A stretch of 64,000 bases of DNA from NCBI RefSeq assembly GCF_021028975.2, contig NC_059436.1, forward strand, positions 11,346,001 to 11,410,000. Direction: 5' to 3'. A model generated the notes under the pieces. That model worked only from the letters and a program-made list of their open reading frames with translations. It was not told where the DNA came from and made no database searches. Source of the DNA: Sphaerodactylus townsendi (Eukaryota). This document shows, one piece after another, positions 1 to 64,000 of the stretch (positions are counted from its first letter, which is position 1; each line of letters opens with the position of its first letter). Position numbers and translations under genes: made by a program.

Positions 1-680
1 GCTTGGCACGCCAAGTTCTTCACAGGTAGCCTTGACCAGCTGCAGTTTGCTTTTAGCTTTCCATAGAAGCCGGGGACAGAGGCTTCCATCTCAAGCATTA
101 CTGAGCTCGACTGGATTTACTTTGAACATGCTTAGTAGCCATCTGACTAGTAGCACAATTCTAGTGGTTTTTGTTGTTGCTTGGATTTACCACACTTTCA
201 CATAGGCTGAGTAATCCACTTTCAGTGTACTTTGCAACTGGATTTTACTGTGTGAAAGGTAAAATCCAGTTGTAAATTATTGCTAAAGGGAATTGAAAAT
301 GCATTATTTCACTTCTTTGCCACAATTGTGTTTAATTTAATCACCAAACTTGTTGCCTGCACTACTTTTCATTTCAAAACACAGTTTTGATGAAAACCTG
401 ATGTAATCTTTCATTTTAAAACAGTTCTGTTTGAGAAGACTCGTTTTAATCGTGCATGAGTATGTGTATAAGTGCCATCAAGTCGCTTCCGGCTCAGGGC
501 AACTCTATGAATGAATCGGTGTCCTCCAAATCATCCTATTGCTGTCAGTCTTACTCTGCTCTTACAAACTGTGGCTTCCTTTATAGAGTCAGTCTCATGT
601 TGGGTCTTCCTGCCACCTTCAAATTTTCCCAGCGTTATTGTCATTTTAATTACTGTATGGCATCTGGCTCTTCTTTGCAG

Positions 681-2139
681 AACCCATGGCAACGCTTGGT
701 GAAGAGAATGACTCGTTTCTTTCTGAAGCTGGATGCTCCTCAGTCATATAGCGTCTTGAAGGAGGTTTGTGAAAAGATGGGCTATAACTGGAAGAAAGCT
801 TGCACGAACCAGGTAAAGACACTTTGAAATTGACATCCTTTGGCCATGAGATAGTTATGCGGAGTGACCTTCAGCCAGTTCTCCTCTGCATTTGCTTACC
901 AGTGTTTTTTCCCCTTACTTCTAAAGCAATATTTATTTTTCCTTGCTAGGTCACCATATCAACCGTGGATAGAAGAAACAATAAACTAATTTTCAAGGCA
1001 AATCTGGTGGAAATGGAAGACAAAATTCTTGTGGATTTCCGTCTGTCAAAGGTAAGTGAAATTAACATTAACCTGAATTCTAAGGAAAGTTTCAATTCCT
1101 ATAGCAGATGTTCTGAAGTCAAAACAACATACTGAAGTCAAAGCAAAGCATCATTGTGATGTGGTGCAGTATAAAACGTGATCTGACCAAAGCATTCTTG
1201 TAATCTTGACATCCTACAAACTGAGGAACAGTGGATGCTAATCATTCTTAATGTCGGAAGTCATGAATGGTACTAGTGTTCCAAGCTATGGTAGACCTTC
1301 AGTAGTGCAAACAAAACTGAAAGATATTTGAACTAATTTCTGATGAAGTGTGTTTTGTAAAAACATTATTTATTCGTTCGATTTATATCCCGCCCACCCC
1401 TGCCACAGTGGGGCTCAGGCCAGCTGACAACGAATGTAAAATACAGCAATTTGAAAACTTTCCATCCTTAAATAATATAAATCTAAAAACCCAATAGAGC
1501 ATCTAATAAACCTGGAGTCTTCTAATGGTGCAGATGACCACATTTAAAAAATCAGCTCTCCTGGTATTGTATGGGGCAACCTGGAAAACATTTGGCCATA
1601 GGAGGCAACAGTAATGAAAACAAGGGGAGGGAACCTCAAATGAAAACCAGTTAGCTGGTGGCATGGAAAATAGTATACACCTGGTGGAACACCTGTATGA
1701 GGGGGTGGGGCAAGTGAATTGTATTAGCCTGAAAGTTACTTTATCCTAGTTTATAGAAACTCTGTCTAATAGGCCTGATGGAAAAGCTGTAAGTTGAGAG
1801 ATGGGGATTGTGTTGACCTCCCAGTTTATAGAAACCCCAACTAATACATGTCAGGCTGCTGACCGCCATCATGTATTTCCAGATAAACAGTCTGTCGAGC
1901 CTTTCTCACATTAATCGTATCTAGCCTGAAGGTGGGGCTCCCAGGGAGATAAAGGCTTTTGGAATATTGTTCCATCTCCTCAGCCTAGCATATGCACCCC
2001 ATTAATTCAATGATCGTGTGTTGTATTTTTTTTTTCGGTGTAGGGTGATGGTTTGGAGTTCAAGCGGCATTTCCTGAAGATCAAGGGGAAACTGAGTGAC
2101 GTTGTCAGCGTGCAGAAGCTGTGGCTTCCCACCACATGA
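681..2139 (+). CDS. CHEK1: Checkpoint kinase 1, last three coding exons (C-terminal KA1 regulatory domain); 5'-partial
   Basis: Exons 681-812 ([19 protein letters not shown]...KKACTNQ), 950-1051 ([34 protein letters not shown]) and 2044-2139 ([31 protein letters not shown]). All have AG/GT boundaries in phase 0 and match the known CHEK1 C-terminus. Confidence 0.97.
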
Positions 2140-3370
2140 TTGTGTTTGAAGTTGAAAGCTGCTCAGTGTTGGATCTTGTCACTCTGACTTGGTGTCTTCT
2201 GCTGAGAGACAGTTATGCCTGCCACAGTCTGGACTCAAGAGTTCGATGGTTTGCTTGGTTAAGTGAAGCCATTCACTGGTGGTGACAGGAATAGAAATAA
2301 TCTGCATATAATACCGCACCGACTACTGTAATGGGGCAAAGTTTTGCTGCCGCATTTCAATCCGACTGTGCTCATGATAAAGCTGCCAGTGCCTTAACTT
2401 ATGTGAAGTTCTTAGAATTATTTTTGTAACGCATTCAAGACCCAAATACTTGTATTCCTTTCAATCTCCAAACTGCTGCAATCACAAAACAATGCAAATT
2501 GAAGCCTGGAGCAAGCTGCGGCATTCATGTTTTGAAAATTTCGACAAAAGTTCACTTTTTGTAAATTTGATGGTACTAGTATATGAAATATTAGGAATGT
2601 AGAATGAGATCCCTAAGCTATTGTTTGGTTTATAATAGTTTGTGGATATCTGAATGAAGCAATGCTTCTAGTCCTTCAGTTTCATATTGGTTCAGTCTAA
2701 GGCGCAAAGCTAGTCAATATGGCAACCCCCAAAGCATCGCTTTTCACTGTGGGGTCCTTAATTCTGCTTGGAATTGCATCATTTGAAGTGGGGAACGAGG
2801 AACTGTTTTCTGTGTCCCCCCCCCCCTCCATTTTGATGCCATATTGGGGGACCACCAGATGCCATATTGGGGTTTGGGGGAATACCAGCCCCCACCCCAC
2901 CCCCCTGTGCTGCAGTTTCTAGAAAGATCATGCCTCCCACGGTGTTTTAAGGAGTTTTTTTTTTTAATTAAACATAGCTGTGAAATGGTGCTGTCTCTCT
3001 GTGATGGACTCAGGGATGCTGCATTATCTAGTTCGGTCCTAAGAAGAACATAAATCAGAACTGCAATGATTGTTAGAGGGCCTTGTCAAATTTTCTACTC
3101 TTAGATCAGTATTCAGCGGCACACACATCCTTCCCGCCAAAATCTGACAGAACCCATTTAGCCTCTAGAATAGTGGTCTCCATTCCATTATTGTCTTTTC
3201 TTTGCTCCAGGTGTATTTCAAATAGATGCCCCAGGGTCATTTTAGTGATGCCTTATACCTCCACTCCAAGAGACAGGAACCATGCTTCTGGCAGATCATA
3301 TTAAAGAACAATAATGTGAATTTTTAAATTTGCGTGTCGTGAAAAAACTCTGCAAGAAAACACGTTACAT

Positions 3371-3376
3371 AATAAA
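3371..3376 (+). terminator. Candidate CHEK1 polyadenylation signal AATAAA
   Basis: AATAAA about 1.2 kb after the CHEK1 stop, followed by T/GT-rich sequence. Confidence 0.5.
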
Positions 3377-3480
3377 GAATATTTCAACTTGAAATGACTC
3401 TCTGATTGTTTTGCACAGAATTCTGCTTTGGTTCTCTCTGTTGCTGGAAATCTACACAGTTTGAATCCAAATGGGGAAGA

Positions 3481-5088
3481 TCATGGTAATGTCTTTCTGT
3501 TGCAAAATTGGGTAATTGTTCGGACAACACGTGGAAAAATTTGTAGAGGGACACATTTTAGGCTGAGAGAGTTGAAGCACTTCCCTCTACGTATGATAAA
3601 TGGAGAGGTGCCTGGGTGTCTTGACAGCATGATGATTATATTTGGTCACCACCTGGAACTGGAATTGTTACAAAATCATACCATCAGGTATGAAACGTAT
3701 ATGCTGAATGCTTTTCCCATTTAGATGAGAAGGGGATTTAGTGGCATTTAATCCCTCCCATTCTCAGCAAGCTTTGATCACAGGATCCCTTATATTTTAA
3801 GTAAGGCTGGTTATCCAGCTTAGACCATTGATCAACTTTTATATATGAGACTGATATATTGTAAATTTGGTCCTTTTTAGGATGAACATAAGACATTGGT
3901 ATGGTTGTCATGGAATCATAGAGTTTGAAGAGACCCCAAGGGCCATCCAGTCCAACCCCCTGCAATGCAGGAACACATAATCAAAGCACTGCTGACAGAT
4001 GGCTATCCAGCCTTTCTTTAAAAACCTCCAAAGAAAGACTCCACCACACTCCGAGGTAGTGCATTCCACTGTCGAACAGCCCTTACTGTCAGGAAGTTTT
4101 TCTTGATGTTTAGGTGGAATCTCTTCTCCTTCACCTTGAACCCATTACTCCTGGTCCTAGTCTCTGGAGCAGCAGAAAGCAAGCTTGCTCCCTCACCAAC
4201 ATGACATCCCTTCAAATATCTAAACATGGCCATCATGTCACCTCTTAACCTTCTCTTCACCAAACTAAACATACCCTGCTCCCTAAGACTCTCCTCCTTG
4301 TCACAGTACTTCTGAGCTCTCTAAGCCTGCAGATCAAAATAACATCAGAATGAGATGGTAATGCTGTCTGGGTTAGTTGTTATGGACATTCCAACCTGCT
4401 TTGAATGCCCACACAGTGCCATTTTTCTGCTGGTCAGCTGATGTCTCTACCCTGATCTTTATTATTTGTCGAACAGAGACTGCAGACGCTCTTCAAAACA
4501 GTGGTACAGACTGCAACTACTGAGGTTCAGACCATCCAGTCGTAGGAGTTGAGGAGAAAACACAGCTGTGTCTCAAGGTAATCCAGGAAGTATTTTTCAT
4601 TAAAATAAAAAAGTAAAGGTACAGGCCATGGTTTTTTTTAAAAAACCATTCTATGGATTTTATATTCTGCAAGTGCTGGAGAAAAGTGCAGCATAATCAG
4701 TCAGGGATATATATTGCATACAATAATGATTAAGGAAACATAAGACGAAAATAAAACAAGATAACAGCTTATGCTAATTGCTTTGCATGTCTTGTGGTTT
4801 GTTACAAGTAGTAAAGAAGTCAAAACTAGTTCTTGTGAACTTAGTAAAGTGTCAATTCCAAATGTCTCTGTAAGTATTCTTTTGCTAGTTCATGCACAGT
4901 GTAGTCAGTCACTCAGTGTGAGCAATATACTGATGTGTTAATAGAAGGTAAATACCAGGACCTCCAGTTTTGTAAGGTTAGCAGCTATGATGGCTGTCCT
5001 CCTAATCTGACTCACATGACTGTCTAACTCACATGCAGCTGGAATGAGACTGAGAGCAGAGAAGAGAGCAGTGCGTATTTTGCCTCAT
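3481..5088 (-). pseudogene. Decayed ACRV1/PATE-like Ly6-uPAR (three-finger) gene
   Basis: Terminal exon 3652-3481 starts ag|GT GGT and, across frameshifts, reads ...KMCPSTNFSTCCPNNY/QFCNRKTLP*. This resembles ACRV1 MCPSMNLFS...CCRNQSFCNKI and the Ly6 CC..CN motif. A putative signal-peptide exon at 5088-5033 reads M/(G)KIRTALFSALSLIPAA with a 1-nt frameshift and a phase-1 gtgagt donor. It lies tail-to-tail with CHEK1, as ACRV1 does in mammals. Confidence 0.55.
3910..4298 (-). mobile_element. CR1 LINE, 3' fragment
   Basis: ORF 4018-4272 (FSLVKRRLRGDM..RYLKG..TRSNGFK..RFHLNIKKNFLTVRAVRQWNALP) is the CR1 ORF2 C-terminus, followed by a CR1 3'UTR/tail (ctatgattc). Confidence 0.92.
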
Positions 5089-5110
5089 GGACTCTGTCCG
5101 GGATGAAGGC

Positions 5111-5566
5111 CACTGGCGTTCCTGCCTAGGGACATGGGATACCCCTTGTCCCCGGGCGCATCGATTGAGGTCACGTGGGGGGCGCCAAAACATCCTCTGA
5201 CACAGGGAGGGATTGAGCAAGTCCTAGAAAGCAGGCATTGAAGCAGCAGACTGCTCCCAGTGCCTGTCGTAGCCCCGCCCACTCTGTACGGTGGCCTGGA
5301 GTGTCCAGGGGGCGGGGGAGAAGTCCCACTGGGCTCCCAGGAGCAGGACTAGGGAGCTCCGCCTCCCCTCCCTCTAACCCAGTGTGCCTTATTCGCCTTA
5401 AATTAAGTGTGGCATTGCTCAGAAGCCTTCTCCCTGGCAGCCGGGCGCTGTGCACAGGAAAAGGCAAGCTGAGCAGGGAGCCCAGCAGCAGCAGCAGCAC
5501 TGAAGATGATGCTGACTTGCTTGGTAAACCTTCAGATGGGGGGTGACTTGTGAGAGATTTACATGC

Positions 5567-5601
<35 letters not shown>

Positions 5602-6128
5602 TATTTATTTAATTTGTATACCGCCCGATCCCCGAAGGGCTTAAAAGTTAATTCCCACTTGCACTGGCTTGGAGCTGTTTCTCAGGCTAGCAGCCTACCT
5701 CACAGGGTTGGTGTGAGGACACAATTAGGAAAGTGGTGGGGAGAGAGCCATGCCTGTTTTGCTGGGGGGTAGGAGGTGATTTGTGAGAGATGATGCTGAC
5801 GTTTGCTTGGTAAACCTTCAGATGGGGGGTGACTTGTGAGAGATTTACATGCTTAAAAGTTAATTCCCACTTGCACTGGCTTGGAGCTCTTTCTGAGGCT
5901 AACAACCTACCTCATAGGGTTGGTGTGAGGACACAATTAAGAAAGAGAGTTGGTGGGGAGAAAGCCATGTATGTTTTGCTGGTGGTGGGAGGTGTTTTGT
6001 GAGCTGGTGCAAAAAATCATTGTTTGGTCGTTGTGGGGGAGGGTGGTCGTCCATACCTGGGGTGGGGGTGGGGGGGCACCAAACTCAGATTTTGTCCCCG
6101 GGCTCCAGTTTGCCTAGATTCGCCCCTG
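5111..6128. mobile_element. Non-autonomous hAT DNA transposon with 8-bp TSD
   Basis: Ends CACTGGCG...CGCCCCTG. ATGAAGGC is duplicated at 5103-5110 and 6129-6136. It carries an internal direct duplication (about 5505-5790 vs 5789-6000). A related left end is at 33924. Confidence 0.8.
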
Positions 6129-6290
6129 ATGAAGGCACAACATGCCCTGACCTGCTTTCACTAGGGAAAAGCCCTCCTATGCTACTTGTATGACTTCCAT
6201 TCTGCCGGCATCAACAGCTCTGCTGGGTCAACCTGAAGTTAAGGGCTACAGTAGGTTTTAAAGGATGAAAAATCATCCTTTCCCCCCTCA

Positions 6291-6381
6291 NNNNNNNNNN
6301 NNNNNNNNNNNNNNNNNNNNNNNNNNNNNNNNNNNNNNNNNNNNNNNNNNNNNNNNNNNNNNNNNNNNNNNNNNNNNNNNN
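6291..6381. other. Assembly gap (91 N)
   Basis: Run of N in the sequence. Confidence 0.99.
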
Positions 6382-7631
6382 ATATTGTGCAAGCAGTTTT
6401 ATCTGTTTAAATTTGGTGATGCAGTTTTAGACAGAAGATAGCCACCACTTAGTGCCTGGGACAGAAACAATGCCCTTTACTTGGGATGTAGATGACAAGA
6501 CAAATGGAAGTGTCATTTATTGCATCTTGCAAGCCCAGATGTCTATTATTGCCATAGCAAATTTGGAAAGGATCTCGTGGGAGTCGAATCCAGCCTCTGG
6601 AATCAAGGCTGGATGTTCTGTAAGTAAAGTACAGATCAGCAACTGGCTGTACTGCCAAGTATACTCTTCTGAAGAGTCTGCCCCTTTTCCCCAACCCAGT
6701 TGCCCACCCAGGGGCAGGGTTTGTGGAGGGAGCAATATCTCTAGCATCCTGCTTTCATCGGGGTGTGTGTGTGTGTGTGTTGTAATGATGGGGATATTGA
6801 CCACGCGTTCAATATCTCCTGGCAATGACCATTTGGTAAAATGGGTTCTAAAAGCACCTCCAACAGACGCAAGGACTACTTGAAAACCAGCACCACTATT
6901 TCTCACTGTCCTAATCACTAAACCAGTACTTTTTGTTGTTGTGTTTTATACCACTTTGCCAATGACAAGTCCCTCCGATTGGAGTGGAGTTGTGATCTAC
7001 CTTTTTGTCCGCACTGTCCTGTTGTATTACTATACTAGATACGCTGTTAACTTTAAGTATGTGAGGTAAAATTATTTTTGGAAGCATTAGTGGGGTCTCC
7101 ACTGGGAAGAACCCCGAATCTCTCCCTTGAAATGCCTATTCCTGTTACGCCACAAAAATAATTTATTTTACATTAAAAGGCTCTTTTCTCTACCCACTAG
7201 TAGTGCTTGGTCACTGTATTCAAAGGGCGAGTTTCCTGCATAAATCCCCTGCTTATGTTTTGATGACTGATTAAGATGTTTGGTTTTCTGCCTTGATGCA
7301 GAGAAGTAGAGACTTTCTGTAATAGGAAAGTATTAGTCAGTTTAGGGTAGGGTTTTCCCCACCCCCCTTTGTTTGGAATAAGGTTGTTCTGATCAGCCAG
7401 GCGGCAACTTCTTCCTCCTCCTCTCTTCCAGTGCTATGAGGTGTTCTTGGCAATGACACTTGTCTTCCTTCCAAGACACACTGGCGTCATTTGCAGTCCC
7501 ATTCAAAGCAGAGTTACACCCTCCTAAGCCAGTGGACTTAGAAAGGTGTAACTAGGTAAAGAATGGTGGTGTTGGTGATTTAGACAGAATGCTAATAATG
7601 ACCACATGCTCTGAATTACAACCGACTAGTG

Positions 7632-7670
7632 CCATGGTGGCGAACCTTTGGCACTCCAGATGTTATGGAC

Positions 7671-7701
<31 letters not shown>

Positions 7702-7814
7702 TATTTGACTTAATATACCGCCCAATCCCCGAAGGGCTCAATTAGCCATGCTGGCAGGGGCTGATGGGAATTGTAGTCCATAACATCTGGAGTGCCAAAG
7801 GTTCGCCACCACTG
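7632..7814. mobile_element. hAT MITE with a nested (ATT)n-tailed LINE stub
   Basis: TIRs tggtggcgaacctttggcactccagatgttatggacta / tagtccataacatctggagtgccaaaggttcgccaccactg. Flanks gactagtg / gactagta give a 7/8 TSD. Confidence 0.8.
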
Positions 7815-8159
7815 GACTAGTATGTTTGTGTTGTGGTGGTGCACTAGTTAGAATATTGGACTAGGTCTAGCAAGACTTAGGTTCCGATCCATGCTTCCCG
7901 TGAAAATTTGCTCAGCTATGCTCTCTCTAAACCCAACCAGTGAACAGAAGGAAGAAGACTTACATGTGCATCTCAGAGGAAGGGAAGACTGCAATTTAAA
8001 TAAATGTTTATCTGTCATGCAAGGGACTGAGTGGGGTAGGGTAAGGCAGGTTTCCACACTTGCGGGAGCTTGAAAATTATACACACAGCCTGTTTATCTG
8101 TTCAGAGATCATTATTTTTGCATTTATTGTTGTCACCTAACTTTGGGTCTGATTGTATA

Positions 8160-8510
8160 AAAGAAGAGTTTGAATGTATACCCCCCTTTCTCTCCTGTAA
8201 GGACACTCAAAGGGGCTTACAAACTCCTTTTCCTTCCTCTACCTACAACAGATACTTTGGGAGGTAGGTGGAGCTGAGAGAGTTTGGTGAGAACCGTGAC
8301 TAGCCTGAGATCACCCAGCCTTCATTGCATAGGAGCAGGGAAACAACTCTGGTTCAACAGAGCCCTTAGGGGATGGGGCGGTCTACAAATATAATAATAA
8401 ATAAATAAATAAATAAACATATAAAGAGTCCACCACTCATGTGGAGGAGTGGAGAATCAAACCCAGTTATCCAAGTTAGAGTCCCCCTGCTCTTAACCAC
8501 TGCACCACAC
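8160..8510 (-). mobile_element. Squam3-like tRNA-derived SINE interrupted by an L2 3' end
   Basis: Reverse complement of the gtagtggttaagagc...ctcttctt SINE seen at 22864. An L2-like stub lies at about 8360-8420. Confidence 0.7.
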
Positions 8511-8869
8511 AGGAAAGCAAAAGAAAGGTGAAGTACCATATATAAATATTCAGAATGAATAAACATTTGAAATCTTTCATTTATTAATTAAAATATTTTA
8601 CCTCACCTTTTCTCCATGACTTGAGGCAGGTTACCTGTTTAGAACATGCAAAACACAGGAAAACTATGCCCTGCTATACGGCAATACTAGTTTGTGATTC
8701 ATTGCTACCCTTCCAGTTTAAGGTGTAAATCACAACACCAATTTCTAGAAAATAACTCCTTTTTGTTACCCTTAAAATGCTGTCTTTGTTGAGATTTAGG
8801 CCAGGGACTTGCTATCGGCAACACATTGGATAACAGTGAGGGGGCAAAAGATGTCAGCATTTTTTCTTA

Positions 8870-9010
8870 GGCTGATTCCCCATGGGCCCAAAAAAAGCAG
8901 TGTGAAAATGGTGTGAAAACAGTATAAACCCTTTTACACCGTTTTAAACCCTTTTACACCATTTTCACACCATTTTCACACTGCTGTTTTTGGTCAATGC
9001 GGAATCAGCC
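8870..9010. mobile_element. Palindromic PIF/Harbinger-type MITE with TTA TSD
   Basis: tta|GGCTGATTCC...GGAATCAGCC|tta, with near-palindromic interior (gcagtgtgaaaatggtgtgaaaa / ttttcacaccattttcacactgc). Confidence 0.8.
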
Positions 9011-9074
9011 TTAGTGAGTTTTTCTTTCCCACTCTGTAAGTTTGTGTTTCTTTTCTTTGCCTTCCAGATACTGG

Positions 9075-16309
<7,235 letters not shown>

Positions 16310-16713
16310 TCCGTATACTGACAACCAAAAGCAAGATACTGTCAGCTCTTAGTAAGGTAGGCGACTCTCCAGATGGCAAAATGAAGCATTACTGTCTCCA
16401 CAACTTGTTCTTGATGTGCCTGAGGTCTGTCTACTGCCCCGACGTGTGAAACTTTAAAACTCCTTGACTTGACACAACCTTCCTTGGACCCTCCTGACTT
16501 GGGCACGAAAACTTGTCTGCATCAATGCAATGTCTTTTTCTATTGAACGTTGTCTCTGCTGGGAGATTTGGTTGTTCTCCTTGGGCAAGAGTTTGCTACT
16601 AGTGCTTTTTGTATTCTGTAACTGTTTTGACTGAAACATGACGTTTTTAAATGACTTGAAGCTCTAGTTTTCTAGTCCTTCCTTTATACACTGTTTTATA
16701 TGTCTGAAGCTGT

Positions 16714-16719
16714 AATAAA
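16714..16719 (+). terminator. FAM118B polyadenylation signal AATAAA
   Basis: AATAAA about 400 nt after the putative stop, followed by GT-rich sequence. Confidence 0.6.
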
Positions 16720-16982
16720 AAAGCTGTTCATTTGTCCCTTGCGTGGGTGAGCTTGAAGTTACCCAACCCGATAGTGCTGCTTTTGCTTTCCAAGTTGGGA
16801 GTCAAAAGATGTAATGCTAGAAGATGTTAATAACGTTAAAAATATTTACTTTCAAGGAACTTTCTCCATTAAACCGCTAGGTAGTTCAGTACAACACGAG
16901 TCATTGAACAGAAGACTAGTCCCCTGGGATGGCTGGGTGAACGGAGGGTCTGAGATGAGAACACTTCTGCAGCTTCTTCTGC

Positions 16983-17270
16983 AGCCAGCACGCGTAGTGG
17001 TTAAGAGCAGGTGGATTCTAATCTGGGAAACTGGGTTTGATTCCCCACTCCTCCACCTGAGTGGTGAAGGCTTATCTGGTGAACCTGAGTGGTGAAGGCT
17101 TATCCTACATTCCTGCTGGGTGACCTTGGGTTTGTCTCAGTTCTTTGGAACTCTCTCATCCCCACCTATCTCACAAGGTGTCTGTTGTGGGGAGAGGAAG
17201 GGAAAAGGAGCTTGTAAGCCACCTTGAGTACAGGAGAGAAAAGTGGGATATAAATCCAAACTCTTCTTCT
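16983..17270 (+). mobile_element. Squam3-like SINE
   Basis: tRNA-like head (gtagtggttaagagc...gggtttgattcccc) and (CTT)n tail. It has a small internal duplication of cctgagtggtgaaggcttatc. Confidence 0.85.
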
Positions 17271-17538
17271 CGTGGAAGGCCTGCTTTTCTGTATGGCTCA
17301 TTTTATGTGCAGCAAGGCCCAGATTCTGACTCCAGCATATCTCGTTTATCAGATGTAAATTATCAAGTACTGAAAGAGGCTTTTCCTCTTCCAGCAATCA
17401 TGGACGAGATGGCCCAACTTCTTAATTCAGTATAAGGCAGCTTCATAAGAAGACGACTGAAATCTTCCAGTAGTTACTTGCTGGCTTTCTCTCACTGCTT
17501 TTGCTGACAAAAACACAGCAGTTTTTTTAAAATTAAAT

Positions 17539-17544
17539 TTTATT
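17539..17544 (-). terminator. Candidate SRPRA polyadenylation signal
   Basis: TTTATT on + (AATAAA on -), about 1.6 kb after the SRPRA stop. Confidence 0.55.
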
Positions 17545-19153
17545 ATATAAATTACTTTTTTTTCGCAGACAGCATTCAACTTATTGCACTAGATAGCACA
17601 TCTGCAATACCAAGCTACAAGACGTCTTCATAGAGAGTTTTGTCTTATTCAACATAGCACTTTATTACCAGGATCAAGAGGCACTCTGAAGGGAGGGGAC
17701 AGAAAAGCAGCAAGCGGCCACCAGCATTTTCCTAGCAGGAAATTCCTTTCACAGACCGGTTTGGAAAAGCAAACAAAGCCAGTTTAGAGTGGGGAAGCAT
17801 GCAGATAACTTGTGCTGGCCATTTATATTATGAAGTTTGCTGATGAAACAAGGTTTGGGAATGAAGGTACAGAAAACTTACCCTGTGGAAGAAAAGAGGA
17901 GAATCAGCATGGACTGGCCCCAGCCTTTTCCAGTGATATCAGAGCTAGAGCCAATTAGCATAAACAACCCTTTCTGGGGCCAGACAGGTCATCCCCTTCC
18001 CACACTTGGATCGGACTCTGCAGGGGAATCGGGGAAGGGGGCCATCCGACTCGTTCCGTTTTGAGCACAAGCTTCCGTTTCACCAACCAGCACATGCCGT
18101 TGGTTTGGCATGCATGATTTACAGCTCGTGCTCCACAGTGAATTACGGACAAGTTCAGCCCAAGCCCTGCTGGCTACATCCAACCGCGTGGGCCACAGCT
18201 GTGTGAATCAGCTGGGGTTTAGTCCAGTAAAAAGGTGGGGCAAGCAGCAGCTCTTGGATCAGGTGGAGAGGCGTTATTAGAAACAAGGGACTGCGAGGAC
18301 CTGCGCTGTGCGAACACCATGGTGCGGGGCTATGTGTGGACGGCCCTGCTGTGAAGAGTCCCACTGCCTGTGGGAAGCAGGACCTTTTAAGGCATCAGTA
18401 GCCCCCCCTCCCCATCCTTCCCTCCCAAAGCTCCTCTGTGAGCAGCAGGGCTGACTGTTGCCATTTTTTTCCTTTTTGGTTTGAAAGCTTTGGTGAGCCA
18501 CTACGATCAAAGCAAGCAGCAAGGGTTATGTTTGATCTGCTAGAACTGGCAGTTGGCAATGTCTATATCCATTCTACAGCAGCCAATTAACTGCAAGGAA
18601 ACAGGAAAAAGCAACCCCTCCCACCCCCAATTCTTCCTGAAGCACATTCTTGAGTGGTTGCAGAAGCCCACAAGAATCTCAGCTACATTTTAAATGCCTA
18701 GTTAGTGGCAGAGTATTCCGCCACCCCACTAACTAGGATGAACAAAGCTCTTGTTTTCACCTCTGCAAGTAGAATGAAAGGACACAGGGGAAGAAGGCTA
18801 GCTGGCTGCATTAACAAGATCATGAGGTTCCTATTGCCAATGAACACTTCTAGCTAGAGCAAGACACCCCCCCCCAAACTGCCCCCTCTCCCCCAAGCCA
18901 AGATGTGTGACCAGAATCAATAATTTCAAATCAGCAGAACATGATTGAAGACAGACCTCCCTGGCCAAATAAAACCCACTCATCCCATAAAGGAAGGTGT
19001 GCATTATTGAAACCAAGAGGAAGAACATGTCAGGGAAGGGACGAAGCAGCAGCCCCTTTCTCCAGCATCCCTCCGCTCTGCCTGCACTGTGTCAGCAAAA
19101 AGAAAAAGAGAGACAGACATCTGCAAACAGGAATTTGGTGCAATAACTGGTGG

Positions 19154-22100
19154 CTAGGCTTTCATGAGAGCAGCAACCACAGCCTTGGCATTAAGGCTAC
19201 GCAGGTCACAGTAGGTTTGTCCGGTACCAACAAACACAATCGGTTTGCTGGTGATGTATGTCATAGAGATTGCAGCACCAACCTGGAAAAGGAACAGAGT
19301 GGGCATCAGCAGACACGATAGAATCCAAACAAGTTTATGTTACTTTGGACTGATGGAAAGGCAGCTTCATAATTCTACCATGACTACTGGTTCATTCCGA
19401 AATAAATACTGTGTATGGCAAGACAAAGAGAGAATGAGACTCCTTCTATGGCACTTTATTCTGAGGCCATTTATAAGACCGGACACCACAAAGGAGTTAA
19501 GAGATTTCTTGCCTCCTGGAGATATATCCCCATTATATAATCCTGCTCAAGTATCTCCCTATATCGCCCTGCTAGGCCCCTCCGCTCCTCGGAGGCGGAC
19601 CTCCTGGTGATCCCTGGCCCCAAAGTGATCCGGCTGGCCTCTACAAGGGCCAGGGCTTTTACAGCCCTGGCCCCTACCTGGTGGAACAGGCTCCCAAGTG
19701 AGATCAGGGCCCTGCGGGACATACAGAGTTTCCGCCCACTTGGGGCCTGTAAAATGGACCTGTCCCGCCAGGCATTTTGCCAGCCGGGGTAACATCGCAC
19801 TTCTGTGGAAAAATCTGTGGGCCTTAGGGCAGGAAGGGGGAAAATAATTTTAATCGCCATCGGGACTTTGAATTTTATAATTTGTATATGGTTTTAACTG
19901 GGATTGGGGTGAAATGGTTTTTAACTGTTATTAAATGATGGACACCGCCCTGAGCCCTTCGGGGAAGGGCGGTATAGAAATTTAATAAAATAAAAAATAA
20001 AATAAATGGTACAATATATACCAACTGCACTAACTTGGTCAGGGACAGAAAACGGAAGAAGAAAGAGAAGCAGATGCGCCCCAGGACAGATACAGGAAAC
20101 CTGCCAGTCCCATCTGACAACGGGCGAGAACGTGTTCAGAATAAGCAGTGTAAATCAATTTATTCTGCAAACTTATTTCAAAAATCTGCTTTTTCTAAAA
20201 AAAAAAAAGAGGCATCGTGTTGATTTACCAGACCCAGAAAGTGGTTGTCTGCCTTCCAGTCTACCCACAGCCACATCACCAGCTAGGAGGAGGCAGTTTA
20301 CCTGCTGCTGTGGCAGGACTGGACTTGTTGGGAAAGGAGAAAGCTTTGAAGGGTCCAGGCAAACCTTTCACAACGTCAAGATAATGACTGCATCACAGGC
20401 AGAGGCTATAGGTTGATGATCCAAAGGATCAAGTGACCAAGAACAGCCAAGAACAAAAGCAGACAAGCCCCAAGCATGCAATAAAAAGTATTAATAAATC
20501 CTTCACAGTTAACCCAGAGACTCTCAAAACCTGCGAGAGCTCTTTGGAGAATAAATGTATTCATTTAAAATGTCCATGAAGTGAATTGTGAACTCATCAC
20601 AATGGTACTTTTTGCCAATTAAAATGGGGCATTTCATATGGCACTTTTAGCTTCCTGGTGAAGGGCCTAAAGGTCTGAAATACACCCGATAACCTTATTT
20701 AAACATTTTTATTCAAACTGCGGGTTTCTGCACTGTGGTTGTGGCCCTCCCCCCCATTATTTTGGACAAGGAACAGCATCAAGAAAAGCAGCCAGGAACC
20801 GAGGAACCCGGTCCATGACTATTGCTCTAAGCGCCTTTCATTCTTGAGCCTTCGTAAGATGCTGCCTATGCAGGTTCAAGACTTTCAAAGCCATACAAAA
20901 CACAAGTTTTTGTTGTAATGATTACAAGAAACAAGGGGTTTCCCCTTCACCCTCATGCAAATGACTTGGCTTTGCTTACCTTGTCATCAATAGTGTCAAA
21001 TTTAGTGAGCACAATCCCATCAATGAGGCGTGGAGTCTGAGCCATGGAGTGATCAGCAAGGGCCTTGTTAAATTTGACCTGTCGGAAAAAGCAAACCGTA
21101 CATGAGCTTCATACTCTACTTGTGATCCCTGGACTGAAACATTTCCAGCTTGCCTCAACCAGGGACAGAGCCTTCTCAGCCTTGGCCCCAACCTGGTGGA
21201 ACACTCTGTCCAGTGAGACCCGGGGCCTGATAAGGTTCTGCAGGGCCTATAAGACAGAGCTGTTCCACCAAGCGCATGGTTGAGGCACCTATGGCTTTTT
21301 ATCGTCTTGGTCTCCCTCCTTCTTTGCCACCTTTTCCACTTCCCTCTTGTTTTCTGGTTTTTACTGTAATTAAACCACCCCCTGGTTTCAAGATATGTTT
21401 AGATCATGTTGTTTGGTTGTTGTATTTGGTTGTTGTATTTATATTTAAGTGCTGGAAGCCATCCTGAGTCTCTAAGGGGAAGGGTGGCATATAAAACTAA
21501 TAAGTGAAATGAAATAAGAATTCTCACATAATAGCCAGTTTTCTCCTAACACGCACAAGCAGGCGAGTACATGCACAAACCAACACATACAACCAGGGTG
21601 CTCAGTGCTGACCACGCTCCTGGCTTCCTGGTCCATCTTCTGGCAATACGCATCATCTAGATATGTCACTTCATTCAGACATATATGTAAAAAAGGGTTC
21701 TGTGGGAAGCAGCCCTCCAAGGGACTGGGTTCAAGTTTGTATTTCAAGTGAATCGAGTTTAGGAACTAACCAGCTGATCCACAGCCTCGTTTCCCACCAA
21801 GGCCTCTCCCACAAACAAGACGAGGTCAGGGGTGTTGACCGCAATAAGTTTGGCCAGAGCAGTCATTAAGGGAGCGTTGTCTTGCATACGGCCTGCGGTA
21901 TCCACCAAGACGACTTCAAAACCTTGGTTGCGGGCTGCAAAGAAGGGGCAAACATATTAGCAGGAATAAATATCAAGTAATAGTTGGAGAAAATCCAAGG
22001 CTACTGTTATACAACTGACAGTGAACACCTGTCATTTTGCCATTGTGGGCTGCCTGAGTTACTGTTCAGAGGGAGTTCATGTCCAAAGTCACTAACTGTT

Positions 22101-25100
22101 TCTTACTGCAAAGGATTCCTGCCCACCTATCTCAATATAAACGAGACTGTGTGTACACCCACCGACAATATTTTCTGCAATACCAAGTTTCGGAAACACT
22201 AGTGTTCACAGCTGGTTATACATAGCACTGAATTTATACAGCTGCTCGCAACCCAGATGCTTGTTCCTGGAAGAGCAATATGGTGCAACTTAACAAAGAG
22301 ACCCACAGATGTCTGAATAGATTATTCTGATAACACTAAAAAACTAACAAGATATTCTATGCCTCCTTCCAGGATTTCTATTAGGTCAATCAATATGCCT
22401 TTTATTAGCATAGTACATTTGATTTCTATTAGGTGTTGTCCATAAGTTCTCAACCTTATCGTCACAGTCAGAGGGGCTGGGTTGCACACTTTTTAAAAAG
22501 ATCACTGAGATGACCGGAGTGCTGAATATTTGATAAACAATTTTTTCAAGTATTGTCGAAGGCTTTCATGGCTGGAATCAACTGGTGGTTGTGGGTTTTT
22601 GGGCAGAGTGCCCGTGATCCAGTAGTTTTTGCTCCTAATGTTTTGCCCCATCTATGGCTGGCATCATCAGAGACATGTCCCAGAAAAACCACAAAAGCAA
22701 AATTTTTCAAGCATAGATGTTTTCAGTGCTCATGGTCAGAAATAAAGCCAAACAGACAGCTGTTGCAAGGAGCAACCTTGGCCAAGTTTGACTTTAGAAA
22801 CCTTTTAAGACCGCAGCGGAGTATCAGGTTATGCATAGTAGAAAAACTGGCTGGCTTCTCCTAGCCAGCATGGTGTGCTGGTTAAGAGCAGGTGCACTCT
22901 AATCTGGAGAACCAGGTTTGATTCCCCGCTCCACCACTTGAGCTGTGGGGGCTTACCTGGTAAACTAGATTAGCTTGTGCACTCCAACACATGCCAGCTG
23001 GGAGACCTTGGGCTAGTCACAGTTCTTTGGAGCTCTCTCAGCCCCATCCACCACACAGGGAGGGAAGGGAAAGGAGTTTGTCAGCCCCTTTGAGTCTCCT
23101 TACAGGAGAGAAAGGGGAGATATAAATCCAACTCTTCTTCTATATGAAAAAAAAAGCTGGGGATAGATTGGAGAGGACCCTGGCTTCAGCCTCCTTTTCT
23201 CCTAACACCTTTCCTAGTGGCCAACACAATTCTCAGCACTGGGACTACTCACACCTCCCCAAAAATGGTGGGTGGGGAATTTTCAGCCACATGTAGTGAC
23301 TTATGGCGCATGGGAAGAGGTGACTGGACCAAGGGGACAAGGATGGCCTTACCATAAGCAATGGCCTCCATGGCAATCCCAGCAGCATCCTTCCCATATC
23401 CTTTCTCGTACAGTTGAACCATTGTGCGGCCGCTGTGAGTCTCCGGCGGGTGCAGGGCATTCAGGCGGCGAGTGTGAGTGCGCAGCTGTTCCACAGCTCC
23501 GGCACGGAACGTATCACAGGCGGCAATAAGGACACTGAACCCATTTTCAATCAGCCAGAAAGAAATCTGAGGGATGGACACAAGAACATTACCCCTCGCA
23601 TGGGCAACCCTCCAGCATCTAAAACAGGACACACAGTGGCACCTTGCAGTTTCACTTCTAGCAACACACAAAGCTGGATATCCAGTACTTCTGTCGTTCG
23701 TGCCTGGATTTTGATACGGGATGCAGAAATTCAGCATCCTGCGAGCCTCCGCTTTCACCTAATTTATCACAGATTTCTAATTTCTATGAAGAAATACTGG
23801 CAAAGTCTGAAGAACTCTGACAAGCAGCAGCAAAAGATTTCAGAACTGATTTTAAGTTCTCTGTTGTAGGCTGTTTGATTACTAGATGCCTCTCGGCCAA
23901 ATGCATGAATTGTTACCACTGAAGCACAGGGAGAGAAAGAAAAGAGCCCCCTGTCCCCAACACATGCAGGCCTTTTAAGTACCTTGGCCAAGTTGGTTGA
24001 CTTCCCAACTCCATTGACCCCACAGAAAGTGATAACATAGGGTCGGCGGTGGCGCTGGGCATCCATCACATCGCGCAAGACATCTACACGACGCTGAGGC
24101 TGCAGGATCTGTACCAGAGATTCCTGAAGGGCCTGTTTCACGGTTGAGGTCACCGCTAGGAAAACAGAAGGAAGCTTTTATCTGTGGCAGCCAGAGGAGA
24201 TTCCCCTGTGCATTTCATCTCACACAAATCCCATCTCATATCAGAAATACATCAACCTGGCCATCACATAGAGCAGTCCAATATTCATGACCTGCTGAGA
24301 TCACCAGTAATCCTTCTGGCCTCTCTTGTAAGCCATTATTTTGTCTCTTTTTTGTATTTACTTCACTTATATCCTGCCCTTAACTCCACTGAGGATCCAA
24401 AGTGGCTTACATTGTTCTTCTCTCTTCTGTTTTATCCTCACAAAAACCCTGTGAGGTAGGTTTGGTTGAGAATGAATGACTGGCCCAACCCAGTGTGCTT
24501 CCATGGCAGAGCAGGAAACTGAACCTGGATTTCCCAGATCCTAATCAGACACTTTTAACCCCTAGATGACATGGGCACATCCTTCTGCAGTAACGCTGCT
24601 TTTGCAACTGTTATTTTTTTCTAACACTTACTTGGGCTTCATACCAAGGGGCAACAAGGTTCCAGACAATGTTAACATCCTAAGGCTGGGAATCCTGTGC
24701 CCACAGAGAGTTCCCTTAGTAAAGAAAGCCCTACCCACCAGTGACAAGATGATCAATTAACCTTTACAAAATACTGAACTGATGTAACTTCATAGAAACC
24801 CCCCACTCAATCCCAGAAGCATCCTTGAGCTACAGGAAAACAGACAGCCACCAGGCAAATCTGAAGTATTTCTTCCATACCCCACCAGCACTGTAAGTCA
24901 GCATATCACCTACAGACTAGCTCAAGCAAGCAAAACACTTGGAAAAAATAAAACCCAAGACACTGTGTTGATCATTTAATTTGAACCATAATCTTAAACA
25001 CGCTGGCTCACTAAGTATTTATCTTGGAATAAAGATTTTTCTTCCACAAAACTGTTTCAATGGTGAATGTGTGGAAACGCAGACTGAAACAGATAGCCAG

Positions 25101-28100
25101 CAAAACAATACTGGAATAAAGTAAAGCAAAAGGCTGCACAGCTGAGCATCTTTCTAGAAATGCGGTGCATGCAGTGGGCCCCTGAATCCACCCACCAACT
25201 AGTACATACACCAGTATAATAGGAGATCTGGTATCGTGCAAGTGACATCAGTGGAACACTCCACAATCTACCCACCACCAGCTCTTTCCTTCCTTTTGGA
25301 ATGTAACATTGCAAAGGCTGATCATGCAAATTTATGGCTGTAGTTGGACATGCCCGCACCATCCTACTAGAAGCCTTTGGAATCTGTAACTATTGTTTGG
25401 TATATAGCTGAGAAAATCCATGTAACAAGATTGCAGCAGAGATGCACTCCACAGAGAGAAGGAGGTCTTACTGGTGAAGGTGCCCATCACTTTGCCTTCC
25501 AGTTTTTTTGCAACCGATTCACAGAGCTGGACGGCGATGTCAGCCGCAACATTCTTGGCTTTGGAAAAAGAAGAAAACCACAGCGATTTAAGGTTTGACC
25601 ACTACACCACACTGGCTCTCTCCTGGGGACTGCCTGCCCTATAAATGTTACTATCAGCCATCCCTTCTCTCCCCATTGCCTCCTCCTCCCTTTCTCTTTT
25701 CTTTCATCTAGCAACTGAACTTTCAGGAAGTACCAAGCATCTTCTGAAACTCAGCTAAGTAAAGGCCTCTCTTCTCTTTTGCCCTATGAAATAAATGAGA
25801 GTCAACTCCTCCCAGTTGCAATGCTGGAGGGATGGACAGAATGCCTGAGCCAACATGACAACAGATAGCCCAGGTATGAACGTTCATTCCAGAGGTACAC
25901 AAAAACATACCAATTAGGTGATCCTTCATCTTCTCCAGCACAGGGTCCATGTCCTCTCTAGTTAAATTTTTGGAGCCCACAAGGCCTTTCAGCATCCCAA
26001 ACATGCCTCCAAGGCCACCTTTCTTAACGCTGGAAAGAAGAAGGTGCTGTTATACATCTTTATGAGGAAACCAGGCACGAGGTGAAGACAATTCAGTTCC
26101 ATTTGACCTTCAAAAAACACCACGACAGCTCTTTGCATTTCAGTGTCTGCCTGAACATCTGGCACTAGGCTTGGTAAAAAGATGGCCCAAACAGTATTCA
26201 ACTGAATCCTAACCTCTGTACAGCACAGGGGAGCTCAGTAAGATCCCCTGATTTATTCTATGCCTACCCCATCGTTCTTCATTCTCCATGAAGGCTAACA
26301 AATGAAATAAAAGTGAGTAAAGTGAGCAAAGAGTAGAGATTGATTGGGCTCTGCATCTTTTTTGATCACTCTAGCAAGGAAATCAACAGCCAGTTCCATG
26401 GGTACATACATAAGCCTTGGAAGTACTTTAGAAATGGGAGTATGAGATGCGTCCAAAGGTCCAGAGGAGCCTCACCTGGCACTTGAAGAGCTGTGAACCT
26501 CCTTCTCTTCTTCAATTTCTTCTTCACTCTCATATTCCAGATCACGGAGATGGCCAGGCTCACGGTCAGGATCCCCAAGGACCTGAATGGAAAGAGACAG
26601 AAACCTGAGGGTCAGAATGCATCTCACTGCCATGGTCACATGAACCCGACTGAATTATATTAATTACTTCTAGAGGGGACAGTCTGGAGTGCATGTTTCT
26701 AAGAGCTAGGAGTACATCATGCTGCTTCTCTCTCAGAGGATTTATGATCAGTTGAAGTCATCCCAGAGTCCTTGACATCCGAAGATAAGATGCTGGGAAT
26801 TCCATGTTTAGAACTCCAAAGTTTTCTCCCCTCTTTTTAAATAAAAGGAGTACGAAAGATGGATTCAGATTTGGGCTACAGGGGAAGGAGTTGGAGGAAC
26901 AGCACAAAGGAAAAATACAGCCCCCGCCTAGGTCCCAATCTGAATCAGACCTCCCCAACCAGGAGCTCCAAACATGGAACCCACGCCATGTTTTCTAGTT
27001 TGTGTCACAACCCACCCGCCCCCGGTGTGCAAGCTGCTCTGGTTAACCCAAGTGACGATTAGAATGTGAGGCATTTACTGCAGCTGTATAGTACCAAGCT
27101 AGGGCCTCAAACAGATATTTTGCTTTCTGACTAGAAGGGCTTTGGATCTTACCATATCTGGGTCATACTCTTCCATAGGACAAGTGTCTGCATTCCCATT
27201 GGTAGTTGAGTTACTATAATCAAGTACTTTGGCATTAGAGTTCCCCAGATCCCACACTCTGGGTTTCTTCCCCTTATCCTTCGAAGCGTCTGGCTTTGGC
27301 GACTTGCTAGGAAGGCAGAATAGAAAGTCTGTTGGTCTTAACAGTGAGGGAAATAGCAGCTTCAAATCTTTGTTGGGTCCTTAACAGTCATGCTGAGCAA
27401 GTCAAACTCTGATCTGTCATGATTCCCAATATCTAACTTAAAGTAAGAGTTCCCCCTCCCAACCCTGCAATTAATTGAAAAAAGTCCCCCCCCCCAAAAA
27501 AAAAACCCCCCCACCAAACTAAGGCCTGGTTCTTTCTGAGGTGATAAAACTATGTAAGACTTGCAGTGTGTGTGAGGGAGAAAGGGCTTGACAGGGTGTA
27601 TCTCCACATAAAGAATTCCTTCTGTCTGCAAAGCTGCATATCAAAGAGAAGGGTACCAGCCTACCCTTCTTCCTGACATGCTAGTTTTCTTTGTGCATGG
27701 AATTATGTATCAAAGGCACTGCCTGCAGTCTGAAGTGGTACAGAGCCCGCATGTAGTTTTACCACCCTGGGGAGAACCCAGCCTAAGAATATTAACATTC
27801 TAAGGTACATGAATATGTGGAAAGCTCAGCTTAAAAGAGGACTGTTGCATATGTCCCAAAATATGCCCCCTTAAGACATGCCTTTTTTTAAAACGATATA
27901 TATGCAACGCACATCATGGATCCCTCTGAGATTTCATAAATATTTATTGGTTGTCTGGTTCTATGCAGCAGGGAGTGAATTGTATTTGTAGTTCCAGAGG
28001 GTCACTGTAAACTCTTACAGCTCAGGGACGTGACTACAAAGATGCAACTGTCCCTGAGCTGAGTGTCAGTCTGCTGAGGCAAAGGAGAGGCAACACAGTG

Positions 28101-31100
28101 GCCTCACTTACTTGGTTTTCTCTCCCCCCTTCATGCGCTTCCTAAAGAACTCCTCACGGTTTTTCTGCAGGATCTCATCCTTGGTCAGTTCCTCCTTGTC
28201 TCCAGTGGCAACAGGAAGGTCCGGCTTAACATCTGGTGCTACTTTGGGGGGTGCAGCGGCTTCAGCTCCTAGAAATGATTAAAATGGGATTGTGACAACA
28301 AAGTGCAGCAACACAGAAGAACAGAGGAGAAGTGGTGCTGGTCTGAAGAGAAAACGGTTAAAGTAAAACAAACAAGCATTGCTGAGCTAGCCCAGCAGTT
28401 CAGACCCAACTTCCCCACAAAAGCCTGAGTTGGGGCCAAGGAGGCATCTGTCCCTCAAAGAACATGTTATTTACATCTCCTTGGCTAAGACACTTGCTAT
28501 TATGCATTTGGCACTACTTGTTTAACTTTGAGTACGATCACTTTGCTCAGCTTTATGTGCACGTGGGAATGCAGAATTATAAAGATCTCACAGGTCTTAA
28601 GCAATTTTTAGCGTACATATTTGCATTAACACAGGCACGGCAGTCGCCCTCTCACCTTCTTTTTTGGAACCTTTGTTTTTCTTGTTCTTAGTTTTCTCTT
28701 TTGGTTTCTCTCCTCGAGTTTCTATCATAGACTTCACTGTTTTTTGGGACTTTGCAGATTGTTCAAATGTCTTCATGGCAGTGGGAGCTCGGACTTTACT
28801 GCTCTCCTCTGCATCCCTGGTTGAAAAAAAAGGGGGGAAAGATTAACCGACTGTGTCAGTTAATCACCGTGCAGAACAATACAGGTCTGGAATTTCTCCA
28901 TCCCTTGCCCCAAAGCAACAAACCTTCAGTCTGTTTCCCAATTCAAAAATCAACACATCATGATCCTACAATGCTACCACTTGGTAATTTTCCCTGTTGG
29001 AGTTGCCTTGTGAATATGTTCTTCACAGGGCCAGATTTAGCCCTGTACCATAAATTGTTCAAAATCAGAATTTATTCAAATCAGGGTTTAATGACTGCAT
29101 TGGATCTCTGCAGATGCTAAGAAACAAGTTATTGATAACAAGGTGTTTTTAAAAGCCATGTTAAAAACCTACAAATCAACCCTGAAGCTGGATACTGGCT
29201 AGTGCAACCCTAACCTTGGCTCTTAGCATATCACTGTTCATGTTGCAGGCTGTAATAAACAAAGATGGGAAGACTAGGATGTCAACTTGGCTTAGTTTTT
29301 TCTCAGAACCCGGGGGTGAGGGATGGGAGGGGATGGGAGATTAGACAGAAAGTGAGGGGTAAAGAAAGAGAGACAGATCACTCTGCTAGGGGGCAATCAC
29401 TCTGCTAGGGGGCAACTTTCCAATGGCAGTCCAGTTTTATTTAAAAGACATTACAAGCATGAGAAAAGCCAAATACAGCAAAGACACATAGTTATTAGTA
29501 GGTCCAAGCTAATTCCTGCTTGTACTTCTCATGTCTATTGAGGCCAAGTTCGCAATTGGAGAACCAAAGGCATCTGGGGCAAGACAACAAACGGGACTAC
29601 TGGTGAAACCTGATCGCTGAAGGGGTGCGGCCTGTTACCGTAAGAGGCGTAAAAAATCTTCTTTAAAGTCAAAGGTGCCATTGAGAAGCCCAAGAGTTCC
29701 CTTCTGTTGAAATTCATTGCGATATTTGTCCCGGAACTCCTTATGAACATCGTCTATCAACTTGTCCACATAGGTTAACGTCAGAATTTTTTGAAATCCA
29801 ACCTGCCAGAGAACCATAGTACTATCAGGAAAATGAGAACACCTTAATTAGCTTGAAAAAGCAGTTCATGCACAGTACTTTCTACACAGTGAATAATCCA
29901 AAGAGAGAACATTTCTGAATGGCTGACAACGTGACAAAAAAGGTGTTGCCAACATGACCAAAAAAAAAGACTGAGGGAATGTTCAGTGTGTTCCGAATCA
30001 AAGGAAGCAGAATGCCAGCCGCATAGACTCATGAGCAGTGGCAAGAGAAAGTCTTTCAAAACACTGTTCTGTTGCAGAGTCTATCAGAAGCTATCCTTCT
30101 GTTTCAGCTTTTTTGCCCCAAACACAGTAAGTCACTTACCACAAAGACCAACTCAAACTGATTGTCCAATTTGTATTTTAGCGTAAGGGAGTCATGGGTG
30201 AAAGAGTTACTGCCACCTCGCTCCTGAAAAGACAAAGGAGGCAGGAATAGGTTAGCAAGTCCTGTTGAGTCACATAAGGTCTACATTACAGAAACCGTGA
30301 AGATTGACATACGCTAACTTTTTTGGTGTACAAAAAGACCAGTGACCTACTTCTTTCTGCCTGCTGTGCAGGAAAAATAGACCTCCCCTCCATTGTAGGA
30401 GGCAGTGTCAAATCAAAGTATCCAAGCAACTGGGTATCTTAGATTTTTCAAGATCTGCTTACAAACATCTATTTGGTCACTTGATTTATGTCTCACCCCC
30501 TTCAACACAACCAGCAACATAGTTTCCATTAAAGTAAGATTAAGACTCTCTGCTATCCAGGATCAACTACCCTTTGCTCACAACATGATAATCTATATTC
30601 AGCTGTATCCATACTTCTCCTGCCAGTATAAAAAACACTCAGTAAGTGATTCTTAGTACAACTTCTGCTGAACTATTTTGGCTTTATGAGCAGCACACAA
30701 AATGTTAGTCGGCTTCTAAAGAAATCAAAACTGAATTATTGGGCATGTGTGTACAGGGTGAATCTCAAACACTTCTAAAGGATTTAAGATAGTGTGCTAG
30801 GAAAAAACTCTTCCCAAGATTCTGAATAGCTACTGTTTGTTAGGTGTGGTTGCAACAGACTATATGGATCTCTGCCTTGACGCAAAACGGATAGTTAAAT
30901 ACTGCCCTTCAATAGTAATCAAGAAATGAGGTGTGGAAGGAAATGGAATGGAAAATCTGCAATCAGGAAGTAATATGCTAACATGCATAACATATCCATA
31001 TGGAAAAACAGAGGCTATTTGAGAATTCCTTCATTAGCAGAAATGTGAATGAAGCAGACAGAAGACAACTAGGGAAATATTCCAATAAAATGGGATATTG

Positions 31101-31979
31101 CTAAATATTTGTTGATGTCCCATGAAGATACATTCGGAAACAAGGGATGTGTTTGCAGGGCAGAGCCATATGGCAACCTAAAGTACAGGAAAACAGAAAA
31201 TAATATACTCTTTCTGCTTAGAAAATAGCCTTCTAAATGCACTGATTATTTTACAGCCAACAATCTGATATTCTTATTTCAAGTCTGATTTCTTCCCTGA
31301 TAAGTACAGTTTAAAACACAACCATAACCCAGATCAGATGTTGGTGAACCACAGAAACTAAGAAATTTTATTTATTTTATTAGATTTTACATCCTGCCCA
31401 TTCCCAACCAGAAGTCTGGCTCAATGGCAGTTATGATCCAGTAAGCTGCTGGTTCAAATCATACCTCAACCATAAACTCATTGGGCAAACTACTCTGGCA
31501 CAACATACCCTTGCTGTAAGACTCACAACATGGACATGTGCGAAGCACTTTTGTGGATTCCGCACAACACATTTATAACAAGTCGTAATCGTTATAAATG
31601 AATTAGTTTTACATTTATAAAAAGGGAAAACGAGTTCATTCATAACGATTGCGACTCGTTATAAATATGCTGTGCTGAATCCACTTTTGACTACTTAAAA
31701 GTACTCCATGAAATCGAAGTATTTTCTGTTGTTATTGTGAAAGCAAATAACACCGAAGCAAAGATCGCTTCTTGTCACCCAAAGCCCGAGAATATACAAG
31801 GGAATTAAGGTCAACCTGCATGTTTGGGGGAGAGGAAAGAGAGGGAGTCTCACCTGGAGCAGGACAGACCGGATAAGCGCGTTCACGGGCGCACTGCAGG
31901 CAGCTGCGGGGCCGCGCACGCCCTGGAAGCACCACAGCACAAGGCCTCCCTTGCTGAAGATGGTGAAGAAGTCGAGCAT
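19154..31979 (-). CDS. SRPRA: Signal recognition particle receptor subunit alpha (14 exons, about 645 aa)
   Basis: Exons 31979-31854, 30223-30140, 29802-29639, 28816-28656, 28268-28112, 27306-27153, 26582-26476, 26029-25911, 25558-25472, 24155-23983, 23566-23353, 21934-21771, 21078-20980, 19282-19154 total 1938 nt in an open frame. Motifs: [12 protein letters not shown] (SRX longin), [25 protein letters not shown]. Confidence 0.98.
19500..20005 (+). mobile_element. L2 LINE, 3' fragment
   Basis: [24 protein letters not shown] (L2 ORF2 C-terminus), then the L2 3' end ccgccctgagccc...gggcggtatagaa and an (TAAAA)n tail. Confidence 0.85.
21105..21515 (+). mobile_element. L2 LINE, 3' fragment (older copy)
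   Basis: [20 protein letters not shown], plus a degenerate L2 3' end. Confidence 0.8.
22553..22690. mobile_element. Penelope-like terminal repeat fragment
   Basis: ttgtcgaaggctttcatggctggaatc...ctatggctggcatcatcagag resembles squamate Penelope termini, recognised from memory. Confidence 0.5.
22864..23141 (+). mobile_element. Squam3-like SINE
   Basis: gccagcatggtgtgctggttaagagc...ggtttgattcccc head and ctcttcttc tail. Confidence 0.85.
31553..31684. mobile_element. Palindromic MITE in SRPRA intron 1
   Basis: Ends gtggattccgcac / gtgctgaatccac. Inner arms atttataacaagtcgtaatcgttat / ataacgattgcgactcgttataaat. Confidence 0.7.
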
Positions 31980-32548
31980 GGTGGGATCGGGGGGCTCCGG
32001 GCCTCGCCCGGGGGAAGGTGGGGGGAAGCTGAGGTAACGGGGTCGAGCCGCCGGGAAACCAGCCCGACTTCCTGACCCACGTCAGATTATTCTCTAACAC
32101 TATGCATCACTTCCGCCGGAAGCAGAAAACAAGGTGGGGCCAACGGAGAAAATAACATATGTGATTGAGTCTCTTCGCCGGAAAACGAGAGCCGGCCAAA
32201 TCATAAAGAGTGAGGAAAGAGAGTCATCTGTCTCCGCCTCCCCCATGGTCTGATTGCTGATTGGTCTACTAGCTTCAGACTCCCCCTGTGAGTCTGAGAA
32301 AAAGGGGTGAGAAAAAGGAGGGGTGGGGTTAGAACGCAAATCCCCCAATAAGAAAAGCGATGGGTGGGACTTTATTATGCATGATACGTTGGTCGGGGGA
32401 AGGCCCGAGGATTAACTGGAAGCCTGTGAGATGTGGGGGCGGAGTTGAAGTGTGGCGTCGGGATTGACTCGACCTATCATGGTCCTGGAGGCGGGGCGTT
32501 AACCTGCGGCGCCTCTTGCGCTCAGTGGACGTGCATTCAGATTTCGCG
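31980..32548. promoter_or_regulatory. Bidirectional CpG-island promoter for SRPRA and FOXRED1
   Basis: 569 bp between divergent ATGs. CpG-rich, with paired ETS/GABP sites (cacttccgccggaag, about 32108), CCAAT boxes, GC boxes and a UPRE-like TGACGTGG (32077-32084, minus strand). Confidence 0.85.
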
Positions 32549-35500
32549 ATGATCCGAGGGCGGTTGTCGTTGGGCCGTCTGTGGCCGTTGGCGGCGGCTG
32601 TCCGGCCCTTCGCCAGCCCCGTGGAGCCTCGGCGGCAATTCCGCGCTGGCAGGTCCCGGCAACGCGACTTCTACCAAGGTATTGCATAAGCCACGTGCCT
32701 GCTGGGTAATAAAAACTTCCTAGATTCATGCGGTGCTTGCATTTGAGTCTATCGTTTAAAAAAAGGAGAAGTGTCATTTTGTTTTATTTAACTGCCCTTT
32801 CTACAGCGGGATCCAGGGCGGCATGTACGGTTCTCCTCTTCTGAGTGTTTTTCTCCTACAACCCTGTGAGGTAGGCTAGCTTGACTTGCTTATTTAGCAA
32901 GGCAGTGCAATATCGTCAGATGTCACAGAGCTCTTTGTTGCAACTAAGTATTTAAAAAGCATGTTTCTTTAAAAACAAATGCTAGGATAGTCTACTCTCT
33001 ATTGCATGTATTCTTTCAGGGAGCTTCTACCCTTTCCTATACAAGTAGAACTGAATTAAAAATATGATCTCACACATACACACGCTAAAGTGATGCAGGC
33101 CAAATTCACAACCTTTGGACTCCATTTCATTTCATTTTGCAGCCCAGAAAGCCTCAGAAGAGACATCCTGTAGTTGACCTTCTTTGGGGAGGTGGGGAAT
33201 GTTCTTGATTTTAAAATCTGTTGGGTGATTGGTTGGAAGATGCTTTACCCATGTTTTAATTAAACAGAAGACTGAATCTTGCAGCTTATTTTTCAAAGCC
33301 CTTCTTGGATCATCAGACTTAGACATTCTTAACTTGAAGATACTGGGCATGAGCCAGAAGCTGCACAATTAGTGGGCACAAAGTACAAGAGAGTCCTGCA
33401 ATCTGATAAAAGTCACTGAGGCCTGTGAATGTTTTGCTATTTCACTGGGTCCATTTCAGTCAGAGCTGTGCCCTGCTACTTTACAATTCTGCGCTGATGT
33501 CAATCTGTAATGGGAGATTCCCTCCCACATCCTATGAAAGAATCTGTAATAAACAACTTTCAAGGTTTTGCCTGTGCAAAACTGATTAGTAGCCAAGTTC
33601 CTGAGAATTTATTATATTTTTAATTACATTAATTAAAAAGGGATTTACCAGCTTTAACAGAGCCAACATGGTGTGTAGTGGTTAAAGAGTTGATCTAGAA
33701 ACTGGGCGACCTAGGTTTGAATCCCCTTGGAAGGTTGCTGGGTGACCTTCAGCCGGTCAAACACTCTCAGCCTCAATCCTGTCAAGTATTTGGATGGAAG
33801 ACCTCCAAGGAATACCAGGGGCATGACATGGCAGCAGGCAATGGCAATCCTCCTCCCAACATCTCTTGCCTTGGGGTCACCATGAGTCAGCTGTGACTTG
33901 ACAGCAACAGTAAAGGGAATAGGCAGGGGCGTATCTGCCAGGGGGACATGGGGGGTCATTTCGCCCCAGGCGCCACCCATTAGATCACATGAGGGCGCAG
34001 AATAGCTCCCCACACCCCTCTTGCGGAGAGGCGCCCCTGCTCAGGCTGGGAGCCTGCCACGGGCCCATCGGGCACCCCCAGCCCAGACCCACCGGGCTGC
34101 TTTGGATCGCCACCGCCTCCTCTGCTGGCTGAACCCTATCCGATAGAGTTCTCTAAACTATTATTAATATGCAAACCAAACCAAATGAAAATATTCTTTT
34201 TATATTTTTTTTTCATTCCATTCATATGGTGCCTTTCCCTTTGCAGGCTCAGAGTGGCTTCCACCATATAAATGCACAGTTAAAAACAATATGTCCAAAT
34301 CCCATAAAAAGCCCCCAATGGCAATAAATCAACTTAGTTAATTAAAATGGAACACTTAAAATGCCCAACATTACACACAGAAGAGGAGAAGGGGGGAGGG
34401 AGGCAATTAAGATGGAATAACCGTAGCTGCCTCAGCCATAACTGGTGGAACAGCTCTGTCTTACGGGCCCTGTGGAATGACAAAGTCCCGCAGGACCCCG
34501 GTCTCATTAGACAGAGCGTTCCACCAAGTTGGGGCCAGCCCTGGTTGAGACCAGTGAAAAGAAAAAAATAAAGGCATGAAAAGGTTAATCTTACGTTTGT
34601 TGTGGAGATAAATGGTAAAGTTCCTTAATTATTATATTATATTACTTATTATACACTGCACAAAGGTTGTCACAGTATGTATGCAGTATTATACCATCAC
34701 TTATGTGTAGATCCCAGTATCCAACCATACTAGCTCAGTTGATAGCTGACTTGAATTTTGTGCACGCACATCGCTTTTCAGGTTTTGAGAAGGAGATGGA
34801 CCTCTTCCGCCAGAGGCTGAAAGCAGCCCTTCCTGGTACTGACTGGAACCCTTGGGGCATTTCAAAAGATCTCCCTCCTGAGTGGGCAGACGTGGTCATT
34901 GTTGGAGGTGGGATAATTGGCTGGTCCATTGCGTTCTGGCTGAAGATGAGAGAGCCGCATAGAAATGCGCTTCGGGTGGTGGTTGTTGAGAGGGACCTCC
35001 AGGTGAGTTGTCGTCATCTAAGTTCAAAATGTGGTCCTTGATCAGGGGATAACTGTGAGTTAGCTTAGCATGAGGATATGTGGGTTTTGTAAGATCACCC
35101 AACAAGTTTCTAAGTGGGGATGCTTCAGTTTGTATTGCCGGTAGATAAAGTTGAAGGGGGAGGCGGGGCTTACTGGTTGTTCAGTTGGAATACTTAAGGG
35201 GTTTTGTTCTTGAGTTGCACAGTTAAATTATATCGCCCTTTCCCCCTTCGTGTTTTTCTTTTCAGTACACCAAAGCGTCTACCGTTCTGTCCGTAGGAGG
35301 GATACGGCAGCAGTTTTCGTTGCCTGAAAATATCAGGATGTCCCGGTTCTCGGCTGAGTTCTTGCGCACAGTCAACGTATGTTCATGCTGGCCAGGTTTC
35401 TGCAGGGGTGCTGTAGCTGAGGGACCTCATTCTTGCCTTCTACCTCTGTGTGACACATCCCCTAGAACAGGACATGGAGAGGCAGGGTATCACGAATAGC

Positions 35501-38500
35501 CAGGATTAGGGAGGTTCAATCCTGCATCTCTGTCCTGGGTTCTCTTCTCCCATATGCTTCACCCCGCTGAGTTCTCAAAGATTTTATTGTAAAATTGAAA
35601 ACAAAGAAAGTAAACAAATTCCTATTACAGAGATTTCTCAATTGAGCGCATTCCCATGACGTTTTTTATTTGGACCTCAAGCAAAAAGATGTGTCCTCTT
35701 GCTCAGCCCATGGTCGAATTCCTTTATCTTTGTTCCTTTACCTCTGAGGAAAACTTCCTTCCTGCCATGCGCTTCTAAACAATCCTTTGATCTATTCTAA
35801 GCCGTTTGGCTAGCCCGTGGAGCATTTGGAGAAGAGAACCCAGGACAGAACTGCAGGATTGAACCTCCCTGATCCTGGCTTTTCGTGATAAAGGGGAAGA
35901 AGACTCCCTTTTGGACAGCCAGCCAGTAGCTGCTGTCCTGATGCCTTGAGCGCCCACAGCTGAGCTTCTGAGCAAATATATTTCTATGCCTGTCTGGTTA
36001 GAAGACATTTGCCTATTCCCAGCTGTGTCCCACCCTGTTATTGCATATTAGGAACAGTTTGGCATTTTGCTCCTGTCATAAGCAATCTGTTATTGTAGCA
36101 CACACATTCAGGTACTAGCTCTGTGGCTCAGCCTCCCGGTGGCTGCTTCAACAAAGGGCTGTCCTTTTCCATTCAGTATTATGTACGAAAAATGATGGGG
36201 GAAAGCTGGCATTACCCTTTTAAAGTGGACCGCTTCCTTCCTTCTTGCTCCATCTCTAGCAGTGCCTGTGTTCTTAAATAGATGTCTGCAGCGTACAAAT
36301 TGGCTAAGTGAAGTGGGAGCCAGCCCTCATCTTGTGGTTGCTGCAGTGTAATTGATCTGTTATTCTCACCCATGGGGTGAGAATTCTCACATTATATTCT
36401 CACATTATAACATGGGGGGTAGTAACACTGGGCAATGGCAAAACCATTTCGGAACGTGTATTTTCCTGGAAAATGCTATGGATCTGCATAAGTCGGTTGC
36501 AACTTGATGGCTCTTGTCACCACCAACACTGACCTGCCTTATAGAGTTGTTGTGAGGGGCCTGTGAGAACGTTTGCGATGTGCTTAGTGCTCAGCGCTAT
36601 ATAAATGCTAAGGTAATAGCAGCCAAGTCCGATCCCTATCCCTTCTTCAAGACAGCCCACGAATGATTGACAAAGCCACTTTTTATTTCCAGGATTACCT
36701 TGGTGTTTTCAATGAGCCGCCCATCGATATCCAGTTTAATCCCTCGGGCTATCTCTTCCTGGCCACAGAGGAAGGAGCTGCTGTGTTGGAGGAAAATGTG
36801 CAAATTCAAAGGTATGGCTCTTGAGAGAGGCTGTTGTTGAAAGAGGAGGGGGAGGGGGCAGCAGCTACACAGTGGCTTTGATGGAAAAAGTCATTGGAAA
36901 CGGCCTGTGTTTTTAATGGATCTTGGGTGCAAAGCAGCTTCCCACCTGTGGTGTCCACTTTATTTCCTGGCTTCAAATTACCTTCAGGTGAACACAAATG
37001 AAGCTTCTTGATCTTGGTCAGACCGCTGATATTGATTGGCCAGAGCATTTTGGGGTCTCCGGCTGAGGTCTTTCCTGTCACCATTTATCTGACCCTTTTA
37101 ACAGTAGATGAACTGAGGACTTTCAACATCTGAGGCAGATGGTTTTCCACTGAGCCCTGATTTATATACATCAGAGATGGTTTAAGAAAAGAAAGGGCAC
37201 TTTTTAATCTGAGTCCTGGGTCTGTTCTTCAGCACCTTGGACAGTAATGCTGATTGTAGTATAACATGGGGTTAGTCTAGACCAGGGGTAGGGAACCTGC
37301 GGCTCTCCAGATGTTCAGGAACTACAATTCCCATCAGCCTCTGTCAGCATGGCCAATTGGCCATGCTGGTAGCTGATAGGAGTAGTTCCCTAGGCTATCT
37401 GGAGAAACCTCTAGTCCCCTAGGTAGTGATTCCCAACCAAAATTTCCGTGGTACCCTGGGAGTGCAGTCGAAACATGTCCCAGGCGTACTGCTGACGATG
37501 CTACCAACCCTCGCTCACTTTTAGGTGTCTTCATGGGGTGCCAGCAAGGACATGAAGCTGGCCCGGGGGCAGGACCTGCCGCAAGGTCAGCAGCCACTTC
37601 CCGCCCCACAGTGCTTCCCTTCACCCTGGGGAGGGAGAAGGTGGAAATTAGGAAGTGCAAGCAGTGGCACTGGGAGGGGGAGGTGGGGGGTGGCAGGCAG
37701 GGGCACTGGGAGGGGAAGGTGGGGGGGGATGTCAGGGGTACCGTGAGATATGAAGAGTGAGGTCAAGGGTACCGTGACTTCGAAAATGTTGGGAAACACT
37801 GGTCTAGACATTAAGGGGATACAGAGAGGCTCCTTCAGTAAATGGTGATGTAAAACTCCTTTGAGAAACAGCTCTCCCCTTTTCAATCAGGCCGGCAGCT
37901 TATTCACAGAATCCACACTTGCTGGTGAATTTAAACTGTGATTTAAATGAAGACTAGCTTCTTTTTTAGGTTTGGGTTTTTTTAAAAGAAAAAGACATAT
38001 ATGGTTGTTCATCACTGCTCTTTCACATTTCTCCTTCTTTTAGTTTTAGGTGGTTTTCAGTAGATGGGTTATCCAAAGCGGTCCATTTCTCCCACCTTTA
38101 TAGTTGGGATGGGGTGAATTACTACTCTTCCACAACTCCTTATGGTTATGTCTATTTAATTACTCATAGAAGTGATCTGAAAAGTATAATTAAAGGAGGA
38201 GAAGAAGAGTTTGGATTTATACACCACCTTTCTCACCTGTAAAGAGACTCACAGTGGTTTACAAGCTCCTTTCCCTTCCTCTCCCCACAACAGACACCTT
38301 GTGAGACAGGTGGGGCTGAGAGAGTTCTGAAGAATTGTAATTAGGCCAAGGTCGGAGTGCGGAAACACATCTGGTTCACCAGATAAGCCTCTGCCACTCA
38401 GGTGGAGGAGTGAGGAATCAAAGCCGGTTCTCCAGATTAGAATGTGTATGTAGGTGTTGTCAAGTTTCTGCCAATTTGTGGCAATCCCAGCAAGGGGCTT

Positions 38501-41500
38501 TCAAAGCAAGCAGAGATGGTTTGCCTTTGCTTTCCTCTGCGGAGCCTTCCTTGGTGGTCTTTCATCCAAGTACTAACCCTGCTTAGCATCCAGGATTTGA
38601 TGAGATTGGGCTGTAATGTTCCGCCTTCCTCCCTAAAGTATAATTTCTGTCCCTTATTTTTGATGCAGATTTTTCCCTTTTGTTCCCTCCCCCATCTAAG
38701 GCAAGCTTCCCAGCTGTTTTGCATTTCCTGGGGGCAGTTTTTTGAGCCCCCTCCCAATCAAGTGCATTCTGATGAGAGTTCTTTAACGGCTTTTCAGGAT
38801 GGAAGGAGCTGAGGTGTCCCTGCTGTCACCGACCCAACTGAAAAAGACATTTCCATGGGTGAATACAGATGGCGTAGCTTTGGCTTCCTATGGTATTGGA
38901 CTGCTGAGTTTCTGTCTGTCCTAAAGCAGGATGTAAACGGGGCTGCTGACTTGGATAGAAACCTTTTGATGGCAACACTGTGACCTTATCATGTGAAAGA
39001 GAAGGAAAGAGACCCATGCTTTTCATTTCCTGCTTACAATTTGCTTGTGGGCCTCTTGACCAGCCTTCACTCCTGACCTCTGTGAAAAAGATTTTATTCT
39101 GCTCCATATCCTGGACTGGGGTAGAATGGGAGGAGGTTTAATGTTTCCTGTATTCAGTAACTTGAACATTAAGGGAAATATTGGCAGACAGGTGGACTGG
39201 AAGGGTCTGGATCTTAGACCCACTAGTTCTGAAAAAATCCAGAATCAGCAATGTGAGTGAGCCACTGAGCTCTTGGAAACAGCCTCCTCGTTATCTTCCA
39301 AGTTTTTCTTCTCTTTTTTTAAAATCTTTTCCTTTTTTAGCTCTTATTTTTTTTTAGTAATAAGTAGCTCTGCATTACTTGAGGAAAAAGACTGTAAATA
39401 TACCGAAGAATGTGACTATGAAGGTTATAAATGCAGATCCATTTAATATAATCATCCCTAAAACGTGCTATTATTATGTTTGCCCATGCATATTCATTTT
39501 TTTTAATTTTTAGCTTTCTTTTCCTTTTCTATGGATAAAGTAAAAATAATTTTTCAAAAATTATTTCTAAGCCTTGTGAGATATACAAGATAGACACCAG
39601 CATTTAGGTTTAGAAGGACATAACTCTGTTTAGGCCAGTACCTTTATCTCCTGGTTGAGGCCCGATGGCGTAGAGCAATCACCTTAGCTAGGTGTAATGC
39701 CCTGCCTTCTTCCTTTAGCCTTGGACGCCACCTTGGAATCCCACATAAAGAAAGGAAATGCCCGTGTGGCATGGGTTCTGTGGAAACAGTATCTCATATG
39801 CTGTTGGATTGTCCCTTTTATGAGATAGGTAGGAAGAAGCACATAATCCCCTTCCTGCATGGAAGTGAAGGCATTACAGATAAACAGAAGGTTATATATC
39901 TTTTAAACAGCCACAACTACGAGCTGTTGGAAGCGGTGGCTAAATTTTTAAATGGTGTTATTTTAACTCGTCAGAAATTGTAAAGTTGTAAAGGCTGTTA
40001 TTATCTTGCTAAGCTAATCTTAAACAATCTATATGCCATTAAAGGTATTCGAAATCGAACTCTGTTTAGGATCGCACTAGTAATATGCTTTTCTTGAGGA
40101 ATGGCGAACTTGTAGGCTGGCTACCAGAATAGTCTGGAATCTTCTGTTCTCAATTGGCATATAGCTACAGTGAAGGTAGGGAAGGAAAACCGAATCGGAA
40201 GAAGGTGTCTTCAAGGGGTGTGTGAGGATATTGTAAAGGGGAGGTACCTTTACAAGAAGCTCTTCATTTATCACTAGGCCAGAATGCTTCCTACCATTCC
40301 CTTTCGCTCCTTGGGTTATGTCCTTGAAGTACAGTGGTAACTTGCAAGCTGTTTAAAGATTAACCAGTTGTGAAGCAAAGCGAACATTTCCCTCTTGTAT
40401 CCTCCTATGTGTTTTAGGCCTAGAAAACGAAGGGTGGTTTGACCCATGGACTCTCCTCAACGCCTTGCGGAACAAAGCCATGTCAATGGGTGTCTTCCAG
40501 AGTGTTGGAGAAGTGACATGTGAGTCTCCCATCTCTCCCTCCCTGCCCCTTCTCAGCTGGGATCAGCCTCATACTTCTTCGTTGCTATTAAAATGTATGA
40601 AGCAGCTAAGCCCCCTTGATTTCGGGGAAGTGGAAATCTAAGGATCAAACTGAGTGTGATGTTTGGCTTCTTTAACTGGATCCCCTGATTTGGAATTAAG
40701 CTTCAAAAAAGTTGCCACAGAAATTGTGGCTGGGTTTGTGCCGCCCCACCTCCCCCACCCCCAAGCAAACTCACACAATTGTGGCTAAAAAACAAGCTGA
40801 GAACTATTTCAGCCGAGGAAACGGCACGGGGGTATTTCGCTACAGTTGAAAACCCTCTTCCCAAAGTCTCAGCCCCGATGCACATCCTTTGTCATCCTGC
40901 CATGCTGACCATGATTCTGATCAGATAATGGGTAGGGAGATCTTCTCACAGAAGGTCTAACTGTGGCTGGCAACATTCTGTTGCCCGAATGCTTTTGAAG
41001 GAAGGCTCCAGAAGGGAGAGAGTGTCTGGCACAGCTTCCAGGCGGTCGACTCTCAAGAGCAAACTCCTCTCAGTAGTTTCCAAAACTGTTGGCCGTTTCT
41101 GTCATCCCTGTTTTCCTAAAGCAAATCAGAACAGAAATTGCTCTCTGCAGAGCTTTTCTATTGAGTCTCAGTCTAGGCTCGTGTGCATGCAGGGAAGAAC
41201 TAAATGAGGTGGAATGGGCTGTACCACAAAAGGTTGCTAATGGAGGATTCCAGTTTTTAAACTTTTCTTTGCATTAAGAACTCCAGGCAAATAGAAAGCT
41301 AGCATGTCAAGAAGAGTTGTGCTTGTTTTTTGTTGCAGGGAGCTTTGTCGGATAGGGGAATATTGCAAAATGTGTCCCTCCTACCACAGGCTGATACAGT
41401 GCAGTCCATTTTATGATTTCAGCGTTTTGCCATCACGTTATGGGCCTTACCTGGAGACTGCAAGATGGAAGCAGGGGAAGAGCTATGCAGATAGGGGCAG

Positions 41501-44500
41501 GCTTGATTCTCAGTGGTTCCTATTAAGTTTTATGGAGGGGAGGATAAACGAAATTAGCCAAAGCGCTAGCGGGAGGGGCTGAATCTTCTTTTTTTCAAAC
41601 AAGTTGCCCCAGTTTGGGGGGTAGGGGTGCTTCTGGCGCCATTGGTTCCCTGTGTCCATGGCTTTGTCTTTCTTCATTCTTTTCTCTGGTGAAAAAGTAA
41701 AATACATCATGCAGAGGGGAGAAACGGGCTGTTGTGTTGGAAAGCAAAAGTGCTGTGATGGCGCACCCAGGCGCATTAATGCTCTCCCCTAAATCCTGAC
41801 AGCTAATGACAATGACTTTTATGAATAGAGATCTAACAGAGGGAGGAATTTTCCTTCTAGATTTTGTGAGTTGAGGAGAGGGTGTGGTAATTCGTATAAT
41901 ATCGGGTGCCTGAATTTGGACTCCTTTCTGTTTTCGTGTTGCTGTGCTAACCGCAGCTGCTTCTCTGTGTGTCTCCCATCACAGCTTTCCAGTGTCGATC
42001 TAATGAAATGGTGACGGCAGATGGGGAGATTGTTGATTTCCCCCGTATCATGGTTGCTAACGTAAGTACTCTTTCAAACTCCTCTTGTGGCTGATGAATG
42101 GGTGGCAGAGCAGATGGGCCGAAGTGAAATCTACAGGTCTCCCATGGAGGAGGCCATAAAGGACCTCTCAAAGTGCATTTTGGTGATGTGGCATACTCAC
42201 CAAAGTCTATATGACACTACTGGGTGTTGCAAAGCAAGCATGACAATTTCTAACAAACCCCCCAGTATTTTATATACACGTGATGTAGTAGTTAAGAGCA
42301 GGTGCACTCTAATCTGGAGAACTGGGTTTGATTCCCTGCTCTGCCACATGAGCTGTGGAGGCTTATCTGGTGAACTAGATTAGCTTGTGCACTCCCAACA
42401 CATGCCAGCTGAGTGACCTTGGGTTAGTCACAGTTCTTCAGAGCTCTCTCAGCCCCACTCACCTCACAGGGTGTTTGTTGTGAGTGGGGAAGAGAACGGA
42501 GAGTGTAAGCCCCTTTGAGTCTCCTTTCAGGAGAAAAAGGGGGGATATAAATCCAACTCTTCTTCAACTCTTCTTCTTCTGTGTGGATCTTTCACTCTAC
42601 CTTTCCTCCCCAAATGTTTTTGTTTTCACACAACATCGTGCTCGTTCTAACCACAGTGTGTGTAACTCCATTTTTACAACAGAGCAAAAATACCCCCTTT
42701 GCTCCAGTTCAAGGGGGAAACAGAAGTGTGGTTATTGGTAAGCATCCATGTGGAGGCTTGGACTGCAATCTGAGAAGGTGGGGTTGAGCTAAGCTCTCCT
42801 CCTCCTCTTCCTCCTCATTATTATTCGAACATTTATTCCCCATTTCTGGCATTCAGATGTTGTTTTAAATCACAACCTCAGTATGAATATACAATACCCG
42901 TGAATCACCAAACATACTGCTAAATGAGGTATGTTCTATGAAAAGCTACCAAAGAAAACCATATTGACATGCTGTTCCAGAAAGTGGGGGCCACAGCTGA
43001 GAAAGCATGAGCTCCTAAAATTCTGGCCCTTGGACTAGCTGATACATGGGTAAATTGGTTGCCCTGCTGAATACCCTTGCAAATCCGATTTTCCCTTCCC
43101 TCCTGCTTGGAATACCCCCTCTAGGTTCCGAAATTGCCCACGGACATTGTGATGTGGTGAATAAACTCCCCCAATAAGGTGTGCCATAGTGGTGAATGCA
43201 GCAGGCGCCTGGTCAGGGAAGTTGGCGGAGATGGCCGGCGTTGGGACCGGGCCACCAGAATCGTTGGCAGGGATCAAACTTCCTGTGGAACCTAAGAAAA
43301 GGTATGGTTTAATACAGCCTTTGTACTGCATTGGGGTACTACATTGCGTGTCGGCGTTGAGGAGATAGCAGAGGTATCTGCAGGCTCAAGATTGTAGGGG
43401 ACTTCTGGGCTAGAGTGTAAGACTGTGATCTCAGAGGCTCAGGGTCAGATTCCCACTCTGCCATGGGAGCTTGCTGGGTCACCTTGATTGAGCCAGTCAC
43501 ATATTCTCAGCCTAACACACTTCACAGGGCTGTGGTGGGGATAAAAGGGCGGAGAACAGAACAATGTAAGCCATTTTCGGTCTCCGTTGAGGAGACAGGC
43601 AGGGCATAAAGGTGTCTGTTCTGGGGACAGGAAGGGAAAGAAGTTTGTAAGCAGCCTTGAGACTCTGCATGGTTGAGAAAAGTGATAAACCCAAATTCTA
43701 TTGGTAAGAGCCAAAATGGACACTGAAATGGAGGAATCAGGGTTCATACCAGCATTGAGGTCTGGCTCTGTGCTGCTTCTAATTATGCTCCCTTCTTGTA
43801 CTGGAGGTGAGGCCACTGCATGTATTTTTATTAGGTACTGAGACTTTGGTTTGGTGGGTTTTTTTGTCACCAGGTACGTCTATGTCTGGCACTGCCCCAA
43901 TGGGCCCGGCTTGGAGACACCCATGTTAATTGACTCCACAGGAGCTTACTTCCGCAGGGAAGGCATAGGTGGCAATTACCTTGGAAGCTTAAGCCCCACA
44001 GAGGTGAGTTTGTTGTGCCTTTGTGGGAGCTGACCACTGGGAAGCCGTGGCGGATTTTCTTCCCAGAGTCCCTCTGGGGAAGTTTCGCCTGTCTCATTTT
44101 GTGTAGGAAACCAGCCTTGTAAGAATCGGGAAGGGACAGAATGATTTCATGCCATTATTACATTTTTAATCATATCTTCCAAGGATGTCATGCTGCTTTA
44201 GGTGGACCATCCCTTGTTTTCAGAAGATGGGCGCTGGCCCAGAGTCCCCCACTGAGGTGTGTAGCTCAGCTGTGATTTGAACCTGGATCTCCACCGTTGA
44301 ACACCCTTTGCTCAAACCACTACACTGAGAGCTAGTGGTTAGGAGCAGTGGACACTAATCTGGAGAATGAGTTTGATTCCCCACTCCTATAAATAAAGCC
44401 TGCTGGATGACCTTGGGCCAGTCACAGTTCTTTCAGAACTCCCTCAGCTCCACCTACCTCACAAAGTGTCTGTTGTGGGGAGGGGAAAGGAAGGAGTTGT

Positions 44501-46104
44501 AAGCTGCTTTGAGTCTCCTTGTGGTGGAGAATAACGAGGTACAAATCCAACTCTTCTTCAACTGCCCTCAAAGCCTGCTTGAACTGCTTGCTGTTGTTTG
44601 GGGACCTAGTTGTTGAGAATTGTTCTCCCCCCCCCCCTTGAAAAAAAATGCTGTGCTTTTCTAAGCCACATTAAAACTGTTGTGGCATTCAGAAGGCAAT
44701 GCTGCTCTTTGACATGAAGGGTGAGTAACAAACGGTGTCTGTCTTTTCTTCTCAGGAGGAAGAGCCAGACACCCAGGACTTGGAGGTAGATCATGAATTC
44801 TTCCAAGAAAAAATCTGGCCCAAGCTGGCTCACAGGGTGCCTGCCTTCGAATCGCTGAAGGTAAAATAATGAATGGCTGTTTCCCTGGGACCTTCCCTGA
44901 AGCTTCCTGGTGTTGATCATCAATGGCGTAATGATTTAAAATGTCGTGTGCGTGTGTTTCTTTGAATGAGAGGTAAGTTGTGGAAGAAAGAAGAGTGAAA
45001 AGGGAACGAGAGAATGAGGTGATTGGTTGACACTTGAGGGAGGCAGTGAATGGTGTTTTTTTAAAAGAGAGTGTCAGTCAATAAGGGGGAAAATATAGAG
45101 GGAAATAGATGAAGTGAGCAGAGGACAGTATGACGTTAACAATCTGAAAAGCTAACTTATAATTAAAAGTACAAAACTGCCCAAAGAAATAGGTAGAATA
45201 CACATAGAAGACATTGGGAGACCAGAAATAGGGTTAAATGCGAAGATGGTCAACAGAGATATGGGAGAGTGACTGAGTGGATTTATGTGAAGCGAAAGTC
45301 ACCGAAGCCTGAAGTTATTGCCTCAGATTGTTTTCCTCATTGTAGAGAGAAGGTAAATTACTTTTTCTAACCGTGAAGCCAAAGAAACTAGATAAATAAA
45401 CATTCAATTTGTTCAAATTAATTTGGTATGCTACACCAGTAGCTTATGAGAGTTTCTTCCTCAGGACCACAAAGACCCTCAAAACTGCTTTAGAGCTCAG
45501 ACACAACACTTTAGGAGAAAATTTAAAAAAGGGTCTGGAACCAAATTCCTGGTGGCAGCAATGTGTACCTTGTAAAGAAAGGAAGAAATAGTAGTTTGCA
45601 CACATTGTATATATTCACAACGCAAGAAGGGAGTGGTCGTCACAAGGGGCTTGCGGATTTGGGGGGTGCTTCTCTCTTTTATGGCTGTTCTGTTTTCCAC
45701 TTCAGAGCTAACTTAGTAAGTATTAGAAAATGTGATGTTCCTAATACGATGTTCCTAATTTGGACAGCTGAACTGGCTATATATGCATGAGTTACATTTT
45801 GGGGCTTTATTTTTACTTTTTTTTTTTTTTTTGGTTGAATCTCTTGCAGGTGAAGAGTTCCTGGGCTGGTTACTATGACTACAACACCTTTGATCAGAAC
45901 CCTGTGATTGGCACGCACCCACTGGTGCAGAACCTCTACTTTGCCTCTGGCTTCAGTGGGCACGGACTGCAGCATTCCCTGGCGGTGGGCAAATGCGTCA
46001 CTGAGCTCATTCTGGATGGAGAGTACAAGACCGTTGACCTCAGGAGATTCTCTTTCGATAGGCTCATCAAAGGCGAGAAGATTCTGGAGAAGAATATAAT
46101 CTAA
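32549..46104 (+). CDS. FOXRED1: FAD-dependent oxidoreductase domain-containing 1 (complex I assembly factor), 11 exons; exon 8 5' end disrupted as assembled
   Basis: Exons 32549-32678 (Arg-rich mitochondrial presequence), 34782-35002 ([14 protein letters not shown] motif), 35266-35376, 36693-36811, 38798-38892, 40418-40519, 41985-42061, ~43125-43301, 43874-44003, 44756-44860 and 45850-46104 ([26 protein letters not shown]). Confidence 0.95.
33775..33910 (+). mobile_element. 5S rRNA-derived (5S-Sauria-like) SINE fragment
   Basis: gtcaagtatttggatggaagacc (5S C-box region), followed by a Sauria-like body and tail. Confidence 0.6.
33924..34135. mobile_element. hAT element left end (same family as 5111-6128)
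   Basis: CAGGGGCGTATCTGCCAGGGGGACATGG is similar to the start of the element at 5111. The right end was not found. Confidence 0.55.
34200..34545 (-). mobile_element. L2 3' fragment
   Basis: gcctcagccataactggtggaacagctctgtcttacgggccctg...agcgttccaccaagttggggcc is the reverse complement of the L2 copies at about 19700 and 21200. Confidence 0.7.
37283..37801. mobile_element. Composite hAT MITE(s) flanked by GTCTAGAC TSD
   Basis: gtctagac at 37275-37282 and 37802-37809. Left end CAGGGGTAGGGAACC; right end GTTGGGAAACACTG. Confidence 0.8.
38198..38612 (-). mobile_element. Squam3-like SINE adjacent to a 5S-derived SINE
   Basis: About 38198-38442 is a reverse Squam3-like SINE. About 38447-38612 is a reverse 5S-derived SINE (catccaagtactaacc..ctgcttagc). 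Confidence 0.75.
39635..40057 (+). mobile_element. 5'-truncated LINE 3' end (CCHC knuckle) with 13-bp TSD
   Basis: Encodes [36 protein letters not shown] is duplicated at 39622-39634 and 40058-40070. Confidence 0.85.
42278..42580 (+). mobile_element. Squam3-like SINE
   Basis: High similarity to the copy at 22864; ctcttcttc tail. Confidence 0.85.
44330..44560 (+). mobile_element. Squam3-like SINE
   Basis: tagtggttaggagc...tttgattcccc head and ctcttcttc tail. Confidence 0.8.
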
Positions 46105-47199
46105 CAGGGCTAGAGTGTTTGCTCTCCCTTCCCTTCCCCCCAGGTTAGTGTCTTCAAAAATGCCTTTTTGCTTTGAGCTGAATATTGCATGCTACTATTG
46201 AGCATGATCTATTTCCTGGATTGGGACCACCAAATGAATTGTGGGGCCATTCTAGACCTGCCCAGGACAGAGGATTACTAGTCTCCAGCCCCAGTTTCCT
46301 GCTCCTGAGGAACAGGAGAGACAATATTCCCCTCAAGGCGATTCTGTAAGAATTTCCCCTAGACTCTTTGTTAAAGACCATAGAGAGTAGGGGAAGCAGC
46401 CTAGAATATTATCCAGAAGTGACATCACGTCCTGCTCAAACTCTGCTCACCCCAGTCACTTCCGCCACCTCTCAGCATTGTTAAGTTCTGCACAATAACA
46501 ATGGATGGTTTTACTCCTCTGCAGGGAAAATACGTCCTCCCTTTCAACTGGTCATGGATGACACTGCTGAGTCGCACCGCTGGGAGATTGGATCTATCAG
46601 ATGCTGCCAGTGAGGAAAGTTTTGCTTGTGTTAATACACAGACTGGATTGTGGATAACAAAAGGGAATGTCTGATGACACCTCAAGTTGAAGAAGACGTC
46701 AGTGCTTACCTTGCAAGACCAATTTTTTTTTCCTTCAGAAGGGAAGAAGCACAGCCTGAGTTCATCTGCTCCTGGATGCTGAAATGGGGCACTTCTAAAA
46801 TTGCCCTGTGGTAAAATCAGCCCTTGACTTTGAGGCAAAAGACTTTATAGGACTGGCCACCGCTGCTCTTTGTCCCCAGTGGAGGATTTCCCCCTAACTG
46901 ATATTACAACATAATCGTAAGCATATTTACTCAGAAGGAAGTTTCAGTCTGACATGGGAATCATTGAGTATAGTAATGTAGACTTGAGCCTTTGTGGTCT
47001 TGAGGACAGATAAAATGAGGTCTTTAAAAATTCATAGCAGATCATGAGTCATTTCTTTCAGAAAGAAAGGCTTTCATTAAAACCAATTGAAAACAATACA
47101 GCATCCTTCAAGTACATTTATTTATATATGGCCACAGCTGTTCACAAAGCAGCAGCAAACAAACCACTTTACAATAGGGACATAAATATTATCAGATAA

Positions 47200-47590
47200 A
47201 ATTTGCAACAATGTAATCAAGCTTAAAACAGCAAACAACAATCAGGTCAACATATCAACCAATAAAATCTATTTTGGACAATTGGTCTCATGGAAACTAC
47301 ATTGGCCCTTATTTTCTTTGCTGCCAGGGCATACGTTTTCATTCTGTAGGGTACATAATCATCGGAATCTGATAAAAGGAATATTATTTTCTCATTGTTG
47401 GAGTGAAAGTTTAAACCAGAGAGTATTCCAAGAAGAAAATTAGCCCTGGGTTGCACATAAAGCAGGCAATCAAGTTTATAAAGGAGTAAATCCTCCAGGG
47501 CTAGCATACCACAGATACAAAAATGGTAGCCTTTTGGCATTGATTCAAAATGCAAGAACATTAAACCTGAGATTATGATTTGAAATCTTA
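47200..47590 (-). mobile_element. Degenerate LINE 3' end (CCHC region), similar to 39635-40057
   Basis: ORF 47247-47561 contains FCICG..LEDLL..KLDCLLY...R...L..IL...KIIFLL, a decayed knuckle-type C-terminus. Confidence 0.55.
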
Positions 47591-47989
47591 ACTAAATAGG
47601 GAGATTTGAAGTGATTGTTTTTAAATAATTTATACCACAATGCAATCAATTTTAAGATGAATGATATGTCTATCAAGTCATTGCAGTTATATAGAATCAT
47701 AAGAGTTGGAAGGGACCGCAAAGGTCATCAAGTCCAACCCCTACCATTCAGGAACACACAATTAAAGGAACACACAATATACCCTGTCTCTAAATTGAAG
47801 GTTATCTACTGAGGAATCTAGAAGATCAAGGATGGACTGTCCTGAAAATTAATTCACTGTCCTGAAAATTAATTCATTAATAAAGCCAAGTCACACTACC
47901 CCATGGGGGGGAGCTCAAACTGGAAAACAACCAACTTCCAGCTTGCCCAAGCGCACAAACAGCTTCTTCTTTGCATGTACTACTCCAGC

Positions 47990-49010
47990 TTTGCGGTTTG
48001 TAGTTACCGTGGCCCGCGATTGCGACAAATCGCCAAGTCATGCAGATTTCAGCGGGATGAGGGGAGGCTTTTGGCTTCCGACCACCTCCCGGTTTGCAAA
48101 CCTAACTGTGCAAAGGATCCAGCCCCAGGTCCCTTCAGTTGGCAGCCTCGTGAGAATTGAAGAGAGTTCATTTCGTCGGGAGTAGTTACTCATTAACGCA
48201 ACATTTACAGTTGGAGTAACAACTCGTTCGTAACCTTCACATTTCTGCACGGCTCCTGGTGACTGTGGGTGGGACGGATGAGCGGGGCTTCTGGGAAACC
48301 CATATTCCCAAGCACGCATTTGCGCTGGGCAAGACCATGCACACGTTACTGATAGCATACAAGCCAGGCTCACACCTGGTTGCGTGTTCACATCACGTAG
48401 GGCTGCAAGCGGTGGAAAGGTTGAGAGCGCGCAAAGGCGCGGCGGCGCGCGATCCAGAAGGAGCGCCTTTACTCCGCCTCCCGATTGGGAAACAAATCCG
48501 ATGCGCGATCCATTTTCAAAGGGGGAATTGCTTGCAGAAACTGCAGAGGAAACGCGGTTCCTTCCCCTTCTTCCTCTTGACCCGCCCCCCCCCCCCCCCC
48601 CCCCCCCCCCCCTCTGCCGCCCGCTGGCATCGCCCAGAGGGTGCCCAGCCAAGCCACGGTTTGCGCAGCTGCTTCCTACTTCAAACCCAGGAAGAATCAA
48701 GTTTGCCACTGCTCGCTGCCACCCGGAAACCTGATCCAGGTTCCCGCTCGACCGCCGCACACTGGCCGGTAACTTTAATTTTGCTTCCAAAGAAATGCAT
48801 GTAAAAGAAAAATCTGGCTGTTGCATTTGCGTGGCGTGCGGCTGACGTGGCTTTTAAGTCCGATGATTTTCGCAGTTAAAAAATGCAACCTTGTACCCAG
48901 TTGCAAGGGTTGCAAAGGAACTTCGGCAGCAGACCGGAAATGCAGGCGAATTCAGGGTATTCTGGGTGGAACAAGAAAGGTAGTCGCAAATACAGACAGG
49001 TTTTGAGTGG
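47990..49010. promoter_or_regulatory. CpG-rich region, candidate TIRAP promoter / first non-coding exon (may include TE-derived sequence)
   Basis: Marked CpG enrichment upstream of TIRAP, ETS cores (ccggaaa) and a possible donor aag|gtagtc near 48979. Confidence 0.4.
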
Positions 49011-50443
49011 AGCTGCGTCTCAACCCTTCGAGGTCTAGGCTAGTTTAAGGGGTCTTTCTAGCCAGGCCGAGATTGCAATTCCTTTCCATGGTGCAGAGAG
49101 ATCCTAAGACTATATCTCATGAGGATAGCTGACCGAGTTGGCAGCGCAGTTCTTTGCACAGTTTCTCTAGAGTAAGCCTGTTGCTTGCAGCGCCGCAGTC
49201 TCCCGTGACACTATAAATCCGGCTGCCTGTTTAGGAATACTTTCTGCCACTTTTAAAGTGCATTTGTGTGAATCACAACAGTGTGGTAATGGCTGTCGGT
49301 TAAAAAAAGTTTGGAAACAAACTCCTCTGCAAGCAGTGATCGTAAAAAAGCATTTGCTGCATAACATAAAGAAATTAGGAAAGTGTTGTCTTAAAAATAA
49401 AACTGATTTATTTTTCAGCTTCTCTCTTACCAGGGAAGTAAGAGAAAGAAAAGTTTGGAGGGTGTGTGTGTGCGTATTTTCATTTGTCCCAGATTGTCTG
49501 TTCATAAATTCCTGGTTGTTTTTTTTTTTTTTAAGGGGGTGAGGAATCTTGAAGTTTGGCAAAAGTTGTGTGAGGCAGTTATAGGGAGAATTCTTAAATG
49601 CCCTATCTATCCCTGTGTGTTTGTTTAAGTTTTGTCCTTTAACAAAGAGATATTTCCTGGGGATATTCTGCAGGAAAACTTTTTTTGCTACATCTTCAAG
49701 GGGTTTTTTTTTGGGGGGGGGGGGAGACTGCTAAACAAAAAGTTTCAACCTGTTGCATTTCAGTTGGCCGCATACCTTAAGACATAGGAGACCGAACGTA
49801 GACATAGGTACACTAACCACCATTTGTGGGTAAAGTTTGAGTACCATTTTTGCTAGTTTGATTTCTCTAGATTTTTTTTCACATCTGTGATCTTTTCATA
49901 TTTTACAGTTCAAACTTGCATTTACAAATGAATCTGCTTACAAAGAAAATCATTTTAAGTGTGAGGTGAGTCAACTTTGTTTATATGTTTTTAGCATGCA
50001 GTCCTCAGTACTGTTGATCTCAACTGACTTTAACTAGTGTAACTCTGCATGACACTGCTTCATAACTGTGTTCATACCTATGCACCTATGACAAGTTTAT
50101 AATTATGTTGCTATGTATTTGGCTTATAAATCAGCAAAATCAGTTTAGAGCCATTGAACTAAACAGAACCACTACACCATGCTATCTCTCAAGAAGCATT
50201 AGTGCAGAATGTATTAGCCCCTGCCTTGTGAAATGTGAGTTGCCGAAGAGCATGTCATACCAGTTTCCCAAGGTCTCCCTGGCTCCTTGTTATCTTTCAA
50301 GTATCACACAAATAACTGGAGTGTTCTGAATAGCTTGGGCTTCTTAAGGCCTCAGAGACTGTCCTCCTCCCTTATGTCCCCTGAATGAGGAGATTCGCTT
50401 GACAATTCTGTCAAAAGAGAGCTGGGGAAGCTACCCCATATAC

Positions 50444-50979
50444 CAGTGATGGCGAACCTTTTCGAGACCGAGTGCCCAAATCGCAAACCAAAGCCCACTT
50501 ATTTATCGCAAAGTGCCAACACAGCAATTTAACCTGAATACTGAGGTTTCAGTTTCGAAAAAACAGTTGGCTCCAAGGCGTGCGTTACTCGGGAGTAAGC
50601 TTGGTGGTAGCTGTTGGCTTTGCTTTGAAGCAACCATGCAACTCTTCCAATGGGTGAATCATGACCCTAGGAGGGTTTACTCAGAAGCAAGCTCTATTGC
50701 CAGCAACCGAGCTTACTCCTAGGTAAGGGATCGTGCTTTAGTTCTTTGCATGAAAATCAGTGGGGTTTAACAGCGCTTAACAGGGTTACCTACACTGCTT
50801 CCCCAAAACTAGGTCTTAGGTTTAATGCTAATAATCGAGCCCAGCGGCCCAGGCCAGCCTAGATGTGTGTGTGGGGGGGGGGGCAATTCCCCCCCCATGA
50901 TGAACTCTGTTTGCGGGTGCCCACAGAGAGGGCTCTGAGTGCCACCTCTGGCACCCGTGCCATAGGTTCGCCATCACTG
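50444..50979. mobile_element. hAT non-autonomous element with perfect 8-bp TSD
   Basis: CAGTGATGGCGAACCT...AGGTTCGCCATCACTG, with CCATATAC at 50436-50443 and 50980-50987. Confidence 0.9.
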
Positions 50980-52693
50980 CCATATACTCTTCTCATCAAA
51001 GGGTGAGGGAGCAAGCCAGATAACCTAGGAATCAGGGCTGGCGATCCATGAGGTCAGCAGCAGGGTATAGAGGTTGCACCAGCTCAACTTCATCTTCATA
51101 ATACTAAAGGTGTCCCAGTGATATATAAACCTCTAAGTCTGCTGAAAATCAGATTATGGTGAGTCTCTTAACTCAGCTGTTTCAGAAGTGCTAATTGAAA
51201 GCGGAAAAACCTATTCTGGCGGCAGAAAAACTGAACCACCAGTTTTCATCCTGGAAAACCCAACCCCTTCCCCACCATGCCAGTCTGCAGATAATTTCAG
51301 TGTGAGCGGCTTGTTTTCTCTATGTTCATAATAGGCTGAACTCAGCGGCAGGCAGGGGGTTCCGCTATAGGGATGCTTTGCAAGTGCCTGAAAATTGCCT
51401 TTGTTGCAAGGATTCCTTCCTAGACGCAGCTTGAGGAAGGAAGGAAAGAGCTTTCCTTTGGAATCCACCGGCCAACTACCCCCTGTAGATTGGGCCACCT
51501 GAAGGTCCCTATAGTAACCACCAGAACACGCTCTATTTAATCAACATGTGAATGCACTGGAGAAAACACTACCAGCTAATGTTTGGGTGCGGAGGGAAGG
51601 GTCGTGGGTTTTGTTGCCATCTAATTCTTTATCTAAGTTATTGGAACTGTTTTTTTTTTATTGAATTGATTTTATATCTGTGTTGTTTTATCTTGTTGTT
51701 GTACGCCGCCCTGAGCCCTTTGGGGGAGGACAGATTACAAGTGTGATGTAATAAATAATAATAAATAATATAACGTGGAAGATGCTGTTTCCAAAGATTA
51801 GATCTTGGTTTCCAGAATACAAATGACAGCAACGGAAAGGCCCACGACCTTCTTGCAGAGGCTTCGGGCCCCATTTTTGGGTCATGACCTGCAGCTTGTC
51901 TGAACAGCTGGTTACAGTGTTATTCTCAGAATCACTTCTGCAACAGGAAATTTAAAAAATCCCCGAAGGGGTATTAACCCCATGCTTTTGCTAACATTGC
52001 CTGAAAGCCGCACATTACCTGAAGATGCTTTCCCCTATCTTTGTTTAGGGCAGGGCTCTCTGATGTGGTGCCCACAGGCACATCCTGGTGCTCTCCAAGT
52101 GTTTTGAGACAGTGGGTAGGGGCTGGTGGAGCTTTTGCCCCATCAGGCTTCTGATTGGCCACTGGAGATACAATGGGCTGTGCATTATTTTTTTTAAATG
52201 TTGCTTTGGCAGCAGCTGCCACAACAGCACAAGATAAGCTGTAGCACAGCCATGTTGCGACTATCTGTGCCTCCTGCAGCACCCATTTTATGGCATCTGT
52301 TTTGAGGCTATGCCCATGTTTATGGGTCAGAATTCCAAAGGTGCCCTCGGGCTGGAGAATGTTGGGAATTAGTTTAAGGGATAGTTATGGGAGTAGTCTG
52401 TTGGATTTGAAACCAATTATAAGGTTCTTATTTGAGAGCCGCAATTCATGCAATGCCCCACTCTCCCCCAGCGTTGTGTTTGTTTTAGACTAGGCTTTGT
52501 GGACTTATTTTAAGCAAGTCAGTGTGACTGGTTGCTTTTGTCCTCTTTTTCAGTTTGCCCCAGATGCAGCAAGAATTAAGGGCCAACATGTAAGTGAGGG
52601 AACAGAGCAACCTTTCTCAAGCATCTTCCCTGACTCATTACCTTCGAAGGAAGATTGACATGGATGCCTCTTCCCCTGAAACTTAGTCCTGAT

Positions 52694-55600
52694 ATGGCAG
52701 GTGAGCAATCCGGTTCTGTTTTGAATGACTCCTTGGTCTGTGAATTGGGACACACTCAATTGGACTTGGACTCATTCCCATACAAGGATCTAACTATTTG
52801 GAAAATCCCAACAATTAAACCCGGGAAGAAGTATATGTATTGGAAAGACCAGATATCTAACAGTCAAATGTTTCTATCTGTGTTGATTGGCCTGAATGAT
52901 AATTTCCACCTAGATTTTTCTACTTGGTCTTTCTGAAAGTGAAGGCAGTTGTCACTGTCAGACACTGTGGTTCACATGCTCTGGGGCTGTCCCAAAATTG
53001 CGCACTTTTGACCAGTTGCTACATCTAGAATTCATCTTAAATTAACTAGCAAATTGCACCTTACAGCTGATAATCTAATGCTAGGCGCTATACCACCTCC
53101 ATAAGCACTTTGCAAGCATTGCTTGTTAGGGATGCAGAAGGCAATCTTGATTCAAAAGGCAGCCAACTGAGCTTTCTTGCCGTACGGGAAATCTCATATT
53201 CCCCCATCTTTGGCTGATTGGGTCAGTGATATATTAGATCTCTGTACAAGGGAGAGAATCTAGTAACAGATGAGAGAGAAGCTGAAGCTCCAGAGACCTT
53301 CTCCTCCATCTGGCAAGATTACCTGTGTAACTCTTTGAGCAGTGATTCTTTGCTTCCACTCCTGTTCAGCTGGATCCATATTACTGCCTCTCACTCCCTG
53401 CCCATTTTATCTCTCCCCTCATCCCTTTCAATCTCTACTCTCAGCAGCTCTGTTTCTGGTTCGTTTTACTTTCATTTCTTGTTGAGGGACTATGCTTGGG
53501 AAGGGATTGCATGAGATTAGTTTGTGAGTATATTTACTATTCTATGCGGAAAAATAATGGCAAAGGAAAACAATGGCCCTTTATCACAGTTCTTGGAATG
53601 CATGCATGGGTTGTCCCAAACTTGGGGAGTTTTGTTGATTTAGAGCTGCTCTTGTAGGCTGTCTCTCTTGAATGCCATAGCGTTGTTCAAGCGGAAATTG
53701 TAGCAGTAGAATTTTGAAGATTTATTCCCAAAATCCAGGTGCATACACATGTGAATCTTCAGCTATGAAAGCATAGAGATTTATTTCAGCAACTGGGTGT
53801 ACAGAAGTGGTGTAATAATTACCACATACTGGGGACAAGTGAGGCCATTATTTTCACCATGTCCTACTTGGGAACTTCTAGAAGAGTTATGCTGGCTACT
53901 GTTGCAAAGAGTGCACAGATCTCAATGTGATTTAGCAAGATAATTCTTGTATCATTCAGTTATAGTTTCAATGTAACTTGGCAGGTTGGTTCAAGTGGCT
54001 CCCATGGAAGTCAAGGCAAGATTCAAACTCTTCAAGAAGCCCGTTGAACAATACTTCTCCATCTTTACCTCCTCATCGTTTGGAGCGGAACTCGAACTCT
54101 CTACCCAGCAGTTCAGTGAACAGTCCCAAACAGACATCCTGCACCTTTGCCGTAAACATCACCAGTTCAGACAGCGCACGCTGGAACAAACAGTACGATG
54201 CGTGCATCTGCCACAGTGAGGGGGACTTTGAGTTTGTGGAGCAAATGGTCTCTTACTTGGAAAGCCAGCCTGAGCGCTTCCGTTGCTTTCTTCAGTTGCG
54301 GGATGCAGTTGCGGGAGGTGCCATTCCTTCGGAGCTGTGCGAGGCCGTCCAGAACAGCCACTGCTGGGTGCTGCTCATCACCTCCAGCTTCCTCAAGGAT
54401 CCTTGGTGTGTGTACCAAATGCACCAGGCCTTGATGGAGGCACCGATGGCCAACGGGCGCATCATCCCTGTGCTGAAGGACATTGACCGGAAAGACTATC
54501 CAAGGGAGCTTAAGTGCATCTATTACATCAATGTCACAGTGCAGGAGAAAGGCTTCAGGCAGGTCAAAGAGACAGTGATTCGCTGTAAGTAAGCAGTGGA
54601 GGAGAGGCTTAGTCTCCTAAGGCAACCTGTTATTGTTTCCATAGGAGGATTAAATGTCTTGTAGGAAGCAGACAACCCCTCAGGTCTCATAATTGCTAAT
54701 ACAAATTGCTAATAATAACAATAATAATAATAAGCATTTATTGCCATTGTGCATGCACAATGAAAATTACAAGCATTCCCCATGCACACTATTTCACAAT
54801 GCACACTGTTGTGTGTTATGTTCTGTTTTGTCAAGCCTTCACTGCCAGCTTTGCCTTTGAAACAGCAGCAGCTTCATCTCGTGGAGAGTACTTCCATCTT
54901 CACCGTTGGGATAGGAGCTATACTGTCCTTCAGATAAAGACGTTAGTACGGTCAGCTGAGCTGCAGCAGTTGAGAAAATCGTATGCTTCTGCATTAGAAT
55001 ATAGTCCTGAATGAATATGAGAATTATCATTCATCTTTGTGCACTGCCTTTGTCAAAACCTTTATTTTGTGCATTGTTTAACATGGTACTTTGATACAAG
55101 AGCATTTATAGTTCATTGAATGACTATCATCAAACTTTCAAACGAATGGGGGAAGTAGGGCTAGATAGGCACGAGGACCTGGGTGGAGCATTCTATAACA
55201 AAAAGGGTCTGGCGTGTTGAGTTCTGTGGCGGAGGAATATATGATCTATGAACCTGTTTTTGTGAGACAGTATATTAGGGTGGATCCTGATCATGCCCTT
55301 CTACACCACTGAGCAAAGCTTGAAACATTCCTCCACCACAAGTAGGTCTTCCATTGACAGAAGAGCCACTTAAGTAGAAAGAAAGCTCTTTATGCTAAAT
55401 GGTGGAATACATTCTAGTATAATATAGTGGCTATGAAGCTGGATTTGACAGACCTATTCTTATATCCCTGCTTAGCCATAAGGAACTCCCCAAATGACCA
55501 CAAGTTCGTCTCTTTAATGTGGAAACAATGGGTCCACATTATGTAGACCAGGGGCCTCCAACATGGTGCCCCCTGACATCTTTCCTGGTACCTGCCAAGT

Positions 55601-56310
55601 ACTTTTAGAAAGTGGGCGGGGCCAGGTGCAACTTTCCCCAGCAGGGCTTCTGACTGGTAGGGGTTTAAAAACACTGCTTTTGTGGAGGCTGCCTCCACAG
55701 CACAAGGATGTTCACTGTGTGACTGAAAGCAAGCTGCAGCAGCCATTTTGTGGCTGGGTCTGTCTCTGCTACAGCTAAATGAAATGGAGTTATTTTGAAG
55801 TTGAGTTACTGATCAAAATCCTGGTGACTGAGTAGGGCCTTCCTTTTAACTTCCCTTGGGTTGGTGGTTAGTGAAACTGGACTGGAAATGGTTGCCACAG
55901 CAGCAAAACTGGGTTTTGCAATAACTGGTTGTGGAAGGGGATAGGCTTTGCAAAATGTGATTATGCCTTTGATGCATAGATTCCTTCCAGAGGATAGCCA
56001 GGTTGGCCTTCAGTAGAATAACTAGATTCAAATCCAGTAGCACCTTAAAGACGCCACAAAATTTTCAGGGAATAAGCCTTTGGGAATCAAAGCTTTCTTC
56101 ATCACAAATTCCTGTAGCTGACAATTACGTACCCTAACATGCTGGAAAGCAGTGGCTGATAACTAAACACCAGGGCATTGAACTTTCAAGAGAAGATGCA
56201 AGCTTTTGTTTGAGTTTTTCAACACTGTTTGATTCAAAGCTCCTAATCTCTTCTTCATTCTGTTTTCAGATCTACAGGAATTATGTCAAAACGCACATAG
56301 GAGCGTTTAA
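52694..56310 (+). CDS. TIRAP: TIR domain-containing adaptor protein (Mal)
   Basis: Exons 52694-52700 (ATG GCA G|gt; an in-frame upstream ATG exists at 52664), 53985-54584 (GWFKW...YDACICHSEGD...CFLQLRDAVAGGAIPSELC...SHCWVLLIT..FLKDPWC.YQMHQAL...GFRQVKETVIR) and 56270-56310 (YLQELCQNAHRSV*). Phases are consistent and the position between FOXRED1 and DCPS is syntenic. Confidence 0.95.
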
Positions 56311-56402
56311 CTGGAACGTGGAGTAAATGCTGAGGCATTCGACTACTGGGCGGAAGTACTTTTCATACAAGCAAGACTGAAGAAGCCCTGAACTAGTTAG
56401 CT

Positions 56403-56585
56403 AGTCTGATCTTGTCAGATCTCAGAGGCTAAGCAGGGTCAACCCTGGCAAGTGTTTGGTTGGGAGACCTCCAAGAAGTATCGGGATTATGATGTGGAGG
56501 CAGATATGGCAAACCACTTCTGAAGTCTCTTGCCTTGAAAATCTCACCAGGGGCCACCATAAATTAGACATGACTTGACGCCAAA
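56403..56585 (+). mobile_element. 5S rRNA-derived SINE in the TIRAP 3'UTR
   Basis: ctgatcttgtcagatctcagaggctaagcagggtc..ctgg..agtgtttggttgggagacc matches the 5S internal control region, followed by a Sauria-type tail. Confidence 0.8.
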
Positions 56586-58299
56586 GGGAAAAAAAAGACT
56601 GAAGAATGTTTTTCTCACATGGGATATCACAAGCACAGGGTTTCCTTCCCACTGACATGTCTCACCACTCAAGAGCAGATTTTGTGTTCTTTGGCATTCC
56701 CTCATCTGTGGTGATGTTCCTAAATGGCATTTGGTGCCCGCTCTGTTACAGACCACAATATAACAAACAGTGGAAATATTTCTGCTTGGGTTGGGTATTT
56801 CAGGCTTTGGAGGGCTCAACTACATTCTGTGTTTGATGGTAAAAACATTGTGCCTACACCAGATTCTTCTCTATGTGAAGTGGGTGTGTTTTGAACTCCT
56901 TGTGTGAGTTCAGAGAAGACAGTTCCCTTGTTAGCAGAGAGCAAACCAACCAGTTAATGCCGAGAGCCCTCATATATATTAGACATGACCTCATATATTT
57001 AGACATGACCTTAACAAAAATATGTTACAATAAAATAGAGTCGGAATTCAAATTCATCCTTGTGGGCTATTTCTCAGCTCTTCCTCACGTGTTGGTCCAG
57101 TTTATGTTCCCATATTACATGGATCAGTAATGGCAGGGAAGCATGAAATCAGAACCCCAGTTTGTTAATGTGTGGTTTTCAGGAGAGGAGGAGCATTTTG
57201 GCCTCTAACAGCCCAATCCAAAGGGACCGGGGACAAATGGATTTATGGAGGTGGTGTGCAAGCTCATGCCAGCACATTTACCCATCCCACCAGTGTATTT
57301 GGCAAATGCGCAGTGGGGTGGGCAAGCTGGAAGGTGGGCAGGAACCATGGAGCTCAGCAGCACCCAACCTGGAGAGGAGGCTGGCCTTCAGAGCTGTGTT
57401 CGTGTCCAAGAGGGTGTCAGAGTGGCTTGAAGCTTTCCTGGGGGCGGAGCCAATTTTTGTACTGTTCATGAATATGTCTTTCTTTCCAATCTTCTGTGGA
57501 GGCTTGACTACAAATGCCCATCTTGGTCCTACACCCTCCATGTGTTTCTCTTCTCTTTCATAATTTGGATTGACAAGTCTTTATAATAATAATTGTGCTT
57601 CAGTCATGAGAACTGGATTCAGCCATTGAAATTAATCCACGATACTTGAGAAAACTTTGAGGTCTGCTGCCAACTTTGGACGACAGCATAGGTATTTGCA
57701 GGAAAGTATATTGTTTGGACCCCAAGTTTTCCCCTGCTGCTAGAGTTATCGACAACAAGGTGAGGCCTGGAGTTCTCCTGGTACTGTAACTGATCTCCAG
57801 ACTACAAATCATTTCCTCTGGACTCTGGAGCAAATGGTGGCTTTGGAGAGTGGAATCTAAAGTCTCGCATCCTCATGGGATTCTCTCCCCTTCCCAATTT
57901 CTGCCAAGTCTCCAGGAATTTTCCAAGATGGAGTGGGTAACTCTCCTGCAGGTAGTAAGGCAGACTTTTCATCAAAGTCTACATAAGGTGGTGCGTTTTT
58001 AATTTATATCTATTCTAAAGAGAAAAGTGTCCTTTAAAAACTCTCTTTTCTTCAGAACTGAGCACTAACGTAGCTGGAAATTTGCCACTGTTGGCAACAT
58101 TGGTCCAACAAACCTTGCACTTAAAGGAGAGACACCCACCCCCCCCTAGCATTGTCTGTTCCATTTAAATGTTGTATTGATTTTCCCGACGTGTTCCAGC
58201 AAAAATGGGGCACTTCCCCAGCTGTAGTTAAACAGAACACAAATCTAGTGGCGCTCCCATCCTCTCGGGGTGGAAATCACAGCTGTGCGAATGTGCATA

Positions 58300-58438
58300 T
58301 TCAATCGCCAAGTTCGCCTTACTAGCCTCCGGCCAGCAGAGGGCGTAATTCGGAAACTGTGAGACAGTTGGCTCGTGCCGGGGAGACAGTTTGAGGAGGA
58401 CGCATGCGCACATCTTTTTCCTCCTCTTCCACAAAGCT
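58300..58438 (+). promoter_or_regulatory. DCPS CpG promoter with NRF1-like site
   Basis: CpG-rich sequence, with CGCATGCGCA at 58401-58410 just upstream of the ATG. Confidence 0.6.
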
Positions 58439-58612
58439 ATGGCGGAATCCCCTCTTCTGAAGAAGAAACGCGAAGAGAAAGAGGGTGAGAATGGGACGGC
58501 CGAGTCCCAAAAGGAAGGTGCGACCGCCTCTGGCTTCCCTCTGGCAGACCTCTCTGTGCAGAAGGTGCTCAGGGAGTCTGCGCGGGACAAGATCATCTTC
58601 CTACACGGGCAG
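58439..58612 (+). CDS. DCPS: Scavenger decapping enzyme, exon 1 (3'-partial)
   Basis: MAESPLLKKKREE...GFPLADLSVQKVLRESARDKIIFLHGQ|gt matches human LQKVLRESARDKIIFLHGK. Exon 2 was not found in the window. Confidence 0.93.
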
Positions 58613-58998
58613 GTACCAACGGTTTCGTATGAGTATTCTTGGGAGCCGGCACGGACCAATCAGCATCGAAGGGCGGGAATAACCGACCATCACTGTTTAG
58701 CCCCGCCTCCTTAGAAGTCTCATCTGTACGTCACCAGAAGGGCGGTGCGAGAAGAGGGAAAGCCTGCAACCGTGCCCAGTTTTTGTTTTGTAAATCTAAT
58801 ATCTTGCCTTCAAGTAAACATTAAAAAGGTGCAAATGCCAGCCTTTAAGTACTGCAGGTCAGTACTTAAGTCAGAAAGTGGGAGGAGGTGTTGCAAAGAA
58901 GGAACCGTGAAATGCAGGAGCACAATGCACATAGTAGTTAGCTTTGATGCATCGTGGCAGAAATTAGCCTCTGTAGTGAAATAAGTATCCTATGGCCT

Positions 58999-59001
<3 letters not shown>

Positions 59002-59063
<62 letters not shown>
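59002..59063. repeat. (AAT)n microsatellite
   Basis: About 20 AAT units. Confidence 0.95.
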
Positions 59064-59067
<4 letters not shown>

Positions 59068-59159
59068 CAGCCCTGGGTATCTGAATTTGTGAATGAGCTC
59101 ATGTTCCTCAATCTCATGTTCTAACCTTCCCTTGAAGCTTCTCTGAAGACTGCCACTCT

Positions 59160-60450
59160 TAGGCCAGCAGTGGAATCACCTGGAAGTTAAAAATGTTTCC
59201 CCGCTGGTTTTTAAGTATTGTGTTTTTTATATTGGATTCATGACCATTTATTGTTTTGCATAGAAACTGTCCTGTTTGTCTCATGAAGAGAGCAGAAGGG
59301 CATTGATGACTTTTGATAGTATATATAAATTTGGAAGGTGAACAAGTGAATGAACTGGAGATGGCATGGGTGAAGTTGTTAGGACTGGTGATGGTGTTGT
59401 CAGAGTGAATATGGGGATATAATAGGTGTCTTGGTTTGTTGCAGGCTCCGGTATCAGAGTCCATGTCCATGTCAAAAACTATTGCTGTAGGTGAGAAATG
59501 GTTTAAGGTTAGAAGGCTGTCAGTAGGCATGAAACAGTTTGCCTCCCAGCACCTGTGAAAAAGGTGTATATTGTAAGTACGGTAGATTGTAATGATGCAT
59601 TGAATTGGTTTTAGCTGAGAGCTGTATGCGACCACTAGTGATGATCTGTTTCATTTGGACCTATCTTGTAGGCCGTTACCCCTTGGTATCATAATGGTGT
59701 ATTGATCTGGGGTGTTGTGTGTTTTGTTGATCTGCTTCCTTACTACATCAGGCAGATATTATAATTTCAAAAATGTCCGTTGCAGATCTTGCAGATAAAA
59801 ATTTCCGTCTGAGGAATTGGAACAGATGCTGCTGTAAGTTTAGAGCTTGGCTGTAGATAATGGATCTTTTGGTGTGTTTAGGAAGGTGACTGGAGGCACG
59901 TAGATGCATTTAATGATCAGTAGGATTCTGGTGTATGGGTGTGTTATGCTTCGATTATATGTTTGAATAGTGGTGTTCAGAGAATATATTTCTTATAGGG
60001 ATTGGTTCATGGTCAAGTTGATTGTGGAGTGGAAGTTGCTGGAGGCCTGGTGAATTTTTTCCAGGGTTTCTTTTCTGTGCATCAAAATGATGAAAATGTC
60101 ATCAATAAATCTTGGATAAAAGAGGAGCGTTAATGGATGTGAGCTCAGAAAGTGCTGCTCCAGGTCACCCATGAAAATGTTGGCATGCGGGTGCTGTGCT
60201 GTTGATCTGAAGGAATAACCCTTCACCACATTACAAGTACTTGCAGGTGAGGACAAATGGCGGCACTGGCTAACAAGGTTGGCCATGTGGTTGTCAGGGA
60301 CAGATGTTGCTAGATGTTTGTAGTTCATCTTTGTGGGCAATATTGGTGATAGAGAGGTTCAATATCCATGGCGGCCAAAATAGTGTTTGCTGGAAGGCTG
60401 TATACAGAAAGTATTTTTCTCAGGAGGTCTGTGGTATCTCACACATAACC
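59160..60450 (-). mobile_element. Degenerate Penelope-like element (RT plus GIY-YIG endonuclease)
   Basis: ANIFMGDLEQHFL...YPRFIDDIFII...FHSTINLTM (PLE RT) and FTCSPSKFIYTIK..C....QTGQ....INGH..NIK (GIY-YIG). Multiple stops and frameshifts. Confidence 0.85.
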
Positions 60451-61509
60451 GGGGGCCTCTCATAAATGCATTCCTCGGCTTCAGCTGTACTTTCTGGTCA
60501 CCACCAACCTCCCTTCTCCTGTAGTCATATGCAAAGACTGTGATGGGACAGAGAGTTGGTGTTTTGCATAATCATGCTATGCCATGATCTCTTTTTCTCC
60601 TGAAAGTTCTTCATTCAGGACAAGAGGGGAGGCTTGTTTCCATTTTTATTTTTTGGGAAGGCATTTTAGAGACATTCCAGACAGGTATTGGCACCAACAG
60701 TCTCCCATGGGTGTCATTTTTTTATGTTCACATGTATAATGCCTGAGGCAGGTAAGCAGCCCCAGTTGGATGCTGGGGGCAATGCTTCAGCCGCAATAGG
60801 GGCTTCCCTTTGCTACCTTGATGAATGCACAGCTGCGAGTATACATAGTTCTCTGAGGTTGCTGAAAAAAATAACATAAGTGGGGATTCTGCCTCCTAAT
60901 ACCCTCAGCTAACTAGCTAACTAGCTTTCTTTCTTGCTTGCTTGCTTGCTTGCTTTCAAAAAGGAAATTTTGAGTTCTCATGGCTGTGAATATATTCATG
61001 GAAGAACATGCCTGATATCTGCTAACGTTTCTAAAGCAAGACAGGTAGTTCATTGGGGGGCACTTGGGTGCTCTCCTCCTGCTTCGTTCAGTGAATAAAA
61101 GCTGCTTAAATGACACAAACCAAAAGGAGACAGGCATTTATGGTATATCAGTCACAGAATTAAGCTTTCCTTTGTGTGGTATGTGTGACTGCTTGACTAC
61201 AGAATTTCAGCTTTTCTTTTTTTTATGGAAACATAGTACTGCACAAATCCCTGCTACTTAAGATGGATGAGGCGGCATATTCTTTTTCCAGATGAATGCG
61301 GTGTGGAAGAAAGGATGGAAATCCTGCTGTTGTGGGAAGGCAGAGGTGACCAGGCAACAGAGAAAATAGTCTTAGTGGATAACGGCATCAGAAGGTGGGG
61401 CAGGAGTTTGAGAAACTGGTAGAATAAGAGGAGATCAATTCAAAAGGCTGATCAGTTCGGCCTCTCACTAAGGGGCAGCCCTGAAGTTCCAACTGCAAGT
61501 GGAGAGCAG

Positions 61510-61735
61510 ATAGAGTTGGAAGAGACTCCAAGGGCCATCAAGTCCAACCCCCTACAATGCAGGAACACATAATCAAAGCACTCCTGACAGATGGCCATCC
61601 AGCCTTTCTTTAAAAACCTCCGAAGAAGGAGACTCCACCACACTCCGAGGTCGTGCATTCCACTGTTGAATAGCCCTTGCTGTCAGGAAGTTCTTCCTGA
61701 TGTTTAGGTGGAATCTCTTTTCCTTCACCTTGAAA
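61510..61735 (-). mobile_element. CR1 LINE 3' fragment, same subfamily as 3910-4298
   Basis: Near-identical to 3918-4140 (tagagttggaagagactccaagggccatc...ttcaccttgaa). Confidence 0.9.
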
Positions 61736-62780
61736 TAGGCTCAGGGGTCTCCTGCACTTGTGCCAGCCTGTAACATATCACATATGTTGTTGAATATGAC
61801 CAGCAAGAGTATTTGCCATTCTGATCTCAGCGAGATGTTTTCTCTTGGCCCTCAGCTGGCTTTTGTAGGAGAGAAATCCCACTCATTGGGTAGCCATCCG
61901 AAGTGCATTCCAGGTGGAAGTTTTTCCTGCCATTTTCACTGCAGTTGTGGCAGGTTTTGAGGTTCATCATTGGAGACGTGGGTAGATTTGTTGCAGGACT
62001 TGACAGAAACCAGGAACTACTAAAAGATGCCAAGAATAAGCTTCTGGGTGCCGAACGGTGGAAGAAACGTGGCGGAGGGCACAGGTTGCCGTTGTTCCCT
62101 CTGACAAAGTGCCGGCTGCCCATCTCCAGGCTTAGATTATTTTTCTTATTAGCATATCTATTGCTTTTAGCCTGGAGATCAGTTTTTCATGTTTAGTGTT
62201 TAAAGTGGAAATGAATTGCAAACTAGCAGTTAACTCAAATGCTGTAAATAAGATGGATGGACTTGTCACTCAGGGGCCATAAAAATAGGAAATTTGCGAG
62301 TGCTCTTTTAATTCAACATTTACAGCTGTACAGTGATTGGGAAGATGGTTCTTACCGAGCGCGGGATACAGTTGGGTTAGTTCTTTTACTGCCCTCTGTA
62401 AATCCACCTCTGAGATAACCGATCCACATGATGAAGTGTCAGGAAATGGGAAGGCATCCTTATAATGTCAAAGTAGCATGTAAATTCCAGATAGATAGGT
62501 TTTTGAGAAGGCTTGAAGGTGGATAAAACTCTGTAGGTCAAGTGCGGGCCATGCTCATGGATAAAACTAACATGGGGTAGGCAAACGGTAAAGTGGAAAA
62601 CCAGGATGTTGAACGGCCAAGGTCAGATGTGATGGGCTTCTTTATTGAATCATATCAGAGGTTGGGACTGGACTGGCTGACACTTGGAGCTGTGAGTTTT
62701 TCTGAGTGGAGCTGAATCTAGTGGTAGTGGTGGGAAGTGCCATCATATGGCAACCCCGTAATATTTTCAAGGCAATCGAT

Positions 62781-62918
62781 CAGGGGTCTTCAAACTATGG
62801 CCCTCCAGATGTTCATGGACTACAATTCCCAACAGCCCCTGCCAGCATGGCTAAGTGGCAGGGCTGATGGGAATTGTAGTTCATGAACATCTGGGGGGCC
62901 ATAGTTTGAAGACCCCTG
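62781..62918. mobile_element. hAT MITE nested in a 5S-derived SINE
   Basis: TIRs caggggtcttcaaactatggccc / gggccatagtttgaagacccctg. TSD caatcgat / caatagat. The host SINE lies at about 62745-63050 on the minus strand. Confidence 0.85.
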
Positions 62919-64000
62919 CAATAGATAAACAGATGGTTTGCAGTTGTCTGCCTCTGTGTAACCACACTAAACTTCATTGGTGGTCTCCCATCCAAGTACT
63001 AACCATGACTGATGCTGCTTAGCTTCTGAGATCTGATGAGATTAGGCCAACCTGGGCCATCCATAACAGGGTACATGCCTGTGTTCATAATGCATGCCTT
63101 CTTCCCTTCTGGGAGTGGCATGTGCAAAAGAGCTGTGTGTGAATACTTCAGTCCAACCTGCCATCCTATTGTGTTCTCCTTTTTTGGATGTCTTCTAAAG
63201 CAGTGGTCTTCAGTCCATTGGCTCAGTTCCCTTAGGTGGGTTTCCCAACCCTACTTCCTGGACAGGGAGTCCCAATAGAGTTGCCATTTTGTTTGGAAGG
63301 ATCTGCTTCTAATGTAGGTATGTTGAGAGCCAGGGTGCCTGGCCTCCTGCCTCTCTTTGTGCGCATTGTCAGAGGAGCAATGCAGTGGTCAGATGAAGTC
63401 ACTCAGTGGCGAAAACATCCCTTCATAGTGACCCTTGGCTTGTTCTTCACCTCAGTACATGGCCTGGTGTTGAGCTTGTTGATGCTTCCTTGGTCATCTG
63501 GCTGCAATCCTTGATGCTCATGAACTCAGAAATCTGTTCCTGCCTCTTCATTTCTGCTCTGTTGTCATGTGACTTCCTGTCAGTTGTCTGCATTAAATGG
63601 GCCCTGGGTCCAGGAAATGTGAATGCTACGGCTCTAGTGTATGAATGGTCCAGTGAGAGAAGTATTGTAGCGCTGAACAGCATGTGGTTGGTGCGGGAAG
63701 CTGAATTTTCCAACACAGAATCACACCTCATGGATTGCAGTGAGTTCTCCCCAAATCTTCATCAAATTATTGTGTGTTGGGCAGGGGAGAGTGCCAAAGA
63801 TCGGCTTGGGGGTCTCTTGTACTGCTCCCCAGCATGCAGATACTGTCTTTACACAGACTGATGATTTGCAAAAGTGTCGGGTGACCTCTGTCCTGCATGA
63901 TACAATATGCGCATATTTTACTCATAAAGTTTGCTAGGAACACATCTGTTATTGAGGCTCCACCTACTTTGGGGTGTCAGTTCTCCCATCATAATGTGAT

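What the first reader, a model, noticed from the sequence alone, without database searches (positions are those of the whole stretch)
3481..5088. Hidden ACRV1/PATE-like three-finger (Ly6) pseudogene tail-to-tail with CHEK1
Seen: on the minus strand, an acceptor ag|GTGGT at 3652 leads into frames that piece together to ...KMCPSTNFSTCCPNNY/QFCNRKTLP*. A 56-nt ATG-to-gtgagt segment (5088-5033) becomes an 18-aa hydrophobic leader with a phase-1 donor if one base is removed. A possible middle-exon remnant (ttgcagtctgtaccactgt, near LQCYHC) lies around 4460-4520, but this is weak. Known: in mammals ACRV1 (SP-10; C-terminus recalled as GG..GCENMCPSMNLFS..CCRNQSFCNKI) and the PATE cluster sit immediately 3' of CHEK1 on the opposite strand. 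Ly6/uPAR is the family from which snake three-finger toxins derive. Inference: this is a decayed squamate ACRV1/PATE orthologue that the ORF track does not show, and it bears on three-finger gene birth and death in reptiles.
Basis: partly seen in the sequence, partly recalled or inferred. Interest (0 to 1): 0.75.

Follow-up and report, generated by a model that had tools for sequence, protein, structure and literature searches.

The report
Likely dead three-finger gene beside CHEK1
Just past the end of the CHEK1 gene of a dwarf gecko lie broken coding scraps that likely come from a dead three-finger (ACRV1/PATE-type) reproductive-protein gene; the breaks in its last exon recur in a second sequencing run, the likeness to the human protein is only borderline, and a link to snake toxins is unlikely.

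Summary
A contig of public run X4 covers 2980-3942 with 2 other letters and no gaps, so the broken last exon is not an assembly error. Whether it is an Ly6/ACRV1 remnant is not settled. Cysteine-anchored tests favour it: the chain Cys-Pro, Cys-Cys, Cys-Asn, stop occurs once in the window, here (0.19 expected per 64 kb), and shares 5 of 22 flanking residues with human SP-10. A better middle-exon frame (C-x-x-C ... DQGR at 4484) lies upstream in the right order. But a plain alignment score is ordinary (P about 0.47 strict, 0.03 lenient), Pfam and five protein searches found no Ly6 relative, the leader exon is near chance level, and a 90%-alike relative lacks the Cys-Asn motif. RNA evidence shows CHEK1 sense transcription across the locus, not the minus-strand gene. 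Snake toxins come from another (TOP1MT-linked) cluster. Verdict: probable old pseudogene (about 0.6), modest interest.

The parts
681..2139 (+). Last three coding exons of CHEK1 (681-812, 950-1051, 2044-2139 with stop)
   Evidence: PDB Chk1 chain, E 1.3e-13 for the 657-824 frame; splice sites and frames
2140..3395 (+). CHEK1 3' UTR; AATAAA at 3371; a longer form appears to run on to at least 3942, across the last-exon remnant
   Evidence: signal; X23 RNA depth falls to 0 from bin 3370 on; X4 contig of 1900 nt, depth 360, back-calculated start about 2043, laid to 3942
3481..3652 (-). Candidate last exon of a decayed LU (three-finger) gene: phase-1 acceptor with G-G, C-P at 3553, C-C at 3529, C-N at 3504, stop 3483-3481; elements lie in three different frames with internal stops
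   Evidence: same letters and no gaps in X4
3908..4300 (.). High-copy repeat (3' end of a CR1-type LINE; family name recalled) in the candidate second intron
   Evidence: depth 10^4-10^6 and loose ends at 3908-3913 and 4296; second copy at 61510-61734 (93%)
4360..4519 (-). Candidate middle exon remnant: C-x-x-C at 4484-4473, D-Q-G-R, further Cys at 4415 and 4388, stops at 4436 and 4382; no clear GT donor at its expected end; lower end approximate
   Evidence: anchored test P 0.002-0.005; not significant as a free alignment and no relative in 1.84 billion representatives
4477..4577 (+). Plus-strand exon with ag|...|gt ends, inferred from run X4; likely an alternative 3' exon of CHEK1; overlaps the start of the candidate middle exon antisense
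   Evidence: depth-32.2 pieces, edges worked out (4475-4577 and 4808-5099); the joint row itself was not among the 15 of 161 shown
4809..5099 (+). Second inferred plus-strand exon of the same X4 contig; covers the candidate leader exon antisense
   Evidence: record 8 (443 nt, 3 other letters, 0 gaps); acceptor
5033..5088 (-). Candidate leader exon, ATG to gtgagt, 56 nt, phase 2 as sequenced; weak
   Evidence: same length in X4
5100..5300 (.). High-copy repeat immediately upstream of the candidate ATG, where a promoter would be; edges approximate
   Evidence: depth 10^3-10^5 in bins 5086-5300; X4's unique contig ends at 5099

Best explanation
The stretch 3481-5088 likely holds the remains of a once-secreted single three-finger (LU-domain) gene of the ACRV1/PATE locus, lying tail-to-tail with CHEK1, that is broken by stops and frame changes and is predicted to make no protein. 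Shown: the motifs, their order and strand, the breaks in the last exon in a second run, repeats in the second intron and just upstream of the ATG, and CHEK1-sense RNA over the region. Inferred: descent from an LU gene, the three-exon layout, loss of function long enough ago for indels of 4 to about 60 nt to pile up, and later use of the dead locus by CHEK1's long 3' UTR and alternative 3' exons. The ancestral role (a secreted sperm or epididymal protein, as for mammalian SP-10 and PATE) is inferred from position only.
For: Human order EI24, STT3A, CHEK1, ACRV1 (passage of PMC3700940). A family-level DNA chain C-P, C-C, C-N, stop is found once in the window, ending at 3481; 76 in 400 simulated windows, 0.0045 per 3 kb of one strand; with a G-G acceptor in front, 1 in 400. 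Around those anchors 5 of 22 residues equal human SP-10 by eye (sequence printed in PMC3836704), binomial P 0.006. Middle exon: a C-x-x-C followed by 3 consecutive identities arose in 103 of 20000 surrogates, with a fourth identity in 46 of 20000. Lenient frameshift alignment score 46 was reached by 41 of 1200 surrogates. Phase-1 acceptors and Asn after the last Cys fit the LU layout (PMC6600238 section 2). X4 has no gap over 2980-3942 or 4808-5099.
Against: All patterns were chosen after seeing the sequence. Strict alignment score 31 was reached by 560 of 1200 surrogates; the middle exon scored below the surrogate median under both schemes (1170 and 1126 of 1200 as high). No LU family in Pfam for 9 of 9 frames. 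No Ly6 protein from phmmer of the 62-residue middle-exon frame against 1.84 billion representatives (1 hit, an unrelated repeat protein), from word-index searches, PDB or the ESM Atlas, although the collection holds annotated proteins of five geckos. Run X9 (about 90% alike) lacks 4 letters at 3496, which removes the Cys-Asn motif; which state is older is unknown. Loop lengths differ from SP-10 by about +20 and -7 residues. The leader exon is near chance. Depth in X6 and X9 suggests 4384-5085 is several-copy DNA in those species.
Confidence: 0.6

Rival explanations
1. The motifs are chance matches in CHEK1 3' UTR, intron-like and repeat-derived DNA, picked out because the reader expected ACRV1 here.
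For: Strict alignment score is at the null median; every database search was blank; three frames and large indels are needed; X9 lacks the Cys-Asn motif; leader exon matched by 10 of 78 segments; the only RNA seen is CHEK1-sense.
Against: The generic chain occurs once in 128 kb of strand and exactly at the expected place and strand; SP-10-specific residues flank the anchors; an independent C-x-x-C/DQG piece lies upstream in the right order.
Confidence: 0.3
2. The pieces are orphan exons from a partial tandem duplication of an intact ACRV1/PATE-like gene that lies nearby, for instance inside the assembly gap at 6291-6381, rather than the single lost orthologue.
For: LU genes sit in duplicating clusters with orphan exons; a 91-N gap lies 1.2 kb upstream and no CpG-rich promoter for FAM118B is seen before its coding start; several contigs per position over 4384-5085 in X6 and X9.
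Against: The last-exon region is single-copy in X4 and X9 (flat depth); no other LU-like exon pattern between 2140 and 9100; no close intact paralogue in the protein searches.
Confidence: 0.08
3. It is a working gene whose breaks are assembly errors.
For: None found.
Against: X4's contigs show no gap over the last exon or the leader exon; no extra X4 contig depth over either (flat 359.7 and 32.2); X23 has 0 depth over 3370-3837 (tissue unknown, 6 in 100 of the run read).
Confidence: 0.02

Closest known systems
Human acrosomal protein SP-10 (ACRV1, 11q24.2)
   Same: Neighbour of CHEK1; short shared motifs in the same order: C-x-x-C, D-Q-G-[K/R], G-G, M-C-P-S-x-N, C-C-x-N, F-C-N-[K/R], then a stop within a few codons, no GPI tail.
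   Different: No open frame; no room for SP-10's extra exon for the long disordered N-terminal part (512 nt between candidate donor 5032 and acceptor 4520); loops longer or shorter by many residues; third cysteine replaced; leader not alike.
PATE1-4 / mouse Pate cluster (secreted three-exon LU proteins beside ACRV1)
   Same: Same locus in mammals and a three-exon, secreted layout (PMC4839075 passages).
   Different: No PATE sequence could be compared here; only one broken copy is visible in the window.
Snake three-finger toxins and reptilian LY6 groups (Koludarov et al. 2023, PMC10421932)
   Same: Same superfamily and, if real, the same kind of orphan-exon decay (sections read).
   Different: Those genes lie in the TOP1MT-linked cluster and the toxin ancestor is toxicoferan-only; the paper's text has no CHEK1 or PATE and its 6 held supplements no ACRV1, PATE, SP-10, CHEK1 or Gekko.

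Membership tests
LU (Ly6/uPAR) domain genes | 60-90 residues with 10 cysteines in one reading frame | tested here: not met
   Eight candidate cysteines (4484, 4475, 4415, 4388, 3553, 3529, 3526, 3504) lie in three frames with stops between; expected of a pseudogene, so it lowers 'is a gene', not 'was one'.
LU (Ly6/uPAR) domain genes | Asn directly after the last cysteine | tested here: inconclusive
   Present at 3504-3499 in the window and X4; removed by a 4-letter difference in X9.
LU (Ly6/uPAR) domain genes | Leader exon plus two domain exons with phase-1 introns | tested here: inconclusive
   Acceptors at 4520|4519 and 3653|3652 read in phase 1; the leader donor is phase 2 as sequenced; no clear donor ends the middle exon.
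LU (Ly6/uPAR) domain genes | Match to a Pfam LU-family profile | tested here: not met
   0 LU families for 9 single-frame fragments at E up to 10, filters cut near 0.1; fragments only, so low power.
LU (Ly6/uPAR) domain genes | Three-finger fold | not testable with these tools
   No intact frame to fold.
ACRV1 (SP-10) orthologue | Position next to CHEK1 | tested here: met
   1.3-3 kb past the CHEK1 stop; human order; opposite strand in human is recalled.
ACRV1 (SP-10) orthologue | Extra exon for a disordered N-terminal segment (figure legend) | tested here: not met
   512 nt between candidate exons 1 and 2, with no open frame of 100 codons there; human segment is about 170 residues.
ACRV1 (SP-10) orthologue | Significant sequence similarity to SP-10 | tested here: inconclusive
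   Hand-scored: P 0.47 strict and 0.034 lenient; anchored joint estimate about 3e-5 per 3 kb before allowing for post hoc choices.
ACRV1 (SP-10) orthologue | Spermatid/testis expression | not testable with these tools
   Tissues of X4 and X23 are not on record.
Snake three-finger toxins / pre-3FTX | Toxicoferan lineage and TOP1MT-linked cluster | tested here: not met
   Window TIRAP is 99% identical to a Sphaerodactylus gecko protein; geckos are outside Toxicofera (established knowledge); neighbours in the 64 kb are CHEK1, SIR2-like, SRP54-type, FAD oxidoreductase and TIR genes; DNA beyond the window was not seen.

The most novel reading that the evidence does not exclude
The CHEK1-linked ACRV1/PATE three-finger gene is older than the mammal-reptile split, survived into geckos as a three-exon gene without SP-10's disordered insert, died in Sphaerodactylus, and its DNA has since been taken over on the other strand by CHEK1's extended 3' UTR and new alternative 3' exons.
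Probability: 0.45. Interest if true: 0.5.

Novelty: new member of a known kind. Interest (0 to 1): 0.3.

Why it matters
The papers seen here describe ACRV1 and PATE only in mammals, and the reptile Ly6 survey covered only the TOP1MT-linked cluster. A reptile remnant at the CHEK1 locus would date this reproductive three-finger locus to the amniote ancestor and mark a lineage-specific loss. It is a small comparative-genomics point: unitary pseudogenes in this fast-turnover family are common, and it says little about venom toxins. Eight paper searches (listings only, apart from the papers named) showed no report of a reptile ACRV1/PATE; NCBI gene annotations could not be queried and Levitin 2008 was not held, so a reptile orthologue may already be annotated.

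Tried and rejected
No whole genome is held, so orthologous loci could not be fetched. Pfam on 9 frames: two weak unrelated hits only. Word-index protein searches: no candidate for the last exon read with X at two breaks (51-165 aa only); 1 candidate, not scoring, for the middle exon (47-151 aa only); a 265-aa SP-10-like protein is outside both ranges. phmmer on representatives with the middle exon: 1 hit, a 628-aa repeat protein, rejected. No length-free remote search was made with the frame that bears M-C-P-S and C-C, so that test remains open. PDB and ESM Atlas: blank. Metagenome scan with a CHEK1 exon: 1 of 386 stretches confirmed, a 1.3-kb contig 56% alike, of no use for synteny. Rfam 2140-9100: 0 matches. 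No RNA holder was listed on record. Earlier scan notes: nothing on this locus; 7 unrelated invertebrate Ly6 notes. Human SP-10 could be compared only by eye, so the scores are hand counts set against surrogate queries, not a direct alignment.

Full report
Setting. The window comes from a sphaerodactylid gecko: its TIRAP exon is 99% identical to the Sphaerodactylus townsendi protein, then 84-77% to four other geckos. It opens with the last three coding exons of CHEK1 on the plus strand (PDB Chk1 chain, E 1.3e-13; stop at 2139). Further on lie genes with SIR2-like, SRP54-type, FAD-oxidoreductase and TIR domains, which I name FAM118B, SRPRA, FOXRED1 and TIRAP (the first three names are recalled). 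A run of 91 N lies at 6291-6381.

Observation. On the minus strand an acceptor ccag|GTGGT opens at 3652. Read in phase 1 it gives G-G-D-Q-I and a stop. A second frame gives M-C-P-S-T-N-F-S-T-C-C-P-N-N from 3556, a third gives F-C-N-R-K from 3507 to the stop at 3483-3481. The human SP-10 sequence, printed in PMC3836704 (passage), has the same elements in the same order, but 12 residues between G-G and M-C-P-S (here about 31 codons) and eight between F-S and C-C (here one). The 56-nt segment 5088-5033 exists and is phase 2. It is in phase 1 with an acceptor at 4520|4519 and resembles the start of the SP-10 domain better.

Are the breaks real? One lay of 2980-5300 was made with 4 of the 24 listed runs. 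X4 (organism A) has a single contig over 2980-3942 with 2 other letters and no gap, and another over 4808-5099 with 3 other letters and no gap. The frame changes of the last exon and the phase of the leader are therefore not assembly errors, with the caveat that X4 may belong to the same study as the assembly. The middle-exon stops were not covered by X4. X9 (organism D) has a 967-nt contig over 3015-3998 with 95 other letters and 27 gap letters; among the rows shown is a 4-letter absence at 3496, which changes frame within the candidate exon and removes the Cys-Asn motif. This shows lack of coding constraint between the two species, but if D's state is the older one the motif is an accident.

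Is it more than chance? Three kinds of test disagree, and all are reported. (a) Narrow motifs: M-C-P-S-x-N and the C-x-x-C/DQG pattern each occur once in the window, against 0.02 and 0.003 per simulated window (300 simulations); these were tuned after the fact and prove little. (b) Free alignment: I scored the match to SP-10 by hand and compared it with 1200 random five-cysteine surrogates aligned to 3-kb pieces of the rest of the window. Last exon: 31 under strict penalties, reached by 560 of 1200; 46 under lenient penalties, reached by 41 of 1200. Middle exon: 25 and 29, reached by 1170 and 1126 of 1200. A plain tBLASTn would thus not call it. (c) Cysteine-anchored: the family-level chain C-P, C-C, C-N, stop, each in any frame, is found once in the window, ending at 3481; it arose 76 times in 400 simulated windows (0.0045 per 3 kb of one strand), and once in 400 with a G-G acceptor in front. 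Five of 22 residues beside these anchors equal SP-10 (binomial P 0.006), and the middle-exon pattern arose in 103 (or, with a fourth identity, 46) of 20000 surrogates. Because cysteines and the final Asn define the family (PMC6600238 section 2), anchoring on them is fair, but spacings were chosen with the sequence in view. The leader exon adds little: 10 of 78 comparable segments are as hydrophobic.

Database searches were all blank: Pfam on 9 frames, two word-index searches limited to 47-165 residues, PDB, ESM Atlas, and phmmer of the 62-residue middle-exon frame against 1.84 billion representatives, whose single hit is an unrelated repeat protein. The collection includes gecko proteomes, so a close intact gecko copy of the middle exon would probably have shown; a copy at under about 45% identity might not (my estimate). 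The frame with M-C-P-S and C-C was not searched without a length limit.

Transcription. X4 is not on record as RNA, but 215 million letters, depth 360 and a contig that begins at about 2043, the start of CHEK1's last exon, point to RNA. That contig runs unbroken across the candidate last exon, so a long CHEK1 3' UTR appears to cover it antisense. Depth over the candidate leader and last exons equals these contigs' depth exactly, so no minus-strand spliced form is seen in X4. X23 (RNA, organism C, 6 in 100 of the run read, mates equal on both strands) has depth about 8-9 on the UTR, 0 over 3370-3837 and 4306-4461, and 1-6 over 4462-5085. Tissues are unknown, so silence in testis is not shown.

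How it most likely works. An ancestral small secreted LU gene of the ACRV1/PATE locus, three exons, tail-to-tail with CHEK1, lost function; a LINE fragment entered its second intron and a high-copy element sits just before its ATG; stops and indels accumulated; CHEK1 transcripts now read through it. The breaks, repeats and plus-strand RNA are shown or nearly so; the descent is inferred, at about 0.6. The main rival is chance (0.3); orphan exons of an intact paralogue hidden in the gap (0.08) and a working gene (0.02) follow.

Comparison and novelty. It works like an orphan-exon pseudogene of the LU family. Membership as an intact LU gene fails; orthology with ACRV1 is met for position, not met for the extra disordered exon (legend), and open for sequence. 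Snake toxins derive from a toxicoferan-only gene in the TOP1MT-linked cluster (PMC10421932 sections 6 and 12); that paper's text has no CHEK1 or PATE and its six held supplements none of the five terms sought. Passages of PMC4839075 and PMC2686098 treat ACRV1 and PATE in mammals only. Eight searches (listings) gave no reptile report, but annotation databases were out of reach and Levitin 2008 was not held. At best a new member of a known kind; interest 0.3.

Noticed in passing
window 4477-4577 and 4809-5099 (+): Inferred spliced plus-strand exons downstream of CHEK1 in run X4, with low RNA depth over the same bins in X23; if joined to the CHEK1 exon ending at 1051, frame 1 of 4477-4577 would give a 22-residue alternative C-terminus. 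Upstream partner not seen.
   Followed up: partly
window 6291-6381: A 91-N gap leaves only about 7 kb between CHEK1 and the FAM118B coding start, with no CpG-rich bin for a FAM118B promoter; the genes that lie between them in human (PATE1-4, HYLS1, PUS3, DDX25, CDON, RPUSD4; order recalled) are not seen, so they are in the gap or moved.
   Followed up: partly
window 5504-6003: Local tandem duplication of about 150-nt and 68-nt blocks (88-97% alike) split by a SINE-like insert with an (AAT)n tail at about 5574-5644.
   Followed up: no
window 12844-13972 (-): LINE reverse-transcriptase-like open frames (275 and 132 codons) inside a FAM118B intron (family recalled; no Pfam hit at E 0.01 for the 275-codon frame).
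   Followed up: no
window 4384-5085: Depth several times the single-copy level in runs X6 and X9, unique within the window: a low-copy repeat or paralogues in those species.
   Followed up: no
window 4515-4506 and 4484-4473 (-): Two near-copies of a 10-12 nt word 31 nt apart underlie both candidate starts of the middle exon, suggesting a small old duplication.
   Followed up: no
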